The notes beneath the pieces are model-generated. The model saw only the letters and a program-made list of their open reading frames with translations. It was not told the DNA's origin and did not search any database. Both the position numbers and the translations under genes were made by a program. A stretch of 64,000 nucleotides of DNA from Gammaproteobacteria bacterium (GTDB lineage: Bacteria; Pseudomonadota; Gammaproteobacteria; UBA4575): the NCBI GenBank assembly GCA_028279275.1, contig JANQOB010000020.1, positions 1,890-65,889 of the forward strand. Direction: 5' to 3'. Shown piece after piece: positions 1 to 64,000 of the stretch (positions are counted from its first letter, which is position 1; the number at the start of each line of letters is the position of its first letter).

Positions 1-395
1 ATCCAGATGCCGTCGCTAATGGTGATTACGATGATGCAGATAACAATGCTGCAATTAATTGTACTAACGTTACGAATGATCCTGCGCATGTATCCAATCC
101 AGCACCAGCATGTTCTGGTACAGAAGTTTGTACTGTCACACAATTAGCACAACTCGATGTATTTAGAGCAAAGTGCGGACAGTTCTTAGCAGGCACCGGT
201 GCACTTGTTGGTGGTGCAGCAAATTTATTACCTAATGGAACACTGGCAATAACATGTACAGATTCTAGCGTAGGTGTAGCACCGGCATGCGAAGGGGATA
301 ACACACGTACGGTAACCGTTAGTTGGCAAGATCCGGATCAAAAAGGCAATGCTGGAGCTACATTGCAAGTTCAAGTTAATGCGAGATTCTTATGA
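1..395 (+). CDS. pilV: Type IV pilus modification protein PilV, C-terminal part (truncated by the window start)
   Basis: Frame open from position 3 (PDAVANGDY...CTVTQLAQLD...LLPNG...VTVSWQD...ARFL*). Its TGA at 393-395 overlaps the pilW ATG (ATGA), and its position before pilW-X-Y1 fits. Confidence 0.8.
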   Translation, partial: PDAVANGDYDDADNNAAINCTNVTNDPAHVSNPAPACSGTEVCTVTQLAQLDVFRAKCGQFLAGTGALVGGAANLLPNGTLAITCTDSSVGVAPACEGDNTRTVTVSWQDPDQKGNAGATLQVQVNARFL

Positions 396-1171
396 ATATG
401 ACTAATGTAAATTTACATAAACAATTTGGTCTCTCAATTGTTGAATTGATGATCGCATTAGTATTGTCACTAGTCGTAATGTTAATCACGACAAGCATCT
501 ACGTCAGTAATAAACAAACATATCGATTTTTGGATCAATATAGTTTGCTACAAGAAAATGGACGCTTTGCAATATTCTTTTTACGTGAACATATATTGCA
601 GGCAGGTTTTCCACGCCAGTCAAATGTTGATCCGTTTCCTGTAGTGCCGGGCAACAATACGGGCACAAATGGAAGTGACACGATTACTGTGCAATTTAGA
701 TCTGCAGTAGATTGTTTAAATGATGTACCTGCTGGTGCATTACCTCTACGGCTTACACAAAATACTTTTCAACTTGGTGATTTAGACGCAGATGGAGTAA
801 TCGAATTGACATGCAATGGTAATGGGCTTGTTGGTGGCGTAGACCAACCTGCACAACCCCTAGTGGATGGCATTGTAAATCTACAGGCTGAATACGGTGT
901 AGACACCGATGCGGATGGAATTGCAAACACCTATGCAAATTCTGCTGTCGTGCAAGCAGGAACAATTGGTGGCGCTGGCCCGGATTGGAACAACGTTGTT
1001 TCTATGCGTGTTGCAGTACTTGTTGAAGGGGAGCCCAATACATTAGATCAAGCGCAGTCGATTACTTATAGCTTACTAGGTCAACCAGTAACTCCAGCTG
1101 CAGACCGTACTCCACGACGTGTTTTTACAACAACCATTCCTTTGCGTAATCGCAATAAAACAATTATTTAG
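392..1171 (+). CDS. pilW: Type IV minor pilin PilW
   Basis: Prepilin cleavage motif QFG/LSIVELMIAL, LQENGRFA motif, and C-terminal LVDGIVNLQAEYGVD...VVSMRVAVL...FTTTIPLRN. Confidence 0.9.
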   Translation: MNMTNVNLHKQFGLSIVELMIALVLSLVVMLITTSIYVSNKQTYRFLDQYSLLQENGRFAIFFLREHILQAGFPRQSNVDPFPVVPGNNTGTNGSDTITVQFRSAVDCLNDVPAGALPLRLTQNTFQLGDLDADGVIELTCNGNGLVGGVDQPAQPLVDGIVNLQAEYGVDTDADGIANTYANSAVVQAGTIGGAGPDWNNVVSMRVAVLVEGEPNTLDQAQSITYSLLGQPVTPAADRTPRRVFTTTIPLRNRNKTII

Positions 1172-1696
1172 GTGGCAATTATGATGAATTCAATTAGTAA
1201 TCAAAATGGTGTTGTATTAGTTGTTGGTTTGTTGATGTTGCTTGTTATTACGGTCGTAGGCGTAACGGCGATGAGTGATACAGCGATGAATGAAAGAATG
1301 ACCTCAAACCACCAATTTCAAACCTTAAGTTTTCAAGCAGCGGAATCAGCCATTCGTGATAATTTTGATATCGCCTCCGTCTCGCCTTCTGTTACAGCAG
1401 TGAATTGGTTTGTTGATCCAGCGCCTACAAATTATAACGTAGATATTCAAAGCGGTACTCCTCTGGGAGTACAAGCAGACGCAAGCATTCAATTTTGTGG
1501 AGAAGAATTACCTATAGGCTCAGGATTTTGCAATGGTCTCGCAGGAGGCTGTGATATTGATCAGGTTTTTGATGTAAGAGGTGAAGGACGAGTAAGTTCA
1601 CTCGGAACTCAAGAGCAACATATGCGTAGAGGAGCACGTGCCATGCTTAGTGCAGGATTAGCATTTGATACAACAAAATGTGATCAGGTGCCATAG
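1172..1696 (+). CDS. pilX: Type IV minor pilin PilX (start may be ATG 1181)
   Basis: QNG/VVLVVGLLMLLVIT lacking Glu5, plus the SFQAAESAI motif typical of the PilX N-terminus; operon position fits. Confidence 0.88.
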   Translation: MAIMMNSISNQNGVVLVVGLLMLLVITVVGVTAMSDTAMNERMTSNHQFQTLSFQAAESAIRDNFDIASVSPSVTAVNWFVDPAPTNYNVDIQSGTPLGVQADASIQFCGEELPIGSGFCNGLAGGCDIDQVFDVRGEGRVSSLGTQEQHMRRGARAMLSAGLAFDTTKCDQVP

Positions 1697-1742
1697 ATCA
1701 AAAAAAGGATTTTAAGGTTATTTTTTTAAAGAGAGCTAGATA

Positions 1743-4700
1743 ATGAGTATGTTAGTAAGAAAGTTACATGTTGTTCTGTTTGTAAGTCTGACAACATTTA
1801 TTGTAAGTAGCACACAAACATTTGCAGAAGATATAGAGATTTATAACAGTACGCAAAAAGTTCCAAACGTTCTTTTTATCATCGATTCTTCTGGAAGTAT
1901 GGATGATGATATTAACGGAGATGATCCGAGTTCTACGGGACTTCCATCGAAATGGAGTTTAGTCACTACTGCTTTAGATGGAATTTTGTCTGAAAGTTAT
2001 TCCAACTTAAATGTTGGGTTTATGAATTTTGCCGGTGATAATGGTCGAGGCGTTGATTTTCCAGTGGCTGATATTAACGGGTCTGCTAAATCTGTAGAGC
2101 CATCTGTTTCAGATCCTAATGAATCCTACTCAAGTTTGTTGCGACGATTCATCACTAATCTTCCCGCTCCTGATGATAGTACACCAATAACTCAGTCCTT
2201 GTATGAAGCGGCTCTCTACTATAGAGGTGAAAACGTTGATTATGGAGCACAAAACCCTGGAACCTGGAATGATGCAAATTCTGAATATACGGGAGCACAT
2301 GTAGAAGCTGCTGGGCCGCGCACTTATTCTGGCGGCACTTGGAACGGTTCGGGTTTTACGGGAACGCCAAGATACAACTCACCCATAGGCGTGTGTACGG
2401 AAAATTACATTGTACTTCTATCTGACGGTATACCGAGGAGACATGACGACGATGTAAAAGATTACATTAAAGAACTGTACGATCCAGATAAAAGCGATTG
2501 TAATGACATCTCGGATATTTTCTCAGATGATGATGATGTAGAAGATGGAGAATGCGCAGAGGATCTTACCTATTATTTGAAAAACTTTGATCAAAGTTCT
2601 ATTGCTGGTACCCAGACTGTTACAACTTATACTATCGGATTTGCTTTAGCTAACGATACTGAGACAAAAGAATATATGGAGAGTCTTGCAACGGCTGACC
2701 AAAATGGATTTTATGATGCAGGAAATAGTAGTCAGCTTGTGACCAGCTTTAAACAAATTGTAGACGATATTATTGAAAATCGACCAAGGGCAATGGCGAG
2801 AGTTGGTACGACATTTGATTTAACATCGCTTTCATCCAGTAGGGACGAAATATATGTACCTCTATTTAATGCAGAGCCTAACTTTCCACGTTGGCAAGGA
2901 AACTTAAAAGGTTATACTTTCGATGCTTCAGGAGAATTAAAAGGATTGAATGGTAATTCTGCTCTTGTAACCGATGCCAACGGTAATGTTGTCTTTAACG
3001 ATGCATCTACAAGTTACTGGTCTACAGCGCAAGATGGAGAAAGTGTAGCGCTTGGCGGTGTGGCGAGTCGTCTGAATGCAACGACAAGAAATGCTTTCAC
3101 GGACGATGGTCCGGGAACATCGCGAACATTACAGTCATTGGACACAGCAAACACGTCTTTAACTGGTAACCCCGCAATATTTGGTTTACCAGGTTCTACG
3201 CCTGCAGCGGATATACAAAAGCTGATCTCTTGGACACGCGGCTTTGATGTGTATGATGAGGACGGAGATCTCGATATCACCGAGCAACGCAACTTCATTG
3301 GTGACGCATTGCATACAGCCCCTATAGTTGCAAGCTATGACGGTAACGATACAGATTCGATGCTAACGGGTTCACCTGCTATTGAACGTGTTGCGTACTT
3401 CATGACAAACGAAGGGTTTTTACATGCGATCAACGTTACCGGTAATACTTCAAGCGACGGCGGCAACGAATTGTTTGCCTATATGCCAAGCGATCTGCTG
3501 GATAACTTAGTAACATTACAAAACAATGCAGTAGGCGGTTCAAAAGTATATGGATTAGATGGTCCACTAGTGCTATACCAAGTAGGTGGTCCTACCAATG
3601 TGGCCGGTGACAAATACCTGTATTTTGGTATGCGTCGCGGTGGTATGAATTACTATGCTATGAATGTAAGTAATCCTAACGCTCCCACATTAATGTGGAC
3701 CATTGAGGGCGGCAGCGGTGATTTTCAAGAACTTGCACAGACTTGGTCATCTCCGATCGTTACAAAAGTTATGTATGACGGAGCTGAAAGACTCGTATTA
3801 GTGCTCGGTGGTGGTTACGATACCATTCAAGATACGGCAACAGTACCTACACCAGATACTCAGGGTAGAGCAATCTATGTTGTGGATGCTGTTACAGGAC
3901 AGAAACTTTGGTCAGCGGGACCTAGTGGCAGTCCCGATACACATACATTAAATCTCTCACTTACAAATGGTATTGCCGGAGATGTTTCGGCTATCGATTT
4001 GGATAATGACAGCATTACAGACCGCTTATATTTTGGAGATTTGGGTGGTCATGTTTGGCGTATTGACTTTCAAGGAGACCTAAAAACGGGAACTGCGGGT
4101 TTAGCGAATGACTACTCCGGATATATGCTTGCAGACTTGCAAGGTAATGATGCGGCCAATACCCGGCGCTTCTTTTCCAGACCGGTTGCTGCGCGTACAG
4201 AAAACGGAAAACTAGCGGTCACAATTGGTTCTGGGCATCGCTCACACCCATTGGACTCAACCGTACAGAATCGCTTCTACACGATATACGATCCGAATAT
4301 CAGTGGCGTACCTACTACCGTGCCGAGTCCAATAACCGAGAGTGATTTACAGAATATCACTGATTTTACTACAGGGTATACGGACTCATCTAAAAGCGGA
4401 TGGAAAATCAATTTAGGTACGGGTGAAAAAATATTTAATGAAGCTTTAGTGTTACGTGGTGAAGTATTTTTCACAACCTATATTCCACCCGTTGTGCTTT
4501 GCGAAGATGTACCAAATGGATCACGCTTGTTCGCCGTTGATCTTGAGGGGAAAATTACAAGAAACTTGGATGGAGATATTACAAATGGTGATGAAGCCTA
4601 CGTTAATATTCTTAACTTTGGGATTCTTCCTAAGTTATCTCTGCATTATGGTGGTGCCGGACAAGTAAATGGAATTTTCCTGCCAAACTTTAAGAATATC

Positions 4701-4748
4701 TATAGCTTGAACAAGCTGGAGGATCGTTTCTGGACGAACAATCCTTAA
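1743..4748 (+). CDS. pilY1: Type IV pilus tip adhesin PilY1/PilC (vWA domain plus beta-propeller)
   Basis: Signal peptide, vWA MIDAS motif FIIDSSGSM, propeller motifs WQGNLK, NELFAYMP, YGLDG and QTWSSP, and Ca-binding loop DLDNDSITD. Confidence 0.92.
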   Translation: MSMLVRKLHVVLFVSLTTFIVSSTQTFAEDIEIYNSTQKVPNVLFIIDSSGSMDDDINGDDPSSTGLPSKWSLVTTALDGILSESYSNLNVGFMNFAGDNGRGVDFPVADINGSAKSVEPSVSDPNESYSSLLRRFITNLPAPDDSTPITQSLYEAALYYRGENVDYGAQNPGTWNDANSEYTGAHVEAAGPRTYSGGTWNGSGFTGTPRYNSPIGVCTENYIVLLSDGIPRRHDDDVKDYIKELYDPDKSDCNDISDIFSDDDDVEDGECAEDLTYYLKNFDQSSIAGTQTVTTYTIGFALANDTETKEYMESLATADQNGFYDAGNSSQLVTSFKQIVDDIIENRPRAMARVGTTFDLTSLSSSRDEIYVPLFNAEPNFPRWQGNLKGYTFDASGELKGLNGNSALVTDANGNVVFNDASTSYWSTAQDGESVALGGVASRLNATTRNAFTDDGPGTSRTLQSLDTANTSLTGNPAIFGLPGSTPAADIQKLISWTRGFDVYDEDGDLDITEQRNFIGDALHTAPIVASYDGNDTDSMLTGSPAIERVAYFMTNEGFLHAINVTGNTSSDGGNELFAYMPSDLLDNLVTLQNNAVGGSKVYGLDGPLVLYQVGGPTNVAGDKYLYFGMRRGGMNYYAMNVSNPNAPTLMWTIEGGSGDFQELAQTWSSPIVTKVMYDGAERLVLVLGGGYDTIQDTATVPTPDTQGRAIYVVDAVTGQKLWSAGPSGSPDTHTLNLSLTNGIAGDVSAIDLDNDSITDRLYFGDLGGHVWRIDFQGDLKTGTAGLANDYSGYMLADLQGNDAANTRRFFSRPVAARTENGKLAVTIGSGHRSHPLDSTVQNRFYTIYDPNISGVPTTVPSPITESDLQNITDFTTGYTDSSKSGWKINLGTGEKIFNEALVLRGEVFFTTYIPPVVLCEDVPNGSRLFAVDLEGKITRNLDGDITNGDEAYVNILNFGILPKLSLHYGGAGQVNGIFLPNFKNIYSLNKLEDRFWTNNP

Positions 4749-4768
4749 ATTAAACTTTACTTTTAGTT

Positions 4769-4800
4769 AAAAAAAACGCCGCAACTGCGGCGTTTTTTTT
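4769..4800. terminator. Bidirectional intrinsic terminator
   Basis: A8-CGCCGCA-AC-TGCGGCG-T8 between convergent genes. Confidence 0.9.
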
Positions 4801-4816
4801 GAATAAGTATTTTTAA

Positions 4817-5458
4817 TTAATTATATTTCTTTGCGTATTCTTCATATGAACCATGAAAGCCCATATGATCTTTTTTATTAAAAGGGTCAGAACTATTTTT
4901 TTTCATTGGAGTTTGAGCGCCATCACCGTATTTCGATAGGTATTCATCTATTCCACCTTGATAGGCTCCCCCACTCGTTGAGCTGCCGTGTGATTGGTTG
5001 TTGGTTTTAGCTAGGTACTCTTCCATACTCATCGAGCTTGCGCTAGGAGTTGATGGCTTTTTATTTGAGTTTATTAGTGTGGGTTTTTTGCCAGTTAAAT
5101 ACTCTTCAATGCTTCCAGAAAAACCTTGGTGTAGTGTTACGTTTGCTATCAGTTGTTGACTGCGTTCATGAGCTGATTGTGCAAGGTATTCATTTATACT
5201 CATAGAAGTTGCTTCATATTCTTGTGAGTTTGAAGAAGAGCTTGGCTTAGATGCCGTTTGTTTTGTAGTGCTACTACTTGTTGCTTTAGCAGGCTTGGTA
5301 GTAGTAGGTTCTTGCTGGGTACTCGCTTGTTGGTTAGAGGCTTCAGCAGAATTTTCTGCAGCAAGCCTTCTACGGTCATCAATATAAAATCCTGCAATAA
5401 CACCAAAAATAAATATGCCAACAATGGGCCAAATAATTTTTTCAGATAGTGCGGCCAT
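4817..5458 (-). CDS. Membrane-anchored low-complexity protein with five (S/G)x(E/D/N)EY(L/A) repeats
   Basis: N-terminal TM helix, S/T/K/Q-rich linkers and a repeated short motif; GAGG SD upstream. Confidence 0.8.
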   Translation of the reverse strand: MAALSEKIIWPIVGIFIFGVIAGFYIDDRRRLAAENSAEASNQQASTQQEPTTTKPAKATSSSTTKQTASKPSSSSNSQEYEATSMSINEYLAQSAHERSQQLIANVTLHQGFSGSIEEYLTGKKPTLINSNKKPSTPSASSMSMEEYLAKTNNQSHGSSTSGGAYQGGIDEYLSKYGDGAQTPMKKNSSDPFNKKDHMGFHGSYEEYAKKYN

Positions 5459-5626
5459 GGTGCTAACCTCGTTATGGTAATGACTAGATTGATGGTAAAT
5501 CTAGTTGTTTCTTATAAGTAAAATAGTTTGGTTGAATTTTAAAACATATTCATTGCCGGTTATAGCTAGAATTGAAATTTTCTCGGAGAAAGCATCGAGC
5601 ACAGTTTTTTTAAACATAAGCTAACT

Positions 5627-6691
5627 ATGCAAGACATCATTCATATTGATATGGACGCATTTTATGCGGCGGTGGAGCAAAGAGATTTTCCACAATACCG
5701 TAACAAACCTGTGGTTGTCGGTGGTGATCCTGAAAAACGTGGTGTTGTGGCAACTTGTAGTTACGAAGCACGTAAGTTTGGTATCCATTCTGCTATGGCG
5801 TGCGCGCGTGCGCAGCGTTTATGTCCGAAAGCAATTTTTGTACGACCAAGATTTGAAGTATACCGACAAATATCGCAACAAATTCGCGACATCATGTTTA
5901 GCTACACTGATTTAGTTGAACCACTTTCTTTAGATGAAGCGTATTTAGATGTTACGCACTGTAAGCGTAGTTTTGGGTCACCTACATTGGTGGCTAAGGC
6001 AATTAAAAATGAAATATTCCAAACAACAGGACTCACGGCATCAGCAGGTGTTTCGTATAACAAATTTATTGCCAAAATTGCATCGGATATGGATAAACCC
6101 AATGGACTGACATTGATCACAGAGAAACAGGGCCCTGAGTTTGTAAAACAATTACCGATTGGAAAGTTTCATGGTATTGGGCCTGCAACAGAAACCAAAA
6201 TGCAAGATTTAGGAATTTACACTGGCGAAGATTTGCTTGCATGGAGTATTGATGAGTTGAAAGCGATTTTTGGCAAAGTGAGCGAATATTATTATTACGC
6301 GGCCCGAGGAGTTGACCGACGTGAAGTAATGAGTCATCGACAACGAAAGTCGATTGGTTCAGAACAAACATTTAGTGAAGATATAAAAGATGAGAAAGAA
6401 ATGTTAGCTAAGCTACAAGAGCTGGCAACTGAGGTATGGCAGGATATGCATACAAAAAATATATGTGGTCGAACCATTACCGTAAAAGTTAAGTTCGATA
6501 ATTTTGTTCAAGTTACCCGAGCCGCGACATTAGCGGGTAATATCAGCAGACTTGAAGATATTTCGGGTCAACTAGAAGAGTTACTCAATAAGGCCGAGGT
6601 TAGAGGCAGACATGTGCGCCTATTAGGAGTAGCAGTGTCTAAATTAACCACAAAGGAAGGTGTTGACGAAGAACAACTTACTCTCCTATAG
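5627..6691 (+). CDS. dinB: DNA polymerase IV
   Basis: IIHIDMDAFYAAVE, CSYEARKFG, SLDEAYLD, KIASDMDKPNG and VRLLGV motifs. Confidence 0.97.
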   Translation: MQDIIHIDMDAFYAAVEQRDFPQYRNKPVVVGGDPEKRGVVATCSYEARKFGIHSAMACARAQRLCPKAIFVRPRFEVYRQISQQIRDIMFSYTDLVEPLSLDEAYLDVTHCKRSFGSPTLVAKAIKNEIFQTTGLTASAGVSYNKFIAKIASDMDKPNGLTLITEKQGPEFVKQLPIGKFHGIGPATETKMQDLGIYTGEDLLAWSIDELKAIFGKVSEYYYYAARGVDRREVMSHRQRKSIGSEQTFSEDIKDEKEMLAKLQELATEVWQDMHTKNICGRTITVKVKFDNFVQVTRAATLAGNISRLEDISGQLEELLNKAEVRGRHVRLLGVAVSKLTTKEGVDEEQLTLL

Positions 6692-6924
6692 AGGCTTATC
6701 CTTGAATGTTCTTTTTTACACTTAAATACCTTACATATTATGCAGGTATAGTCCATTAAGCTACTAGCAACGTAGGTATGCCTTATATATTGTAGACAAT
6801 GAGGCCTTGTAGTAATGTTTAACTTAAAGGAAGTGACTCATTATATATATATGTCACATGATCAACCTGCTCGTTCATCGCCAGCAAAACCTTAGCGAAT
6901 CTAGAGTAGTGGAGGAGATTCAAA

Positions 6925-9219
6925 ATGCAGACCGATAAAATTAAAGCGCCGGAAGGCCATTCCATTCACCATGTTACCTGCCCTCATGATTGTCCAGATT
7001 CATGTTCCATGCTGGTAACTCGCGATGATTCCACAGGGAAAGCCGTCCGTGTACAAGGTGATCCGACGCATCCCATCACTCGTGGTTATTTATGTAATAA
7101 AGTGAATCACTATCTTGATTTAGTCTATAACGACAATCGAGTTTTATATCCACACAAGCGCGTGGGCCCCAAAGGTCCTGGTGCAAAGTTTGAGCGCATC
7201 ACATGGGACGAAGCTCTGGATGCTATCACTGATAACTTTAAAGAGACGATCGAAAAATACGGGCCTGAAGCCGTACAGCCTTATTCTTATTCAGGAACAA
7301 TGGGCATGGTGGGTTATTGGACCATGGACTATCGTTTCTGGAATAAGATGCAAGCCGCAGGTTTAGTTCAATCAATTTGTATTTATGCTGCCATGTGGGC
7401 TGACTTGCATACCTATGGTTTGGCTCATCCCAATATGTCTGTGCATGAAGCTGCACAAGAAGCAGATTTAATGATTCTGTGGGGAGCTAATTTAGTAAGT
7501 ACTGGAGTTCATGCAATTCCATTTATTCGTGAAGCCAGAGAGCGTGGTATGAAGTTGATCGTGATAGATCCTCGAGTCACACGTACCACCATGATGGCGG
7601 ATTGGCACATACAACCTAAGCCCGGTACTGACGCTGCGTTAGCACTGGGTATGATGAAAGTCATCGTTGATGCAGGTAAACATGATTTAGAGTTTCTTAA
7701 AGAACAAACCAATGGTTGGGAAGCATTAATTGAAACTAAACTTCCTGACTATCCATTAGATAAAGTTGAAAAAATAACGGGTGTTCCTGCGGCAGACATT
7801 GAAAAACTAGCATTGGAATATGCATCAACGAAGAAATCATGTATTCGTGCAAACTATGGATTAAATCGTCACCAAAATGCTGGGCAAATGTGTCGAGCCG
7901 TTTTGATTCTTCCATGCATAACAGGTGCATTGCGCGAAAAATGTGGTGGTGCAAGTTTTGGCACCTTGAATGAGATGTGGTTCCGTTGCATGAGTGATGC
8001 ATTGCATCGCCCTGATCTAGGCACTCGTGGACGTGCCGTTAATATGGTGCAGATTGGACGTGCTTTATCGGAAAACATTGGTCCAGATGGCGAACAAATG
8101 GATCCACCAATTAAAAGTATCTTTGTTTACAACTCAGATCCTGCAAACTGTGCACCAAACACCAATGCAGTGCGCAATGGTTTTATGCGTGATGATTTAT
8201 TTGTTGCCGTACATGAAACTTTCTGGACCGACACCTGCAACTACGCAGACATTGTTATTCCTGCTGATACACAACTAGAACGTATGGATATGGTGGCTAC
8301 CTACGGAAATTGGTATTTCACTATGAATAAACCCGTAATCGAGCCGCTCGGTGAGAGTGTACGTAACTCCGAGTTATTCCGAATGCTAGCTAAAAAAATG
8401 GGCTATGTTGAAGAAGGAGATAATGCGTTTACTCAAACGGATGAAGAAATCATACGTGATATCTTGTGTGACAAGGGTGAGTCAAACTTGCTAATGGAAG
8501 GTATCAAATACGAAGATTTTGACAATGTTGGGTTTGTGCGTGCCAATACTGCAACCGATAGTCGTGATTGGATGAAAAATGGCTGGCCAACACCTTCAGG
8601 TAAAATTGACATCTGGTGTGAAGCGCTTAAAGAAGAAGGTGTGGATCCATTACCTACTTATGTGCCTGAAATTGAAGGTCAAGAAGATCCTAAGCGTAAA
8701 AAATATCCATTGCAGGTATTGAGTAGTGCATCGCATTACTTTATTGGTGATTCATTCCAGTCTGTCCCACGCTTGCAAGCGATGATGTCTAGACCCACGG
8801 TCGAACTTAATCCAAATGAAGCTAAAAAACGCGGCTTAGAAGATGGTGACTTATGTCGCATCTATAATGATCGCGGTGAGACTTATGCCTATCTTGTAAT
8901 TATTGAAGGTCATGTAGATGGAATATGTTCTACTCAGAAGCAATTCAAAGGAAGTAACACGCCCGGTGGTGTTAACGTTAATGCTCTGAACACAGAAATG
9001 CTAACTGATTTTGGAACAAGCCCAACTTTTTATTCTTGCTTAGCTGAAGTTGAGAAAGCCAGTGAAGATATGCGCAAGCAAGCATTGTTAAAAGAGTGGG
9101 GAGGTAAAAAAGGCTATATTCAAAAGTGGCGCGAAGACCCACGTAATCAAGGTGTAGAAGCAAGTGATGATGAAATTATCGCGTTTGCAGAAAAGCAACA
9201 CCCAGGAGTATTTAGCTAA
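6925..9219 (+). CDS. Cytoplasmic DMSO-reductase-family molybdopterin oxidoreductase of an uncharacterised (MopB_3-like) clade
   Basis: N-terminal [4Fe-4S] motif CPHDCPDSC...GYLCNK, then WGAN, VIDP, PGTDAALALG and TPSGKI, with a C-terminal molybdopterin-dinucleotide domain. No Tat signal. GGAGGAG SD. Confidence 0.9.
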   Translation: MQTDKIKAPEGHSIHHVTCPHDCPDSCSMLVTRDDSTGKAVRVQGDPTHPITRGYLCNKVNHYLDLVYNDNRVLYPHKRVGPKGPGAKFERITWDEALDAITDNFKETIEKYGPEAVQPYSYSGTMGMVGYWTMDYRFWNKMQAAGLVQSICIYAAMWADLHTYGLAHPNMSVHEAAQEADLMILWGANLVSTGVHAIPFIREARERGMKLIVIDPRVTRTTMMADWHIQPKPGTDAALALGMMKVIVDAGKHDLEFLKEQTNGWEALIETKLPDYPLDKVEKITGVPAADIEKLALEYASTKKSCIRANYGLNRHQNAGQMCRAVLILPCITGALREKCGGASFGTLNEMWFRCMSDALHRPDLGTRGRAVNMVQIGRALSENIGPDGEQMDPPIKSIFVYNSDPANCAPNTNAVRNGFMRDDLFVAVHETFWTDTCNYADIVIPADTQLERMDMVATYGNWYFTMNKPVIEPLGESVRNSELFRMLAKKMGYVEEGDNAFTQTDEEIIRDILCDKGESNLLMEGIKYEDFDNVGFVRANTATDSRDWMKNGWPTPSGKIDIWCEALKEEGVDPLPTYVPEIEGQEDPKRKKYPLQVLSSASHYFIGDSFQSVPRLQAMMSRPTVELNPNEAKKRGLEDGDLCRIYNDRGETYAYLVIIEGHVDGICSTQKQFKGSNTPGGVNVNALNTEMLTDFGTSPTFYSCLAEVEKASEDMRKQALLKEWGGKKGYIQKWREDPRNQGVEASDDEIIAFAEKQHPGVFS

Positions 9220-9285
9220 CGTATCACTATGTGTATCAAAATCCGTTGCTAAAAATGAAAAGGATCTAAAGAGGAGTAAAACAAA

Positions 9286-10413
9286 ATGGCGGTAGCACAA
9301 AAAAACTTTCACGACCCGTTTGATTTCTATATAAGGAAATTACCTGAACCCGACCGTGACATTCAAACAAAACGTGTAAGTGTAAATAGTGGTGTAATTA
9401 AAAGTGTTGAAAATTTAACTTATGACACATACAAAATTGTAATCCAATGCAGTGATGATGCACCTCAAATGGTTGCTACAGCAGGTCAATACGCGACTAT
9501 TAAAGTTCCTGGTTGCAGAAAACCACGTTCTTATTCATTTGCCAAAGCACCTGAAAACGAAAACCCGGATGAACATACTTTTTTTATCCGCTTAGTGCAT
9601 GGCGGAAAACTTTCAAGCTGGATTGCTGGAGGAAATCGTGAGGGTGAGCATGTAGTTATCTCTGGGCCGCTTGGGAAGTTCGCACTTGATGATAGTAATA
9701 AAACAATGGTGTGTATTGCCGGTGGTAGTGGCATGAGCGCTATTAACGCTATTGTTGAGCATGCATGTAATAAACAAGTCGAACGCGACTGTTACTTTTT
9801 TTATGGTGCAAGAACACAGGCGGACTTGTATCTACAAGAAGAGATGCAAGAAATCGAACGCAATTGGAATAAATATTTTAGTTTTAAATATATTCCGGTG
9901 TTGTCAGAGGAAGCAGAGGATAGTGATTGGGATGGACCGCGCGGGTTTGTAACAGAACATTTTAAAGATGAATACTTAAGCAAAGGTGTTGTTTCAGTAA
10001 ATGACATCAAGGCGTACTTTTGTGGCCCGCCGCCCATGATTGACCTGGGTGTTGAAACTTTACAAAATGCAGGGCTGGATGATTCAGATATTTACTTTGA
10101 TAAATTTGAAGACATACGTTCACCAGCACCAGTAATTGATAACACTAAGTGCGTACTGTGTGATGAGTGCTTAATGGTTAAACCTGTGCCAAATTGTTTG
10201 GTAGAAGCGACCAACTTTAAAACTAATGGGGGAGGTGAAGTTTCTAGTTTTGAGCGAGTCACTCCTGCTAAGACTTCAGGTTTATACTATAACTCTCTAT
10301 TCATTGATGACAATGAATGCATTCGTTGTTATGCATGCGTAGAAGCATGTCCGCATGATGCTATTTCAGCTGATTACGATAAAATACCAAAAACCCTTAG
10401 GAGAATTTCTTAG
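9286..10413 (+). CDS. FNR-type FAD/NAD(P)H oxidoreductase with C-terminal 2x[4Fe-4S] ferredoxin domain
   Basis: RSYSFA, GGKLS, GPLG, AGGSG, YGART and YFCGPPPMI motifs, followed by CVLCDEC and CIRCYACVEACP. Confidence 0.9.
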   Translation: MAVAQKNFHDPFDFYIRKLPEPDRDIQTKRVSVNSGVIKSVENLTYDTYKIVIQCSDDAPQMVATAGQYATIKVPGCRKPRSYSFAKAPENENPDEHTFFIRLVHGGKLSSWIAGGNREGEHVVISGPLGKFALDDSNKTMVCIAGGSGMSAINAIVEHACNKQVERDCYFFYGARTQADLYLQEEMQEIERNWNKYFSFKYIPVLSEEAEDSDWDGPRGFVTEHFKDEYLSKGVVSVNDIKAYFCGPPPMIDLGVETLQNAGLDDSDIYFDKFEDIRSPAPVIDNTKCVLCDECLMVKPVPNCLVEATNFKTNGGGEVSSFERVTPAKTSGLYYNSLFIDDNECIRCYACVEACPHDAISADYDKIPKTLRRIS

Positions 10414-10471
10414 CTAAAATTTACGCGGCAACTACGTGAATTGCATAATCAGTTTGTTTTGATGTTTCGTT

Positions 10472-10506
10472 AAGCTGCTATTGGTAACCTGATAGCAGCT
10501 TTTTTT
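10472..10506 (+). terminator. Intrinsic terminator of the Mo-enzyme/reductase operon
   Basis: AAGCTGCTAT...ATAGCAGCTT stem followed by a T-run. Confidence 0.8.
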
Positions 10507-10592
10507 ATGTGCTTAATGAATTGGAATTATATTAACAATACTACGGTCTAATAATTGTAGTCATATGTACTAGATAGATGGAGTTATAAACT

Positions 10593-11654
10593 ATGCATTT
10601 AATCAATACATGGAAAATCATAATTTTATCAGTATTAGCTTTTGTCCTTGCTATTTTAATTGGAGCACAAATGAGTAGTGCGTCATCACAGAAAGTGCAT
10701 AAGCCTGTTGTGGAAGAGATAGGCGAGCTTACGGATGAAGAATTACTCAAGATGCAAAAGGAACTTCAAAAACCGGTTAAAGAATCAGGTCGTTTCACCG
10801 AAGGTGTATTGTGGAAAATCGAAAAAGATAAAGAATTTATCGGATATATCTTTGGCACAATTCATATGAACGATAAGCGGGTTAATGAAGTTCGAAAGAA
10901 CATTATTGATAGATTTGATGAAATGACTAGCTTTGCGATGGAGTCGTTTCCAAGTGACCATTACTGGAACCCATACCACGGCGGGCAAATGATTAAAGGC
11001 GATATGACTTTGCCAAAGGGTCAAACATTAGAAGAGCTTATTGGCAAAGATCTCTATGTTAGAGTAGAAGAAATTCTTTTAGATCTTGGTTTAGATAAGC
11101 AAACTATATTACATCTTAAACCATGGGCCGCGATGCGCAGTTTTGCCGTTAAAGCGGAAAATACAGAGGATTTAATTCTTGATTATGAGTTATTAGACCG
11201 TGCAGCTGCACAAAGAAAAGATCTATATCAAGTAGAAAGCATAGAAGAATTTCTAGTGACTTTTTATGCGATGCCACAAGATGTTCAAATTAAGTTACTT
11301 GAATTCACGTTAAACAGTTATGCACAGATGCGTGAAACCATCAATATGATGCTTGAAGCTTATTTAGAAGAAGATCTTTTAAAGATGTATCAGATTAGCA
11401 CTAGTTTTATTCCAAATAAGCCTGAATTTGAAAAGTATCGTGAGACGTATTTAAAACATGTAGTCAAAGATCGAAATGTAGTCATGGAACATTATATGCG
11501 CAAGCCAATGCGCGAAAAAAATACCTTTATTGCTATCGGTGCGCTACATCTATATGGCGACCAAGGTGTATTGGCGCTAATGGAGAAAGACGGATACCAG
11601 GTTACTCGAGTACCCATATCCAACAAAAATTCAGTTGGAAAGTCTGAAGGGTAG
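10593..11654 (+). CDS. TraB/GumN (Tiki-like) family protein
   Basis: LWKIEK...YIFGTIH, KPW, DRNVVM and FIAIGALHLYG motifs; N-terminal signal or anchor. Confidence 0.88.
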   Translation: MHLINTWKIIILSVLAFVLAILIGAQMSSASSQKVHKPVVEEIGELTDEELLKMQKELQKPVKESGRFTEGVLWKIEKDKEFIGYIFGTIHMNDKRVNEVRKNIIDRFDEMTSFAMESFPSDHYWNPYHGGQMIKGDMTLPKGQTLEELIGKDLYVRVEEILLDLGLDKQTILHLKPWAAMRSFAVKAENTEDLILDYELLDRAAAQRKDLYQVESIEEFLVTFYAMPQDVQIKLLEFTLNSYAQMRETINMMLEAYLEEDLLKMYQISTSFIPNKPEFEKYRETYLKHVVKDRNVVMEHYMRKPMREKNTFIAIGALHLYGDQGVLALMEKDGYQVTRVPISNKNSVGKSEG

Positions 11655-11679
11655 TTAAATCAGGCAAGTATTCTGTGAA

Positions 11680-12306
11680 ATGATTACAAGTAAATTTTCA
11701 GTACTCTTTTTAATAATATTTTTAATTTTGAGTGCAAGTATCTTCGCAGAAGACGATATCCGTTATGTCACCGATGAATTTGAAATCACTGTCCATCGTA
11801 ATATGAGTTTGAATAGTGATGTGGTTGCAGAGTTAAAGAGCGGTACTCCTGTTAAAGTTTTAAAAGCTAACCGTGATGAAGGTTATGTAATGATAGCCAC
11901 TAGGAATGAGAAGATTGGTTGGATGTTGGAAAGCTATCTGCTTGATGAGCCAGCGGGTCGTCAGAAATATGAATCTTTGAAAAAAGAGTATGACCAGCTA
12001 AGAGCGGAATTTGATACTCAATTGCAAGAACGCACTTTAAAACTTTCAACAGAGCTGAAACAGGTTAAAAATATTTCTAAGCGACCACTAGAGATAGAAA
12101 AAGAAAATCAGCAATTGAAAGACTTGCTTCAAAAAGAACGCGACAGGACTGAGATAATTAAACAAGAAAATCGAGCATTTAAGTCTATTCACAAAGACAG
12201 GCAATGGCTTGTAACAGGCGCTCTGATTGCGATTGGGAGTTTAGTGTTGGGTTTGGTTATCACCAAAATTCCCTGGCGAAGACGCAAAAGCTGGGGAGAA
12301 CTATAG
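11680..12306 (+). CDS. SH3-domain protein (YgiM/TIGR04211-like)
   Basis: Signal peptide, RYVTD...LKSGTPV...GW SH3 domain, coiled coil, and C-terminal TM followed by RRRKSW. Confidence 0.85.
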   Translation: MITSKFSVLFLIIFLILSASIFAEDDIRYVTDEFEITVHRNMSLNSDVVAELKSGTPVKVLKANRDEGYVMIATRNEKIGWMLESYLLDEPAGRQKYESLKKEYDQLRAEFDTQLQERTLKLSTELKQVKNISKRPLEIEKENQQLKDLLQKERDRTEIIKQENRAFKSIHKDRQWLVTGALIAIGSLVLGLVITKIPWRRRKSWGEL

Positions 12307-12322
12307 GGTTAAGATGCTTGCT

Positions 12323-12961
12323 CTAAGAATCTAACATTTTAACAGGCAATGATTTAGCATCATTAATCATTGATTCAAGTGAATTTGTATCGGGTATTTC
12401 TTCTACCCGATTTTGCTCAGCATTTGAGTTGGCTAATTTATTATGTAATGCGTTTGCCTCTTGTTGAGCTAAATCTTGTGTTGAATAAATTCCTGCATAT
12501 TCCATCAATGCGGCAAATTGACCATCAATGCCTTTTACACGCATCAAATCCGACATACTGGCCCATTTAAGTATAACGAAATCCTCTATACCAATATGAT
12601 TTGCAACCTCTATACGGCCATCCATATTGCTACATTTTTCAAGTAAATCTTGTGTAGTCGAAATACCTTTATCACGTAGTTTTGAACCAAAATTCTCACC
12701 GATTCCTTCTACCTCCTCCACATCATAACTGCTTAGATCTGCTTTCGATGAAGTATCAACAGTGGTAAGCGTAGTAAGTGGCTCGGTTGTATCTACAATT
12801 TGTTGTGAGTGATCATCTTCATCAAGCTTCTCTCGTCTGTCTGCCTTCAACTCAACGGGTTTTGTTTGGCTAGAGAATTTTGCAAGCCAATAACCGATAA
12901 CAGCTCCTATTAACGCCGCACCTAGCAAACATAGCCACATTTGTAAAATTAAATAGCTCAT
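12323..12961 (-). CDS. Membrane-anchored DUF4332 (helix-hairpin-helix) protein
   Basis: N-terminal TM, VEEVEGIG...KGISTTQDLL, and WASMSDLMRVKGI...YAGI...LA. Confidence 0.82.
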   Translation of the reverse strand: MSYLILQMWLCLLGAALIGAVIGYWLAKFSSQTKPVELKADRREKLDEDDHSQQIVDTTEPLTTLTTVDTSSKADLSSYDVEEVEGIGENFGSKLRDKGISTTQDLLEKCSNMDGRIEVANHIGIEDFVILKWASMSDLMRVKGIDGQFAALMEYAGIYSTQDLAQQEANALHNKLANSNAEQNRVEEIPDTNSLESMINDAKSLPVKMLDS

Positions 12962-12994
12962 TGAAAAAATCTCTCTGTTTTAATTTCTATTTCT

Positions 12995-13345
12995 TTACTT
13001 CTTCTTATCCTCAACAGTAGATGACTCTGTTTGAGGAGTTGGGTTTTCATTTTTGACTTCCGGTACAGCAATAATTAATTCGTTATTAACAATGCGTACT
13101 CCATCAACTTGTTGTGCAATTTCATTTGCACGTGTTTTTATCTCTATGCTGTCAACTTCACCTTGTAAGAAAATATCACGACCATCTGTTGTAATATTTA
13201 TATCATTCAGATTTTGTTCAACAAATGCTGTATGAGTACGTGTATCAATATCGTTTTGAATGACAAATACTTGCGTATAGATACAAAAATATCCGAGCAG
13301 GGCGAATAAAGATAAACCAAATAAAAAAATCAAAGGTCTATTCAT
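12995..13345 (-). CDS. Single BON-domain membrane protein
   Basis: N-terminal TM, then DGRDIFLQGEV...AQQVDGVRIVNNEL. Confidence 0.85.
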   Translation of the reverse strand: MNRPLIFLFGLSLFALLGYFCIYTQVFVIQNDIDTRTHTAFVEQNLNDINITTDGRDIFLQGEVDSIEIKTRANEIAQQVDGVRIVNNELIIAVPEVKNENPTPQTESSTVEDKKK

Positions 13346-13522
13346 CCAAATTCTCCATTACATTTTTACAAGTATTGTATAGCAATGAGGCTTAGAAATT
13401 TTCATTGAAAATATCTTTGTAGTTGATCAATTTAGGAAAAAACAGGCTAGCGTATCTGTTATTTGTTTTCAATAATTAAATAATGAAGGTATTAAATACC
13501 TTATTTCATCTCTGGAGAAGAT

Positions 13523-13747
13523 TTACGAAATATATTTATATTGATAAGAACAAAGAGTGACCTCCCCAAAATATACTATTGAAAATATAGTTTGGGGAAG
13601 CCACTCTTTTTTCATTTTTACTTTTTCTAAACGACGTTTAGACTTGTTACTTTTACGATGTACACCACCTTTGCTAAGCAGTGGATGATTATGCAAAAGA
13701 TTTCTATGCCGAGTAAATTTAACCGGCAGTTTAGTCTTGTCAGGCAT
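13523..13747 (-). CDS. Small basic protein; candidate ArfA-like alternative ribosome-rescue factor
   Basis: AGGAG SD. Residues 1-50 are strongly basic (RNLLHNHPLLSKGGVHRKSNKSKRR...KKEW), and the hydrophobic tail is encoded by a long hairpin. The CDS is well supported; the function is inferred. Confidence 0.65.
   Translation of the reverse strand: MPDKTKLPVKFTRHRNLLHNHPLLSKGGVHRKSNKSKRRLEKVKMKKEWLPQTIFSIVYFGEVTLCSYQYKYIS
13552..13609 (-). promoter_or_regulatory. Long intragenic mRNA hairpin (candidate RNase III or premature-termination site)
   Basis: mRNA AAAGAGUGGCUUCCCCAAA-C-UAUA / UAUA-U-UUUGGGGAGGUCACUCUUU forms 19 contiguous bp plus 4 bp. Two of the pairs are G:U and work only on the coding strand. 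Confidence 0.75.
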
Positions 13748-13782
13748 TGCAATTCTCCTAATTAGTATCTAATAATTAAAGT

Positions 13783-14013
13783 TCAAGCAGCTTCTTTCAG
13801 GAGCGTACCGTCCTGTATTGCCTGGCGAATATAATCCATAAAATACAGAGAATTTTTTTCCGCTACTAGCACCTCGTCACGCATAGTGTTAAGAGGAACT
13901 GGAAAGCTATACATCATTTCACTATAAGGAACAGTCACAGCATAGTACGCTATTCCATTTTGATAACGTAAAAATTTAGCCTTGTTGCTAATGCTTATGT
14001 CATTTGTGTTCAT
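13783..14013 (-). CDS. Small uncharacterised 'FPVP' protein, paralog 2, C-terminal -EAA
   Basis: GGAAGGTGG SD; AKFLRYQNGIAYY...YSFPVPL...YFMDYIRQAI; aligns with 14038-14265. Confidence 0.8.
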   Translation of the reverse strand: MNTNDISISNKAKFLRYQNGIAYYAVTVPYSEMMYSFPVPLNTMRDEVLVAEKNSLYFMDYIRQAIQDGTLLKEAA

Positions 14014-14037
14014 ATTCCACCTTCCTATAAATGAAAG

Positions 14038-14265
14038 TTAAGCAGCTTCACTTTTTTCCAATTTCTCATCCAGTTTTTGGGCATGAGCCTTAATATAAGG
14101 ATAAAAGCGGTTAACCCGGTCTTCATTCAGAAAAACCGACTGACCTGAACCTTTAATAGGTACAGGAAACTTAAAGCCACTTTCTGTGCGGTACCATAGT
14201 TTTCCTGATAGGAAAAACATGAAGCGCACGCTCTCGTTGTTTTCAAGAATTTGATCAAGCTTCAT
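14038..14265 (-). CDS. Small uncharacterised 'FPVP' protein, paralog 1, C-terminal -EAA
   Basis: AAGGAG SD; VRFMFFLSGKLWYRTESGFKFPVPI...FLNED...FYPYIKAH. Confidence 0.85.
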   Translation of the reverse strand: MKLDQILENNESVRFMFFLSGKLWYRTESGFKFPVPIKGSGQSVFLNEDRVNRFYPYIKAHAQKLDEKLEKSEAA

Positions 14266-14334
14266 TTTGTATCTCCTTTTAAAACGTTAAATAAATCCTC
14301 TAGTTGGGTCAGTTAAAATCACAAAAAACAAGTC

Positions 14335-14419
14335 AAAAAAAACCCCGGTGCTCACGCTACCGGGGTTTCTTGGTATTTCCGGAAGGTGAGCTGCACCTTC
14401 CTATAAATTTGGAAGGTAC
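14335..14419 (-). promoter_or_regulatory. Transcription attenuator with mutually exclusive hairpins and an intrinsic terminator
   Basis: Segment 1 (14411-14419) pairs with segment 2 (14393-14401). Segment 2 alternatively pairs with segment 3 (14381-14388). Extended segment 3 (14379-14391) can pair with the terminator 5' arm and loop (14350-14363). The terminator is CCCCGGU-A-GC-GUGA-GC-ACCGGGG-U8. Confidence 0.8.
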
Positions 14420-14575
14420 TTAAGCCATGAAAATATTTTGTATTTTCATTTGTTTAGTGCCCATTTGTTGTGTGTCTATTGCAAGGCGATGCAGTGACGT
14501 ACACTTAAACGGCACAACAGAACGACATGTATACATGGCGTTATTTGAGACTAGTTGTTGCATAAATTTTTTCAT
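14420..14575 (-). CDS. Leader peptide, 51 aa (MKKFMQQLVSNNAMYTCRSVVPFKCTSLHRLAIDTQQMGTKQMKIQNIFMA)
   Basis: Translated by hand. It starts 9 nt after a -10 box, and its TAA abuts attenuator segment 1. It is absent from the ORF track because it is under 60 aa. Confidence 0.7.
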   Translation of the reverse strand: MKKFMQQLVSNNAMYTCRSVVPFKCTSLHRLAIDTQQMGTKQMKIQNIFMA

Positions 14576-14612
14576 CGGCGGCGAACTATACTCTTTTAAA
14601 TCTGTATTGCAA
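14576..14612 (-). promoter_or_regulatory. Sigma70-type promoter with GC-rich discriminator, giving a near-leaderless transcript
   Basis: Minus strand reads TTGCAA-16 nt-TATAGT-TCGCCGCCG-ATG. Confidence 0.7.
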
Positions 14613-14667
14613 TATAAAATGTTTTAAATTTATGTTTTAAATTCTACCGTCTATCTATTAATTTGTA

Positions 14668-14974
14668 TTAGCGATACTTCTTTTCGCAGGCTCTACGTAT
14701 TCGAATTACCGCATCTACACTTTCAACTCCGACCATATGCTCAAGTAAACATTCGTTATATCTACGCTCATCACTCATAATAACTTTTGAGGGACCGCTG
14801 CCGTAATTCTCTTCACAGGCCTCTGCTATAAAGCGACTGGCAGCATCAAGCTTGGCATTGTCGAGATGCTCCAATATACAATCCTCATATGCATAGCGAT
14901 TTTTCGATGACTGCATTTAGGCTAAATACCGCTATGAAAAACATGGTTATTAGCATGTAGAAGCGAGCAGACAT
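14668..14974 (-). pseudogene. Secreted four-cysteine two-repeat protein (VF_A0006-like), apparently frameshifted
   Basis: A signal-peptide ORF (ATG 14974, MSARFYMLITMFFIAVFSLNAV) is out of frame with the YEDCILEH...ACEENY / YNECLLEH...ACEKKY body. Could be a sequencing error. Confidence 0.55.
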
Positions 14975-15041
14975 TTATATTTGAACCGCATTTAGTGAAT
15001 GAGTTCCATAGAATACATCCAGCTAGCGTACAAACACTAGT

Positions 15042-15515
15042 CTAGAGATCTCGAATTTTAAGACGTATATATTCTTGCAGGATATGGTAGCTGTCGCGCG
15101 CCTCATCCTGCGTGATGTGATTGGTAACGAGCTGCCATTGGACATTATTCGCATCGGGAAGATTTTTTTCGAGAGTACTTAGAATTTTTTTACTATCATC
15201 AATACGAACTGCATCCCGGCGCAACTCACTTTGATAGCGGTGTTTAATCATGCTTTGAGAAAAGCGGGTATTGCTAAAAAAGAAAATTAATGCGTATGAA
15301 GTATTTGGATGGTTATTAAATTCAAACTCGTAAGTTTTATGATATGGGGCTTGACTGGCGTATGCATTGACTTTGTTTAGCTTAGATAAAGAAATATTAT
15401 TTTGTATTTGAGTATATTGTGTTTGCTTTTGGTAATGCTGAAAATAGCTACAGCCAGCACACATGACGGCAAAAACAATCATGCAAACATATTTGTAAAC
15501 ATATAATTTATTCAT
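15042..15515 (-). CDS. Hypothetical lipoprotein
   Basis: Lipobox-like CAGC after a hydrophobic stretch; 157 aa. Confidence 0.65.
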   Translation of the reverse strand: MNKLYVYKYVCMIVFAVMCAGCSYFQHYQKQTQYTQIQNNISLSKLNKVNAYASQAPYHKTYEFEFNNHPNTSYALIFFFSNTRFSQSMIKHRYQSELRRDAVRIDDSKKILSTLEKNLPDANNVQWQLVTNHITQDEARDSYHILQEYIRLKIRDL

Positions 15516-15700
15516 TTAAGCCAACCAATGTGTAGAAGGTAACAAAACCCTTCCTGGATAGGGTTAAATGTAAACTACACTTGCTCTAAAAATCATATTT
15601 TAGTGTAGGATAAAGTATCTACACTTCTGTTTATCGCTGATTAAGAGGATTGTATTTCCCGATATATGGTGACTTGTTACTGAGTTATATTTTAAGCAAT

Positions 15701-16567
15701 TTATTTATCGGCACTCTTCGTATGGGCATATTCACGTAGAAATACTGGTAGAGGTTTTTTTTCACCTGGGTTTTGTTGTTCGTGTTTTAGTAAAAAATTT
15801 ATGCGTCCTTCCGTTGAAGGATGTGTGCTCAAGAAATTCGGAATTTCTGTCAATTCTGTTTCGGTATTTTTTATGTACTGGAAAAATTCGGTTGCTCCTG
15901 ATGCGTGCCCATAAAACTTTACTAAAAGTTCACTTGCAAATTTATCTGCGTCAGATTCTTGTTGGCGACTAAAAGATAGATTAGTTATGGCCGCTGTATT
16001 ACCTAAGAAGCTTTGTAAAATATTGGATCCATCAGCGCCAAAGATCGCTAATAAAAAAATCGATACTACTATACTTCTTCCCATGCTCCGTAAAGGGTCG
16101 CGTTTATAATGATGTGCCATTTCATGAGCAAGTATCATGCTCAGTCCATTTTCAGATTCTACAGACGCAAGCAAGCCTTTTGTAATAACGATGTGACCGC
16201 CAGGCATTGCGAATGCATTAGCTTGTGCTTCGTTAGCTATCGCGAGCTGAAACTTATGTTCAACAAAATCTTTACCTGCACTGGTATGTAAATCATCTAC
16301 CAAAGTTTGTAGATACTGCAGGCTTTTTATGCCTTGGTCACTTTCGTCCACAGTGAAAGGCATGATATAGAGTCCATCTTTACTAAATAATTCTTGTTCA
16401 TAATCAATGGGTATATATTTGACTAAGTGATCAGCTGCTAAACCTAAGATGATGACAACTACGATAATTACACCGATTGTGCCAGCGGTAAGTATGAAAA
16501 ATGATTTTAACGGATGCTCATCTGTGACATTGATGCCTTCAGGTGGTTGTGTTGGTGTATATCTCAC
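15701..16567 (-). CDS. M48 family zinc metallopeptidase
   Basis: NAFAMPGG, HEMAH, FSRQQESDAD and FLSTHP motifs. Confidence 0.93.
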   Translation of the reverse strand: MRYTPTQPPEGINVTDEHPLKSFFILTAGTIGVIIVVVIILGLAADHLVKYIPIDYEQELFSKDGLYIMPFTVDESDQGIKSLQYLQTLVDDLHTSAGKDFVEHKFQLAIANEAQANAFAMPGGHIVITKGLLASVESENGLSMILAHEMAHHYKRDPLRSMGRSIVVSIFLLAIFGADGSNILQSFLGNTAAITNLSFSRQQESDADKFASELLVKFYGHASGATEFFQYIKNTETELTEIPNFLSTHPSTEGRINFLLKHEQQNPGEKKPLPVFLREYAHTKSADK

Positions 16568-17037
16568 TTAGTATTTTCAAGTTTATTGCCAATCGAAATG
16601 GCAGTTCCATAGGCGAGCACTTCAACGGCACCCACACTATTGCGCTGGTTACTATTTTTGCTGATTGAAGCAGTTTCAACTCGTGTATTCATCACAACAA
16701 ATGCATTATTCAATTTTGCTTGCTCCTTCATGCGCAACAAAGCTTCTCTTCGTGCACGATCAAGTAAAGATTCATATTGTGTAACTTTTCCGCCAAATAA
16801 CATTTTTAATGAGGCAACAAATTTCTTGAAAAAATCGATAGAAATAACTGTATTCCCCGTTACTAACTCTGCTTTCAATTCATGTTGGTGAATAGCAGGT
16901 GGAGTTCTCATGGTAACTACCGGTAGTTTTAGTAGTAATTTTTCTCTTTCGATTATTGACTTAAAGTGTTTTTTTTCTGCATATTGTCCAAAAAAGTAAC
17001 CCAGCATTAATAGAACAACAAGAACAATAATTTCCAT
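16564..17037 (-). CDS. YbjQ/UPF0145 family protein with N-terminal TM
   Basis: FGGKVTQYESLLDRARREALLRM...VLAYGTA. Confidence 0.9.
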   Translation of the reverse strand: MEIIVLVVLLMLGYFFGQYAEKKHFKSIIEREKLLLKLPVVTMRTPPAIHQHELKAELVTGNTVISIDFFKKFVASLKMLFGGKVTQYESLLDRARREALLRMKEQAKLNNAFVVMNTRVETASISKNSNQRNSVGAVEVLAYGTAISIGNKLENTK

Positions 17038-17062
17038 TCTAAAATTTCCTTTACTATTCTAT

Positions 17063-17380
17063 TTATAAATCTATTTTTACAGCAGTACCGTACGCATATA
17101 GCTCTGCTGCACCTTGAGCGACAGAAGAGGTACTGTAACGTACATTAACAATAGCGTTCGCACCCATGGATTGGGCTTGCTGCACCATCCTATCTGTGGC
17201 TTCTTTTCTGGATTCCGCAAGTAGCTCAGTATAGGCACTAAGCTCCCCACCAAAAATGTTTTTCAAACCTGCAAGAAAGTCTTTTCCAACATGTTTTGCT
17301 CGGATAGTATTGCCTTGAACGAGGCCAAAATGTTGAATAATTTTCCTGCCAGGAACTTGCTCTAAATTAGTAAGTAACAT
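17063..17380 (-). CDS. ybjQ: YbjQ/UPF0145 family protein
   Basis: AGLKNIFGGELSAYTELLAESR...GANAIVNVRY...YGTAV. Confidence 0.93.
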   Translation of the reverse strand: MLLTNLEQVPGRKIIQHFGLVQGNTIRAKHVGKDFLAGLKNIFGGELSAYTELLAESRKEATDRMVQQAQSMGANAIVNVRYSTSSVAQGAAELYAYGTAVKIDL

Positions 17381-17973
17381 GAATTTCTCCTATGCTCTAT
17401 ATGAAACTTCTAAGATCATTACAACGACTGGTACTGATCAATTAAGCGTTAGCAGTATGTGTGCACCAAAATTTGAGGATAAGTTTAGTATGCCATTAAG
17501 ATCACAAAGTATTACATCACTTTGTAATCAAAGTAATAATTATTTCAATAATAACAGGTACTATTGCAAATTTTTTCTATCTTCAATCTAGCATTTAAAA
17601 CCGGCTATTCTGGCTTTTAGATGGAGTGAAGTTAAAACTATTAGCCTGTATATGAAACAATAAAATTAGCCAAGCCTATGATTGACTAAACGCCACAAGC
17701 TACTTAATTCGACGATTTAAAGAAAGTGTATTAGTTGACTATAACCAAATCACGATAGAGCCTACTAATAAGCAAGCAATGATACATATGCCTTGAATAA
17801 TATATGGCGTGATATGATAGATTCGATCTGCATTCGAATTTAAGCTGATCATGATGATGATTCCAGTTGTTAGTGAAGCAATACTATATGAATAGTATTG
17901 CACTAATATGAATAATAATCGAATCACATAAATTAACGGTGTAAGATTCGAGACCAATGATTATTTTCATTAC

Positions 17974-18939
17974 ATGATAAAGCATGCGGCATTGATTTTA
18001 GTTTGGGGGATAAATATCGTTATGCTGCGATATTTTTTTGATATATCTGAAAAGCTTAGCTTATTTATTTTTATTGCGGGTTTGATGGTATGGGCAAGAT
18101 ATAGGTCTCGTGCCTTTATTAAAACTGTTCCTCTTTTAATGCTTGTTTTTATGTTAATTTATTTATCAACTATTCAGGCAAGCAATGATCGCGTTTGGTT
18201 GGATGAGGTTTCTAAATTGCCAAGCATTCAAGTCGAAAATAACCAAGTAACAATCGAAAACTTTCGTGATTTCACGTGGCAGGGTATTGATGACAGTAAC
18301 TTAAACTGGGTGAATAGAACATTTGACTTAAATAAACTACAACGGCTTTATCTATATGTAGTGCCATTCCATGATTCTCAATATATGGCACATACTATGC
18401 TCGGGTTTGACTTTAAAGATGAAGGGACTTTGATAGTTTCAGTTGAAACACGTAAAGAGAAAGGAGAAGACTATAGCTTGATAGCAGGCGCATTACGCCA
18501 GCTTGAACTAATATATGTTTTTGGAAGTGAGCAAGATTTATTAACGTTAAGAGCTATGCATAGAGGAGCAAAAATACATCTTTATCCTATTAAAGCGGAA
18601 ACTGAATTTATGGTTACTTTATTTAAGGATCTGGCACAGTCTGCTAATGATTTGCAGTTAAAACCTAGGTTCTATCGTACCTTGCGTGATAATTGTACGA
18701 CTACATTGGTAAAGCATATTGATCGACATTATGAAAAGAAAATTGGTTTGCGCATAGAGACTATTTTCCCCGCAAAAGCAGGTGAATTACTCTATGAGTT
18801 TGATCGAATGGATACACAGTTGCATTACACTCAAGCACATGAGGTTTCCAGGATTGATCACTTGGTTAAACAATATGCAAATGAAAAAAACTTCTCTTTT
18901 TTATTGCATGAAAATGCTAGCTTAATCTCTGATGACTAG
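17974..18939 (+). CDS. DUF4105 (Lnb-like) membrane protein
   Basis: N-terminal TMs, AHTMLGFDF, SVETRKE and FYRTLRDNCTT (putative His/Cys dyad). Confidence 0.85.
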   Translation: MIKHAALILVWGINIVMLRYFFDISEKLSLFIFIAGLMVWARYRSRAFIKTVPLLMLVFMLIYLSTIQASNDRVWLDEVSKLPSIQVENNQVTIENFRDFTWQGIDDSNLNWVNRTFDLNKLQRLYLYVVPFHDSQYMAHTMLGFDFKDEGTLIVSVETRKEKGEDYSLIAGALRQLELIYVFGSEQDLLTLRAMHRGAKIHLYPIKAETEFMVTLFKDLAQSANDLQLKPRFYRTLRDNCTTTLVKHIDRHYEKKIGLRIETIFPAKAGELLYEFDRMDTQLHYTQAHEVSRIDHLVKQYANEKNFSFLLHENASLISDD

Positions 18940-19028
18940 ATGATTATGTTTAGGAGTATGACTTCTTGATGATATAATCTTAAAAGCCAACTCTTATATA
19001 ATAATAAAAATTACAACCATAAGCCATC

Positions 19029-20189
19029 ATGAAAAAAATAGTTATTGCACCTGATTCCTTTAAAGGAAATCTTACTTCATTAGAGGTTGCGACTTGCTTA
19101 GAGAAAGGTATCAAGCGAGTCTTACCAAAAGCGAAATGCATTAAAGTGCCAATGGCAGATGGTGGTGAGGGAACGGTGCAATCATTAGTAGACGCTGCTA
19201 ATGGTAAGTTGATAAAAAAACGTGTTAAAGGACCTGCAGGAAAATTGGTGACAGCTCATTATGGTTGGCTTGCGAAGCAAAAAACAGCTGTAATAGAGAT
19301 GGCAGAAGCATCCGGACTGCCATTAGTGACCGGACGCGAAAAAAATCCTCTCAAGACTACAACCTATGGCACGGGTCAATTGATACTAGATGCCATTAAT
19401 AAAGGTGCGAACAAAATTATTATTGGCATAGGAGGTTCAGCTACTAATGATGGTGGGAGCGGCATGGCGCAAGCATTAGGAGTTAAATTTTTAAATGCGA
19501 GTGGACGAGAAATCAAAGAACTTGGATGTGGAGGCATGCTGGCAAAAATTGCCAAGATAGATACACAAGCTATCGATCCGCGAGTGGCTAAAACAAATAT
19601 CGTAGTTGCTTGTGATGTGGAAAATCCTCTATGTGGTAAGAAAGGCGCATCTCATGTGTTTGGTCCTCAAAAAGGCGCGACACCCAAAATGGTTGAGCAG
19701 TTAGATCAGAATTTGAATCATTTTGGTAAATTAATGAAGCGTGATCTGAAAAAAGATGTAGCACGTAAACCTGGTTCGGGAGCTGCAGGAGGATTAGGGG
19801 CAGGATTGTTAGCCTTTACCAATGCAAAACTTGAAAGCGGAATTGACATAGTTTTAGATGCAACAAATCTTGCAAAATATATTAAAGGCGCAGATCTGGT
19901 GTTAACCGGTGAAGGGCGTGTAGATTTTCAAACTGCTTTTGGAAAAACACCTTCAGGTGTCGCTAAAGCCGCGAAAAAATGTAAAGTTCCCGTTATTGCT
20001 ATTGGGGGCGCATTATCAGATGACGCGCGACAAGTTTTCGCACATGGTATTGACGGAATTGAAAGTGCCGCTGCAAAAGATATGAGTTTAGAAGAAGCAA
20101 TTAAAAATTCTAAACAGGATCTTGCCAATGCTGCTGAACGTGTAGTTCGAATGATACTTATCGGCAAAAAGATGGCGGCTAAAAAATAA
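19029..20189 (+). CDS. glxK: Glycerate kinase
   Basis: IAPDSFKG, PMADGGEGT, GIGGSATNDGG, GAAGGLG and TGEGRVDFQT motifs. Confidence 0.95.
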   Translation: MKKIVIAPDSFKGNLTSLEVATCLEKGIKRVLPKAKCIKVPMADGGEGTVQSLVDAANGKLIKKRVKGPAGKLVTAHYGWLAKQKTAVIEMAEASGLPLVTGREKNPLKTTTYGTGQLILDAINKGANKIIIGIGGSATNDGGSGMAQALGVKFLNASGREIKELGCGGMLAKIAKIDTQAIDPRVAKTNIVVACDVENPLCGKKGASHVFGPQKGATPKMVEQLDQNLNHFGKLMKRDLKKDVARKPGSGAAGGLGAGLLAFTNAKLESGIDIVLDATNLAKYIKGADLVLTGEGRVDFQTAFGKTPSGVAKAAKKCKVPVIAIGGALSDDARQVFAHGIDGIESAAAKDMSLEEAIKNSKQDLANAAERVVRMILIGKKMAAKK

Positions 20190-20208
20190 AGATACTCTTG
20201 TTATTATA

Positions 20209-20583
20209 TTACTCAACTTGACTTAATTTAAGCTCTTCAAAAGCATCCTTTGGTAAACCACGAGTTTTAATAAACTGTTCTTTAAATTCATTTTTAGCCT
20301 GTTCTAAATGCCGAATGCATTTTGCAGGCTGATTCTTACTATGTATTTCTTCACAACCTATTATGGGGGTATATTGCTTTAAAAAGGCATTTTCAAAATC
20401 TGCAACTAGTTTTTGTTTAAGTGCTTGTTGTTGAAGATCTTGTGTTTCATTTATTGCCTTTTCAGACGTAGAAGGCTTCGCGACTTCTACTGAATGTTGG
20501 CGTTGTGAATTTAGAAATAAACCCAACGTGAATGCGATGAGGACTATGCTCCAGGGGAGTATTTTTTTAGCTGTTTGGTTCAT
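20209..20583 (-). CDS. Hypothetical membrane-anchored protein
   Basis: N-terminal TM and two Cys; 124 aa. Confidence 0.65.
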   Translation of the reverse strand: MNQTAKKILPWSIVLIAFTLGLFLNSQRQHSVEVAKPSTSEKAINETQDLQQQALKQKLVADFENAFLKQYTPIIGCEEIHSKNQPAKCIRHLEQAKNEFKEQFIKTRGLPKDAFEELKLSQVE

Positions 20584-20703
20584 GATTTAGATCATGCAAC
20601 ATAAAAACAAGCTAAGATTATAGCACCCGATAAATGGATTAACTAAGCACAGGGGCTGCAGGCCAGGCAGTCTTAAAAAATGATTTAAGTTTGATTTATT
20701 CAG

Positions 20704-20874
20704 TTAGTCATCGATGTTTTTATCTGTCATCGCTAACCAGGCTTTAAATCTGGCGCGTTCGATAAACTCTATATCGGGGTTGCTGTTACCTCTACGATCT
20801 GAATTTTTTCTGCGATCTTCACCTTTAAACTGCCGACGATCGCTGCCAGATCTGCGTTCTTGAAAGTGAGCCAT
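20704..20874 (-). CDS. Small 56-aa protein with tandem (E/D)RR repeats
   Basis: Hand-translated as MAHFQERRSGSDRRQFKGEDRRKNSDRRGNSNPDIEFIERARFKAWLAMTDKNIDD, with a strong AGAGGAG SD. Missed by the ORF track. Confidence 0.75.
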   Translation of the reverse strand: MAHFQERRSGSDRRQFKGEDRRKNSDRRGNSNPDIEFIERARFKAWLAMTDKNIDD

Positions 20875-21055
20875 GCTCTCTCCTCTAGTTGAGCGTGCTT
20901 AGGTTCGACCAAATATAGGATAAGGTAAAGACAAGGAAAAATAAACGGTTGAAAAAAGCAGACGAACGGGTAATGCTTTTCTATCAAATAACGCTACAAA
21001 CTATAAATTAAGCGCTTGGTGATGCAGTTTTAGTTCTTTAAGTACTGAATTCAGA

Positions 21056-21256
21056 ATGAATAAAACCATAATATATATTGGCATCCTAATTGTCTTAATC
21101 GGTTTGCTATGGCCAGTCATTTCGAAGCTGCCATTGGGTAAGTTACCGGGCGATATTGTGATTAAAAGAGAGGGATTTCATTTTTATTTCCCTATCACCA
21201 CTATGATTTTGATTAGTTTACTAATCTCGGTGATTCTCTGGCTGTTTAGGAAATAA
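21056..21256 (+). CDS. DUF2905 small membrane protein
   Basis: LGKLPGDIVIKREGFHFYFPITT motif. Confidence 0.9.
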   Translation: MNKTIIYIGILIVLIGLLWPVISKLPLGKLPGDIVIKREGFHFYFPITTMILISLLISVILWLFRK

Positions 21257-21300
21257 GTAACTCATTTTTAAATTGAGCCAGCCTAAGTGTAGATGTTAAT

Positions 21301-22785
21301 TTATTGACCGCGATCGCTAGGTAATACAGGAGCAGGTAATTGGCTTTCTCCCATTAAATATGTGTCTACTGCACGGGCAGCAGAGCGCCCTTCAGCGATA
21401 GCCCAAACAATTAAACTCTGCCCGCGTTGCATATCACCTGCTGTGAATACACCATCAACGCTGGTCATCCAGTTTTGATCACATTTCACGTTGCCACGCT
21501 CGTCTAAGTCAACTCCTAACTGTTCTAACATGCCAGGTTTTTCGGGACCTGAAAAGCCCATAGCTAATAATGCTAAATCACAGGGCAAAGTTTCATTACT
21601 ACCAGACACTTCTTCTAATGTAATACGCCCTCCATTAACGTTAGTACGGCCATCTGCATTAACCATTTTTACCCTAACGAGTTCCAGGCCTTTTACATTA
21701 CCCTGCTCATCACCAACAAAACGTTTAGTTGAAATAGAATATAGTCGCTCTACACCTTCTTCGTGAGCTGAGGCAGTACGAAAAATGCGTGGCCATTCAG
21801 GCCAAGGATTATTTTCTGTACGGACTTCGGGTGGCTTGGGCATGATTTCTAGTTGATAAACGGAAAGCGCACCTTGGCGATTAGCCGTGCCTAAACAATC
21901 AGCACCTGTATCGCCACCACCAATAATGACGACATGTTTGCCCTCTGCGCTGATAAAGTTTTCGGGCTTCGCGTCTCCTTCGCATAGCTTATTTTGCATG
22001 GGTAAATATTCCATCGCTTGATGAATGCCAGCTAATTCTCGACCTTCAACAGGTAAGTCACGTGCAGCACAGGATCCCCCAGTAAGTATAAGCGCATCAA
22101 AATCATTTCTTAATTCATCAACAGACACATTTTCACCAATATGTGTATTAGTTTTAAACTTAACTCCTTCAGAAATCATTTGTTCCATACGGCGATCAAT
22201 TACGCGCTTTTCCATTTTAAATTCTGGGATGCCATAACGTAACAAACCACCTATACGATCCGCACGTTCAAAAACAGTAACATCGTGCCCCGCACGTGCA
22301 AGTTGTTGTGCAGCTGCTAAACCTGCAGGGCCCGAACCTACAATGGCAATTTTTTTACCGGTTGTCTTTTCTGCAATTTGAGGTGTTACCCAACCATTTT
22401 CGAATGCTTTATCAATGATGGTGAGTTCAATTCCTTTAATGGTTACAGGATCGTCATTAATGCCTAATACACATGAGCCTTCGCATGGAGCAGGACACAA
22501 GGTGCCCGTAAATTCAGGAAAATTATTGGTTGCATGTAAACGTTTGATCGCATCTTGCCATTGATCGCGATACACAAGATCGTTCCAATCAGGAATTAAA
22601 TTACCAAGAGGACAACCCTGATGACAGAAAGGAATACCGCAGTCCATGCAGCGAGCCGCTTGATCTTTAAGTGGATCCACTTGCCATGGAGCCATGACCT
22701 GGTTCCAATCCTTGATACGTTCTTCAACCGGGCGGTAGGGTTGTTTTACCCGGCCATATTCCATAAAGCCAGTAATTTTAGCCAT
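21301..22785 (-). CDS. gltD: Glutamate synthase small subunit
   Basis: [42 protein letters not shown] and [10 protein letters not shown] motifs. Confidence 0.97.
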
Positions 22786-22820
22786 GGTCTGTCACCAACT
22801 TGATTTGGAGCTTATTGTAA

Positions 22821-25800
22821 TCATCCATGCGCTGCTTCCATGACCGCTTCATCTACTGAGGTGCCTTCTGCTTCAGCCTTTTTAATTGCCGCGAGAACAC
22901 GTTTGTAATCTTTAGGCATGATCTTGACAAATCTTGATTGATAATCTGTCCAATGATCTAAAATATTTTTCGCGACTGTACTTTTCGTATAGTCAACGTG
23001 TTTAGTGAGCAATGTTTTAACTTCTGCTATATCTTCAGCATCCATTTCGTCGAGATCAACCATATCTTGGTTACATAGTATTTGGAATTTTTCTTTATCA
23101 GCCAATACATATGCAATACCGCCTGACATGCCTGCTGCAAAGTTTCTTCCCGTAGGTCCAATCACTACAACGCGACCTCCGGTCATGTATTCGCAACCAT
23201 GATCACCCACACCTTCTACTACGGTACTGACACCACTATTACGCACACAGAAGCGCTCACCTGCAATGCCACGGATATAGGCTTCACCTGAAGTTGCGCC
23301 ATATAACAACACATTACCCACAATAATATTTTTTTCTGCCACAAAAGTAGAACTACGAGGGGGATAAACAATAATTTTACCGCCTGATAATCCTTTGCCT
23401 AAATAATCGTTCGCATCGCCTTCTAAAGTAAGTGTTACCCCTTTAGGAACAAATGCACCGAAACTCATTCCTGCAGAACCATTGAAGTGCACATTAATAG
23501 TGTCTTCTGGTAAGCCTTTTGCACCATAGCGTTTAGTAATATGATGTCCAAGGATGGTGCCAACTGTTCGATTGGTATTTTGTATCGGTAGAATGATATC
23601 TACAGGTTTTTGGTTTTCTAAGGCGTCTTTGCACAATGGTACTAAGGTTGTGACATCCAATGATTTGTCTAAGCCATGATCTTGTTCAGTAGTGCAATGC
23701 CATTCCGTATTCATCGGATTTTCAGGTTTGTACAAGATATTACTAAAATCCAAACCACGTGCTTTCCAATGATCGATGGCTTGCGTCACATCCAAGTGTT
23801 CGACTTGGCCAATCATTTCGTCAATGGTTCTAAATCCTAATTGCGCCATGTATTGGCGCACTTCTTCGGCTACAAATTTGAAGAAATTCTCAACAAATTC
23901 AGGTTGACCAGTAAATTTTTTAGTCAATTCAGGATTTTGTGTCGCTACTCCTACAGGGCATGTATTTAAATGGCATACGCGCATCATGATGCAGCCCATT
24001 ACTACTAAAGGTGCGGTAGAGAAGCCAAATTCTTCTGCACCTAATAATGCGGCTACCACGACATCACGACCGGTTTTTAATTGCCCATCGGTTTGCACAA
24101 CGATGCGATCACGCAAACCGTTTGCCATCAACACTTGTTGAGTTTCTGCCAATCCCAATTCCCAAGGTAAGCCCGCATGTTTTAATGAGCTCATTGGTGA
24201 AGCGCCGGTACCACCGTCATAGCCAGAAATTAAAACTACATCCGAATGCGCTTTTGCAACACCTGCAGCGACGGTACCTACACCTACTTCGGCAACCAGT
24301 TTTACGTGAATACGTGCAGACGGATTGGAATTTTTTAAATCATGAATAAGTTGTGCTAAATCTTCAATGGAGTAAATGTCGTGATGCGGCGGTGGTGAAA
24401 TTAAACCTACACCAGGTGTAGAACCGCGTACTTTTGCAATCCATGGATATACTTTTGTACCAGGAAGTTGCCCGCCTTCACCTGGTTTTGCACCTTGCGC
24501 CATTTTGATTTGAATGTCATCTGCATTGACTAAATATTCACTCGTGACACCAAATCGACCTGATGCAACTTGTTTAATTGCGCTTCTACGCAGGTCGCCA
24601 TTTTCATCTGGTGTATAACGATCAGGGTCTTCTCCACCTTCACCAGTATTGGATTTACCACCAATGCGGTTCATGGCAATGGCTAAAGTTTCATGAGCTT
24701 GTTTACTAATTGAGCCGTATGACATAGCCCCTGTTGAAAAACGCTTCATGATGTTTTCAATTGGCTCAACTTCTTCTAATGGAATAGATTGTGAGACATT
24801 TTTGAATTTAAAGAGTCCTCGCAAGGTCGCTAAATTTTCATTTTGGTTATCTACTTTGTCAGTATATTCTTTAAAAATACTAAACTGGCCCGAACGTGTT
24901 GAATGCTGCAATTTGAAAACAGTTTCAGGATTAAATAAGTGATACTCACCATCACGACGCCACTGATATTCGCCGCCCCAGTCTAAATCAGGCCGCTTGG
25001 CTGGGCGATCAGGAAATGCATTGTGATGTCGGATACTCATTTCACGCGCAACTTCTTCTATGCCAATGCCGCCTATGCGTGATGCAGTCCATGTGAAATA
25101 CTGATCGACAAATTCTTTATTCAAGCCAATTGCTTCAAAAATTTGTGCTCCACGATATGATTGCACAGTTGATATGCCCATCTTGGACATCGTTTTTATC
25201 AAACCTTTGTTGACCGCTTTAATAAAGTTTTTCACTGCTAATTCATATTGCATCTCAGGCAGGTGTCCTTTACCTATCATGTCGCCTAAAGATTCAAATG
25301 CGAGATATGGATTTATCGCATTCACACCATAACCAATTAACACCGCAAAATGATGCACTTCACGAGGTTCTCCAGATTCAAGAACTAAGCCCGCTTTAGT
25401 ACGTGAACCGCTGCGTATCATGTGATGATGAACACCTGCAACTGCAAGTAGTGCCGGCATAGCAGCCGATTCAGATGTGATTCCGCGATCCGTGAGTATG
25501 ATATTGGTGTAGCCTTCTTCGAGTGCCGTATCTACTTCAGCGCATACTTTTTTCAAAGCTTGATCTAGACCTGCTCCACCATCTGCAACCGCATATAAAA
25601 TCGGGATGGTTTTGGTTTTTAAACCAGGTAAATTTACATCACGTATACGCGCTAACTCATCATTGGTGAGCACGGGTGATGGAATTTTAATTTGTCTGCA
25701 ACTTTCGGGTGTTGGGTTGAGCAAATCTTTTTCTGGGCCAACGGTAGTCGCTACTTGAGTAACGAGTTCCTCACGAATACCGTCTAACGGTGGATTCGTT

Positions 25801-27383
25801 ACTTGTGCAAATAGTTGTTTAAAGTAGTCATACAACAAACGTGATCGATTAGATAAAACTGCAAGGGCAGCATCGGTTCCCATTGATCCAGTTGGTTCTA
25901 TACCATTAGCAGCCATTGGCGCCATGAGTACACGTAAGTCTTCATGTGTGTAACCAAATGCTTGCTGACGCTGTAATAATGTGTCCTTGTCTGAACCGTG
26001 AATTTGTTTCGCGTTTGGTAAATTTTCTATGTGGACTAAATTATTTTTTAGCCATTCTGCGTAAGGATGTTCTTCCACAAATTCTTTTTTGATTTCTTCA
26101 TCGTCGATGATGCGTCCTTGTTTAGAATCTACCATGAAGATACGGCCAGGATGCAAACGTTCTTTGACTAAAATATTCTCGGGCGGAATTTCTAATACAC
26201 CTACCTCAGACGCCATCACTACCATGTCATCTTTTGTTACATAATAGCGAGAAGGTCGTAAACCATTGCGATCCAATACTGCACCAATAACTTCTCCATC
26301 CGTAAAGGCAATTGAGGCGGGTCCATCCCATGGTTCCATTAAGCAAGCATGGTATTCATAAAAAGCTTTACGAGCTGCATCCATGGTTTCATGTCCACTC
26401 CAGGCTTCTGGAATCATCATTAACACCGCATGTGCGAGTGGGCGACCACTCATGTGTAAAAACTCCATTACGTTATCGAATGTAGCCGAATCACTGCCGC
26501 CTTCAATAACAATAGGGAAGAGTTTTTCTAAATCATCGCCAAATAGTTCAGAAGTGCATAATGATTCACGTGCATGCATCCAATTTGTATTGCCACGCAC
26601 AGTATTAATTTCACCATTATGTGCGACATATCGAAATGGTTGTGCCAGCTCCCACGCAGGAAATGTGTTCGTTGAAAAACGTTGATGAACTAATGCAAGT
26701 GCAGATTCGAAATCGGGTTCTGATATATCCGGAAACATCGGTTCAAACTGGGAACCAGTAAGCATACCTTTGTACAAACACGTGCGATAAGAAAGTGAAG
26801 GAATATAAAAATGTTCACGTTCGGATAGATTCAAATTTCCTGCGATAGTATGTTCGATACGCTTGCGAATTACATAAAGTTTGCGCTCAAAAGCGAGTTC
26901 ATCTTTACAATCTGTACCGCGACCAATGAAAATTTGTTTAAAACTTGGTTCGCCTGCCTTTGCCATAGAGCCTAATGAAGATGAATCAATAGGTACATCA
27001 CGCCAACCTAAAACATCCTGACCTTCTTCGTTTACAATTTTGTTAAATTCATCAATACAATGTTGTTGTTGCGAAGCATCATTTGGTAAAAACACCATGC
27101 CCGCACCGTAGTGACCATATTCAGGTAGGTTAATGCCATTTTCTTTACAAACACGAATGAAGAATTTATGTGGTAGTTGAGTGAGTATTCCAACGCCATC
27201 ACCGGTATTTTCTTCGCATCCACAAGCACCACGGTGAATGAGATTTTTAAGTACGGTGACAGCATTTTGGACAATTTTATGAGATTTGCGGCCCTTTATA
27301 TCCACAACGAAACCAACACCACAGGCATCGTGCTCATAGGCTGGGTCATATAGTCCTTGTTGAGGTGGTTTAGTGATACTCAT
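22821..27383 (-). CDS. gltB: Glutamate synthase large subunit
   Basis: HDACGVGF (Ntn Cys), [26 protein letters not shown] and [12 protein letters not shown] motifs. Confidence 0.98.
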
Positions 27384-27711
27384 CTCGACTCTAAAATTAG
27401 CTTGGTTTTATTCTTATATATATTAGTTCTTTTGAGTGTAAATCTATGTACTACAAAAGAGTGATTTTCAAACGCATTTTCGCGTAAATTCTGAGCTACA
27501 GGCTATATATTTCAATTGATTAGCCTGCGATGTATTTTACAAACGGCCGCGAATTATAGAAGAGTCCCCAGAATTCTTCTAATAACCCTGATAAATGTAT
27601 TGTTTAGATACAGAAATCATTTCCACAATGATACGAACACAATCCGGCATTAAACGCCTGTTTAACTGCTACCCAAACGGCACAGGTGATTTAGGTTAAC
27701 TTGCAGTGATT

Positions 27712-27900
27712 TTATGTATTGGTGAGCACTAATACAGAAATAATCAAAACGACAGCCGCAGCTTGAAGAACAATGCGCAGCCACATGAAACGTTCACTAT
27801 AAGAATTATCCAGTGCACCGCCTATTCCCATTGATAATAAGCCGAGCCCTAAAGTAGCAACGGTAGCGAGCAATGCTAGGATTATTATTATATTTAGCAT
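27712..27900 (-). CDS. Twin-transmembrane small protein (HIG1/DUF2909-like)
   Basis: GGAGG SD before ATG 27900; two TMs flanking SERFMWLRIVLQ. Confidence 0.8.
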   Translation of the reverse strand: MLNIIIILALLATVATLGLGLLSMGIGGALDNSYSERFMWLRIVLQAAAVVLIISVLVLTNT

Positions 27901-27965
27901 TGAATTTCCTCCGACAAGTTGTGAAAAATGATTATGCCACGTGAATTTAACAGCGAACAAGTAGA

Positions 27966-28430
27966 CTAATAAATATAGGGTATAAAGCGATCAGCTTGCT
28001 TCTGGTAAGAAGAGTATTCCGGAAACTTAATAAGCAGTAATTTCTCTTCCATATTAGCTTTACTAATAACTGCAAAAAGCACTATTCCAATACCTAAAAA
28101 ATTAAGCCAATGCTGATTATAAAATGCTATACCAACCATCATAATGATTAGAGAAGTATACATAGGGTGACGCACGTAATGATAAGGCCCGGTTGTAATT
28201 AGATGAGCATTTGTTTTCACCTCAGGATAAATGCTGAAGTTTCCGATTTTGTTATAACAAAGAGTGGTGATGCCTAGCGCAGCTCCAATCAAGCACAAAA
28301 GTAACCAGTATTTATTTCCAAGGTTTTGCCATGCTACTGGATAGCAACAAAGTAATACCCCGCATAATTGAGAAATTACTAATAAGTGACTTCTGAATGT
28401 GTGCTGTCGTAAAAGTTTAATCAATGTCAA
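27966..28430 (-). CDS. Isoprenylcysteine carboxylmethyltransferase (ICMT/PEMT) family protein
   Basis: LITTGPYHYVRHPMY, EEKLL and RFIP motifs. Confidence 0.9.
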   Translation of the reverse strand: MTLIKLLRQHTFRSHLLVISQLCGVLLCCYPVAWQNLGNKYWLLLCLIGAALGITTLCYNKIGNFSIYPEVKTNAHLITTGPYHYVRHPMYTSLIIMMVGIAFYNQHWLNFLGIGIVLFAVISKANMEEKLLLIKFPEYSSYQKQADRFIPYIY

Positions 28431-28445
28431 TTAGTGACGAATCTA

Positions 28446-29255
28446 TTAATAACTATTTTCTTGTAGTTGTTGTGGAGAAGCTTCGATCATACTATTGAAA
28501 TTAAATAAACGCGCATCCAATAAATGACTGCTTGTAATATTTTGCATAGAACGAAAAATATTTGCGACACGGTCGGGTGATTCCTTATCCCACTCGCCTA
28601 ACATGTTTTTTATACGCTGACGTTCTAGGTTTGGTTGTGAGCCACATAAATTACAAGGAATAATTGGGAATTCTCTTCGTTCAGCATATCTTGCTATATC
28701 TTTCTCGCGACAATACACGAGTGGTCGTATAACAATATTGCGTTTATCATCACTAATTAATTTAGGTGGCATGGTCTTAAGACGTGAACCATGAAACATA
28801 TTCATAAACATTGTTTCGACCAAATCATCCATGTGATGACCAAGCGCTATTTTAGTTGCACCCAATTCTTGCGCGGTGTTATATAAAATTCCTCTTCTCA
28901 AGCGCGAGCATAAAGAACATGTCGTTTTGCCTGGTTCAATTTTTTCTTTTACGATGCTAAAGGTGTCTTTTTCAACGATGCGATATTCTATATTTAATGA
29001 ATCAAGGTAATTAGGAAGTATGTGTTCTGGAAAGCCAGGTTGTTTCTGGTCTAGATTCACTGCAAACAATTCAAACTGGATGGGCGCAACTGTTTGTAAC
29101 CGCATCAACATGTCCAATAATGTATAGGAGTCTTTTCCTCCCGATAGACACACCATGATTCGATCGCCATCATCTATCATGTGATAGTCAGTGATAGCTT
29201 TACCAGTCTGTCGCCTAAGCTGTTTTTGTAATTTAATAAATCTTTGTGATGTCAT
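28446..29255 (-). CDS. ttcA: tRNA 2-thiocytidine(32) synthetase
   Basis: PP-loop [22 protein letters not shown] and PCNLCGSQ motifs. Confidence 0.97.
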
Positions 29256-29307
29256 TGCTGTGAAACTTTAAAGCCGGTGGGGTGATTTTATCCATGTGTC
29301 TTCTATA

Positions 29308-29985
29308 TCAATCATCCCTAACATGGATTTCATCGCCATACTCATTTCCATTGTCATCATTATCTTCATCTTCCCAACTATAGCGCTTAATCACGGGCGC
29401 AGGATCATAATTGCGAAACATAAATGCACAAATAATACCTAAACCTGCTGCCCATATGTGTGTTTCATAAGACACACCCGGTTGGTGAGGGAAAATCCCC
29501 CAAATCATTGTGCCATATAAGAAAAATACGATAAGAGAAAGAGCGATGGCGAGGCGATCACGCCTCAATATTCCGATTACAAATATATATGCCATGATTC
29601 CATAGGTAAGGCCACTTGCACCAAAATGAAAAAACGGGCGTGCAGTAAACCACACACCAATCTCGGTCAATAGCCAAATAATCGCTAGCACTATCCAACA
29701 AGATCGTGGATAGCCATAAATAAGTGCTGTACCAAGAATTAGCAAAGCTGGAGTGTTTGAAATTAGGTGTTCAAATGAGCTATGAATTAAAGGTGCCGTG
29801 AATATGCCAATTAAACCAGGAATATGTTGTGGGCGGACGCCTAAATAAATTATTTCCAAATTAAAAACAAATGTGACTAGTTTTATTAACCATAAAACTG
29901 CAGTGAAACAAAACACAATTAAAAATGCTCTTTTTAATCTCGTGGCATCATGTGATGTAGGCTGTGTAGAAGAGATGCTGAGCAT
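29308..29985 (-). CDS. Rhomboid family intramembrane serine protease
   Basis: HxxxxHxxxN, GASG and SYETH motifs. Confidence 0.92.
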   Translation of the reverse strand: MLSISSTQPTSHDATRLKRAFLIVFCFTAVLWLIKLVTFVFNLEIIYLGVRPQHIPGLIGIFTAPLIHSSFEHLISNTPALLILGTALIYGYPRSCWIVLAIIWLLTEIGVWFTARPFFHFGASGLTYGIMAYIFVIGILRRDRLAIALSLIVFFLYGTMIWGIFPHQPGVSYETHIWAAGLGIICAFMFRNYDPAPVIKRYSWEDEDNDDNGNEYGDEIHVRDD

Positions 29986-29995
29986 GGATTACAGG

Positions 29996-30916
29996 TTAGG
30001 GTAATTCTAGACTTGAAGATTTTACATCTATGCTATTTAAACTATTATTTTCAAATTGTAGTTGAAAAGACCAGAATACCTTACCACCTTCGTCGAAAGT
30101 GACATTCCAAGTGTTAGATTCAAGTAAACGGTCCCTGTCACTCGGCTCATTTTTTCTTAAATCGATTATTTCCTCGCTGATATTCTCTTGAGTAGAAATA
30201 TAAAAGGCCTGTAGTTCCCTTAAGCGGTGTATAACATCTGATTTACTATGACCGATTGCTAGGGTTTTAAAGTTACCATGATTAATGGTTTGAGATTTAA
30301 TTTGTTCGATAAGATTTTTCGCTTTGCTGCTGGCATATTCATAGAATAATTTAATCGCATTGTTTTTGATTTCATCGAGCTCGGAATCATTGTGATAGTG
30401 ATGTAATCCAAGTGCACCTTTGGGCTTTTGAGTTTTAGCGCCACTTTTGTAGAGAGGATAATCTGCTGCGCTATTCGAGTTAGGGCCATAGGGCCAATAG
30501 GCAATGGCTTTATAGCTCTTAGCGTTTTTACGTATGAGTTCAACAAACTCATCAGCACTCGTTCCTTGGGGTGGAGGTATCAGCTGATGAGAAACACCAT
30601 CCCCATCACGATTTAAAAATGCATCCCGATCTGCTTGATAGGTCGAACTTCCAGAATTTTCTGGATCATACTGAAATGCAAAGCCTTGTAATGAGTATTG
30701 GTTTTTTATGGAACTAGCGGTGTATACCCCACATTCATGGATAAATGTACCACAATGCTTGAATTCATCTGTCCAGGTTAAGTTTCTGCACACAAGCGAG
30801 GTGCAAATATTTTTCTTTGTAAATTTATTGGTCTCTTTAGTTTGGGTTGCACAAGAACAAAGGATGCATAAAGCAAATATAGAAACTGAGAAATATGCTG
30901 TTTTGCTCGACGACAT
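29996..30916 (-). CDS. Hypothetical lipoprotein, possible permuted papain-like domain
   Basis: Lipobox LCSC; HCG ... YWPYGPNSNS motif. Confidence 0.6.
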   Translation of the reverse strand: MSSSKTAYFSVSIFALCILCSCATQTKETNKFTKKNICTSLVCRNLTWTDEFKHCGTFIHECGVYTASSIKNQYSLQGFAFQYDPENSGSSTYQADRDAFLNRDGDGVSHQLIPPPQGTSADEFVELIRKNAKSYKAIAYWPYGPNSNSAADYPLYKSGAKTQKPKGALGLHHYHNDSELDEIKNNAIKLFYEYASSKAKNLIEQIKSQTINHGNFKTLAIGHSKSDVIHRLRELQAFYISTQENISEEIIDLRKNEPSDRDRLLESNTWNVTFDEGGKVFWSFQLQFENNSLNSIDVKSSSLELP

Positions 30917-30982
30917 GCTAGGAAATCCCTATAGTACGCATCTTTTGAAAATATATATCTACAATAGTTCAGGAATAGCACT

Positions 30983-32593
30983 TTGATTTCAACCGCAAAC
31001 ATAACCATGCAATTTGGCGCCAAGCCATTGTTCGAAAATATCTCCGTCAAATTTGGAGACGGCAATCGTTATGGATTGATTGGAGCTAATGGTTGTGGCA
31101 AATCTACTTTCATGAAAATTTTGGACGGCAGTCAAGTGCCTAGTTCTGGAAATGTTTCTATTTCACTTAATGAACGTGTAGGTAAATTAAATCAAGACCA
31201 GTTTGCATTTGAAGAGTGTAGCGTCATCGATACAGTAATTATGGGACATGCTCAATTATGGGAAATTAAACAAGAGCGTGAACGTATATATGCCTTACCT
31301 GAAATGTCCGAGGAAGATGGTATGAAAGTAGCGGAACTTGAGGTTCAGTTTGCTGAACTTGATGGATATAGCGCGGAAAGTCGTGCGGGCGAACTTCTAT
31401 TGAGCGTAGGCATAGCAGAAGAATTGCATAATGGTCCAATGAGCGAGGTAGCTCCTGGCTGGAAGCTACGCGTATTGCTGGTACAAGCCTTATTTTCTGA
31501 TCCGGATATATTACTGCTCGATGAGCCAACCAATAATTTGGATATTAACACTATCCGTTGGCTGGAAAATGTTTTAAATGAACGTAAAAGCACGATGATT
31601 ATTGTGTCTCATGATAGGCATTTTTTAAATGCAGTCTGCACACATATGGCAGATATGGATTATGGTGAACTGCGTGTTTATCCAGGTAACTATGATGATT
31701 TCATGCTTGCTTCCACCCAGGCAAGAGAACGTATACAGTCAGAAAATGCTAAAAAGAAAGCGCAAATTGCAGATCTACAGCAGTTTGTAAGTCGCTTTTC
31801 AGCGAATGCATCTAAGGCGCGGCAAGCAACATCGCGTATGAAGCAAATTCAAAAAATAAAATTAGATGATATAAAACCCTCCAGTCGTCGTAGTCCTTTT
31901 ATTCGTTTCAACCAAGAAAAGAAAATTCATCGGCAGGCGTTAAGCATTGAAGGATTAGGGCATGGATTTGACGGTGAATTGCTATTTAGTGACGGTGAAA
32001 TGATTATTGAAGCCGGGACACGACTGGCTGTAATCGGAGAAAATGGAGTAGGAAAAAGCACATTTTTGCGTTGCTTAATGAACGAGTTAAAGCCTGATCA
32101 TGGGAAAATTAAATGGTCTGAAAATGCAAGCTTGGGGTACTGTCCGCAAGATACAAGCACAGAATTTAATTGCGATCTAAGTTTATTTGATTGGATGACA
32201 CAATGGCGTAAACCTACTCATGATGATGAGGCTGTGCGTGCGACATTAGGCCGTTTGCTGTTTTCATCTGAGGATTTTAAAAAGCAAGTAAAAGTATGCT
32301 CAGGCGGAGAAAAAAATCGTTTGTTGTTTGGTAAATTGATATTGTCAGAGGCAAATGTTTTGTTAATGGATGAACCGACTAATCATCTAGACATGGAAAG
32401 TATAGAGTCATTAAATTTAGCGCTTGAATATTTTGAGGGCACTTTAATTTTTGTAAGCCATGATCGAGAATTTGTCTCTTCGCTAGCCAATTGTATAGTT
32501 GAAATTAAAGACCAGCAGATGCACTTATTTCGTGGCAATTATGAAGAATACTTAGCAACTCAAATAGAGGAAGAGCGAGTTGTTAATAGTTAA
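30983..32593 (+). CDS. ybiT: ABC-F family ATPase (YbiT-like)
   Basis: Two ABC domains with no TM; start [25 protein letters not shown], plus [10 protein letters not shown] and the [12 protein letters not shown] linker. Confidence 0.93.
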
Positions 32594-34459
32594 TTATTGA
32601 TTAGAGTGAAATTCTTTATGTAGTTTACGTGCTTGCGTGGTCCACTTGTCACGCTTTACACGACCTTTATAAGTTTTTAGCTTACTGTCTAATACTTCAA
32701 TATCTTTGGCTGTAAATTCTGCTATTTGCTCAAAATGATAAACACCGAGACGATGTAGTTTACGTTCAAGTTTTGGTCCCACACCATTTATAAGTTGTAA
32801 ATCATCTAGTACACCAGAAGGGCGTTTCATACCCATTGGTTTAATGCGTCTTTTACTTGGTTTATGTGTAGTTTTTTTCCGCGTGTAAGTTCCGCCACGC
32901 ATTAATATTTTTGCTTGTTTAATCCATTCATCCCGATCGATACGCCCCTTAAAATTAAGCATATCATCTACAGTAGTCACATCTTTGCGTGAGAATCCAG
33001 CAATTTGCTCGAAATAAAAAATGCCACATTTATGCAAAGTTTTTTCAAGCGCTATCCCGATTCCTGAGATAAGTTTTAAATCATCAGGTTTGCGAGAGGC
33101 CTTTTTTAATCCATAAGATTTGATTTTTTGTTTAGTTGGGCTGCCATTACTAGCTTTGTTGTTCGATACAGTAGTGCTTTTCACTAAAGTAGTCTGCGTA
33201 TTTCCATTGACTTTTGATATGTTTTTGCCATTACCATTTATGTGAAAGATATTGCCACGATTTGATTCATTTATATGACCATTTCCATTTGCAATGCCGT
33301 TACCATTGCCATTTGATGCAACAGTCTTATTTGCAGGCTTTAGTATGGCTTTTTGTGCGTCTTTAATGAATTTTTCTAATTCATGAATATGCGCATTACG
33401 TGCAGATATTGTATTTTTTAAAGCAGGAATTTTTTGCTCTAAAGTCTTTAATTCTTGTTTTTGTTGAATGATTAGATTTTCACTTTTTTCCAGGTTATCT
33501 CGCAGCTGAGGAATTTCATTCGAAAGTTTAGTGATTTCGGTATTTAACGCTAAAATGCTGGCATCTCGCTTTTTGATACTATTCTCTAAATTTGGAATTC
33601 GACTACGTTCGTGTTCTAGCGCTTTCTGTAATTCCAATATTTCACTCTCTCTAGACTCAAAGCTTTTCTGTAGCCCGCTAAGCTCAGAAATATCTTGCTG
33701 AAGAGCAGTAATTATTTCATCACGTTGTTGTAATTCTGTACTAATCGTAACATTATCTTTTTGAGCATCTAGCTCAATTTGAAGATTAGATAAAGCTTCA
33801 TTTTTTTCACTTAATTCATTTTTTAAGTGAGTAAAGTCTACAATTTGAATTTCAAATTCTTTTTCGCGATTGTTTAGTTTGGCACGCAACGCCTTTATTT
33901 GTTCGTTTAATGCTTCATTCTGCTTTCTAGTTTCGTCAAATTTATTATGCAGGGTAGTAACTTCCTCTTGTTTATTTTTTAGCTCTAAATTATTTTCGTT
34001 ATACTTTTTTGTAGCTTTACCTAAAAGAGCTTTTAAACTGTCCACATCACTAGAATTTTCACGGAGTGAACCTAACTTATGTTTATGTGTTTTAAGTTCA
34101 TCTGAAGTGACATGAAGACGAGCAGTTGTTTGTCCCAGTAGATTTTTCAGTTGTTCAATTTCAGTATTTGTTGCCAGTGCTAAAGTCTCAGAAGTATTTA
34201 CCTGCTCTGATAACTTATTCTTCTCTATATTCAAGGCATCAATATGAGCTGCTCTGTTATTTAGTTCTTTATCCATTTCCGCTAACTTCGTAGTTGCGGA
34301 CTGATATTTAGCATCTAAATTTTTATATTGATGCTGCCAATCGTTTTCTATTTTTACTAAGTTACTTTTTAAGCGGCCCCAAATGACCCAACCAATTAAC
34401 AAACCCAATAAGAATGTAGCGGTTAGAGAAAAAATAATATTGGGAATTAAATAAGACAT
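32594..34459 (-). CDS. Membrane-anchored long coiled-coil protein with two C-terminal HhH-type domains
   Basis: N-terminal TM, about 340-aa coiled coil, NG-rich linker, then DDLKLISGIG...QIA...GRIDRDEW and DDLQLINGVG...QIA...GRVKRDKW. Confidence 0.85.
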   Translation of the reverse strand: MSYLIPNIIFSLTATFLLGLLIGWVIWGRLKSNLVKIENDWQHQYKNLDAKYQSATTKLAEMDKELNNRAAHIDALNIEKNKLSEQVNTSETLALATNTEIEQLKNLLGQTTARLHVTSDELKTHKHKLGSLRENSSDVDSLKALLGKATKKYNENNLELKNKQEEVTTLHNKFDETRKQNEALNEQIKALRAKLNNREKEFEIQIVDFTHLKNELSEKNEALSNLQIELDAQKDNVTISTELQQRDEIITALQQDISELSGLQKSFESRESEILELQKALEHERSRIPNLENSIKKRDASILALNTEITKLSNEIPQLRDNLEKSENLIIQQKQELKTLEQKIPALKNTISARNAHIHELEKFIKDAQKAILKPANKTVASNGNGNGIANGNGHINESNRGNIFHINGNGKNISKVNGNTQTTLVKSTTVSNNKASNGSPTKQKIKSYGLKKASRKPDDLKLISGIGIALEKTLHKCGIFYFEQIAGFSRKDVTTVDDMLNFKGRIDRDEWIKQAKILMRGGTYTRKKTTHKPSKRRIKPMGMKRPSGVLDDLQLINGVGPKLERKLHRLGVYHFEQIAEFTAKDIEVLDSKLKTYKGRVKRDKWTTQARKLHKEFHSNQ

Positions 34460-34585
34460 TTTAACTAAGCACTCCAGCTAAATTTTTAGATATCGCGATT
34501 TGTTGTTCTAATTTTGGTTTACTATTTTTTGACCAACCAGATATGAACTTTTATGACAACTTTCGACGTCAAACCAAGTGATAAT

Positions 34586-34617
34586 AATAGTACATTAACA
34601 ATTGTTAATGTACTATT
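34586..34617. repeat. Perfect 32-bp palindrome
   Basis: AATAGTACATTAACAA|TTGTTAATGTACTATT, with no loop. Confidence 0.9.
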
Positions 34618-34977
34618 TTTTGACGCAACTATGAGTGCTCAATAAATAAAAATTATTGGTAAGAATTTTAAAAATTTTAAGAATTTAGTTCTGAGCAAAT
34701 TGATTAAATTAAACTTAAAGTAAAAGATTAAAAAAAATCTGTAAGTTAAAATTATTAATCGAATCACAATGGGGAAATGATAAATTTAGTTTTATTATTA
34801 TGCATTTGCACATAATTTAAACATTGATACAGTCTTGAAAATCTACAAATTTATCTATCACATAAGCTAGAATTTAGAACGGTGAAGAATTAGTCAATTT
34901 AGAATGTAATGAGATTCATGTATTTCGTGTCTTAAATGAGCACAACTCTTATTTAATCAATCTTTATAAGCAACTTA

Positions 34978-36339
34978 ATGGAATATGCCCTAATCACTGT
35001 TGCAGGTGTGATAGCCATGCTCTCGATCGTATTGGCGCCAACTGCAAAGACCATAAATGCCTTTTTTTCAGGTGCTTCGCCTGAGGGTCAAGCTCCAAGT
35101 TTATTTACCCTAACGTTTTCACAAGTTACGACCTGGATATTTGCGCGTTCTTTAATGAATGCCGCTATTTTGGGATATTTTTATGGGCTCTGGGGCACGT
35201 TGGCTTATGCAGGTTACTATTTATCTTTCTTAACCGGCGGGAAAATTATCGACCAGCTGCGTTTTGAACAAGGGTTTAATAGCGTTCAAGAGTTTCTATT
35301 TGCACGTTTTGGCAGCATGGGGATGACTTGCTACAACATCGTTATCGTCATCCGTTTAATAAGCGAAGTATTCGCTAACTTGTTAGTAATAGGTCTATTG
35401 TTTGGAATGGCGGGGTCAAATGCTTATGTGTTATCCATCATCGTTTTTTCAGCGGCAACTCTATTGTATTCTATGATGGGTGGGTTGCATGCTTCATTGA
35501 AAACGGATGTCATGCAAATGAGCATATTTGTATTTGTATTGTTACTGTTAGTTGCGAGTGTGTTAGGTGGTGGGCAATTTGCCTTAGCAGATTTACTGTT
35601 CAAAGAATTTCAGTTTGACCAGCCTGGACCCATATTAATGTTAGTAGCATTGCTTCAAATTTGGAGTTATCCCCTACATGATCCTGTAATGATGGACCGT
35701 GGCTTTTTGGCAGATCGAGAAACTACACGTAAAAGTTTCTATCATGCCGCTTGGATTAGTATAGTGTGTATAATCACTTTCGGTTGTATCGGTGTATGGG
35801 CTGGGGCACATGCAAGTGAAGGTGATACGATGAATTCGGTATTGTTACGTATGTTGGGAGAGTGGCCAATGTTGTTATTCAGCACGACATTAGTGATTTC
35901 TGCTATGTCCACATTAGACAGCACTTTATCGAGTTCTTCAAAATTAGTCGTTGTAGACATGAAATTAGTCAACGCAAAAGTAAACAATGGGCGCCTAATC
36001 ATGTTAGCTTTCATGTTGCTTGGTTTATTATGTGTGTTTTTTGGGAGCCAAGATTTGTTTAGTGCGGTTGCAGTAAGCGGAACTGCATCACTATTTTTAG
36101 CTCCGGTGGTATTTTTTTCTATTTTTGCAAATCAAAAAAATATTCCTAACTGGAGTTATTTGCTTGCATTCATCATTGCGATGGCTGGTGCAAGTCTTTA
36201 TTTTCTAGAATCTTCGGGCCATACTCAGTTATTGGGTGAAATGCATAAATATACCAAGTTGTTATTTATCTCTTTAACTATTCTTATTGTTGGTTGTGGT
36301 TCGTTCTTTGTTGGTAAATTATTGCATCAAAATAAATAA
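34978..36339 (+). CDS. Sodium:solute symporter family transporter
   Basis: About 13 TMs; GGLHASLKTD and SAMSTLDS motifs. Confidence 0.88.
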   Translation: MEYALITVAGVIAMLSIVLAPTAKTINAFFSGASPEGQAPSLFTLTFSQVTTWIFARSLMNAAILGYFYGLWGTLAYAGYYLSFLTGGKIIDQLRFEQGFNSVQEFLFARFGSMGMTCYNIVIVIRLISEVFANLLVIGLLFGMAGSNAYVLSIIVFSAATLLYSMMGGLHASLKTDVMQMSIFVFVLLLLVASVLGGGQFALADLLFKEFQFDQPGPILMLVALLQIWSYPLHDPVMMDRGFLADRETTRKSFYHAAWISIVCIITFGCIGVWAGAHASEGDTMNSVLLRMLGEWPMLLFSTTLVISAMSTLDSTLSSSSKLVVVDMKLVNAKVNNGRLIMLAFMLLGLLCVFFGSQDLFSAVAVSGTASLFLAPVVFFSIFANQKNIPNWSYLLAFIIAMAGASLYFLESSGHTQLLGEMHKYTKLLFISLTILIVGCGSFFVGKLLHQNK

Positions 36340-36361
36340 GTAAAGTTGAGGCAATATTCAA

Positions 36362-36847
36362 GTGAAACAAATAACATTTGTTTTACTAATACTTTATTTA
36401 TTCAGTCTAGTCTCTTGTGACGACTTTACTTTTTCTAATGTATATGAAGGTAAAGTTGTTAAGGTTTTAGACGGTGACTCATTCAATATTCTTCATCAAG
36501 GTAAAGTAATTCGTATTCGATTAGCAGAAATTGACGCGCCCGAGTATGGTCAGGTAATGTGGGAAAAATCCAAACTTGCATTAGAAAGATTTGTCGCTGG
36601 CAAATTTGTTGTAATTGAAGAATTTGATCGGGATCAATATGGGCGTATTGTTGGACATGCCTATGTTAAAGAAACCTGGATCAATGCCAAGCTTGTGCAA
36701 CAGGGTCATGCATATGTATATACACGTTATGCTGTTTCTAAAAAATTGTATGAATTTGAAGCAGAAGCACAAAAACATAAACGTGGGGTTTGGTTATTAT
36801 CTGAACATGAAAGAGTTAAACCATGGGAATGGCGTAAACAGAATTGA
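36362..36847 (+). CDS. Thermonuclease (SNase) family lipoprotein
   Basis: LVSC lipobox; DGDS, IRLAEIDAPE, DQYGR and PWEWRK motifs. Confidence 0.92.
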   Translation: MKQITFVLLILYLFSLVSCDDFTFSNVYEGKVVKVLDGDSFNILHQGKVIRIRLAEIDAPEYGQVMWEKSKLALERFVAGKFVVIEEFDRDQYGRIVGHAYVKETWINAKLVQQGHAYVYTRYAVSKKLYEFEAEAQKHKRGVWLLSEHERVKPWEWRKQN

Positions 36848-36920
36848 TGGTTTAAGACATAAAGTAATCATTTACTTGCATGTAATTAAATATATTTTAC
36901 GAGACATATTTTCATTTTTG

Positions 36921-36949
36921 GTGTCATAAAAGCATCACAGTTTGTTAAA
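36921..36949 (+). promoter_or_regulatory. Possible Pho box upstream of phoX
   Basis: GTGTCAT-AAAA-GCATCAC-AGTT-TGTTAAA: degenerate repeats at 11-bp spacing. The match is weak but the context fits. Confidence 0.35.
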
Positions 36950-37042
36950 GAAAAATTCATTTTGTGGTAAATATTTTTAAACAAGCACGGCATACAGTGA
37001 ACATCCTATCTAAGTAATTAAAATCTGTAGGGAGAGAACTGC

Positions 37043-38959
37043 ATGTCTCAAGAATACAAACAAGATCTTAGCGACAATGCCATTTGTAACCAAACTGGCA
37101 ATGTCCCATTTTACAAAGTTTTAGAAGCTCGTCTTTCAAGGAGAGATATATTAAAAGGTGGATTAGCTGGTGCGGCAACCACTTTCTTTGCAGCAGCTTC
37201 ACCTGTAACTTATGCAAGCAAGGTTGGATTTAATCCCGTACCAATTGCTGAAGGCTCAGGACCATGGCCAAGTATCTCGTCGGACTACCAATGGGATGTT
37301 TTAATTCCTTGGGGAGAACCACTAGAGCCAGATGGACCTGCTTTTAACTACCCACCCAATTCAGCGGATCAAGCCAAACAGATTGGTATCGGTCATGATG
37401 GTATGTGGTACTTCCCGATTAAAGACAGAGAAAGTAATCGATGCGGTTGGGATGTTTGGGATTGGAATGATTATCAAAGTTGGCCCAAAAATATGGAGAA
37501 CCCTGCTTACACACATGGTAATTGGCATGGCGTGCTTTGCATTAATCACGAATTTGGACGCAATACACATGTGCTAGGCAAAGAAGCACCTGAAAGCTTA
37601 GAAGATGTTCGCGTCTCACAACATGCACACGGAGTTTCTGTTGTTGAAATTAGAAAATCTGGTGGGGGTCCGAGCGGCAAATGGAGTCAAATAGAAAGTG
37701 ATATTGCGCGACGTGTCCACGTCAACACACCTGTAGAATTTAGTGGCCCCGCTGCAGGTTCTGATCTGCTAAAAACTCCAAACGGAAACATACCATTAGG
37801 AACAGTCAATAATTGTGCGAATGGTTACACCCCTTGGGGAACATATTTAACCTGCGAAGAAAACTTCAATGGTTATTTTGGTGCTAATGGTGAGTGGACT
37901 GCTACACCGGAACAAGAGCGTTATGGCTTCAGTGAAGCTGGCTTTGGTTATGGTTGGCATATTTTTGATAAACGTTTTGATTTGTCTGATCCTGATTATC
38001 AGAACGAAGAAAATCGTTTTGGTTGGGTAGTTGAAATTGATCCAATGGATGGAACCTCAAAACCTGTAAAGCGCACTGCTCTAGGTAGAGTAAAACATGA
38101 AGGTATCGCACTAACGATAGGATTAGACGGACGTGTTGTAGGTTACATGGGTGATGATCAACGATTTGATTACATCTATAAATTTGTATCTGAAGGTAAC
38201 TGGCGTGAGATGCTTCATGCAGGTAAAAGTCCTTTAGATTACGGCAAGCTTTATGTAGCACGCTTTAATGACGACGGAACCGGTGATTGGTTAGAACTCA
38301 CTATTGATAACCCTGATATTGCACAACGTTTCAGTAGTCAAGATGAAGTATTAACGTATGCACGTATCGCTGCAGATATATTAGGTGCGACCCCAATGGA
38401 TCGGCCAGAATGGACTACGGTAGGGCCAGATGGACTTGTTTACTGTACGTTAACCAATAATAGCCGTCGTGAAGTAGCGAATGCAGCAAATCCTTTAGCT
38501 CCGAATGCAGATGGGCATATTATTCGCTGGAAGGACACTGAGAGATTTACAGGTCTGCATTTCGATTGGGACATCTATCTAATTTCACAATCTACTCACG
38601 GCACTGAAGACACCTTTAGTGACCCGGACGGAATATGGGCTGATCCGGATGGCCGCCTGTTTATCCAAACTGATGGTGGTCAAACAGATGGTGGAGAAGA
38701 AGTTGTACTCAACAACCAAATGTTAGTATCTGATACGCGAACGGGTGACTTACGTCGCTTATTTACTGGTGTTGCCGGTGATGAGATTACCGGCATTGCG
38801 GTAACGCCTAATCGTAAAACTATGTTCATCAATACTCAGCATCCTGGAAATGGTGATCCATCTCTTACTAACTTTCCTGCGCCAGTTGATGGTGTGACAG
38901 TCCCTCGAGACTCAACAATAGTTATCACGCGTAAAAATTTTGGAACTATTGGTACTTAG
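37043..38959 (+). CDS. phoX: Tat-exported PhoX-family alkaline phosphatase
   Basis: Tat signal SRRDILK; HDGM, INHE, NNCANGYTPWGTYLTCEEN, MDRPE, PDG and QHPG motifs. Confidence 0.93.
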   Translation: MSQEYKQDLSDNAICNQTGNVPFYKVLEARLSRRDILKGGLAGAATTFFAAASPVTYASKVGFNPVPIAEGSGPWPSISSDYQWDVLIPWGEPLEPDGPAFNYPPNSADQAKQIGIGHDGMWYFPIKDRESNRCGWDVWDWNDYQSWPKNMENPAYTHGNWHGVLCINHEFGRNTHVLGKEAPESLEDVRVSQHAHGVSVVEIRKSGGGPSGKWSQIESDIARRVHVNTPVEFSGPAAGSDLLKTPNGNIPLGTVNNCANGYTPWGTYLTCEENFNGYFGANGEWTATPEQERYGFSEAGFGYGWHIFDKRFDLSDPDYQNEENRFGWVVEIDPMDGTSKPVKRTALGRVKHEGIALTIGLDGRVVGYMGDDQRFDYIYKFVSEGNWREMLHAGKSPLDYGKLYVARFNDDGTGDWLELTIDNPDIAQRFSSQDEVLTYARIAADILGATPMDRPEWTTVGPDGLVYCTLTNNSRREVANAANPLAPNADGHIIRWKDTERFTGLHFDWDIYLISQSTHGTEDTFSDPDGIWADPDGRLFIQTDGGQTDGGEEVVLNNQMLVSDTRTGDLRRLFTGVAGDEITGIAVTPNRKTMFINTQHPGNGDPSLTNFPAPVDGVTVPRDSTIVITRKNFGTIGT

Positions 38960-39017
38960 TTTATAAATTTCACCCCAAGCTGCCTTTTATACTAAAAATA
39001 ATCAGGTAGCACCCACT

Positions 39018-39046
39018 AAAAAGCCTCGGTATACCGAGGCTTTTTT
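39018..39046. terminator. Bidirectional intrinsic terminator
   Basis: AAAAAGCCTCGG-TATA-CCGAGGCTTTTTT. Confidence 0.88.
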
Positions 39047-39065
39047 ATTTATCTATTACAACAAT

Positions 39066-39314
39066 TTAAAAAATTATGAGGAGTAGAAAAAACAAGAAAA
39101 CAGCGCCATAAATTCCCATGAATAGCCAATATTCGGTCTCTTCTGAGTTGCGGTATTTTTTTACAACCCAGTTATCCATCTCTATTACACTGGCGAGTAA
39201 ACCTTTGTCGTAATTTTTCACCCAAACTGCTTGACTCAACCAACCTTCAACTAAAAGAAAGCCTGTAAACAAAAGACCAATCAGAAAAATAAGAGATTGT
39301 AAGAGTATTAGCAT
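39066..39314 (-). CDS. Small two-TM hypothetical protein
   Basis: Hydrophobic N- and C-terminal helices. Confidence 0.55.
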   Translation of the reverse strand: MLILLQSLIFLIGLLFTGFLLVEGWLSQAVWVKNYDKGLLASVIEMDNWVVKKYRNSEETEYWLFMGIYGAVFLFFLLLIIF

Positions 39315-39427
39315 GATCTACCCATAGCCCTAAGCTTGAAAAGCTGAACACCTAGTTTAGTGATTGATTTGAAGGCAGATATAACGTCTATGCCTAAATT
39401 GTCATGTTTGAACGATAGAATGCCTGA

Positions 39428-39781
39428 TTATTGATCTGACCATACGGCATATTCGTTTTCGTTTGGGTCAGCAAAATGGAAACGTTTGCCGCCAGGGAAA
39501 GAGAAAATATCCTCAATAATTTTACCACCCGCCTGTATGACTTTTTCCTGAGTCTGTTTTAAAGTACTACTGTAAAAAACAATCAAAGCACTACCATTTT
39601 GTGTTGAACAATTATGCTCAGATGTGAAAAAACCACCATTCAATCCCTCGTTTTCGAATGCAGTATAGTCAGGACCATAATCAGTAAATGACCAGTTAAA
39701 AGCTTTACTGAAAAATTTTTTTGTTGCTTGAATGTCTTTTGCTGGAATCTCCACGTAATTAATTTTTTCATGAACATTCAT
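39428..39781 (-). CDS. VOC/glyoxalase family protein
   Basis: INYVEIPA...FTDYGPDY...FSFPGGKRFHFADP. Confidence 0.92.
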   Translation of the reverse strand: MNVHEKINYVEIPAKDIQATKKFFSKAFNWSFTDYGPDYTAFENEGLNGGFFTSEHNCSTQNGSALIVFYSSTLKQTQEKVIQAGGKIIEDIFSFPGGKRFHFADPNENEYAVWSDQ

Positions 39782-39914
39782 AAGGTTTCTCTATTAGAAT
39801 TGTGTTATCGGTATGCGATATTTATTAATTGTCAAATTAACTTGTAATAAAATAATAACAAATACCTGTCATATAAAAGTTAACCATACACCTAGATTAA
39901 AATGAGGGCCAACC

Positions 39915-40667
39915 ATGACGAATTCATACGATATTAAAGGCAAGACAGCACTTGTTACAGGTGCCAACCGCGGCATTGGTAAAGCGATAGTCGAAGTATT
40001 CTTAGACAAAGGCGAAGCTAAAAAAGTTTATGCCGCAGTAAGAAATTTAGAGTCTGCTAAACCTTTGCAGGAACAATATGGAAATAAAATAGAAGTGATA
40101 CAAATAGATTTAGAAAATCCAGATACGATTGAGCAAGCTGCGGCTAAAGCGACCGATGTAGAGATAGTGGTCAATAATGCTGGAGTCCTAAAAACGTCTA
40201 CACCTTTGGATGCTGGAGCCTTGGATACGATGAGTTATGAAATGGATATGAATGTGAATGGCTTAATTCGAATGGCACAAGCATTTGCACCCATCTTAAA
40301 AGCGAATGGTGGGGGCGCATTAATCCAATTAAACTCAGTCGCATCAATGAAGAGTTTTGCACCTTTTGCAACTTACTCTGCTTCAAAGGCGGCAGCCTAT
40401 TCCATCACACAAGCACTGCGTGATTTATTAAAAGAACAAGGTACAACGGTAGTAAGTGTGCATCCTGGTCCGATTGCAACCGATATGGCAACAGACGCTG
40501 GAATTGGAGAAATTGCTGAGCCTCCGAGCCTGGTAGCCGATAGTATTCTAGCTGCTCTAGAAAAAGGTGAATTTCATGCGTTTCCAGATACTATGGCTAA
40601 GCAGTTTGAGGGTGCCTATCAAGGCTTTGCAGAGAATATTGTGAACGCCAACCTACTAGAAGGCTGA
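39915..40667 (+). CDS. Short-chain dehydrogenase/reductase
   Basis: [12 protein letters not shown] and YSASK motifs. Confidence 0.93.
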
Positions 40668-41219
40668 GTCGGTTGTTTTAGCATCAAGCTGAGTGTTGGT
40701 GAAATATTTCGTTATCAGTAATGCTAATGGGAAAAATAAACCCCACTCGATGAAATAAAACATAAATGTTATCCATATAGGCTCAGCAAAATGTAGTGCG
40801 CCTAATATATGTCCAAGGAGATAACTCAAACTACCTCCTAGTGCACCTGCTATGGAGGCGATCTTCAAGTTTTTACGTAACCAGTACAGGCTATAAGGCA
40901 CCATGAGAGCAAAAACAAACCACAATACTATTAACCAAGCAGGTATAGGTAAATGTTGATTTGTAAATTCTGGGAAAGATAAGAGATTAAATTGGGTGAA
41001 TATGCTGTCAATAGCAATGCCTAATAATCCAACAATGAGCATTATTTTCAAGTCACGTATTCGCAACTTGCTAAATATGAAGTGAGCGACGATGTATGCT
41101 AAACCAACATAAACACCCAGTAGTGGTAATGCATGTGTTGCACCATATGCACAAGCAGCCCACGTAACTTGCAAACCAGTAAAATTAAAAATCAAAAAAG
41201 CTAGGTGTTTACTAATCAT
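40656..41219 (-). CDS. DUF2878 membrane protein
   Basis: [11 protein letters not shown] and GGSLSYLLG motifs; last gene of the cfa cluster. Confidence 0.8.
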
Positions 41220-42475
41220 TGAAATCGATTTGCAGGTTTTTTTAATACCAGCTGTTGAACATCAATGACTCGTTCCTCAAAGCCCGCTTGGCAATATTTA
41301 AGATAATATTCCCATAAGCGGATAAAGGCATGGCCGTAGCCGAGTTCTAAAACTTTTTCTTTATTATTAATAAATCGTTGATACCAAATTTCTAGGGTTT
41401 TGCCATAACTAGCGGCATAGCTTTCAGAATGAAATAAAGTTAAATCACTATTTTTTGCAATACAGTTAAGCATAGACGACATGCTCGTTAAGCTACCACC
41501 TGGAAATACATATTTACGAATGAAATCCAGTGAATTTTGGTATCGGTCATGAAGATAGTCCGAAATGGTAATCGCTTGAACTAAGAAAGCACCATCTGGT
41601 TTTAATAGCTTGCTGCATATCGCAAAATAATTATCTAAATATTGCTGTCCAACAGATTCAATCATTTCAATAGAAACTAATTTGTCATATTGACCTCGTA
41701 GTGCACGATAGTCTTGTTTCAATATAGTAATCTGTGAACTTAAATTAGCCTGATCAATTTTTTCTACTGCATAATCATATTGTTGGTCTGAAATGGTTGT
41801 AGTAGTTACTTTGCAGCCATAATTTTGTGCAGCATAGATTGCAAAACCTCCCCAACCGCAGCCAATTTCAAGTAAGTGATCTTGAGGCTTTAACTTTAAT
41901 TTTTCGCAAATTATTTTAAGTTTGTTCTCTGCAGCATCTTCAAGTGTGTTATTAACCTCTGTGAAGCAGGCTGATGAATACATCATTTTTTCGTCTAGGA
42001 AAAGCTTATAAAGATCATTGCCGATATCATAATGAGCAAGAATATTGCGTTTAGACCCCCTAGTACTGTTTTTATTAATGGCATGTCCAATTGCGTGAAA
42101 TGGTTTAGCAACCGACGCATAGCCTGATTTAAATGAAAATAATACATCGCGATTCAGGGTAAATACCCGCATTACATTGAGAATATTATCTGAAGTCCAC
42201 CAGCCTTTTACATAAGTATTGCCAGCAGCCGGTTCTCCACCAAATAAGATTTCGTTAAAGGCTTGAATATTATGAACGCGAATAACGGCATGCAATTCAC
42301 TTTGCATGGTTTTATCACCAAAATCATAAACCATTTCGTCTACATAAATTTGTAGATACCCGTGTTCAATAAGATCAAGTTTTTTAAATAAAATACTTTT
42401 CGCAAATTGACTTAGCCAACTTATTTCATGTTGAATGGTGTTGTTATTAGTTTTATGTTTTGGAATTATCGACAT
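41216..42475 (-). CDS. cfa: Cyclopropane-fatty-acyl-phospholipid synthase family methyltransferase
   Basis: NILAHYDIGND, MMYSSA, LEIGCGWG, SIEMIE, YVFPGG and WEYYL motifs. Confidence 0.93.
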   Translation of the reverse strand: MSIIPKHKTNNNTIQHEISWLSQFAKSILFKKLDLIEHGYLQIYVDEMVYDFGDKTMQSELHAVIRVHNIQAFNEILFGGEPAAGNTYVKGWWTSDNILNVMRVFTLNRDVLFSFKSGYASVAKPFHAIGHAINKNSTRGSKRNILAHYDIGNDLYKLFLDEKMMYSSACFTEVNNTLEDAAENKLKIICEKLKLKPQDHLLEIGCGWGGFAIYAAQNYGCKVTTTTISDQQYDYAVEKIDQANLSSQITILKQDYRALRGQYDKLVSIEMIESVGQQYLDNYFAICSKLLKPDGAFLVQAITISDYLHDRYQNSLDFIRKYVFPGGSLTSMSSMLNCIAKNSDLTLFHSESYAASYGKTLEIWYQRFINNKEKVLELGYGHAFIRLWEYYLKYCQAGFEERVIDVQQLVLKKPANRFQ

Positions 42476-42484
42476 AAGTAAATC

Positions 42485-43225
42485 CTACTGGTGTTTGGGG
42501 TGGGGTACGTATTGAATTCCTTTCATCCATAGTTTTAGAGCTTCAAAATGGATCATTGCTGTAACTTTTAATGTCATTAAGGGGAAATTAAATAAAACAC
42601 TCCTTAAGTTCTTGGCGTTTAAATTAACTTGATCTAAAAATATAGAAGCATCAAAGACTTTCTCATCCTTTTCCCAATTTTCGATATGTATTTTCATATG
42701 CTCGTCAGGTTTTTGTATTTTCCATCGATATTGCATATCCATATTAAGAAAAGGAGAGACGTGGAATTCTTTTTGGTGAGTAGAGGTTATTGTCTCGTTA
42801 TTTTGTTGATTAGAAATCACATAGCAATGTTGTTCTTTCCATGGGGTGTTCATAACTTCGGCAACTACATGAGTAAGTTCTTCACCTGACTTGTCATAAC
42901 AGAAATAAACACTAAGCGGATTAAATACGTATCCGAAATAACGAAAATGAGTCAATAATCGAATTGGACCAGATACACTATCACCCGTTTTTTGATATAT
43001 AAGCTCACGTATCGAGTCCGCCAAGTTTGCGTTTTTACCATGATGATCTTTGCGATAAAAAGAAGCTAAATTAGGCTTATTGACAGACCACAATAAGAAT
43101 TTGTCAAAAAGGGTGGGCAGCTCATCTAAGTCCACATACATCATAAATAATGAATATGTGAACCCGTGAGCGCGAGGGGAATAGCGCTGATGGCTAACTT
43201 GCCCTTTGTAAATACAGCTCTTCAT
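42485..43225 (-). CDS. DUF1365 family protein
   Basis: GQVSHQR, FNPLSVYFC, AEVMNTPW, KEFHVSPF and IHFEALKLW motifs. Confidence 0.92.
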   Translation of the reverse strand: MKSCIYKGQVSHQRYSPRAHGFTYSLFMMYVDLDELPTLFDKFLLWSVNKPNLASFYRKDHHGKNANLADSIRELIYQKTGDSVSGPIRLLTHFRYFGYVFNPLSVYFCYDKSGEELTHVVAEVMNTPWKEQHCYVISNQQNNETITSTHQKEFHVSPFLNMDMQYRWKIQKPDEHMKIHIENWEKDEKVFDASIFLDQVNLNAKNLRSVLFNFPLMTLKVTAMIHFEALKLWMKGIQYVPHPKHQ

Positions 43226-44471
43226 CGTTCAAGTGTTGATTAAATTGATTCACAGAATGCATAGCACTCCATACCCCATCTTCATGAAAACCATTTCGCC
43301 AGTAGGCTCCACAAAACCATGTGTTTTGTTGACCATTTATATCCGTTAATTGTCTCTGCGCATGAATAGCGGGATGGTCAAATATCGGGTGCATATATTG
43401 GATTGTTTTTAGTATTTTTGAATCATCAATTCCTTGGTTAGGATTTAAAGTTACAAAATAGTCTTGATCACAGCTCAAATTTTGTAGACGGTTCATATAA
43501 TAGGTTACATTTACAAATTCATTTTTCTTTTTGGGTACAGAGTAATTCCAGGATGACCAGGCACTTTTTCGTCTTGGCATAGCATTATTGTCTGTATGGA
43601 GTACCGCAATATTTTCTTGATACTTTATATTACTTAAGACATTTTTTTCTATAGGGCTCGCTTGATCAAATAATTTTAGTGCTTGATCACTATGACAGGC
43701 CAAAAAAATATGATCAAAATATTCAGGTGCTCTGCCTTTGGCAAATACTTCTACTCTTCTTGCAACACGTTTTATGTTTTCAACAGGTGTATTTATATGT
43801 ATCTTGTTTGCAAAAGGTTTTATAAGTTGTTTTACATATTGTTTTGAGCCACCTACAATTGTTTTCCACTGCGGGCGTTGTTTCAAGTTTAGTAAACCAT
43901 GATTTTTAAAGAAAGCTAAAAAACTTTTTGCTGGATATTTATTGATCTTTTCAGTATCACAAGACCATATCGCAGCGCCCATTGGCAAGATATAATATTT
44001 AATAAAAGCCGAACTGAATTTGTGGGTAGCTAAAAATTCACCAAGCGTAAGTTGACCTTGGCCTTGGTTTAAAAACTCCAGTGCAAGATCTTTAAAACGT
44101 ACTACATCGTAAAATATTTGGTAAGGTTCGTGTTTTTTCCAGTTATCACGGTTGAAAATTAAACTTTTCAATCCACTCCCGGACCATTCGAAGCCAGTTT
44201 TTTCACATTTAACCGAGAAACTCATTTCGGAATCTTGAATTTTTACATCTAGGTTCTCAATTAGCTTTTCAAAATTTGGATAAGTCCAATCATTAAAAAC
44301 AATGAAGCCTGTATCAACCGCAACAGGATGGTTCTCAGCATAAAGTTCGATGGTATTTACATGCCCGCCTATATAACTCCCTGATTCATATATAGTGATG
44401 TCATGTTGATTGTGGAGTAGGTGTGCAGCAGTTAAGCCAGATATACCCGAACCTATAATTGCAATCTTCAT
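43194..44471 (-). CDS. FAD-dependent oxidoreductase (COG2907-like; fatty-acid desaturase-like)
   Basis: GSGISG, GGH, VDTGFIVFN..TYPN and CGAYWRNGFHEDG motifs. Confidence 0.92.
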   Translation of the reverse strand: MKIAIIGSGISGLTAAHLLHNQHDITIYESGSYIGGHVNTIELYAENHPVAVDTGFIVFNDWTYPNFEKLIENLDVKIQDSEMSFSVKCEKTGFEWSGSGLKSLIFNRDNWKKHEPYQIFYDVVRFKDLALEFLNQGQGQLTLGEFLATHKFSSAFIKYYILPMGAAIWSCDTEKINKYPAKSFLAFFKNHGLLNLKQRPQWKTIVGGSKQYVKQLIKPFANKIHINTPVENIKRVARRVEVFAKGRAPEYFDHIFLACHSDQALKLFDQASPIEKNVLSNIKYQENIAVLHTDNNAMPRRKSAWSSWNYSVPKKKNEFVNVTYYMNRLQNLSCDQDYFVTLNPNQGIDDSKILKTIQYMHPIFDHPAIHAQRQLTDINGQQNTWFCGAYWRNGFHEDGVWSAMHSVNQFNQHLNDEELYLQRAS

Positions 44472-44482
44472 ATGAGTTATTT

Positions 44483-45268
44483 CTATTTTCGTAAAATTGT
44501 TTTAGCAAGTAACTTGCTAAGAATTGGGTTAGGTAAAGATGCAATAAATTTCAGTGTTAAACTAAAACGTTTTGGAAAATGGATTTCTTGTTTATTAGCG
44601 GCTATTCCACTCAAAATATATTCTGCCGAGCGCGCCGCTGAGATTAGTGCAGGCATGTCGAAGTCATTCTTAGCAGTAAGCTCAGTTTCTACGAAACCCG
44701 GACAAATCACCGATGCTTGAATATTTTGAGGTTGTAAGCTTATGCGTAATGCTGCAAACATATTGCGTATAGCTGCTTTAGTAGCACCATATGCTTCTGA
44801 TCGTGGTAATCCGAGATACGCTGCAGTGCTGCTCATTCCTACGAGTTGTGCAGAATCTGATTTCTTTAGTAAGGGCAAACCTGCTTCGATACCATAAACC
44901 ATGCTCATAAAGTTTGTATTCATTTGTCTATAAAACAATTCACTATCAAAATTATCTATATCTACGTATTCACAATTTCCGGCGTTAAGTATTGCGATAT
45001 CTAAACGATTTGCTTTTTTGTTTATCGTTTCAATAATCTCCTGATTAGTGTCTTTTGATGTGAGATCACCAGCAACAATTTCAATATTGTTTTTGTTTTC
45101 ACACTGTTCAAATGTCTCTTGTAGCTTTTCTGATGAGCGAGAAGTGATGAATAGACGACATTGAATATTTGAAAGCGCAATCACTAATGCACGCCCGATA
45201 CCGGACGAGGCGCCAGTTATCCAAATCACTTTATTTTCAAAATGATTGAGTACTTTGCTAGATAGCAT
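44483..45268 (-). CDS. Short-chain dehydrogenase/reductase of the cfa cluster
   Basis: TGASSGIG, NAG, YGATK and PGFVET motifs. Confidence 0.92.
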   Translation of the reverse strand: MLSSKVLNHFENKVIWITGASSGIGRALVIALSNIQCRLFITSRSSEKLQETFEQCENKNNIEIVAGDLTSKDTNQEIIETINKKANRLDIAILNAGNCEYVDIDNFDSELFYRQMNTNFMSMVYGIEAGLPLLKKSDSAQLVGMSSTAAYLGLPRSEAYGATKAAIRNMFAALRISLQPQNIQASVICPGFVETELTAKNDFDMPALISAARSAEYILSGIAANKQEIHFPKRFSLTLKFIASLPNPILSKLLAKTILRK

Positions 45269-45683
45269 TACGTACCTTTTTTATTATAGAACCTAGCACA
45301 GGAATATGTTCGTATACTAGTGCGCCAAGATCATAATAATCTCGATGACTACATACTTTATTGTCTTTAAATTCAATAAACGATGCTCCATCGATTTCTA
45401 TCATCTTATTGCTAGCAATTTTTTTATGCTGAAAACGCATTAACCACTCTATGGAATGTTCGTGACTGTTGGGTGTATGGCTTTTTAAGGTAAAATTACA
45501 AGAAGTGAGACTTGTATATAGACCTTCAAAATACTTTGTTAAATTTTCTAATCCGTTAATTGTTTTGATAGGGTCAGTAAAAACAATATCTTCAGTATAA
45601 ATTTCAGACAAAACATGTTGAGCATTTGAGCGCTCAATTGAATTGATATCAGAGACGAATTTTTTGATTTGGGAAACCTTCAT
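45258..45683 (-). CDS. NTF2/SnoaL-like protein
   Basis: IYTEDIVFTDP ... HRDYYDLGALVYEHIP. Confidence 0.88.
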   Translation of the reverse strand: MKVSQIKKFVSDINSIERSNAQHVLSEIYTEDIVFTDPIKTINGLENLTKYFEGLYTSLTSCNFTLKSHTPNSHEHSIEWLMRFQHKKIASNKMIEIDGASFIEFKDNKVCSHRDYYDLGALVYEHIPVLGSIIKKVRNAI

Positions 45684-46243
45684 GAGCTGCCTTCTTCTTT
45701 TAAGATAAATACAATTACTTCACCAACATTTAAGCCAAATTTTTTGACCGCCGCTTGACTGATCACTGCATTTTCGTCTATCTGATATATCCAGTCTTGT
45801 AAATGCACTTGAATTTGTTTTCCTTCGGACTCAAATAACAAGTCATAATTCCAGTTGAAAGCGAAACCCTCTTGGGTGCCTGTTGCTTTGCCTACAACAT
45901 CGCTAGCAGTGCCAGTGTTAATGTTATTTTCTAATTTGCTTAAATACCAAGTTCTTTCTTGTGTCCTGCCATCTGCATAAGTGAATAACTCATAAAGCAC
46001 ACCTTTATCACCGCTCCAGGTACCATTCATGTCTACAGCAAAACGCTGGGTGACTTTTCCTTGATAATTCTTGATTAAGCCCCAACCTTTCAGATCCCCA
46101 TTGAAAAATGTTTTTAAGTCAAACTCAGGCGTAGTGTTTTTATAGTCACTCGGAGTGGTTCCACAACCAGTAAGCAATGATAAAAACAACGTATATATGA
46201 AAAGTATAGTCAGCTTTGACTTTGCGGTTTTAGGCATTTTCAC
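45680..46243 (-). CDS. DUF3833 lipoprotein
   Basis: LTGC lipobox; FDLKTFFNG, RTW, DVVG, DW and KFG motifs. Confidence 0.88.
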   Translation of the reverse strand: MKMPKTAKSKLTILFIYTLFLSLLTGCGTTPSDYKNTTPEFDLKTFFNGDLKGWGLIKNYQGKVTQRFAVDMNGTWSGDKGVLYELFTYADGRTQERTWYLSKLENNINTGTASDVVGKATGTQEGFAFNWNYDLLFESEGKQIQVHLQDWIYQIDENAVISQAAVKKFGLNVGEVIVFILKEEGSS

Positions 46244-46808
46244 CTAGCAGCTCCTTACGATTTTTTTTAAAACGTGAATTCTTATCTAACCAGATTGCTA
46301 AAAATGCAGAACCAAAATTTGGATCATCAATAGTTCCTAAGATTCGGTCTTGATTATAAAAAGTACTTTTACCATCTGGTGTTGTCACAAAAACTAATTG
46401 ATCACCTTTATTCACATCAGGCCATATATTTTCAAGTATCACTAACCATGCATCCAAGGGGTATTGCTCATCAAATCCTAATCTTAGCCATTCTTTTTTT
46501 GTACTAGACAATAATTTTTGTGCATAGATTTTTCGCGCATACGTAATACTTAGTGCACGTGTATTGTTGATTAACAAATCATTTGAATCTTTACTGTTTG
46601 ATGAATAATCACTTATCCAGTACGTTGAGTCATATATATGAAATCCAAAGCGATGTAATCTAGTTTGTCCGACTAGTTCAAAGTTTTGCCACTTTTGCAT
46701 TACATTTTCAGGCAGAGGGCTGAGAATCCTCTCACTCGTTGCCCAGGCTGATGGTATATAAAACATCCACACTATGAGTAGTGAATATAGAAATAATTTA
46801 CGGCGCAT
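46230..46808 (-). CDS. Chalcone-isomerase-like (fatty-acid-binding) secreted protein
   Basis: FGFHIYD, ITYARKI, IWPDV..GD and FLAIWL motifs. Confidence 0.85.
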   Translation of the reverse strand: MRRKLFLYSLLIVWMFYIPSAWATSERILSPLPENVMQKWQNFELVGQTRLHRFGFHIYDSTYWISDYSSNSKDSNDLLINNTRALSITYARKIYAQKLLSSTKKEWLRLGFDEQYPLDAWLVILENIWPDVNKGDQLVFVTTPDGKSTFYNQDRILGTIDDPNFGSAFLAIWLDKNSRFKKNRKELLGENA

Positions 46809-46940
46809 AATTGTATTAGTCGTATGAATATCTGATCAGTATGTAACTACCCACATAAACTAGACCTTAAGAAATTATTAAATATTTGTAATCTATGAGT
46901 GTTTGGCAAAAGTTATCTAGCCAGTATTATGGGCTTCATT

Positions 46941-47618
46941 ATGAGAATCCTTTGTATAGAAGATGACCAAGAACTACTTGACTACGTAAGCAAGGGCCTG
47001 AAAGAAGTTGGCCATATTGTAGATACGGCTACGGATGGTAATGATGGTGTATTGCTAAGTAGCACCGAGCAATATGACGTAATCCTGGTGGATCGTATGC
47101 TCCCAAATGTAGACGGTCTCACTATTATAAAAATGTTGCGTGGTGCAGGAAATTTAACACCTATTCTAATTTTTAGCGCATTAGGTGAAGTGGATGATCG
47201 TGTTAAAGGATTAAGGGCGGGAGGAGACGACTATCTAGTAAAGCCTTTTGCTTTTTCTGAGCTGCTCGCAAGAATTGAGGCACTGAACCGACGCGACAAA
47301 AAATCAGCAGATACTGAAACTAGTCTAAAAGCCCATGATATTGAGCTTGATTTGCTCACTCGAAAAGTAAAACGCGGTAGCGAGGAGATTGCTCTGCAAG
47401 CAACAGAGTTTCGTTTACTTGAATACTTACTTAGACACAAAGGGCAAGTTGTTACTCGCACCATGTTGCTCGAATATGTTTGGGATTATCATTTTGACCC
47501 TCAGACAAACGTGATAGATGTGCACATTAGTCGTTTGCGGCAAAAAATTGGCAAAGATACCGGAAATCAAATTATCAAAACCATGCGCGGTGCAGGCTAC
47601 ATTATTGACGATGATTAA
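46941..47618 (+). CDS. OmpR-family response regulator
   Basis: MRILCIEDD, DRMLP, GGDDYLVKPF and TNVIDVHISRLR motifs; ATG 46941 preferred over the GTG at 46899. Confidence 0.95.
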   Translation: MRILCIEDDQELLDYVSKGLKEVGHIVDTATDGNDGVLLSSTEQYDVILVDRMLPNVDGLTIIKMLRGAGNLTPILIFSALGEVDDRVKGLRAGGDDYLVKPFAFSELLARIEALNRRDKKSADTETSLKAHDIELDLLTRKVKRGSEEIALQATEFRLLEYLLRHKGQVVTRTMLLEYVWDYHFDPQTNVIDVHISRLRQKIGKDTGNQIIKTMRGAGYIIDDD

Positions 47619-48648
47619 TGAAAATAAATCACGCGATTATAAAAAAAGCTCGAGCTTCAAGGTTGCAACACTGTTTGCGTTTTTATTGGCAATTGCCATT
47701 ACAACACTAAGTATTTCTATATATTTATTTGTTCAACAATCTGATTATCAATCAGTAAGTCATCTCGTAATTATTTTAAGCGCTGTAAGTATTCTATCTT
47801 TAATCGCGATGGGTGTAATTGGCTATTTGATTAGTGTGTTTGTGGTAACAAGAATTAACCGCATTGCCGATACCGCGCAAGAAATTATTTCTACCGGTGA
47901 TTTAACCAAACGCATTGAAATTGATTCACGTTGGGATGATCTAAGTTTTTTGGGTGATGTTTTAAATGAAATGTTACAAAAAATTGAAATATTGATGGAA
48001 GGTGTACAGCACATTACTGACACCGTAGCACATGATTTACGTACTCCACTTGCCAGATTGCGAAATAAATTAGAGCATGCCTCTTTACAGGCAGATTTAA
48101 TTCAGAGTGATGAGGAAAAAACCGAACTTGTTAAAGATGTTGATAATTTATTAAAAACATTTAATTCTTTATTGAGTTTATCCAGTTTAGAATCTGGACG
48201 ACAAGGTCTTAAATTTGAATCATTTGATCTAGATAAGGTTGTCCAAGATGCAGTTGATCTTTATCAGCCTCTAGCAGAAGAAAAAAATCAGAAAATGATC
48301 GTCAATACAAAAGCTATGCAATACGTTGGCAATCGCGACTTAATTTTCCAGGTTATTACGAATTTAATCGATAATGCGATTAAGTTTACCCAAACACAAG
48401 GCACGATTAGTATTAATTTAGAGGAAAATAAAAATGTGCAAAAAATTGTGATTGAGGACAATGGTCCTGGTATTCCCAAGGATTCAATAAATAAAGTATT
48501 TGACCGCTTTTTTCGTGATCAAACGCAGCAACATATAGAAGGCTCTGGTCTTGGGCTTAGCTTAGTAAATGCAGTTTTACATCTTCATAAAGCTTCAATT
48601 CGCTTAGAGGAAAACAGCCCAGGTTTGAAAGTAATAATAGAGCTATAA
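47611..48648 (+). CDS. Sensor histidine kinase with two TMs, a very short loop and a HAMP domain
   Basis: HDLRTPL, NLIDNAIKF, DNGPG and GSGLGL motifs; ATG 47611 overlaps the end of the response regulator. Confidence 0.93.
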   Translation: MINENKSRDYKKSSSFKVATLFAFLLAIAITTLSISIYLFVQQSDYQSVSHLVIILSAVSILSLIAMGVIGYLISVFVVTRINRIADTAQEIISTGDLTKRIEIDSRWDDLSFLGDVLNEMLQKIEILMEGVQHITDTVAHDLRTPLARLRNKLEHASLQADLIQSDEEKTELVKDVDNLLKTFNSLLSLSSLESGRQGLKFESFDLDKVVQDAVDLYQPLAEEKNQKMIVNTKAMQYVGNRDLIFQVITNLIDNAIKFTQTQGTISINLEENKNVQKIVIEDNGPGIPKDSINKVFDRFFRDQTQQHIEGSGLGLSLVNAVLHLHKASIRLEENSPGLKVIIEL

Positions 48649-48660
48649 ACCACTTTATAG

Positions 48661-49410
48661 ATGTCTGAAACTATAGTTATTCAATCTCATCGATTGCCTA
48701 TAACAGAAAATTGGCTGCAAACATGCATAAGTAGCGTGAAAGCATGGGCAGATTTGAACCAATTTCATTATAAATTTATAGATGATAAATTATTTGATTA
48801 TGTTTCGGTAGAATTTGTTGAAAAGACAAAATCTAAGCCTATTATTGCAACAGATTTAGCGCGCTTGAAAGTTCTGCAAGAATTCTTAAAAAAAGGATAT
48901 GAAATAGTTATTTGGTGTGATGCAGATTTTATAATATTTGCACCTGACCATTTTATTTTACCCAATGAATCGTATGCGTTAGGACGTGAGGTTTGGATAC
49001 AAAAAGATAGTAAAAAGTCTAATAAGTTAGTCGCGAATATAAAAGTACATAATGCATTTATGCTATTTCACAAGGAAAATACTTTTTTAGATTTTTATGC
49101 AGAAGTAGCTGAACGTTTAGTTATTCACAATGAGAGCAGTATGCCGCCTCAATTCATTGGTCCTAAACTGCTAACAGCAATTCACAATGTGGTTCAATGC
49201 CCCGTTTTTGAATCGGCTGGCATGTTAAGTCCTTTGGTAGTCAAAGATATTGCTAAAGGTAAGGGTGAAGCTCTGGATTTATTCAAGAAAAAATCCTCAT
49301 ATGAAATTTATGCTGCCAATATGTGTAACTCATTGTTTGGCCGTGATGGGTACAGTGCAAAGATAATTGAAAATTGCTTAAAGGTCTTATTAAGTGAACA
49401 GAGAATATAG
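48661..49410 (+). CDS. Hypothetical protein with a glycosyltransferase-like DxD motif
   Basis: TDLARL ... WCDADF ... FIGPKLL pattern resembling GT-A folds. Confidence 0.6.
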   Translation: MSETIVIQSHRLPITENWLQTCISSVKAWADLNQFHYKFIDDKLFDYVSVEFVEKTKSKPIIATDLARLKVLQEFLKKGYEIVIWCDADFIIFAPDHFILPNESYALGREVWIQKDSKKSNKLVANIKVHNAFMLFHKENTFLDFYAEVAERLVIHNESSMPPQFIGPKLLTAIHNVVQCPVFESAGMLSPLVVKDIAKGKGEALDLFKKKSSYEIYAANMCNSLFGRDGYSAKIIENCLKVLLSEQRI

Positions 49411-49442
49411 TTAAATAATAAATATTGCGTAATATATAAAAG

Positions 49443-50045
49443 ATGATGACTCAAATTCAAAAAATAGCAAATCCTCAGGGTAAGGGCTTAGTAAATGTCG
49501 TAGACGACTTGCGTTCTTACGAACCTATTCATGTTAAAGCTAAATCTGCCCATCAATGGTTAGCAGATTATTTTACCTCTAGTTTGATATTGAGTGCTAA
49601 ATATGGTTTTAAACCTATAGTGGCTAAAGACTACTACTTGTATTTTAAAAATGCCGAGTGGAAGCTAAGTTTGATTGAACCTGAAGCTTGGAAATCTCAT
49701 AGTCCTGGCACTTATTTTGCCACATGCAATCTTAATCCAGACATGAGTTGGAGCATTGAACTTGTGGACGATTGGCAGCAAGATCCCCTATTAGTAAAGA
49801 CTATCTACGAATTAGAAAGTGCTTTTGTAGATTCACTGAATAATGAAAATTTTTTATTGGAAAATCTTCCTTTTTACCTGCAGCACTTATCTTACTATCA
49901 AAGATTATGTGCAAATGCATTGGCACGATCTCTTAAGCAATCATTAGAAATTAAATTAGGGAAAGATAATGCTGGATTGCTTGAGAGCAAAAAAATGCTT
50001 ACAGAATTAGATAGTCAAAAAAAGCTTATATTGAAAAATAACTAA
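49443..50045 (+). CDS. DUF2452-like hypothetical protein
   Basis: AKYGFKPIVAKDYYLY ... LSLIEPEAW ... DMSW. Confidence 0.65.
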   Translation: MMTQIQKIANPQGKGLVNVVDDLRSYEPIHVKAKSAHQWLADYFTSSLILSAKYGFKPIVAKDYYLYFKNAEWKLSLIEPEAWKSHSPGTYFATCNLNPDMSWSIELVDDWQQDPLLVKTIYELESAFVDSLNNENFLLENLPFYLQHLSYYQRLCANALARSLKQSLEIKLGKDNAGLLESKKMLTELDSQKKLILKNN

Positions 50046-50155
50046 CAAATCTTTGTTGCAAATGTGGAGGCTCATGAAAAAGTTTAAGATTCGAGTAAAA
50101 GTAGCCTAAGCATGGTTGATACTTAGTTAAAAAATATCAAGATTCTAGGATGTAT

Positions 50156-51469
50156 TTATTGACTATCTTCTTTGCCAGCGATCGGGACGATTTTTTTGGC
50201 TTCTTGAAATAATTCTTCAAGTTCACGGATACGTGTTTCTTGTGCACTTAGCTCATCACGTAAAGGTGAGACCTGCTGCTTGGCTTGGCCCAGTACATTT
50301 TCAAGTGAAGTAATTTTGCTATCACGAAGTCTTATGGCTGTTTCCAATGCTTCTATACGCTTATGCCGCATTGTAATTTCATCAGTTAATATAGAAATTC
50401 TTTCATCACGCGATTGAATATTTTTTTCAAGTTCAGGTATTTGCTGATTTGCAGTTTCAACTTTAGTTTGAAGGGTACTCATAACTGTGCGCGCTTCATT
50501 GGTTTCAATTTCAAGTAAGCGAATTCGTTCGCGTTCAGTTTCAAGTGTCTTGTTTAAAGCGGCGTTTTCTTCTGTGCGTTTATTAAGATTCTCCGCAAGC
50601 ATGTTTACTTTTGCGATCTGAGTTTTTTGCGACTCCAGCTTTCTAACAAGTTCTTCAATAGTCTGTTTATCTTTATCGATCTGTTTATGCAACTCGGATT
50701 CTTTATGCACGCGTTGTTCTATTTCACCTTGAAGTTGATAGATCTTGTTATCCATATCGTCTAATTCTTCTTGTAAGGCATTTATTTGATTGCCGCGAGC
50801 ACTAAAATCTTTTTGCATATCGCTGAAAGATGCAATTTGGGTATCAAGTTCCTCGATGCGAGTAGTTAAATGAATACGTTGATCTTCAAGCTCTCTGCTT
50901 AGAATTTGGTTATCTGCATCAGATTGTTTCAGCTGTTCTCTTAATTCTTTAGCATCGATCACCTTAGAGCGTAGAGATTCAAGCTTTTCATTCAACCTTA
51001 CGATTTCAGTATTGCTCGTTTTTAACTTCTTAGTTAAGACTCGATTGTCTTCGTCAGCATGATCTAACTGATTTTTAAGTGGTTGTAAGTCAACAATAAT
51101 TTCTTTTAGAGAATTTATTTCTTCATTAAGATTGAGAACTTCTTGATCACGTTCTTGGAGATTAATACTGAGCAAATTATTTTTTTCTGTAGCCTTGCCA
51201 AGTAATACTTTTAATTCATTTAGCTCATCAGGAATAATTTTAAATTCTTCTATTACTTTGGCTTGTTCATTTGAGTATTCAACAGCAATTTTTAATTTTT
51301 CTGCCAGTTCATCACGAATTTGAGTAGCCGCTTCATAAGCAGTGCGTAATGACTCCAACTCGTTGCCTTTACTTTCATTCGCACTCAGAACAGGAATTTC
51401 TAAATCCATTTCTAGATCAAGAGTCTCTTCAGCTTGTTTATCTTTAGATGGGGTATCAAAAGTAGCCAT
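50156..51469 (-). CDS. Soluble long coiled-coil protein, paralogous to the rod of 32594-34459
   Basis: Continuous heptads; shares LKxLLGKAT and 28-residue IP-type repeats with that protein. Confidence 0.8.
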   Translation of the reverse strand: MATFDTPSKDKQAEETLDLEMDLEIPVLSANESKGNELESLRTAYEAATQIRDELAEKLKIAVEYSNEQAKVIEEFKIIPDELNELKVLLGKATEKNNLLSINLQERDQEVLNLNEEINSLKEIIVDLQPLKNQLDHADEDNRVLTKKLKTSNTEIVRLNEKLESLRSKVIDAKELREQLKQSDADNQILSRELEDQRIHLTTRIEELDTQIASFSDMQKDFSARGNQINALQEELDDMDNKIYQLQGEIEQRVHKESELHKQIDKDKQTIEELVRKLESQKTQIAKVNMLAENLNKRTEENAALNKTLETERERIRLLEIETNEARTVMSTLQTKVETANQQIPELEKNIQSRDERISILTDEITMRHKRIEALETAIRLRDSKITSLENVLGQAKQQVSPLRDELSAQETRIRELEELFQEAKKIVPIAGKEDSQ

Positions 51470-51592
51470 GAAATAGTTCTTCCCTTAAACATTCATTAAT
51501 GAGAATTGAATTGCGCACTAGTTTTTCAAATAAACATATGAATTGTAATACATCTAGTATCAATTTTTAATCAATCACAATGAATCTTGCGG

Positions 51593-51753
51593 TGTGTAAA
51601 AAAGATCAAAATCCAAACAATATACTGATAGTCAAATCATGGTATTCCAGTCTTGGTCATACATAAGATTATTAAGAAAAATTGAATGGGTATACGAAAG
51701 TCAGTTTTTGTGTATAAAAATCAGATATTTAGCATTCATAAAATTTATCCACA
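51593..51753. promoter_or_regulatory. Cluster of three DnaA-box consensus 9-mers
   Basis: TGTGTAAAA (51593), TGTGTATAA (51709) and TTATCCACA (51745) all fit TTWTNCACA or its reverse complement. Confidence 0.4.
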
Positions 51754-51836
51754 GAAAATATTAAACACTGTCAACGTCAGGGCTATTCTCTACGTTGTAA
51801 TTAATATCGATAACCATAATTTGATAGAGGAGAAAG

Positions 51837-52120
51837 ATGAATTTGAAAAAGCAGCTATTACTGTCAATTACCGGGATGCTTATCTTTGCAGCATCAACAA
51901 CACATGCACAAGGATCAGTGTATGGAAATATTGGCTATAAAGATTACCTTGGAGAATTTTAATAGGATATAACGATCATTATCGTGGACATAGCTATAAT
52001 GGTCATCATCATAAGTATTATCACAAACATAAAAAGTATTATTATAAAAAGCGCTTACGCCATAAACATCACTACTACAGTCATCACCATCGCTATCACA
52101 GTCGGAATTGTCGTTACTAA
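51837..52120 (+). pseudogene. Small secreted His/Tyr/Lys-rich protein, split by a -1 frameshift (possibly a sequencing error)
   Basis: GAGGAG SD and signal peptide MNLKKQLLLSITGMLIFAASTTHA, with a stop at 51960-51962. The -1 frame continues PWRILIGYNDHYRGH...HHHRYHSRNCRY* to 52120. Confidence 0.7.
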
Positions 52121-52153
52121 TTAAGTCTTGAAAACAACTTTCACGTCAATGAA

Positions 52154-52186
52154 ATGAAAAGGCCTCGCAATGCGGGGCTTTTTCAT
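52154..52186 (+). terminator. Intrinsic terminator
   Basis: ATGAAAAGGCCTCGC-AAT-GCGGGGCTTTTTCAT. Confidence 0.8.
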
Positions 52187-52230
52187 GAGTGAGCATAATA
52201 AATTAAATTAAAACTCTGTAAGATCAGCAC

Positions 52231-53610
52231 ATGCTGAATTCCATTAAAAAGCGCTGGTCAGATGAAAGCGGTTATCGTGAAGTTTTAACTATTGCTATTC
52301 CACTCATCCTCAGTACAGGCGCGTGGAGTGTTTTATTATTTTTTGATCGAATGTTTTTGTCATGGTACTCAGAAGATTCTATTGCCGCTGCGATGCCAGC
52401 GGGGATGACAAGTTTTGCCATGTTAAGTTTATTTATAGGCACGGCTGCTTATGTGAATACATTTGTTGCACAATACTTTGGCGCTGATGAAGAAAACAGA
52501 ATAGGTGCAATAGTTTGGCAAGGTATTTATTTTAGCCTGCTATCTTTTTTTGTGATTATTCCAGCCTATTTTTTAGCAGAAAGTTTCTTCGCTTTAATTG
52601 GCCATACTCCAGAAGTGCAAGCTCAAGAGACTTTATATTTTAAAATACTAATGTATTCAGCCATGTTCATGGTTCTGAACAATGCCTTGTCTAGTTTTTT
52701 TTCTGGTTTAGGGAAAACAATGATCGTAATGTGGGTCAGTTTTCTTATCGCCGCCATAAACATAGTTTTAGATTATATTCTCATTTTTGGAAAGCTTGGT
52801 TTTCCGGCCATGGGTATTAGAGGTGCGGCTATTGCGAGCAACATTGCTGTGATAGCAGGTTCAGCTGTGTATTTATTGCTGATTTTTCAAAATAAATATC
52901 GCAATCGTTTTGAGCTTGTCTCTTCTTGGAGGTTGAATATTCCTTTGTTTAATAGATTAGTGTATTTCGGCTTTCCAAATGGATTGAGGTTATTTATAGA
53001 TATGACAGCGTTTACTGCATTTCTAATGTTTGTTGGAACAGTGGGTACTCGTGAACAGGTTGCTACAAATATTGCATTCAATATTGAAGCATTAGCTTTC
53101 TTACCCATGGTTGGCATGATGATAGGTACAGCAGTTCTTGTGGGTCAAAGGTTGGGCGAAAATAAACCCGATCTTGCCGAAAAAGCAGTATGGTCTGCTA
53201 TCCATATAACATTTGCATTTTTTAGTATTCTGGCTGTTTTGTATATCACGATTCCCGGGATGTTTATCTATCCTTTTACATTAAATGGAGGACTTGAAAA
53301 TATTGAAAATAGTATCGATCTAATTGTAGTGCTATTGCGGTTCGTTGCGGTTTTCTGCCTCTTTGATGCAATTTTCTTAGTCTTTATCGGTGCTTTAGAA
53401 GGAGCTGGAGATACTCGTTTTATTATGAAAATGAGCTTTATAATTTCAATATTACTGTTTGTAGTACCTTGCTACATTTATATCAAGTTCTTTGAGGCTG
53501 AGGTATTAGTACTTTGGTGGATTATTACGATTAATGTCATGATCTATTGCAGTGTATTTTTCTGGAGATTCAAAATGGGGCCGTGGAGAGATATGAGAGT
53601 TATTGAATAA
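52231..53610 (+). CDS. MATE family efflux transporter
   Basis: 12 TMs; AQYFGA, NIVLDYILIFG, GIRGAAIAS and GAGDT motifs. Confidence 0.93.
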   Translation: MLNSIKKRWSDESGYREVLTIAIPLILSTGAWSVLLFFDRMFLSWYSEDSIAAAMPAGMTSFAMLSLFIGTAAYVNTFVAQYFGADEENRIGAIVWQGIYFSLLSFFVIIPAYFLAESFFALIGHTPEVQAQETLYFKILMYSAMFMVLNNALSSFFSGLGKTMIVMWVSFLIAAINIVLDYILIFGKLGFPAMGIRGAAIASNIAVIAGSAVYLLLIFQNKYRNRFELVSSWRLNIPLFNRLVYFGFPNGLRLFIDMTAFTAFLMFVGTVGTREQVATNIAFNIEALAFLPMVGMMIGTAVLVGQRLGENKPDLAEKAVWSAIHITFAFFSILAVLYITIPGMFIYPFTLNGGLENIENSIDLIVVLLRFVAVFCLFDAIFLVFIGALEGAGDTRFIMKMSFIISILLFVVPCYIYIKFFEAEVLVLWWIITINVMIYCSVFFWRFKMGPWRDMRVIE

Positions 53611-53671
53611 ATATTGAAACAAAAATAAATGAGCTTTAACAACGCTTATTGATATCAGTAGGAGTCATAGT

Positions 53672-54859
53672 ATGAAAAAAGTAGAAGTCTATTCAAAAGA
53701 ATGGTGTCCCTATTGCGCCAAAGCAAAATCTTTACTCAAATCAAAAGAAATCAATTATCAAGAAATTGATGTGACCAATGATGCTGAACGTGAAGAAGAA
53801 ATGATCCAACGTTCTCAACGGCGAACGGTTCCACAAATTTTCATAGATGAGGAATCTGTTGGTGGTTACGATGATCTAGCACAGTTAAATGCAACAGGCT
53901 TATTGGATCAAAAACTTGGTCTCGCATCGCAACAAGCACTACATGAGGTATATGATGTTGCTGTCTTAGGCGCGGGGCCAGCAGGCATGACTGCTGCAAT
54001 TTATTCTGCACGTAAAAATTTAAAAACCATTATGATTGCTTATGATAGTGGTGGTCAGGTAGGTACTACCTATGAAATCGGGAATTATCCTGGTTTCCAA
54101 ATGATCACCGGCCCTGATTTAGTCGATATGTTCGCGGCGCATGTAAAAGAATATGAAATCGAAACGATGTTGGGCGAAAAAATTAGCAATATCGAAATAG
54201 AAAATAAATGTAAGCAAATTTATACAGAGTCTGGCCAAGAAATTTGTGCAAAAGTAGTTATTGTGGCAACAGGCGCATTTAAAAGAAAACTTAACATACC
54301 TGGTGAAAAGGAACTTACAGGCAAAGGAGTTGTTTATTGCTCAACATGTGATGGACCTTTATTTAAAGATTTAAATATAGCGGTAATTGGCGGCGGAAAC
54401 TCAGCCTTAGAAGCTGCCGTTGAAATGAATGGTATTGCTAAGAGTGTGCAGCTGGTTTCAACTTCAGATTGGTCAGGGGATGAAATTTTGCAAGACAAAG
54501 TGCGAAGTGCAAAAAATGTAACAGCTCATAAGTTTCACCAACCAATAAAGATTCTGGGTGAAGAGAGTGTTACTGGTCTTTTAATAAAAGATAAGCAAAC
54601 AGGAGAAGAAAAAACGCTAGAGCTAGATGGAGTATTTATTGAAATTGGTTTATACCCAAATTCTGATTTCATTTTAGATTTGGTCGAAACTACAGAGCGC
54701 GGTCAGATCAAAGTTGATCAAAATGGCGATACAGGAGTAAGGGGTATTTTTGCTGCGGGTGATGTAACAGATAACAGAGAAAACCAAATAATCGTTGCCG
54801 CCGGGGAGGGCGCTAAAGCGGCCTTAAGCGCTTTTAATTACTTGGTAACACAGGTTTAA
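53672..54859 (+). CDS. Glutaredoxin 3-thioredoxin reductase (AhpF/TrxB-like) fusion
   Basis: N-terminal WCPYC...TVPQIFI..GGYDDL, then GAGPAG, ATGA, CSTCDG, GGGNSA and FAAGD. Confidence 0.92.
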   Translation: MKKVEVYSKEWCPYCAKAKSLLKSKEINYQEIDVTNDAEREEEMIQRSQRRTVPQIFIDEESVGGYDDLAQLNATGLLDQKLGLASQQALHEVYDVAVLGAGPAGMTAAIYSARKNLKTIMIAYDSGGQVGTTYEIGNYPGFQMITGPDLVDMFAAHVKEYEIETMLGEKISNIEIENKCKQIYTESGQEICAKVVIVATGAFKRKLNIPGEKELTGKGVVYCSTCDGPLFKDLNIAVIGGGNSALEAAVEMNGIAKSVQLVSTSDWSGDEILQDKVRSAKNVTAHKFHQPIKILGEESVTGLLIKDKQTGEEKTLELDGVFIEIGLYPNSDFILDLVETTERGQIKVDQNGDTGVRGIFAAGDVTDNRENQIIVAAGEGAKAALSAFNYLVTQV

Positions 54860-54956
54860 TGGGATAAATAAGGTTTTAAATTGACATGAAATAGATCATT
54901 CTTTAACTTGGTCTACTCAAATAAGAATAACAAAAGAGTCAGAATATGCTCATGTT

Positions 54957-55997
54957 TTGCAGCATATTAAAGTCATGATAAAACGCATACCAGGCCCCGC
55001 CTTGCTGTGGTACTCCATCATTATTTTTGGAGCGGCAAGCTCAATCGTACATATCATTGCCGATCTTGGTAGTCAACATACCGTTGACGGGCGCAATGTA
55101 ATTTCCTTTTGTAATTTATTGTTTGCGGGCAATGCTTGTGCAGTCATTGTGCTGTTTATTGTGCATCGAAAGCAATGGACACGTGCAAAATTAAGCAAGA
55201 TTACAAATATAGAGTGGTTGTTCTTATTTATCTTAGCTTTACTCGCAAATTGTCTTGCGCCTTGGTTATTTTTTGTAGCGATTGAATCGACGATGGTCAC
55301 TAACGTTGTGTTAGTGAGTCAGATAGAACCTCCATTACTACTTTTTTTAGCTTGGCTCGTGTTTAAAGATAGTATAAGTAAATGGTCATTTATTGGTTCC
55401 ATTTTATCTTTAGTAGGTGTGGCTTTAATTGCCTTCTTGCAACCACAATCTGAAGAATTATTAGTGGGTAAAGGTGAAATATCCGCAGCGTTTGCAGCGG
55501 TGACTTATGCAGTATCCACTGTGCTTGCAAAGATGTATCTCAAGGACATACCTATTGGGATTTTTAGTGTTTTTAGAAGTGCGGTGGGTACCGTTGCCTT
55601 TTTTATTATCGCGGCTTATTTATATGGCTTTGAGCACTTTATTGACATTGGTTCTCCATTTCTTTGGAAATGGATGTTGGTGTATGGCGGTCTAATCATT
55701 GTAACCGGCCAGCTTGCCTGGGATTCAGGAGTTCGTAAATCAACATCCACTGATGTTTCACTCGCGACTTCTTTTGCTCCTGTTGCTGGTGTGTTGGCTG
55801 CATTTTTAATATTGGGTGAGCAACCTACACATGCTCATTACATTGGTGGTGGAGTGTTGCTGTTAGGTATTGCAATCTGTTTATTTGCAACTATACAAAA
55901 ATTACGCGAAGAGAAGTTACATGAAACAACCATGGCAGAAAACGATGCCGTACCCGGCTTAGAGGCAGAATGTAGAACAGGGTTTAAGGGTGTTTAA
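54957..55997 (+). CDS. DMT/EamA family transporter
   Basis: 10 TMs in two repeats; LILGE motif. Confidence 0.88.
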   Translation: MQHIKVMIKRIPGPALLWYSIIIFGAASSIVHIIADLGSQHTVDGRNVISFCNLLFAGNACAVIVLFIVHRKQWTRAKLSKITNIEWLFLFILALLANCLAPWLFFVAIESTMVTNVVLVSQIEPPLLLFLAWLVFKDSISKWSFIGSILSLVGVALIAFLQPQSEELLVGKGEISAAFAAVTYAVSTVLAKMYLKDIPIGIFSVFRSAVGTVAFFIIAAYLYGFEHFIDIGSPFLWKWMLVYGGLIIVTGQLAWDSGVRKSTSTDVSLATSFAPVAGVLAAFLILGEQPTHAHYIGGGVLLLGIAICLFATIQKLREEKLHETTMAENDAVPGLEAECRTGFKGV

Positions 55998-56042
55998 TCG
56001 GTAGGGGCAGATAAGTAAATAATAATTATTTAGGAGGATGCT

Positions 56043-56519
56043 ATGTTTTCACAATTATTGAAAATTACTTTAACAGGGGAGCGTAGTTGGGAGTGGTTAC
56101 CCATTTTAGTGGCAAGGTTTTCACTGGGTTTATTTTTTGCTGTATCAGGTTACAACAAACTATTTGTGCCTGAAAAACATGCGGATTTAATTTCTCTTAT
56201 GGCCGATATCGGTATGCCTTTTCCGGAATTCACCGCACTGTTTTTAGCAATCGTAGAATTCTACGGTGGTTTAATGCTTATGGTAGGTTTTTTGTCTTCA
56301 GTAGTTTGTGTTGCACTAAGCATTGCTATGGTTGTGGCGATTGCAACGGTTGAAATTGAACATGTCATTCCAAAAGGCATAGGCCCACTAGATTGGATGA
56401 GTTGGTTTCTCTATCTTCCGCAGGTAATGTATATCATTCTATTTGTTTGGCTCATAACAACAGGCCCAGGAAAACTCAGCGTGGATCATTGGTTAGCCAA
56501 AAAATTTGGTATGCAATGA
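56043..56519 (+). CDS. DoxX family protein
   Basis: RFSLGLFF..SGYNK, EFYGG and GPGKLSVD motifs. Confidence 0.92.
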   Translation: MFSQLLKITLTGERSWEWLPILVARFSLGLFFAVSGYNKLFVPEKHADLISLMADIGMPFPEFTALFLAIVEFYGGLMLMVGFLSSVVCVALSIAMVVAIATVEIEHVIPKGIGPLDWMSWFLYLPQVMYIILFVWLITTGPGKLSVDHWLAKKFGMQ

Positions 56520-56533
56520 TAAATAATGAAAAT

Positions 56534-56601
56534 TAAGGGGCTAATAAAAATCTAGCCCCTTATATGAAACTTATCAAAAAGTCACATACCTGTGACTTTT
56601 T
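56534..56601. terminator. Two tandem hairpins; the second is a bidirectional terminator
   Basis: TAAGGGGCTA...TAGCCCCTTA and AAAAAGTCACA-TACC-TGTGACTTTTT between convergent genes. Confidence 0.75.
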
Positions 56602-56748
56602 ATTGTAGATAAATTATGAGTTCATATTCAGAATAAAAGTTCTGTTATTCGAGAGTAAGTTATTCAGGAATGCGTAAATATATGAAAAGATAATGAGCTA
56701 AAAAATCTATAGCATGTGTATATAATTTCTAATATTTCAATAATTAAT

Positions 56749-57732
56749 TCACCATGTATATCCAGCAGTGATCAGTGTTTCGTGATCATCCTCGTCTGCA
56801 TTATCTGAAGGTGTATTGTCCCAATCAAAATTATATTGAATTGTTGCTTGTAAGTTTTTTGCAAGCGGAATTCGTAAGCCTGTACTAGAAGTAAAAATAA
56901 AATCGGAAGTTTCTTCAAAACTTTGGCTATAACGGTGATCATGAAACGCCTGAAGCATCCAATCATCAAATAAAATTTTATCAAATTGCAAAGCCCAAAA
57001 TGCAATAGGAAAATCCGTGTCTTGGCTTTCATCAAAATCTTCCCAAACATAACCAGGTCCGCCCTCAATAAACAAATTCATATGCTTATTTTCAAAAATT
57101 TGGTATCCCAAGCCACCTGTTAACGTGGTTCGTAAGTTAAGATCGGCAAATTTTTCATGCTCAAGCAATAAACTTGCAGACGTGAATAGCTTTTCATTTA
57201 AAAAATGATCATAGTCTGTTAGAAATTCAGCATCTTGTTTCGTAGTTCTACCATCACTGTCTTCTAAGTCTCCGCTCAGCTCAAATACCAATCTATCATT
57301 TATCCATCTAAACTCTGTTTCACTATCAAGATGATAGTCATCCACATCTGAATTACCACGATCAATTTCCAGCCCGAAATTGACTTGTCCTTTATTTATA
57401 AAATCAGGTTTAACGGTTGGATTGATATCGGAAATTTGTTGTATTTCAGGTGAGGTAGTCGTGCTGGTAGTTAAAGTAGTATTACCAATATCGGTACCGT
57501 CAATCAGAATGACATGTGCAGGTTCGTCAATCGAAAGCTCTTTAACCTTAGTCCATAGTATTTTTATAGTTCCTGCGTAACTTGTTTTAAAAACGAGCTC
57601 GTCATCCGCCTTACTGATCACTTTCCCACTAATTTTATCGCCATTATGAAGAATCACTTCATCTGCATAAGTGGAAGATAGAAATATAAAATATAAATTA
57701 AATGCCATAAGACAAAGAAATGAGTTTTTCAT
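56749..57732 (-). CDS. DUF481 outer-membrane beta-barrel protein
   Basis: Signal peptide, N-terminal NGDKISG domain, RGNSD, GLGYQ and terminal GYTW. Confidence 0.88.
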   Translation of the reverse strand: MKNSFLCLMAFNLYFIFLSSTYADEVILHNGDKISGKVISKADDELVFKTSYAGTIKILWTKVKELSIDEPAHVILIDGTDIGNTTLTTSTTTSPEIQQISDINPTVKPDFINKGQVNFGLEIDRGNSDVDDYHLDSETEFRWINDRLVFELSGDLEDSDGRTTKQDAEFLTDYDHFLNEKLFTSASLLLEHEKFADLNLRTTLTGGLGYQIFENKHMNLFIEGGPGYVWEDFDESQDTDFPIAFWALQFDKILFDDWMLQAFHDHRYSQSFEETSDFIFTSSTGLRIPLAKNLQATIQYNFDWDNTPSDNADEDDHETLITAGYTW

Positions 57733-57884
57733 TTAAATAATGTTCCGATTGAGTTAAGTATTAATTAAATATATGACTGGTATAGAATCGAGGCGTAGTG
57801 TACGCATAGTGTGATGACTTGCGTAGCCTAAAGTTCACATATTTGGAGTTCTATTTGAAATAGGAATAAAATATTAGGAAGTAA

Positions 57885-59258
57885 ATGAATAACTTCGATG
57901 CGATCATTATTGGTGCAGGTCAGGCGGGTCCTTCGCTGGCTGCAAAATGTGTATCTGAAAATCTCAAAACGGCCATCATTGAACGCCATTTATTTGGTGG
58001 TACCTGTGTCAACACAGGTTGTATCCCTACCAAAACATTAGTCGCTAGCGCACGCGCCGCACATATGACACGGCGTGGCGGGGAATTTGGTGTGGATATT
58101 TCGGGTGACATCAAAATGGATATGAAAAAAGTCAAAGCCCGAAAAGATGCAGTCGTACAACAATCCAACCAAGGTGTAACAGGTTGGATGAAAAATATGG
58201 AGGGTTTAGATGTTTATGAGGGACATGGACAGTTTGAAAGTGAAAACATCGTAAGTGTAAATGGCGAACAGTTACAAGCGGATAAAATTTTTATCAATGT
58301 AGGCGCACGCGCACGCGTACCTGAAATGCCAGGTTTAGATGAAATTGAATTCTTTACTAACTCCAACATCATGGATGTAGACTTTTTGCCCGAGCACCTC
58401 GTCATTGTTGGTGGAAGTTATATCGGTTTAGAGTTTGCGCAAATGTACCGTCGTTTTGGCAGTGAAGTTACGGTAATCGAGATGTCAGAACGGTTGATTC
58501 CTAGAGAGGATCAAGATGTATCTGAAACGGTTTATGAAATTTTAGCAAACGAGGGTGTGAACATTCGCCTTAGTGCGGAATGTATTAGTTTTGCGAAAAA
58601 AGATTCACAAATTGCCGTAACCGACAGTTGCAATAATGAAAGACAAGATACACTTGGCTCACATGTGCTGTTGGCGGTGGGGCGGCAGGCCAACACACAT
58701 GATTTAGGCTTGGATAAAGCAGGTGTGAAAACTAACGACTTTGGCATTATAGAAGTAGATAACGAACTAAAAACAAATGTGCCAGGTATTTGGGCGATCG
58801 GAGAGTGCAATGGCAAAGGTGCCTTTACGCATACCTCTTATAATGATTATGAAATTGTTGCCGATAATCTTTTTGGTACCAAAACGCGCCGTGTAAGTGA
58901 CCGACTAATGTGTTACGGATTATTTATTGATCCACCTCTAGGTCGCGTAGGTCTGACAGAGCAGCAAGTACGTGAGTCTGGAAAAAAAGCCTTGATAGGA
59001 AAAATGATGATGTCACGTATTGGACGAGCCAAAGAACGGAGTGAAACCCAAGGGTTTATGAAAGTACTCGTCGATGCAGAAACCGATGAAATATTAGGGG
59101 CAAATATTTTAGGAATTGGTGGTGATGAAATAATTCATTTATTTATCGATGTCATGTATGCCAAAAAGCCCTACCATGTCATAAAAAATGCAGTGCATGT
59201 GCATCCAACGGTTGCGGAATTGATTCCAACCATGTTGCAAGATTTAAATCCTTTATAA
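57885..59258 (+). CDS. Pyridine nucleotide-disulfide oxidoreductase (RclA/MerA-like, lacking the MerA C-terminal Cys pair)
   Basis: GAGQAG, GGTCVNTGCIPTK, GGSYIGLE and HPTVAE motifs. Confidence 0.9.
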   Translation: MNNFDAIIIGAGQAGPSLAAKCVSENLKTAIIERHLFGGTCVNTGCIPTKTLVASARAAHMTRRGGEFGVDISGDIKMDMKKVKARKDAVVQQSNQGVTGWMKNMEGLDVYEGHGQFESENIVSVNGEQLQADKIFINVGARARVPEMPGLDEIEFFTNSNIMDVDFLPEHLVIVGGSYIGLEFAQMYRRFGSEVTVIEMSERLIPREDQDVSETVYEILANEGVNIRLSAECISFAKKDSQIAVTDSCNNERQDTLGSHVLLAVGRQANTHDLGLDKAGVKTNDFGIIEVDNELKTNVPGIWAIGECNGKGAFTHTSYNDYEIVADNLFGTKTRRVSDRLMCYGLFIDPPLGRVGLTEQQVRESGKKALIGKMMMSRIGRAKERSETQGFMKVLVDAETDEILGANILGIGGDEIIHLFIDVMYAKKPYHVIKNAVHVHPTVAELIPTMLQDLNPL

Positions 59259-59359
59259 ACAGTCGTATTAGACTCCATTTATAATTTAAGCATTCTGAGT
59301 TAATTAATTTTCCCAATTTATTTAGGTATAAATCTGGTTTCAGGGCATATGCTAAGTAT

Positions 59360-61837
59360 TTAGAGGGGTAGAGACATACGTTCCATTAGATAGCAAAGAC
59401 AGTCTTGTCTAATAACCATTTCATCCAAGGTCAGCATGGCAGGCATCATCGAATGGTTGAGTCTAATTTTGTTTTCATAGATATGAAAAATTTCTTCTCC
59501 AATTTCATCATCATCATCATTAAATGCAAGTAATCGAGCTGACGAGCTATTCTTGATTTTTGCAAAGCTTGTATTAGCGGGCATCTCCGTAAAATTCATT
59601 TTATCTAATTCGTTAGTAAATAATATATCTGAACCATCATCTGTGAAGCTAAAGGAAAATTCTTCAGGAACTTTCACACGTGCGAGTGTGTGGAATAAAT
59701 GAATATCCTGAGGGGCAATGCGATGTTCAGGGATAGTATTAATGTGTAAAACAGCATCGACAAAGTTCAGTGCGTGCTGTGTTCCACCTTCTGTATACGA
59801 TTTACCGCATTCTAATGTCACAGATGGGCAAAGGTCGGCAAATGCCATCGACTGTACTCCCTTGGGAGATAAAAAATAGACCACGGTTGGTCCAAACAAA
59901 GCAGCTAAATGCAAGAACTCATTGTCTAGTTTGTTAATACACGCATAATGAGGATTCAAACCAGTATTGTTGTGTATATCGATGCTTGCAAATACATTTT
60001 TGCTTTTCATTTCATTAACTATTTGTTGCATTACAGCCGCTTCTTGGGAATTTGGGTAGTTTGTAATTGGCCAAACACGATTGTAATCATGCTGGGTATC
60101 CAAGAAACGCAATCCATGGCGGGCAGCCTGTGTATTTCCGAAAAATATAGATACAGATCTTGGTAATCTGGTATTTTCATATTTACGAAGTAACTCTTGA
60201 ACCACATAAAAACCGGTACTTTCATTCCCATGTAACAACACACTAATAAAAACTATTTCCGGCCTCATTCCTTGTAGATGTAGCAAGGTAGGTTCTGGAA
60301 AAATCTTATAAAGATCTTCTGCACTTACATCAAGCAATTCTTTCGGAAAGCTTTCCAGTTGCTTAAGTTCTAATGACTTAGCGGGTATATTCTTATTCAT
60401 TTTATTGCGTTTAATTTCCCAAGTATGAACAGGTTGCTCTGTACGTTGTAACTCTAAATAAGCATGAGTGAGTTCAGTCATATCACTACTATGCTTAGAA
60501 ACGTATTTTCTTTGCCAACTTGCACCTGTTTGTTCATTCGTCACGCGTGATTCGATCACATTTAAATATTTCCTTATATCTTGTGAACAAATTTTTAAGT
60601 CATTTAAACCATGTTCGGCTTGAGTCAATAATTCATCCAGAAATAAGGCTTTCAACTTTCTTGGTTTTCCAAACCATTGGACAGTACTTTTTAAATCATT
60701 AGTTGCGGCGAGATAAAAATTATTTTTTGTTTCTTCAAATGTTGGTAACGCTTGACCTTGTTTTAAACGCTGTGCCCAAAATTGTTGTAAACCGTAAAAA
60801 AAAGCGGCATTCGCCATCATATCGATAAAAGTAGGGCCTGCTGCAATTACACGATGTTCAACGCGTATATGGGCTTCACCACTTTCACTAAATCCAATTA
60901 AAGGCCTGTTCCATCTCCATATGGTTCCATTATGTAAACGTAAATGACTAAGCTTTGCATTGTTGTCATCAATTATTGGAAGCAGAATATGAAAGTCTTT
61001 CAAGTTTTCATGAAAGCATTCCAAAATGGAATCTTGCACGAATCCGCTGCCAAAACTCACTCTTTTAAAAGGCGCATTTGGGTTGTCTGTGTCAATAGAT
61101 TGTTCAAACAATGGAATTCTTGTTTCACTCCATACATTTTTGCCAAAGGCGAAAGGGGAATTAGCCGTGATGGCTACTAAAGGTGCAGAAATAATAGAAG
61201 ATGCATTGTAATAATGATGTGCGTCTTGTACGGGTACTTTTGTATGAATTTGAAAAGAAGTAGTTGAAGCTTCTATCATTACATCATGGCTGTATACATC
61301 GAGTACTTCATTTCCTTGAATGTGTAAATGCAATGGCTTCTTTCTGCGTCGATCCATAATCTCACTGTTCAACGCTCTATAACGGTTCATGTCAGACATT
61401 GAATGTTCATTTAAATCAGAAAGATTTAATGTAGGTAATGTGCCAATGAGTAATAATGAGGATGAGAGGCTCAGGCTATCGGCTACTTTTTCAGCATGTC
61501 TCCATGTAGCCAGTAATTCTTCATGAAAATCCGATAACACTGTACCGGATAACTTTCTTGGAGTGTTATTAAACTCAAGATTAAATTTTGCAAGCTCTGG
61601 GGTAACAAGTTCTGAGTCAAATCGATCCAGAAATTCTTTATTTAAAGGTGCAGGTTGTAGAGATTCATTTAATAACCAGCTTTCAATTTCAAAACCACCC
61701 ATTAAGCCATCATTTGATAATGCGTTATCTTCAAACCATGATGATAGTAGAGCCGTTTCTTGTTCTAATACCTGTCGAAATATCTTGTATTCGTCTTTAG
61801 TAAAAAAGGTTTTTTCAATTTCCTGACCCATATTCAA
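59360..61837 (-). CDS. Glutamate-cysteine ligase (GCS2)-family domain fused to an M14 succinylglutamate desuccinylase/aspartoacylase domain
   Basis: N-half GFEIE, ELAKFNLE, SFQIH, WRWNR, RVEHR and PVHTW. C-half LLHGNE, DYNRVW, DIHNNTG and LECG. Confidence 0.85.
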   Translation of the reverse strand: MNMGQEIEKTFFTKDEYKIFRQVLEQETALLSSWFEDNALSNDGLMGGFEIESWLLNESLQPAPLNKEFLDRFDSELVTPELAKFNLEFNNTPRKLSGTVLSDFHEELLATWRHAEKVADSLSLSSSLLLIGTLPTLNLSDLNEHSMSDMNRYRALNSEIMDRRRKKPLHLHIQGNEVLDVYSHDVMIEASTTSFQIHTKVPVQDAHHYYNASSIISAPLVAITANSPFAFGKNVWSETRIPLFEQSIDTDNPNAPFKRVSFGSGFVQDSILECFHENLKDFHILLPIIDDNNAKLSHLRLHNGTIWRWNRPLIGFSESGEAHIRVEHRVIAAGPTFIDMMANAAFFYGLQQFWAQRLKQGQALPTFEETKNNFYLAATNDLKSTVQWFGKPRKLKALFLDELLTQAEHGLNDLKICSQDIRKYLNVIESRVTNEQTGASWQRKYVSKHSSDMTELTHAYLELQRTEQPVHTWEIKRNKMNKNIPAKSLELKQLESFPKELLDVSAEDLYKIFPEPTLLHLQGMRPEIVFISVLLHGNESTGFYVVQELLRKYENTRLPRSVSIFFGNTQAARHGLRFLDTQHDYNRVWPITNYPNSQEAAVMQQIVNEMKSKNVFASIDIHNNTGLNPHYACINKLDNEFLHLAALFGPTVVYFLSPKGVQSMAFADLCPSVTLECGKSYTEGGTQHALNFVDAVLHINTIPEHRIAPQDIHLFHTLARVKVPEEFSFSFTDDGSDILFTNELDKMNFTEMPANTSFAKIKNSSSARLLAFNDDDDEIGEEIFHIYENKIRLNHSMMPAMLTLDEMVIRQDCLCYLMERMSLPL

Positions 61838-61996
61838 ATATGCTAGCAGATAAATTCTACTTTCCTAAGAGTGTTACCTGACCTAAATCAATAAAATAAT
61901 TGCTATGTGGTTATTTCCACTAATTTACCCAATTACACTGTAAATTCAGTACACCTTATATGACTAAAGCGAATTCTGAGATTAGATGTAGCTTAA

Positions 61997-62707
61997 TTAG
62001 CTTTTACCATAAACAGGCACAGCTGCTCCGGTAACACCCTTTGCTTGTTCAGAACACAGATGCAAAATTTGATTGGCTAAATCGGTGGTGGGTACCCAGT
62101 TACTAAAGTTTGCATCGGGCATATCATTTCTGTTTTGTTGAGTGTCGACTGTGCCAGGTAGAATGCAGTTCACATTGATGTTATTCAATTTATGTTCTGT
62201 TGCTAAGCTTTGAGTGAGTGTGATAACTGCTGCTTTGCTTACGCAATAAGGCGCCATTTTAGCTTTTCCTTCGATTGCAGCACGTGCGGCGACATTTACA
62301 ATTTTGCCCTTTTGTTTTTCTAACATGTGTGGGATGACTGCACGGCACATAAGAAACACACTTTTTGCATTTAGATTTAGCATGAATTCCCAATCCGCTA
62401 CAGAAGTTTCATGCACCATAGGGCCCATTTTGAAACCGCCTGCTACATTAGCAAGACAATCAATTTGATTAAAACGATCTACGATATTTGCAACCGAATC
62501 ACTCACGGAATTAACATCCGTTAAATCGGTTTTAAACATCCCAACATTTTTGGCATTCTTCCAACGTGGATGGGACAGTTTGGAAAAGTCGATGTCTACT
62601 AGCGCAATGTTAGCCCCTGCACGAAAAAATAACTCAGCTGTTGTAGAGCCTAAAGCTCCTGCTGCACCCGTAACGATTACAGTTTGTGATGAAAAATCAA
62701 AACGCAT
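61997..62707 (-). CDS. Short-chain dehydrogenase/reductase
   Basis: TGAAGALG, NVAGGF, YCVSK and LPGTVDT motifs. Confidence 0.92.
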   Translation of the reverse strand: MRFDFSSQTVIVTGAAGALGSTTAELFFRAGANIALVDIDFSKLSHPRWKNAKNVGMFKTDLTDVNSVSDSVANIVDRFNQIDCLANVAGGFKMGPMVHETSVADWEFMLNLNAKSVFLMCRAVIPHMLEKQKGKIVNVAARAAIEGKAKMAPYCVSKAAVITLTQSLATEHKLNNINVNCILPGTVDTQQNRNDMPDANFSNWVPTTDLANQILHLCSEQAKGVTGAAVPVYGKS

Positions 62708-62795
62708 AATTCAACCTTGATATATTTTAATCGAATGCTTAATTGTATGTGCATTCAATCGTATTTTATGGTTGTTTTTTATGCAATTAAAAAAG

Positions 62796-64000
62796 TTACT
62801 TTGCCAAGGTTTCCGGGAAATAACCCGTCCATGCAAACCAATAAGAAATATGCCCGGGGAGACGGGAGAGTTTTTTATTGTTGGGGCCAATAAGTTCGTT
62901 TTCAGTTAGTGTCCAGACTTGATTGTCCGCTGTTAATTCACCACTTTCTGAAAGCTTGAATTGAATGCCATCAGAGCGATAGGCGCGTACAGTTTCAGAT
63001 TTTTCATTGCCAATTAATACGATAGGGATGATGCCAATTTGATCATTTATTACGGTTTGCTTTTTAAAGGATGAAAGTGGCCAGGCTTTATTGGCGCCAC
63101 TGATGCGTAGACCAAACACTTTTTCTTTTTTATTTAGAGTTTTATCTTGCACGCTGGCGGGGAACATAAGCTCTTCACTGAAGAAATAGGCACCGTAAGC
63201 CGCGCCTGGCGTGTAGTCACGATGGAAGCCTGTATCTTCTGCCAATACTTTAGTGTCTGGATGTTGTTTGAGCCATTCTCCCCAGGTAGTGGTCACGAGT
63301 GGCAGAACTTCAAGTTTTATTCCACTATTGGTAAGTTTTCCGACAACAGGTTGACCGTTAAATTGATTCCACAACGAATGGGTTTCTTGGTCGTACATTA
63401 GTTTGTTTGAGCGATATAAAAACCCTGAAGAGCCAAAAATAATGGGTTCTTTGTTAGAACCAATTTGGGTTTTATACAAAATGCCCGAACCACATAGGGT
63501 GCAGTAGGCTAATGATACGGCTACTCCACCGATTTCATCATTTAACATTTCGTGCCAGTCCATAAAACGGTAAGGATAAGCCCGAGTATCACCGTTTATA
63601 GAGATTCCAAAGACCAGTTCTTTGTCTGTGATGTAATCCGCTTCATTTGCCAGGATTAATTTGGGGTTGGTAAGCGCAGGAATACCATCTTTACGTACGC
63701 CGCCCCATAAAATTTCTTCAAGACGAATTTGTCGTTCAATATCGGGATAGAAAAAAATATCAAAGTTTTTATCTATTCGCTTGAATACTTTTTCTAAATA
63801 AATTTCATTATTTGTGAATGGTTCAGTTGGGTTGTCTTGCCACCATACAATCCATTCAAACCAGTTTTTACCGAAATCTTCACCGGTGAGTTCTTTTAAG
63901 ACAAGTAATGTCTGTGAAGAATCTTCTGGGAAATATCGTAAGCTGCGAATAAGGGGAGGAACTACGTCCGTTTGACCTCTTTCTAGCATCCATTCTCGTG
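62796..64000 (-). CDS. DUF3179 domain protein (5' end lies beyond the window)
   Basis: GGVRKDGIPAL, RAYP, WHEMLND, YCTLCGS, SNKLMYD..T.SLW and YWFAW motifs; the frame stays open to the window edge. Confidence 0.88.
   Translation of the reverse strand, partial: REWMLERGQTDVVPPLIRSLRYFPEDSSQTLLVLKELTGEDFGKNWFEWIVWWQDNPTEPFTNNEIYLEKVFKRIDKNFDIFFYPDIERQIRLEEILWGGVRKDGIPALTNPKLILANEADYITDKELVFGISINGDTRAYPYRFMDWHEMLNDEIGGVAVSLAYCTLCGSGILYKTQIGSNKEPIIFGSSGFLYRSNKLMYDQETHSLWNQFNGQPVVGKLTNSGIKLEVLPLVTTTWGEWLKQHPDTKVLAEDTGFHRDYTPGAAYGAYFFSEELMFPASVQDKTLNKKEKVFGLRISGANKAWPLSSFKKQTVINDQIGIIPIVLIGNEKSETVRAYRSDGIQFKLSESGELTADNQVWTLTENELIGPNNKKLSRLPGHISYWFAWTGYFPETLAK

Follow-up and report, generated by a model that had tools for sequence, protein, structure and literature searches.

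The window analysed here is a stretch of 64,000 nucleotides, and the host of the operon that it contains is an uncultured marine-type gammaproteobacterium. On the minus strand, reading from position 14612 down to 13523, lie a promoter, a short leader ORF followed by hairpins and a terminator, and three small genes that we designate F1, F2 and B3. The features are as follows.

14585..14612, minus strand: sigma-70-type promoter, -35 TTGCAA, 16-nt spacer, -10 TATAGT, called by match and by conservation in 22 of 22 loci
14576-14583, minus strand: GC-rich discriminator CGCCGCCG, just after the promoter
14420..14575, minus strand: candidate leader ORF, leaderless or near-leaderless, 51 codons (MKKFMQQ...), stop TAA, frame open in 22 of 22 loci
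14379..14417, minus strand: two mutually exclusive hairpins, H1 (A:B) and H2 (B:C), both folding in 22 of 22 loci
14411-14417, minus strand: arm A, ACCTTCC, the 5' arm of H1
14394-14401, minus strand: arm B, GGAAGGTG, common to H1 and H2
14379-14390, minus strand: arm C, CTCACCTTCCGG, pairing with arm B in H2
14335..14368, minus strand: intrinsic terminator, AAACCCCGG stem, GUGA loop and eight T, nearly invariant in 22 loci
14296..14309, minus strand: conserved box ACCCAACTAGAGGA, past the terminator and ahead of the F1 Shine-Dalgarno site, in 19 of 22 loci
14038..14265, minus strand: F1, 75 aa, ending EAA, matching phrog_20427 (PHROG E 1.2e-13)
13783..14013, minus strand: F2, a 76-aa paralogue of F1, ending EAA, matching phrog_20427 (E 2e-4)
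13523..13747, minus strand: B3, a 74-aa basic protein (alignments A1 and A10), candidate ArfA-like rescue factor
13592-13747, minus strand: conserved part of B3, residues 1-52, with a variable tail beyond it
13548..13613, minus strand: long hairpin of about 28 pairs in the 3' part of the B3 frame (fold z -6.8, with covariation), candidate RNase III-type cleavage site

This anatomy had been proposed in an earlier note on the same DNA, and every element was found in its place, both in the sequence and across the 22 species loci that make up our comparison set; gene presence was scored in 25 family genomes. Shine-Dalgarno sites AAGGAG, GGAAGGTGG and TAGGAG, read directly from the sequence, precede F1, F2 and B3, respectively. 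The order C4, leader, F1, (F2), B3 repeats among related genomes. F1 was matched in 21 of the 25 family genomes and B3 in 20, while F2 was matched at 14 of 22 loci, with truncated copies at L034 and L037. The operon is syntenic and core-like across the family, and its neighbours are ordinary chromosomal genes. Judged by this comparison, F1-F2-B3 and the leader form one conserved, predicted transcription unit in uncultured Thiotrichales-like gammaproteobacteria. An Rfam scan of positions 12000-16500 returned a sole match, a chance miRNA on the opposite strand.

Promoter, leader ORF and terminator

Between positions 13000 and 15200 we counted seven promoter-like sites, against 8.8 expected from shuffles. 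Because shuffled sequence gives as many, the TTGCAA/TATAGT match is meaningless by itself, and it is the conservation in all 22 loci that counts. The -10 hexamer and a gap of 9-10 nt to the leader ATG (9 nt here) are kept in every one of them. The GC-rich discriminator that follows is taken by us to suggest growth-rate or stringent control.

The leader ORF varies from 36 to 56 codons across the 22 loci, with conserved ends and a variable middle. Its frame is free of stops in every locus, the remaining five frames mostly hold 1-9 stops each, and the chance of an open leader frame is 0.004-0.097 per locus, all of which serves as indirect evidence that the ORF is translated. The leader ends in TAG in 17 of 22 loci, compared with 21% TAG genome-wide, and the stop codon has a fixed position, 55-60 nt ahead of the terminator stem. 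Both hairpins behind it are predicted to be stable throughout the set (dG <= -5 for H1 and <= -8 for H2, each in 22 of 22 loci), and alignment A7 shows no variation in arms B and C. The inner pair of the terminator shows CG-to-UA compensation in three of the 22 loci. Covariance model R1 finds only one copy in the genome that carries the window. Neither H1 nor H2 overlaps the terminator hairpin, and no pairing able to undo the terminator was found when its arms were inspected by eye and H1 and H2 were checked. In relatives, a boxA-like sequence, TTTAACAA, comes after the conserved box, and TTGCCY often stands directly after the T-run of the terminator.

From this arrangement, transcription attenuation by the leader is plausible. 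The distance from the terminator to the F1 ATG is 51-123 nt, and a separate F1 promoter is therefore conceivable; the argument that there is no room for a promoter ahead of F1 was dropped on this measurement. The alternative that survives best, which we regard as possible and on balance doubtful, is that the leader is an independent small gene that ends at its own terminator and yields either a short protein or a small RNA (about 235 nt), and that F1-F2-B3 would be transcribed from a promoter near the conserved box with no attenuation at all. Such a gene would account for a terminator that is strong and invariant and for which no antiterminator was found, and the gap ahead of F1 holds the conserved box and, often, TTGCCY as a possible -35 element. 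Against it, F1 follows the leader at every one of the 22 loci, among them five with no C4 match; the leader is present as a single copy in the genome, and its stop codon keeps a fixed spacing ahead of the terminator stem. Also against it is a diverged copy of the leader design in the closest relative, immediately followed by a boxA-like site and an array of 11 tRNAs, with only about 17 nt between the T-run and the boxA-like site. GOLLD RNA belongs to the tRNA array that this similar leader precedes. Our literature searches turned up no report of leader peptides placed ahead of tRNA arrays, and model R1, run across 80 phage loci that bear F1 relatives, gave weak matches only, the best at 30.6 bits.

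F1, F2 and their phage relatives

F1 and F2 are 24% identical in alignment, and each spans most of the 75-position phrog_20427 profile. No Pfam family matched F1. The earlier note proposed these FPVP proteins as new factors; they are no isolated novelty, being members of a broad, unnamed and mainly phage-borne family that is found above all in phage tRNA arrays, with 810 cluster representatives at E <= 0.001 in F1 searches. Our literature search found no paper on this family, and genes of the family occur in none of 398 gammaproteobacterial genomes outside the family of the host. A first AF2 model of F1, built on an alignment of little depth, scored low (pLDDT 61); a later one reaches pLDDT 90.9. 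Compared with the PDB, the better model finds nothing below E 0.6. Its best-placed rows there are small beta-barrels such as IF1/eIF1A, which at a TM of about 0.36 we do not take as a sign of kinship. A comparison with BFVD retrieves only uncharacterised phage proteins, and the ESM Atlas gave no lead (scores 0.76 and 0.75).

The -AA ending, a candidate ssrA-like ClpXP degron, is found in 27 of 35 F1 sequences, against 2.3% of the genome's long ORFs, and in 8 of the 12 F2 relatives that were read; in the wider F1 family just 2 of 148 sequences have it. The residue before it in F1 and F2 is Glu or Lys, not the Leu of the LAA-type ssrA degron.

The phage loci with F1 relatives are rich in tRNA genes (1009 in 1.44 Mb). 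Forty-four of 80 F1 relatives lie within 500 nt of a tRNA gene, against 33% of random segments of the same loci, so that the local enrichment is modest. The search for tRNA arrays and similar leaders near homologues, which had been suggested at the outset, was thus positive on both counts, with F1 relatives in phage arrays and a leader copy at the array of a bacterial relative. B3-like frames also occur in phage contigs: nine of 13 run into a tRNA-Lys gene on the same strand, in arrays of 8-22 tRNAs, and at the other four loci no tRNA overlaps the frame. Processing of the tRNA 5' end in the phage would leave a B3 mRNA with no stop codon. A B3 profile iterated on the 80 F1-bearing phage loci found three loci only. 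A locus search of viral contigs with alignment A8 found nothing, which is explained by a search pattern derived from bacterial members. We consider that F1 and F2 probably act on translation or on tRNA.

These phage ties invite a second alternative, less likely again than an independent leader gene, in which the unit derives by domestication from part of a tRNA-array module of a phage or mobile element. Such a module would originally have kept translation going when host defences cut tRNAs, tRNA-Lys for example, and may here counter tRNA-targeting toxins instead of backing up trans-translation in general. The tRNA-rich setting of the F1 relatives, the joining of phage B3 relatives to tRNA-Lys, the absence of the F1 family from the 398 other gammaproteobacterial genomes, and the similar leader before an array with GOLLD RNA are all in keeping with that origin. 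The genome that carries the window, however, has no tRNA array, its unit sits in conserved synteny among ordinary chromosomal genes, and the proximity to tRNA genes exceeds that of random segments only modestly.

B3 and the RNA element inside its frame

Conservation across the B3 family is limited to the first 40-52 residues (alignments A1 and A10). B3 has no Pfam or NCBIfam match. A wider profile places the family in 36 of 400 sampled gammaproteobacterial genomes (about 9%), one genome (G271) being unscored in this tally and in that for ArfB. Carriers of B3 include sulfur-oxidising symbiont lineages, according to the names that the sources give the proteins.

The long hairpin within the B3 frame lies in a 141-nt stretch that folds at -42.6 kcal/mol (z -6.8), a value matched by none of 200 shuffles. 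Changes on both sides are seen in 12 of its 28 pairs, a number reached by none of 500 shuffles, and slid controls all scored lower. The hairpin is retained in L047 though the amino acids differ, and it is weak in L040. At two further loci, L030 and L044, the hairpin loop contains the stop codon, and full-length and cut B3 products would there barely differ. At all ten loci examined outside the family, the strongest local hairpin (z <= -3.7 in six of them) either holds the stop codon or precedes it, and one such locus (L184) has a hairpin plus T-run within the B3 frame. The RNA element that B3 frames enter is of three kinds: a tRNA-Lys gene, a terminator within the frame, or a covarying hairpin. 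What is observed is the family with its layout and its conserved in-frame RNA elements, and together these lend strong comparative support to the original suggestion that the last gene is arfA/brfA-like and made from truncated mRNA.

Searches for known rescue factors gave the following. The genome of the window encodes tmRNA (tag ANDDNYALAA), SmpB and only two RF-1-domain genes. Among the 25 family genomes there is no match to Pfam ArfA and no short ArfB-type RF-1 gene, and the five of them with no B3 match likewise have neither ArfA nor ArfB. ArfA model PF03889 gave no match to B3 at E <= 1, none among ten diverse members of the B3 family and none in 41 related genomes; in the genome of the window it hit a single unrelated place (E 0.32). 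BLASTP of B3 against ArfA found no match, and no ArfA or BrfA chain appeared in PDB profile searches with B3. Aligning B3 with ArfA by hhalign gave a probability of 0.14% and later of 0.67% (E 0.085), the later alignment being colinear across 49 columns. A search for more ArfA sequences in the order of G085 reached no further than that one genome. By these searches, B3 has no detectable homology to ArfA. Mutual exclusion of B3 and ArfB had been expected and is ruled out, as ArfB occurs in 16 of 36 B3-positive genomes and in 194 of 400 overall. The ArfB tally includes four genomes flagged as unpublished (G063, G165, G319 and G331), all ArfB-positive and none B3-positive, so that only the figure of 194 of 400 depends on them. 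A modelled pairing of B3(1-55) with RF2 from the same genome returned no answer (score 0.00).

The weakest alternative, distinctly unlikely in our view, makes B3 a small basic protein that binds RNA or the ribosome for another purpose (a regulator or a toxin-like peptide) and the hairpin an ordinary 3' element for stability, termination or autoregulation from which no non-stop mRNA arises; it draws on the want of homology to any known rescue factor, the want of anticorrelation with ArfB and the members with a stop in the hairpin loop, but it must contend with a frame that enters an RNA element in three unrelated ways, with tails that are unconserved while the structure is kept, and with the expectation that an ordinary terminator would sit past the stop codon.

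The layout of B3 is that of ArfA and BrfA, and B3 is therefore most likely, like them, a rescue factor translated from mRNA that lacks a stop codon. On a stalled ribosome, its roughly 52 basic N-terminal residues would occupy the vacant mRNA channel and recruit a release factor. Cleavage at the long in-frame hairpin would deprive the B3 mRNA of its stop codon. With working tmRNA, the product would be tagged and destroyed, and B3 would accumulate only once trans-translation fails. For the leader, the most likely role is that its translation and termination by ribosomes would set read-through into F1-F2-B3. To the joint reading, in which B3 as rescue factor, F1 and F2 acting on translation or tRNA, and a leader setting read-through work as one unit, we assign a probability slightly better than even, about 0.55.

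A bolder extension of this joint reading, which we offer with low confidence, posits an undescribed translation-rescue module common to phage tRNA arrays and this bacterial family, with a B3-type release-factor recruiter, an F1-type partner, and a UAG-ended leader that would report ribosome or RF1 performance. The 3' end of the B3 mRNA would arise through RNase P at tRNA-Lys in phages or through the long hairpin in bacteria, with output gated by tmRNA. The leaderless UAG ORF would adjoin a hairpin switch of SD / anti-SD-like type, and the leader signal would set transcription of the rescue genes and, in the relative, of the whole tRNA array.

If true, B3 would be a rescue-factor family recognised from gene design alone, its phage form joined to tRNA-Lys would be a new route to a non-stop message, and the phage copies would mean that phage tRNA arrays also serve ribosome rescue. 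With the leader, the coupling of a leaderless ORF to a terminator becomes open to experiment. For the F1 family, a very common nameless tRNA-array protein would gain its first functional context.

Comparison with known systems

The backup rescue factors ArfA, ArfB, ArfT and BrfA were each discovered by genetics in one model organism. ArfA brings RF2 to non-stop ribosomes and shows synthetic lethality with ssrA. ArfA (PF03889, E. coli and other proteobacteria) resembles B3 in length (72 vs 74 aa), in conservation confined to about 50 basic N-terminal residues followed by a hydrophobic variable tail, in a long hairpin within the 3' coding region, and in a genome with tmRNA and SmpB. The two are colinear over LLHDPLF / LLHNHPLL, a basic tract, and a Trp just before the hairpin. 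Unlike ArfA, B3 lacks the KGKGS(Y) tract of the mRNA channel, a motif given in an excerpt of PMC6299226 and visible in our ArfA alignment A4, and reads KGGVHRKSNKSKRR instead. Nor does ArfA share the operon with F1/F2 behind a leader, as in the bacterial family, or the reading into tRNA-Lys of the phage members.

An excerpt of PMC8012679 states that ArfA and BrfA are produced from truncated mRNA, and that there may be more small rescue factors that sequence searches would overlook. The same excerpt describes BrfA of Bacillus subtilis as small, with an mRNA shortened by an in-frame terminator, and as unrelated to ArfA in sequence while acting in the same way. Some B3-family members (L184), with an in-frame hairpin and T-run, are like BrfA in design; BrfA is reported as restricted to Bacillus, unlike the B3 family. 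ArfT of Francisella tularensis is described in the excerpt of PMC6299226 as a small basic rescue factor of 40 aa with a KKGGSTNKK tract. Like B3, it is small and basic and occurs in a genome without ArfA and ArfB. By eye, and from the quoted motif only, its tract resembles KGGVHRKSNKSK of B3, and a phage B3 cut at the tRNA would measure about 39 aa. The ArfT mRNA is reported in that excerpt as not truncated, unlike what we propose for B3.

Leaders of the trpL/pheL type and of the erm/cat type place, as here, a short ORF that is translated ahead of the regulated genes, together with alternative hairpins and an intrinsic terminator. The present leader differs from these attenuators in being leaderless, in containing no run of regulatory codons, in having no hairpin that competes with the terminator, and in a stop codon (mostly UAG) that abuts the first hairpin. 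Jumbo phages carry members of phrog_20427, and in one of them, Cronobacter phage GAP32, the gene has tRNA genes on either side; unlike these members, F1 and F2 are chromosomal, duplicated, -AA-ended, and joined to B3 and the leader.

Operon anatomy and conservation of the leader

The elements that the earlier note had read as an operon were all found, in the order it gave, on the minus strand.

Minus strand, first element of the unit spanning 14612-13523: promoter TTGCAA-16-TATAGT
Minus strand: leader ORF of 51 codons, ATG 9 nt past the -10 hexamer
Minus strand, 3' of the leader ORF: hairpin arms A, B and C, ACCTTCC / GGAAGGTG / CTCACCTTCCGG (hairpin H1 pairs A with B, H2 pairs B with C)
Minus strand, between the hairpin arms and F1: strong terminator, then a conserved box
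Minus strand: F1 (75 aa), F2 (76 aa) and B3 (74 aa), an SD sequence before each

The genome is 2.70 Mb long with a G+C content of 38% (completeness 94.7%). F1, F2 and B3 match no Pfam or NCBIfam model and the operon region matches no Rfam model; the stretch from leader to terminator has a fold z of -5.2. Of the 25 family genomes sampled, one of them the window's own, 20 gave a B3 and 21 an F1; the sample's 16 genomes from other families yielded neither. The order four-cysteine protein gene, leader, F1, (F2), B3 is repeated across related loci. F2 went unmatched at 8 of the 22 loci and seems dispensable in several species; it is shortened to 46 aa in one locus (L034:3255-3392) and has no start in another (L037). 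F1 of L013 and L048 is seemingly frameshifted close to its C-terminus.

The flanking genes (DUF4332, SH3_3, M48 peptidase, YbjQ, TraB/GumN) have no relation to translation. The upstream 82 aa protein (window 14668-14916, minus strand) comes near the four-cysteine family NCBIfam VF_A0006, at 58.1 bits against a cut-off of 65, and in 17 of 22 loci its gene is the leader's neighbour. It may be secreted, since its frame in relatives is longer upstream by a hydrophobic stretch. The product of the gene 3' of B3 (window 12995-13345, minus strand) has a BON domain and, at its N-terminus, a membrane segment; it is syntenic in most relatives, where it has about 250 aa rather than 116 aa.

In all 22 loci a spacing of 9-10 nt separates the -10 hexamer from the leader ATG, and the frame then runs for 36-56 codons before its stop, even though its middle cannot be aligned. 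The leader stop codon, which adjoins arm A 55-60 nt ahead of the terminator stem, is TAG in 17 loci, TAA in three and TGA in two; genome-wide, TAG makes up 21%. Arms B and C and the terminator are nearly invariant. The switchable attenuator proposed earlier survives in part: H1 and H2 both fold in 22/22 loci, while a search for a structure competing with the terminator found none. The 51-123 nt between terminator and F1 leave room for another promoter. Past the conserved box and ahead of the F1 SD sequence, many relatives carry TTTTAACAA(C/T), similar to rrn boxA in its 3' half; the window's own match (14270-14300, minus strand) is weaker (TTTAACGT).

F1, F2 and the leader at tRNA arrays

F1 matches phrog_20427, as does F2. 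Searched by profile, 1.84 billion representatives yielded 810 F1-family proteins at E <= 0.001, and tblastn placed F1 relatives in 20 jumbo-phage records of 344-385 kb, including GAP32, where the gene lies between tRNA genes. No credible Pfam family was found for any of 72 scanned members, and none of 398 class genomes has the family outside the window's own bacterial family. Many members, 130-150 aa long, carry two domains in tandem (P0192-P0238), which suggests that F1 and F2 would act as a pair. In a confident AF2 model of F1 from a wide alignment (pLDDT 90.9), a short helix and four strands are followed by a long helix at the C-terminus; the model has no significant PDB match.

The F1 family occurs in 80 viral contigs, and over 1.44 Mb their F1 loci contain 1009 tRNA genes. 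The distance from the F1-family gene to a tRNA is at most 500 nt in 44 of the 80 and at most 2 kb in 53, but random segments of the same loci are also near tRNAs (33% and 50%, respectively); the signal is therefore that these neighbourhoods are tRNA arrays as a whole. The -EAA ending had been taken for a degron. An -AA ending is conserved in F1 of this bacterial family (27/35, against 2.3% of the genome's long ORFs), though not in the wider family (2/148).

A covariance model of the leader finds a single copy in the window's genome; in 21 of 25 family genomes it places one ahead of F1. The closest relative, G014, has a diverged second copy (53 bits) of the same design: a leaderless 51-codon ORF that ends in TAG, followed by two hairpins and a terminator. 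Within about 17 nt follows GCTCTTTAACAAT, which we take to be a boxA-like site, and then 11 tRNA genes and a GOLLD RNA around tRNA-Leu (L059, G014:C2:142600-146700; Rfam 153.5 bits, threshold 150). In G026, from another family, two tandem weaker matches (L060, G026:C120:15300-19800; E about 1e-6), each preceded by a short ORF, lie upstream of an array of 11 tRNA genes. The window's genome has no such array and no counterpart of L059.

RNA devices within the B3 frame

Residues 1-52 of B3 (...RNLLHNHPLLSKGGVHRKSNKSKRRLEKVKMKKEWLPQ) are common to 33 sequences, which diverge beyond. The 3' hairpin (fold z -6.8) starts at the KKEW codons and is retained in 19 of 21 aligned loci (exceptions L040 and L046). 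Counted over all 21, those two included, 12 of 28 pairs have changes on both sides, a number reached in 0 of 500 shuffles, and slid controls were all lower. In L047 the pairing is retained despite changed encoded amino acids, which indicates that selection at this hairpin acts on the RNA.

While F1 relatives were being examined, B3-like frames were found in phage contigs, and a search with these gave 14 phage loci (L144-L157). In 9 of 13 analysed, the frame enters a same-strand tRNA-Lys gene, in arrays of 8-22 tRNAs; the conserved part stops at codon 39-56, where the tRNA, or a hairpin and tRNA, starts. The tRNA 3' of these frames is always the same species, tRNA-Lys (UUU), in three diverged subgroups (e.g. 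L148:6001-6193). With a profile including the phage forms, the B3 family was found in 36 of 400 evenly drawn class genomes (G000, the window's own, and G014 counted). The stop codon lies within or past the strongest local hairpin in all ten class loci fetched, with z <= -3.7 in six; L184 has a hairpin and T-run inside the frame. These ten relatives match no Pfam or NCBIfam model, and their source names are all "hypothetical" or "uncharacterized". Because three different RNA devices occur at the same frame position, we read them as probable ways to end the mRNA before the stop codon; other explanations are hard to sustain.

B3 and known rescue factors

On the most likely reading, B3 belongs to a family, new and without a name, whose members are rescue factors of the ArfA kind produced from non-stop mRNA. 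In this operon it would be combined with two proteins of the tRNA-array type, downstream of a translated leader; we infer its rescue function, mRNA cleavage, the degron and attenuation. The genome encodes tmRNA (tag ANDDNYALAA), SmpB and just two RF-1-domain genes, and a short ArfB-type gene was found in none of the 25 family genomes. Across the class, ArfB (NF006718) occurs in 16 of 36 B3-positive genomes, a share similar to the 194 of 400 in the whole sample, a distribution that speaks against B3 as a simple replacement.

By sequence comparison, B3 is not demonstrable as an ArfA homologue, because BLASTP with E. coli K-12 ArfA gave no alignment, profile comparison gave a probability of 0.14% (0.67%, E 0.085, with a broader B3 alignment), and PDB profile searches returned no rescue factor. 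Pfam ArfA matches 0/41 relatives. Elsewhere in the class, a genome of a different family encodes a canonical Pfam ArfA (L027, G135:C72:942-1103) with an in-frame hairpin and T-run, a positive example of the in-frame RNA element design. KGKGS of ArfA is not in B3. In the comparison with the broader B3 alignment, B3 and ArfA align colinearly: LLH.PL[FL] comes first, then a basic tract, then a W ahead of the hairpin. As described in two papers (PMC8012679; PMC13159725), an RNA device in frame ends the ArfA and BrfA mRNAs ahead of the stop codon, and the B3 family has the same arrangement of RNA device in frame.

Follow-up and report, generated by a model that had tools for sequence, protein, structure and literature searches.

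A mainly gammaproteobacterial family of small basic proteins with an RNA hairpin in frame at the end of the conserved coding part, a candidate counterpart of ArfA and BrfA

To our knowledge, only two ribosome-rescue factors are made from deliberately stop-less messages: BrfA and ArfA, the latter being alternative ribosome-rescue factor A (Pfam PF03889, YhdL in Escherichia coli). Each came to light through genetic work in a model organism; as far as we know, a homology search begun from either one does not see the other. In the published accounts, ArfA is translated from an mRNA without a stop codon, trans-translation represses it, and its partner in rescue is RF2, which it recruits (PMC6299226, PMC6881298). 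BrfA, the YqkK protein of Bacillus subtilis, is described as a release factor-dependent rescue factor with a rho-independent terminator inside its coding region, hence a stop-less mRNA, and a low cross-species compatibility of ArfA and BrfA is reported as well (PMC6881298). In ArfT of Francisella tularensis, KKGGSTNKK is named as the channel-binding stretch, and arfT is described as having neither an in-ORF terminator nor an RNase III site (PMC6299226); Burroughs and Aravind place ArfT within a broad family of charged helices (PMC6514570). In a further arrangement, PrfH-RtcB, a ribosome-rescue gene is paired with the RNA ligase gene rtcB (PMC9304027, PMC1586002).

Here we analyze a small gene from a gammaproteobacterial contig; the window is the whole stretch of DNA considered, 64,000 nucleotides in length. 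By analogy of gene design, we are inclined, with some reserve, to regard it as a sequence-unrelated functional analogue of ArfA and BrfA, made from a stop-less mRNA and gated by tmRNA. If so, this would be a third sequence-unrelated family of the same design, and the regulatory trick would be recognisable from sequence alone. The family would provide a candidate back-up rescue for many Gammaproteobacteria without ArfA and ArfB, and would supply the missing back-up in lineages like that of the host, where tmRNA is present but ArfA and ArfB are both lacking. Through RtcB, rescue on stop-less mRNA would moreover be connected with RNA repair, a link that is directly testable.

The gene and its in-frame hairpin

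The ORF is a genuine gene (Table 1). Its first 49 codons comprise a variable N-terminus, a core R15-N16-x5-P22-L-L-x-K26-G27-G-x-H30 and a basic stretch leading to K47-E48-W49. Across the family the core is fuller, reading R15-N16-x5-P22-L-L-x-K26-G27-G-x-H30-x-K-x2-K-x2-R38 before the basic stretch to K-E-W49, and the columns of P22, K26, H30 and R38 are invariant in alignment A2, a profile of 40 diverse family members. Past W49 no consensus appears in any of the broad alignments (A1, A2, A3). A preliminary description of the locus had called residues 1-50 rich in K, R and H, and a count on the translation bears this out (11 K, 5 R and 4 H versus 3 acidic residues). In an AF2 model built from 148 sequences (mean pLDDT 78.9), a short helix is predicted at residues 22-25 and a long, basic one from residue 34 on. 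A complex prediction combining residues 1-52 (A2) with the genome's own RF2 (A5) scored 0.00 and is neutral on binding.

Table 1. Coordinates in the window of the gene, its parts and its hairpin
Feature	Positions	Strand	Description and basis
Whole ORF	13523..13747	minus	ATG start, 74 codons plus TAA stop; ORF list and homologues
Shine-Dalgarno AGGAG	13755..13759	minus	7 nt 5' of the ATG; read from sequence
Conserved coding part, codons 1-49	13601..13747	minus	Invariant or near-invariant columns in alignments A1, A2 and A3
Tail, codons 50-74 plus stop	13523..13600	minus	No protein-level conservation across the family; stop 22 nt past the hairpin
In-frame RNA hairpin	13548..13613	minus	28 bp in all, with a 25-bp core at 13552-13609; RNAfold
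5' arm of core hairpin	13584..13609	minus	Codons K47 to F55; RNAfold dot-bracket
Hairpin loop UUCAAU	13578..13583	minus	RNAfold
3' arm of core hairpin	13552..13577	minus	Codons I57 to L65/C66; RNAfold

On the mRNA strand, RNAfold places 19 + 6 pairs that span exactly the core interval, plus three outer pairs. The preliminary description had put a stem of about 23 bp there, starting at the KEWL codons: its span and its start stand, and its length has to be corrected to 25-28 bp. The surrounding 141 nt have a folding energy of -42.6 kcal/mol (z = -6.8), which none of 200 dinucleotide shuffles equals. Taken alone, the hairpin reaches -36.3 kcal/mol on the sense strand versus -24.3 on the antisense strand, 12 kcal/mol weaker, and it contains three G:U pairs formed on the mRNA strand only, as had been stated. 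Running from codon K47 to L65/C66, it encodes ...EWLPQTIFSIVYFGEVTL. The hydrophobic tail that had been ascribed to the hairpin is indeed encoded there; it is not, however, a conserved protein feature, and is whatever the hairpin happens to encode in this clade.

An Rfam search over the hairpin gave only sub-threshold matches at chance level, and in a simple terminator scan the hairpin was called on neither strand. Read on the plus strand, it has TTTTTTCATTTTT right after it, at 13610-13624, and so looks like a bidirectional terminator. This run and the hydrophobic tail PQTIFSIVYFGEVTL are what one would expect of a non-coding hairpin (a bidirectional terminator or a repeat) lying under a chance ORF, or of a membrane or toxin-like peptide. 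We rejected a plus-strand terminator: there is no plus-strand gene with its end in the vicinity, and the T-run, missing in GC-rich relatives, merely complements Lys-Met-Lys-Lys codons. The sense strand is favoured by the G:U pairs, nothing in Rfam exceeds its threshold, and over the 47 loci conservation is strong in the first 49 residues whereas the tail is not conserved. These explanations, already disfavoured, strike us as barely credible.

Family extent, hairpin conservation and stop-codon placement

A word-indexed search returned 33 homologous proteins, none of them with a Pfam domain and the few named ones labelled 'hypothetical protein'. Scanning one genome per species with a pattern yielded 78 matches, from which 41 loci were confirmed; these sit in MAGs labelled Gammaproteobacteria, Thiotrichales, Methylococcales, Chromatiales, Thiodiazotropha, Competibacteraceae, Thiohalomonas, Nevskiales, Acidihalobacter and similar. 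At E<=1e-3 the A2 profile matched the representatives of 1,239 clusters (50% identity), and at E<=1e-10 it still matched 255. Of 401 genomes sampled evenly across the class, 28 had a family match; in a sample of the phylum this was so for 4 of 301, one of them outside the class. The family is a large, unannotated and mainly gammaproteobacterial set of small basic proteins.

The family is nameless in Pfam, in NCBIfam and in the source annotations, where its members are 'hypothetical protein'. The window protein matched no Pfam family at E<=10 and no NCBIfam family, and ten distant relatives, including proteins of a sister subgroup described below, were without a match in either collection. In a protein atlas all nearest clusters were again 'hypothetical protein'; one DUF7230 cluster, at a score of 0.82, is a lead only, and kinship with DUF7230, unconfirmed by Pfam, was not retained. 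Profile searches of the PDB gave bL32c as best match for alignment A1 (E = 1.1) and no chain at E<=10 for A3. A full-text literature search found no paper describing the family. One protein of 367 aa (P0117) carries the family core at its N-terminus, then about 300 further residues; it may be a true fusion, or else gene calling may have read through the putative stop-less design, and it was left out of alignment A3.

Conservation of the hairpin was analyzed over 47 loci: the window, the 41 loci of the pattern scan and five more that were close hits in the class sample. In 45 of them a hairpin of 12 bp or longer begins 19-29 (mostly 25-26) codons after the invariant proline; at the two remaining loci (L017 and L041) there is no hairpin at the site. 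Folding energies were compared with 40 mononucleotide shuffles per locus. The 78-nt segment that begins 24 codons past the invariant proline has z<-3 in 38/47 loci (median -5.55), versus 3/47 (median -0.66) for the 78 nt just upstream. Hairpin arms are wholly different between clades, the 5' arm reading for instance GAGUGGCUUCCCCAAA, GCGUGGUUUUCUCUGAG, GAGUGGGAUUACCCGAGCC or GAGCGGGGUCAGCAC. RNAalifold run on all 47 sequences gives 19 consensus pairs, 18 of which show compensatory changes. Cells of the alignment are paired in 90.4% of cases; the corresponding figures are 68.2% for shuffles and 43-53% after sliding the partner. Double-change cells number 218 versus 65. The covariation score, 0.671 versus 0.262, was matched by none of 500 shuffles.

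The hairpin belongs to the family and not to this genome alone. It had been proposed as a check that conservation among homologues should stop near W49 while the hairpin persists, and this is what we observe: protein conservation ends at W49, and the hairpin starts at the same codon in 45/47 loci, with compensatory changes. Since the hairpin covaries, the apparent protein conservation LPQNIF..V.FGE in the clade of the window is best read as the two arms of a stem.

Of the 47 loci, 30 have their stop codon past the hairpin, 8 within its 3' arm, 6 inside the loop or overlapping it, and 1 within the 5' arm; none of the 45 hairpin loci has it ahead of the hairpin. Where the stop falls within the hairpin (15/45), full-length messages would terminate normally. 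A T-rich tail (at least 5 T in 8 nt) follows the hairpin in only 4/45 loci, so that most of these hairpins are not classical terminators and truncation would need a nuclease. Long, near-perfect stems of 20-30 bp are the substrates of RNase III, and the hairpin would most plausibly be cut by this enzyme.

A different device is found in a sister subgroup, recovered among the weaker profile hits of the class sample. Its core reads RNPVAxSPLLRKGGAHxKS..., after which the protein turns acidic and has a spot rich in Phe. In 7 of the 14 loci examined (L065, L067, L068, L069, L073, L075 and L077), a GC-rich stem is followed directly by a U-rich Phe-Phe or Phe-Leu codon pair inside the ORF, the tract being UUUUUU in L065, L067, L068 and L069. 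The stop codon comes 3 to about 70 codons beyond the stem and U-tract. The 'FF' conserved in the protein corresponds to the codons of the U-tract. Stem and U-tract make up a predicted intrinsic terminator inside the reading frame, the same design as in the published description of brfA (PMC6881298). BrfA itself belongs to another phylum and seems to have another sequence. The clade of the window also differs from brfA in that its hairpin is a long, near-perfect stem of 20-30 bp, mostly without a U-tract, and not a terminator.

That two distinct devices both lead to stop-less messages points to selection for such messages. The feature that characterizes the ArfA/BrfA type of design, a hairpin or terminator in frame at the end of the conserved protein, is present, with no stop ahead of the hairpin. 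An arfA-style gene design had been recognised at the outset, and it holds throughout the comparison: the conserved protein ends where the conserved hairpin begins, and the stop lies inside or beyond the hairpin. The stop-less-message design is, in our view, well supported by this comparative evidence, and the gene is probably expressed from truncated messages.

The same observations bear on a plainer explanation, in which the product would be an ordinary small basic RNA- or ribosome-binding protein, for instance a helper in RNA repair of the RtcB type or a ribosome ligand of the stress or hibernation kind, and the hairpin a 3'-end stabiliser or terminator overlapping a very short gene, with no tmRNA gating. 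A normal short product is possible where the stop lies inside the hairpin, and neither Pfam, hhalign nor PDB profile searches reveal homology to any rescue factor. The explanation also draws on two aspects of genomic context detailed below, since linkage to rtcB fits RNA repair as well as rescue and ArfB co-occurs with the family at background rate. Against it stand the placement of the stop, never ahead of the hairpin and beyond it in 30 of 45 loci, and the tails past W49, which show no conservation at the protein level. The sister subgroup has complete intrinsic terminators within its ORFs, intolerable for an ordinary gene, and the convergence of two devices is, as said, suggestive of selection for stop-less messages. 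We consider this explanation unlikely, while giving it real weight.

Comparison with ArfA and ArfT

The likeness to ArfA is one of design. Both proteins are small and basic, of about 50-75 codons, and have an xLLHxPL[FL]-like hydrophobic motif followed by a K/R-rich stretch. Both genes carry a hairpin in the 3' coding region, with a disposable, non-conserved tail and a stop beyond, and in both a conserved Trp marks the start of the hairpin (WEAS in ArfA, KEW in the family). The family differs in having KGG-x-H in place of KGKGSY, a longer basic stretch from the glycine motif to the Trp, one clade linked to rtcB, and no significant similarity to ArfA at the sequence or profile level.

This last point was established in several ways. 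PF03889 (gathering score 25.5 bits) has no match to the window protein at E<=10. Over the whole genome it produced only a 12.6-bit match, on another contig, and none at the locus, and it is absent among the families listed (25 of 28) for 148 family members. For profile comparison we assembled a real ArfA alignment (A4) of 30 sequences: 5 ORFs from PF03889-positive genomes and 25 Pseudomonas-type homologues picked among the matches listed (120 of 470), all with PF03889. As a positive control, A4 searched against the PDB finds six ArfA chains (6e-16 to 5e-14), while the family profiles A1 and A3 find no ArfA chain there. Aligned to A4 with hhalign, the family obtains probabilities of 0.8% (A2), 0.3% (A3) and 0.4% (A7, the sister subgroup), with P-values of 0.07-0.18, so that homology to ArfA is not established. 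KGKGSY is invariant in 30/30 ArfA sequences; the window protein has KGGVH, and the family consensus is KGG-x-H. We thus rejected membership in PF03889 on HMM match, on profile-profile similarity and on the KGKGSY motif.

These results agree with the caution of the preliminary description that similarity was too low to name the gene arfA. The ArfA motifs it quoted are present in the real ArfA ORFs we fetched (LLHDKLF and KGKGSY in L053), but their equivalence to LLHNHPLL and KGGVH finds no statistical support. Its broader reading of an ArfA-like rescue factor divides in the same manner: the arfA/brfA gene design is upheld, by the W49 boundary and the hairpin in 45/47 loci, and sequence kinship to ArfA is not.

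Might the family nonetheless be truly, if very distantly, homologous to ArfA, a member of the PF03889 superfamily in which the stretch from PLF to KGKGSY has been remodelled? All three hhalign runs, though not significant, fall in the same, proposed register, with LHxHPLLxK on LvaqPLFRs and the family P-L-L on the ArfA P-L-F, and the similar size and the shared Trp at the hairpin start would fit. Some members of both groups also end in LAA or AAA. The hhalign values just given, the lack of an HMM match in either direction and the loss in the family of a motif that is invariant in ArfA all speak against it, and we regard such a homology as improbable.

C-terminal ends are worth a separate remark. 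Nearly all full-length Pseudomonas-type ArfA ORFs in A4 end in -LAA or -MAA, and one in -LAG. Several family members have -AAA, -LAA or -DLAA ends (L023, L025, L033, L035, L039, L040, L042 and L071). Such ends resemble that of the host tmRNA tag (ANDDNYALAA) and possibly constitute a built-in degron for read-through products.

ArfT provides another comparison, by motif description: both it and the family are small and basic with a KKGG-type motif in the part believed to lie in the mRNA channel, and SKGGVHRKSNKSK in the core of the window protein resembles KKGGSTNKK of ArfT about as well as KGKGS (PMC6299226). One may therefore envisage a relative of ArfT, or of KGG-motif helices at large, acting on ribosomes from an ordinary stop-terminated mRNA. 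The broad charged-helix family to which ArfT is assigned (PMC6514570) and the predicted long basic helix of the window protein go in this direction. However, no KGG family is found among those listed (25 of 28) for the 148 members, nor does the window protein have any Pfam match at E<=10. Moreover, the in-ORF hairpin that defines the family sets it apart from arfT, which is described as having no in-ORF terminator or RNase III site (PMC6299226). A relationship of this kind seems quite remote.

Proposed mechanism and genomic setting

We infer a rescue function from the analogy to ArfA and BrfA, of which alone the same design is known; that the mRNA is truncated, that tmRNA gates the product, and that this product binds the ribosome and recruits a release factor is likewise inferred. 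On the reading that we favour, a tmRNA-gated analogue of these factors, the hairpin would be cut, most plausibly by RNase III, or would end transcription, and most messages would thereby be left without a stop codon. While tmRNA-SmpB is active, the nascent peptide would be tagged and degraded. Upon saturation of trans-translation, a peptide of about 47-60 residues would accumulate. Its basic C-terminal helix would enter the vacant mRNA channel of ribosomes that have stalled on messages lacking a stop codon, and its conserved N-terminal core would recruit a class-I release factor, freeing the stalled peptide.

The host assembly, 94.7% complete, has tmRNA, SmpB, RNase III, RF1 and RF2; ArfA, ArfB and RtcB were searched for in it and not found. 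A genus-mate (G150, 100% complete) has the family and no match to ArfA or ArfB. At the scale of the class sample, there is no anticorrelation with ArfB, which is present in 14/28 family-positive genomes versus 177/372 others, a tally that includes four genomes flagged unpublished (G039, G141, G296 and G308), all ArfB-positive and none family-positive. ArfA occurs in 5/400 sampled genomes and in 0/28 family-positive ones, an absence that is uninformative because ArfA is too rare in the sample. In genus g113, one of two species (G111 and G291) has PF03889 ArfA only and the other a family match only, possibly a single case of ArfA replacement. On contig C39 of genome G135, an ArfB gene and a gene of the sister subgroup (1179-1586 and 5950-6054) lie 4.4 kb apart on the same strand.

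In 8 of the 41 loci (L021, L024, L025, L029, L030, L031, L036 and L038; about 700-3200 in each), the gene comes directly after rtcB (PF01139, E = 4e-129) on the same strand. These loci form a three-gene module on one strand, an unannotated protein, rtcB and the small hairpin gene, in this order. The protein ahead of rtcB measures 315-316 aa in five loci and 336-387 aa in three, and has no Pfam or NCBIfam match. In PrfH-RtcB (PMC9304027, PMC1586002), a rescue gene likewise stands beside rtcB, as the candidate rescue gene does here. PrfH, however, is a release-factor homologue with a catalytic domain, whereas the family protein is far too small to be a release factor and would thus have to recruit RF1 or RF2; the host genome, with no rtcB match, departs from the PrfH-RtcB setting as well. 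Taken together over the family, a wider reading is that of a further, independently evolved and release factor-dependent rescue family of over a thousand 50%-identity clusters, mostly from Gammaproteobacteria and gated by stop-less mRNA, in which an RNase III-type hairpin and an in-ORF terminator would be interchangeable and one clade would be wired to RtcB; this we put forward tentatively, with doubt and belief close to balanced and doubt a little the stronger.

In the window, two small minus-strand ORFs lie directly upstream of the gene, at 13783-14013 (76 aa) and 14038-14265 (75 aa), the nearer one 35 nt away. They have no significant match in Pfam or NCBIfam, the sole hit being a sub-threshold Phage_holin_T (E = 0.04) for the 75-aa ORF. 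The two, each with -EAA as its C-terminus, are weak mutual paralogues (27% identity, pairwise E = 1e-4). Counting the window with the 41 confirmed loci, they are kept upstream of the gene in 11/42 and 19/42 loci, respectively, and may be co-transcribed with it.

Follow-up and report, generated by a model that had tools for sequence, protein, structure and literature searches.

What controls the three small genes A, B and C on the minus strand of the 64,000-nt stretch of DNA analysed here (the window), and what is the role of the Met-rich open reading frame (ORF) and terminator that precede them? The region is probably a ribosome-dependent (leader-peptide) transcription attenuator, carried on a leaderless or near-leaderless transcript. 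Its parts had been outlined in a preliminary description, and the leader ORF, three pairing segments, terminator and GC-rich discriminator named there were all recovered in place on the minus strand.

Promoter and leader reading frame

The upstream end of the unit consists of the following features.

14607..14612, minus strand: -35 hexamer TTGCAA
14585..14590, minus strand: -10 hexamer TATAGT
14576..14584, minus strand: GC-rich discriminator TCGCCGCCG
14420..14575, minus strand: Met-rich leader ORF of 51 codons plus TAA (ATG at 14575, TAA at 14422-14420)

TTGCAA and TATAGT form a sigma-70-like pair with a 16-nt spacer and 9/12 matches. Across a 20-locus alignment TTGCA(A/T) is kept, and TATAGT is present in 20/20 loci; L041 and L042 have GATAAT and AATAAT instead, with the distance to the ATG unchanged. 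The gap between this hexamer and the ATG is 9 nt in 19/20 loci and 10 nt in the remaining one, and the ORF start is not preceded by a Shine-Dalgarno sequence. From this spacing, transcription is predicted to start at the ATG or 1-4 nt before it, and the leader transcript would be leaderless or near-leaderless, in agreement with the earlier claim. To our knowledge, leaderless leaders are unusual in Gammaproteobacteria. In rrn-type promoters, a GC-rich discriminator is expected to shut the promoter during the stringent response, and the discriminator therefore fits awkwardly with a signal of amino-acid starvation.

The leader frame is open in 23/23 leaders (shuffle P(open) 0.006-0.09 each) even though the middle of the ORF can barely be aligned across them, which makes the ORF real by comparative criteria. 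The two alternative frames, taken over 46 frame-by-leader cases, meet a stop within the first 11 codons in 36/46, and their longest stop-free run is 47 codons. ORF length ranges from 36 to 56 codons (20 loci), and the peptide ends are kept (MKxFxQQ at the N-terminus, KQVKxI(T) at the C-terminus) while the rest is poorly conserved. Judged by comparison among leaders, this points to a short translated ORF, and the leader peptide of the preliminary description is borne out to that extent. The leader peptide has no family in Pfam, and its two NCBIfam rows are far under their curated cut-offs (best 16.5 bits vs 400); searches of A, B and C against Pfam and NCBIfam likewise gave no meaningful family.

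Internal ATG codons are strongly frame-specific: over 23 leaders, 91 lie in frame compared with 11 and 14 in the other two frames. The expectation for the leader frame is 18.4 +/- 4.3, so that the excess is about 5-fold (z 16.7), and 84/91 of the in-frame ATGs sit more than 5 codons upstream of the leader stop. The earlier view that Met and Gln are modestly enriched, and that a general sensor fits better than an amino-acid attenuator, is not supported in that form. Given the excess in frame and the small numbers in the other frames, Met codons are probably preferred stall or sensing sites, though a stall anywhere upstream should be enough for the switch to open. A second reading of the same excess is that the codons provide in-frame back-up starts. 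With respect to a Met-specific attenuator, the codon enrichment is accompanied by downstream genes that show no recognisable methionine link in Pfam, NCBIfam and ESM Atlas searches.

Segments, pairings and conservation of the switch

Beyond the leader stop codon, the switch is made of these elements.

14411..14419, minus strand: seg1 GUACCUUCC, directly after the stop codon, partner of seg2
14393..14401, minus strand: seg2 GGAAGGUGC, partner of seg1 or seg3
14379..14391, minus strand: seg3 GCUCACCUUCCGG, partner of seg2 or, as antiterminator, of the terminator 5' arm and loop
14343..14365, minus strand: terminator CCCCGGUAGCGUGAGCACCGGGG, the minimum-free-energy hairpin, followed by U8 at 14335..14342

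The three pairings claimed earlier for these segments exist, with computed energies of -14.3 kcal/mol for seg1 with seg2 (1:2), -12.5 kcal/mol for seg2 with seg3 (2:3) and -15.2 to -16.4 kcal/mol for seg3 with the 5' part of the terminator (3:4). The terminator itself (stem CCCCGGU/ACCGGGG, upper stem GC/GC, GUGA loop, then U8) reaches -23.1 kcal/mol and, as an intrinsic terminator, separates the leader ORF from the structural genes. Both the 99-nt switch (z = -5.1) and the 256-nt transcript (z = -5.5) fold better than their shuffles, with 0/200 as good in each case. When folding was followed stepwise with seg1 masked or free, the outcomes matched those predicted: a transcript cut before the terminator 3' arm, with seg1 free, forms 1:2 plus 3:4 (-30.7 kcal/mol), and the full transcript with seg1 masked forms 2:3 plus the terminator (-35.9 kcal/mol). 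At equilibrium, the full-length RNA prefers 1:2 with the terminator (-39.1 kcal/mol) over 1:2 with the antiterminator (-29.5 kcal/mol), so the ON state depends on kinetics. With seg1 masked and the 3' arm unmade, 3:4 (-16.4 kcal/mol) still beats 2:3 (-12.5 kcal/mol), which means that OFF also depends on 2:3 forming first.

A 7-mer triple of the form X / reverse-complement-X / X is found at 2 sites in the window against a mean of 0.97 (both strands, 30 Markov controls), so that the triple, taken by itself, does not exceed chance expectation. The second such site, at about 15575-15625, was rejected, its fold being no better than shuffles (z = -0.7). The switch is lifted above chance by conservation of the whole unit, which is present in 23/56 family genomes, the same 23/56 that carry gene A, and always lies directly upstream of that gene. 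Two covariance-model (CM) matches, L043 and L044, proved to be simple terminators and do not enter the family count, and the cmsearch alignment mixed with antisense terminator matches was excluded from the counts. A search of positions 12000-17000 against Rfam, at E up to 10, returned nothing at the gathering score and sub-threshold chance rows only.

The stop codon is held beside seg1, as had been described, with an offset of -2 to +3 nt in 22/23 leaders; L042 is the one leader unmatched by the seg1 motif search. Given the established size of the ribosome footprint, a ribosome at the stop codon would overlap seg1 at this offset.

The relay of 1:2, 2:3, 3:4 and terminator set out in the preliminary description is conserved in the family, and its antiterminator covaries among homologous leaders. 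Pairing fills 86.7% of cells in the ON structure compared with 29-49% when the partners are slid, and the covariation score is 0.144 vs 0.115 +/- 0.006 (0/500 shuffles as high). The 1:2 core is 92.6% paired and the 2:3 core 99.4%, and double-sided changes are absent from the 2:3 helix; in the distal 3:4 helix, 95.3% of cells are paired and 3 pairs show double-sided changes. The terminator is 92.4% paired, its upper C-G pair being replaced by U-A in 3 sequences, and its 5' arm CCCCGG is invariant and its 3' arm variable. A fully rewritten antiterminator is found in a paralogous copy ahead of a tRNA array, where GCUCAC/GUGAGC is replaced by GCGAGC/GUUCGC. A terminator-loop change in L008 and L014 is uncompensated in seg3, leaving a 3:4 duplex of only -12.2 kcal/mol. 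Class-wide, native 3:4 duplexes average -16.1 kcal/mol vs -14.05 kcal/mol for swapped partners, and 60/83 native duplexes are better than the median swap. Together, the energies and the 3:4 covariation describe an antiterminator whose formation precludes the terminator and which an upstream pairing can in turn prevent.

In the mechanism that we propose, transcription would begin at, or just ahead of, the AUG of the 51-codon Met-rich ORF. A ribosome trailing RNA polymerase to the stop codon would mask seg1; seg2 would then take seg3, the terminator hairpin would fold, and a transcript of about 240 nt would end at U8 (OFF). If no ribosome has initiated, or if one is held upstream of the stop by more than about 5 codons, with the in-frame AUG codons as likely hold-up points, seg1 would capture seg2 and the free seg3 would bind the 5' arm and loop of the terminator before synthesis of the 3' arm. 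Polymerase would then continue into genes A, B and C (ON).

Downstream genes and rival explanations

Downstream of U8, the operon encodes two small proteins of unrecognised family and a basic peptide.

14296..14310, minus strand: conserved motif GACCCAACTAGAGGA in the interval between terminator and gene A
14038..14265, minus strand: gene A, 75 aa, the first regulated gene, of no recognised family
13783..14013, minus strand: gene B, 76 aa, a distant paralogue of A (27% identity, E = 1e-4)
13523..13747, minus strand: gene C, 74 aa, a basic peptide found at 19 loci
13552..13609, minus strand: long hairpin within gene C, in the 3' part of its ORF (z = -6.6)

Identity of gene A is 70-88% over 21 aligned homologues. 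A B-type ORF is present in 16/23 loci and of normal length in 12; L013 and L018 have odd lengths, and the ORF of L010 is without a start. AF2 modelled A poorly (pLDDT 52). Its model of B is better (pLDDT 75), and Foldseek found nothing for it in PDB at E <= 0.001. A wide VIA search with B gave many S1/OB rows and a best match of Z 4.7 (rmsd 3.0, 60 aligned residues), with all matches below the threshold at which a match would signify more than a shared arrangement. In the ESM Atlas, A and C fall only in unnamed clusters, below 0.9.

Gene C has a conserved RRNPLHNHPLLSKGGVHRKxNKSKRR...KKEW sequence followed by a variable hydrophobic tail. Its hairpin is present in 19/19 loci (-15.5 to -37.5 kcal/mol) and covaries, with 12/25 pairs changed on both sides and 0/500 shuffles as high; in L004 and L018 the stop codon of gene C falls in the hairpin loop. 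Searches with C against Pfam, NCBIfam and PDB sequences gave no match, and its profile returned from PDB sequences a single chance row (E = 1.1). The Pfam ArfA model (PF03889) matched neither C nor its 19 homologues up to E = 10, and a genome-wide six-frame search with the ArfA model gave nothing over the cut-off. For a predicted complex of C residues 1-56 with the genome's own RF2, the score was 0.00, which speaks neither for nor against binding. A review (PMC8012679) describes arfA and brfA as small basic rescue factors whose mRNAs are truncated at a stem-loop or terminator within them, and says that factors of this type are difficult to detect through sequence similarity. Gene C resembles arfA and brfA in its length of about 70 codons, in its basic central part and variable hydrophobic tail, and in the conserved stem-loop within the 3' part of its ORF; it differs in matching neither the Pfam ArfA model nor a PDB sequence. 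On this comparison, gene C looks like a small basic factor of the ArfA/BrfA type with an internal mRNA hairpin, and the operon output may plausibly serve translation stress.

Three other explanations of the leader were weighed. It is unlikely that the leader ORF is an independent Met-rich small-protein gene with its own terminator, and that A-C are transcribed separately, for example from a promoter at the CCAACTAGAGG motif. Such a gene would account for the conserved peptide ends and for a terminator that forms in the full-length minimum-free-energy structure, and a conserved motif does lie beyond the terminator (YCCAACTAGAGRR-like in 20/23 loci), which could be an unrecognised promoter or operator. 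However, a scan of 14334 to 14266, the interval in which a promoter of the downstream genes would have counted against the preliminary description, turned up no sigma-70-like promoter. The inner peptide is also poorly conserved and 36 to 56 aa long (20 loci), whereas the window's protein A is mostly 73-92% identical to its 35 homologues over the aligned part; the non-coding seg2, seg3 and terminator are conserved better than the ORF; and this explanation has to contend with a covarying antiterminator and with unrelated genes preceded by the same switch.

We consider it similarly improbable that the attenuator is controlled by a factor, either a protein (possibly A, B or C) or a ligand, that binds the invariant seg2, seg3 and loop, the ORF being merely supporting. 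These elements are almost invariant (GGAAGGU, CUCACCUUCCGGA and GCGUGAGC), beyond what pairing requires, and on the strength of this conservation a bound factor could be involved. The S1/OB resemblance of B, extended to A by paralogy, would suit an RNA-binding role; as a model match at Z 4.7, below the meaningful level, it is a weak lead. The explanation leaves the stop-to-seg1 geometry, the open frame and the frame-specific ATG excess to be accounted for, and the core switch also stands ahead of EF-G-like, ABC exporter and tRNA operons without A, B and C.

Least probable is a trans-acting or dual-function sRNA, in which the terminated transcript of about 240 nt would target mRNAs through the CU-rich, anti-Shine-Dalgarno-like seg1 and seg3: its strong structure (z = -5.5), the complementarity of CCUUCC to Shine-Dalgarno-like GGAAGG, the window's gene B ribosome-binding site GGAAGGUG and the attenuator-derived sRNA rnTrpL as a precedent (PMC6614838) would agree with it, but Rfam gives no match, frame conservation and stop placement are left unaccounted for, and targeting of the gene B site by seg3 was ruled out, GGAAGGTG occurring in L001 only and generic AGGTG at other loci.

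Related switches, known systems and significance

The switch has relatives. The CCUUCCGG switch is also found in other bacteria ahead of EF-G-like genes, ABC exporters and boxA-tRNA/GOLLD operons. Among 80 loci carrying a seg2, EF-G-like genes lie downstream in 33, genes of about 390 aa in 7 and tRNA arrays in at least 5. At 27 of the 33 EF-G-type loci, an ORF of the 13-14-codon type starts 7-10 nt past a -10-like hexamer. Of the genes of about 390 aa, 3 were scanned and all 3 carry an ABC_membrane domain, as does one more whose N-terminus differs. An Rfam search of 12 related loci matched only tRNA and GOLLD, and comparison of the tRNA-type leader with phage records gave no match. It is conceivable, and we suggest it tentatively, that the element belongs to a widespread and as yet undescribed proteobacterial family of 'translation-failure' attenuators, mostly leaderless, with a single relay and multiple outputs. 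The proposed relay would run from stop codon to seg1, GGAAGG, CCUUCCGG and CCCCGG terminator, with the failure of a ribosome to arrive as the common signal, and its outputs would be an Arf-like rescue operon, EF-G paralogues, ABC exporters and boxA-led operons of tRNA arrays and GOLLD RNA.

The classical leader-peptide attenuators are those of amino-acid operons, such as E. coli trpL, hisL, leuL and pheL. With these the present switch shares a short leader ORF, mutually exclusive hairpins, an intrinsic terminator, a fold set by ribosome position and the enrichment of one codon type (here AUG). Unlike their four segments, the present switch has five, so that a lack of translation would lead to ON instead of super-attenuation. 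Its regulatory codons are also scattered rather than standing in a run, the mRNA appears leaderless, and the regulated genes are non-biosynthetic.

A second group of leader ORFs senses translation stress or antibiotics and includes PA5471.1, bmrB and the tet(M) leader. Another, toiL, reportedly acts through Rho. To the same group belong toiL, which precedes topAI-yjhQ (PMC12121999), and the hflXr leader of Listeria (PMC6310831). All of these share with the present switch a small upstream ORF that reports ribosome stalling and outputs that act on translation or drugs, and the EF-G-like and ABC exporter genes behind relatives of the switch add to the likeness. In contrast, their ORFs are Shine-Dalgarno-led and none is known to have the GGAAGG/CCUUCCGG relay. 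Leaderless attenuator ORFs are described for Actinobacteria as mycobacterial polycysteine sORFs (bioRxiv 10.1101/834739); there too, the first cistron is a short leaderless ORF whose translation controls downstream genes, whereas the phylum, the sensed residue (Cys), the mechanism and the outputs are different. Searches limited to part of the open-access literature brought up no proteobacterial attenuator of the present type, whether Met-rich or leaderless. In the literature searched on GOLLD, its function is stated to be unknown and an attenuator is unmentioned.

If the mechanism holds, the element would be a compact natural sensor of transcription-translation coupling, free of a Shine-Dalgarno sequence and ON by default without ribosomes. 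It would also serve as a regulatory flag on genes wanted when translation fails, which here are three uncharacterised small proteins, one with hallmarks of ArfA/BrfA-type rescue factors, and it would provide the first regulatory context found, in the part of the literature searched, for GOLLD/tRNA-array operons. Should the tentative family reading be true as well, GOLLD, a nanocage RNA of unknown function, would be induced by failing translation, and gene C would be a new alternative ribosome-rescue factor, unrelated in sequence to the known ones.

Leader, switch and predicted folding

The probable attenuator and its operon occupy the minus strand of the window, where the preliminary description of the leader and switch proved correct in all details. 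The parts are as follows.

14612-14607, minus: -35 hexamer TTGCAA, with a 16-nt spacer to the -10 hexamer (promoter scan; the pair matches 9/12)
14590-14585, minus: -10 hexamer TATAGT, paired with TTGCAA in the same scan
14584-14576, minus: GC-rich stretch TCGCCGCCG
14575 (ATG) to 14422-14420 (TAA), minus: leader ORF of 51 codons
14419-14411, minus: seg1 GUACCUUCC, adjoining the leader stop; a 9-nt loop leads to seg2
14401-14393, minus: seg2 GGAAGGUGC, a single A before seg3
14391-14379, minus: seg3 GCUCACCUUCCGG, then a 13-nt spacer and the hairpin
14365-14343, minus: terminator hairpin CCCCGGUAGCGUGAGCACCGGGG
14342-14335, minus: U8 tract directly 3' of the hairpin
14296-14310, minus: motif GACCCAACTAGAGGA, between terminator and gene A, conserved in 20/23 loci
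14038-14265, 13783-14013 and 13523-13747, minus: genes A, B and C
13552-13609, minus: hairpin of about 25 bp in the 3' part of gene C (-37.5 kcal/mol, z = -6.6)

The motif at 14296-14310 was not sigma-70-like in the promoter scan; it may serve as an operator, as a site where the RNA is processed or as a promoter for an alternative sigma factor. The gene directly upstream of the leader promoter (14668-14916, minus) encodes a product resembling the NCBIfam VF_A0006 four-cysteine family (58.1 bits, below the curated cut-off of 65), and a gene of this kind holds the same place in most family loci.

The switch can adopt an ON structure, in which seg1 pairs with seg2 (1:2) and seg3 takes the 5' arm and loop of the terminator as its partner (3:4), or an OFF structure of 2:3 and the terminator. 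Evaluated energies were -14.3 kcal/mol for 1:2, -12.5 for 2:3, -15.2 for 3:4 (-16.4 as folded) and -23.1 for the terminator; against shuffles, z is -5.1 for the fold of the 99-nt switch and -5.5 for that of the complete 256-nt transcript. It had been proposed that free seg1 pairs with seg2 and releases seg3 as antiterminator, and the unmasked transcript stopping before the terminator 3' arm indeed folds as 1:2 with 3:4 (-30.7 kcal/mol). The companion proposal, that covering seg1 yields 2:3 and the terminator, was examined by masking the first 16 nt, mimicking a ribosome on the stop codon. It held for the full transcript (-35.9 kcal/mol); as long as the 3' arm is missing, 3:4 is more stable than 2:3. 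In stepwise folding of the masked RNA, 2:3 appears as soon as seg3 emerges. At full length and unmasked, 1:2 with the terminator (-39.1 kcal/mol) is more stable than 1:2 with 3:4 (-29.5 kcal/mol). Because equilibrium energies favour the terminator at full length when seg1 is unmasked, and 3:4 over 2:3 when it is masked and the 3' arm is not yet made, ON and OFF are both predicted to need folding order, a dependence common among attenuators.

A 7-mer followed by its reverse complement and the 7-mer again occurs at 2 sites in the window versus a mean of 0.97 in 30 Markov controls, so that the triple by itself is statistically unremarkable and conservation carries the case. The second such repeat (CTACACT / AGTGTAG, 15575-15625) sits between an M48 peptidase gene and a lipoprotein-like gene, and its fold is not better than shuffles (z = -0.7).

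Conservation, covariation and probable leader translation

By DNA search the region turned up in 21/41 relatives, each from the window's own family, with only the promoter plus first codons and the seg1-to-terminator block widely alignable. Public records label the family members among the matches listed as uncultured Gammaproteobacteria, with one Thiotrichales. Searching with a covariance model built on the 3' block gave matches in 25/56 family genomes; two loci (L043, L044) proved to be mere terminators, and their removal leaves the attenuator in 23 genomes of 7 genera, a count whose independence is exaggerated, as are all counts across loci here, by the mutual relatedness of the family genomes. 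With the same model, three other genera lacked the attenuator (0/13, 0/3 and 0/16 genomes), and the single match in a fourth is one of the removed terminators. A profile of protein A recovered exactly the same 23 of the 56 genomes, and gene A starts 90-170 nt past the terminator in all loci examined; this co-occurrence and fixed adjacency indicate that leader, switch and operon are inherited as a single unit.

Covariation, which the preliminary description had suggested analysing in homologous leaders, was assessed in 25 sequences (the family's 23 plus two paralogous copies) and bears out the antiterminator. The ON structure is paired in 86.7% of cells versus 29-49% with slid partners, and the covariation score is 0.144 versus 0.115 +/- 0.006 (0/500 shuffles as high). 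In the distal 3:4 helix 95.3% of cells are paired, and three of its pairs are altered on both sides. The OFF structure is 93.6% paired and nearly invariant: the 2:3 helix has zero two-sided changes, and the upper terminator pair changes from C-G to U-A in three sequences. A loop change is compensated in seg3 in one locus (L020) and uncompensated in two (L008 and L014), where the 3:4 duplex reaches only -12.2 kcal/mol. The terminator 5' arm is invariant and the 3' arm variable, as expected if the 5' arm pairs with two partners.

The gap from -10 hexamer to ATG is 9 nt in 19/20 loci and 10 nt in one, which leaves no room ahead of the ATG for a Shine-Dalgarno sequence on the predicted transcript. 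Across these 20 loci the leader ORF spans 36 to 56 codons and its middle is hardly alignable. Frame 0 is open in 23/23 leaders (after shuffling, the probability of an open frame is 0.006-0.09 for each), and the other two frames meet a stop inside the first 11 codons in 36/46 cases. The stop (TAG 18, TAA 3, TGA 2) falls -2 to +3 nt from seg1 in the 22 leaders where the seg1 motif search matched. Internal ATGs number 91 in frame versus 11 and 14 out of frame, with 18.4 +/- 4.3 expected (z = 16.7), each leader having 1-7 internal Met. Enrichment extends to Gln (z 6.5), Ala (z 6.4) and Phe (z 4.6); for Gln, a conserved N-terminal MKxFxQQ accounts for part of it. Since the frame-specific ATG excess is not attributable to RNA structure, translation of the leader ORF is the simplest reading of these sequences.

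The element is likely a ribosome-dependent attenuator, ON by default without a ribosome and OFF when a ribosome keeps pace with polymerase and arrives at the stop codon. There it would cover seg1, giving 2:3 and the terminator; a ribosome held at a Met codon over 5 codons upstream of the stop, where 84/91 Met codons lie, would leave seg1 uncovered. The Met codons are probably sensing sites; alternatively, the in-frame AUGs may serve as back-up starts, making OFF more dependable. Rival readings take the element for an independent small-protein gene, an attenuator controlled by a bound factor, or an sRNA acting in trans. The GC-rich discriminator, like those of stringently controlled promoters, would limit expression to good growth signals combined with failed leader translation.

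Related switches and their downstream genes

Rfam holds no family for the switch itself (window region and 12 related loci). A pattern (CCTTCCGR, 8-22 nt, CCCCGG, 9-15 nt, CGGGGTTTT) scanned over one genome per species found at least 120 loci; 80 among the matches listed have a GGAAGG-type seg2 and enough upstream sequence, and those outside the 80 are mostly ordinary terminators 3' of coding sequence. Among these listed 80, an EF-G-like gene lies downstream in 33, mostly Burkholderiales (the one tested matches Pfam GTP_EFTU), genes of about 390 aa in 7, tRNA arrays in at least 5, and 12 belong to the window's own family. In 27/33 EF-G-like loci among the matches listed, a recognisable leaderless ORF begins 7-10 nt past a -10-like hexamer; these ORFs are mostly 13-14 codons long, e.g. 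MKINHTTQARLNT. In loci L055-L171 (Burkholderiales records, e.g. Roseateles, Pelomonas, Acidovorax and Variovorax) a small ORF, MRTYDKLIATIP..., sits between switch and EF-G-like GTPase gene. An ABC_membrane domain was found in the three ~390-aa products scanned and in one with a different N-terminus. The ABC exporter loci (L059, L069, L079, L101, L111, L119 and L124) come from Pseudomonadales/Cellvibrionales-type records, and their leader ORFs of about 50-58 codons start some 28-30 nt past the -10 hexamer, so those members are not leaderless. Native seg3/terminator duplexes average -16.1 kcal/mol versus -14.05 for partners swapped between elements, and the native duplex beats the median swap in 60/83. 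Breadth of the core is partly ascertainment, as the scan pattern fixes its sequence; this does not apply to the recurrence of the architecture or to the types of gene found downstream.

Two family genomes (G014 and G041) carry a second, paralogous copy, likewise leaderless, with promoter TTGACT...TAGACT, an ATG 10 nt downstream and an ORF of 51 or 58 codons, differing by an in-frame 21-nt indel. Its seg1 UACCUUCC adjoins TAG and is followed by seg2 GGAGGGUG and seg3 GCGAGCCUUCCGG; with the terminator loop GUUCGC, the distal antiterminator helix is wholly rewritten and its pairing kept (-20.2 kcal/mol). Next come a boxA-like GCTCTTTAACAA, a tRNA array (Thr, Tyr, Phe, Asn, Ala, Leu) and, on the same strand, a GOLLD RNA (L045 in G014, 86-1800, minus; Rfam RF02032, 153.5 bits). 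The order attenuator-boxA-GOLLD, again with tRNA genes, recurs on one strand in three more genomes: G041 (L207, 155.8 bits), G073 (L208, 147 bits) and G072 (L209, 137 bits), the last two just below the gathering score of 150. A preprint gives GOLLD function as not known (bioRxiv 10.1101/2024.12.08.627333); the attenuator context suggests that GOLLD is induced upon failed leader translation.

Products of the downstream operon

For protein A (75 aa) there are 35 homologues, none of them named and most with 73-92% identity where they align. Protein B (76 aa) is distantly paralogous to A (27% identity, E = 1e-4), with a B-type ORF in 16/23 loci, of normal length in 12 of those 16. A terminal ...AA is shared by most A and B proteins (KAKAA, KEAA) and recalls the LAA that closes the genome's tmRNA tag (ANDDNYALAA); a tie to ClpXP-type degradation is speculation. 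Three strands and a helix make up a model of protein B (pLDDT 75). Even the best structural matches are weak, and most are to S1/OB RNA-binding domains (Z <= 4.7); these likenesses and the shared ...AA ends are to be taken as leads only.

Protein C (74 aa) combines a basic core that is conserved with a hydrophobic tail that varies. The hairpin inside its gene is found in 19/19 loci, with two-sided changes in 12/25 pairs (0/500 shuffles as high), and in two loci the stop codon lies inside the hairpin loop, pointing to constraint on the RNA. A review describes, for arfA and brfA, a stem-loop or terminator within a 72-codon ORF that yields a non-stop mRNA, and adds that more small rescue factors may evade sequence searches (PMC8012679). 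Both those genes, as described there, and gene C have an internal hairpin inside a small-protein ORF. The Pfam ArfA model does not recognise the gene C product, and a genome-wide search with it returned nothing at the cut-off, leaving a genome with no detectable ArfA and with tmRNA present. Gene C resembles arfA in design and is not claimed as a member of ArfA; by this analogy, protein C is a candidate alternative ribosome-rescue factor, sequence-unrelated to ArfA.
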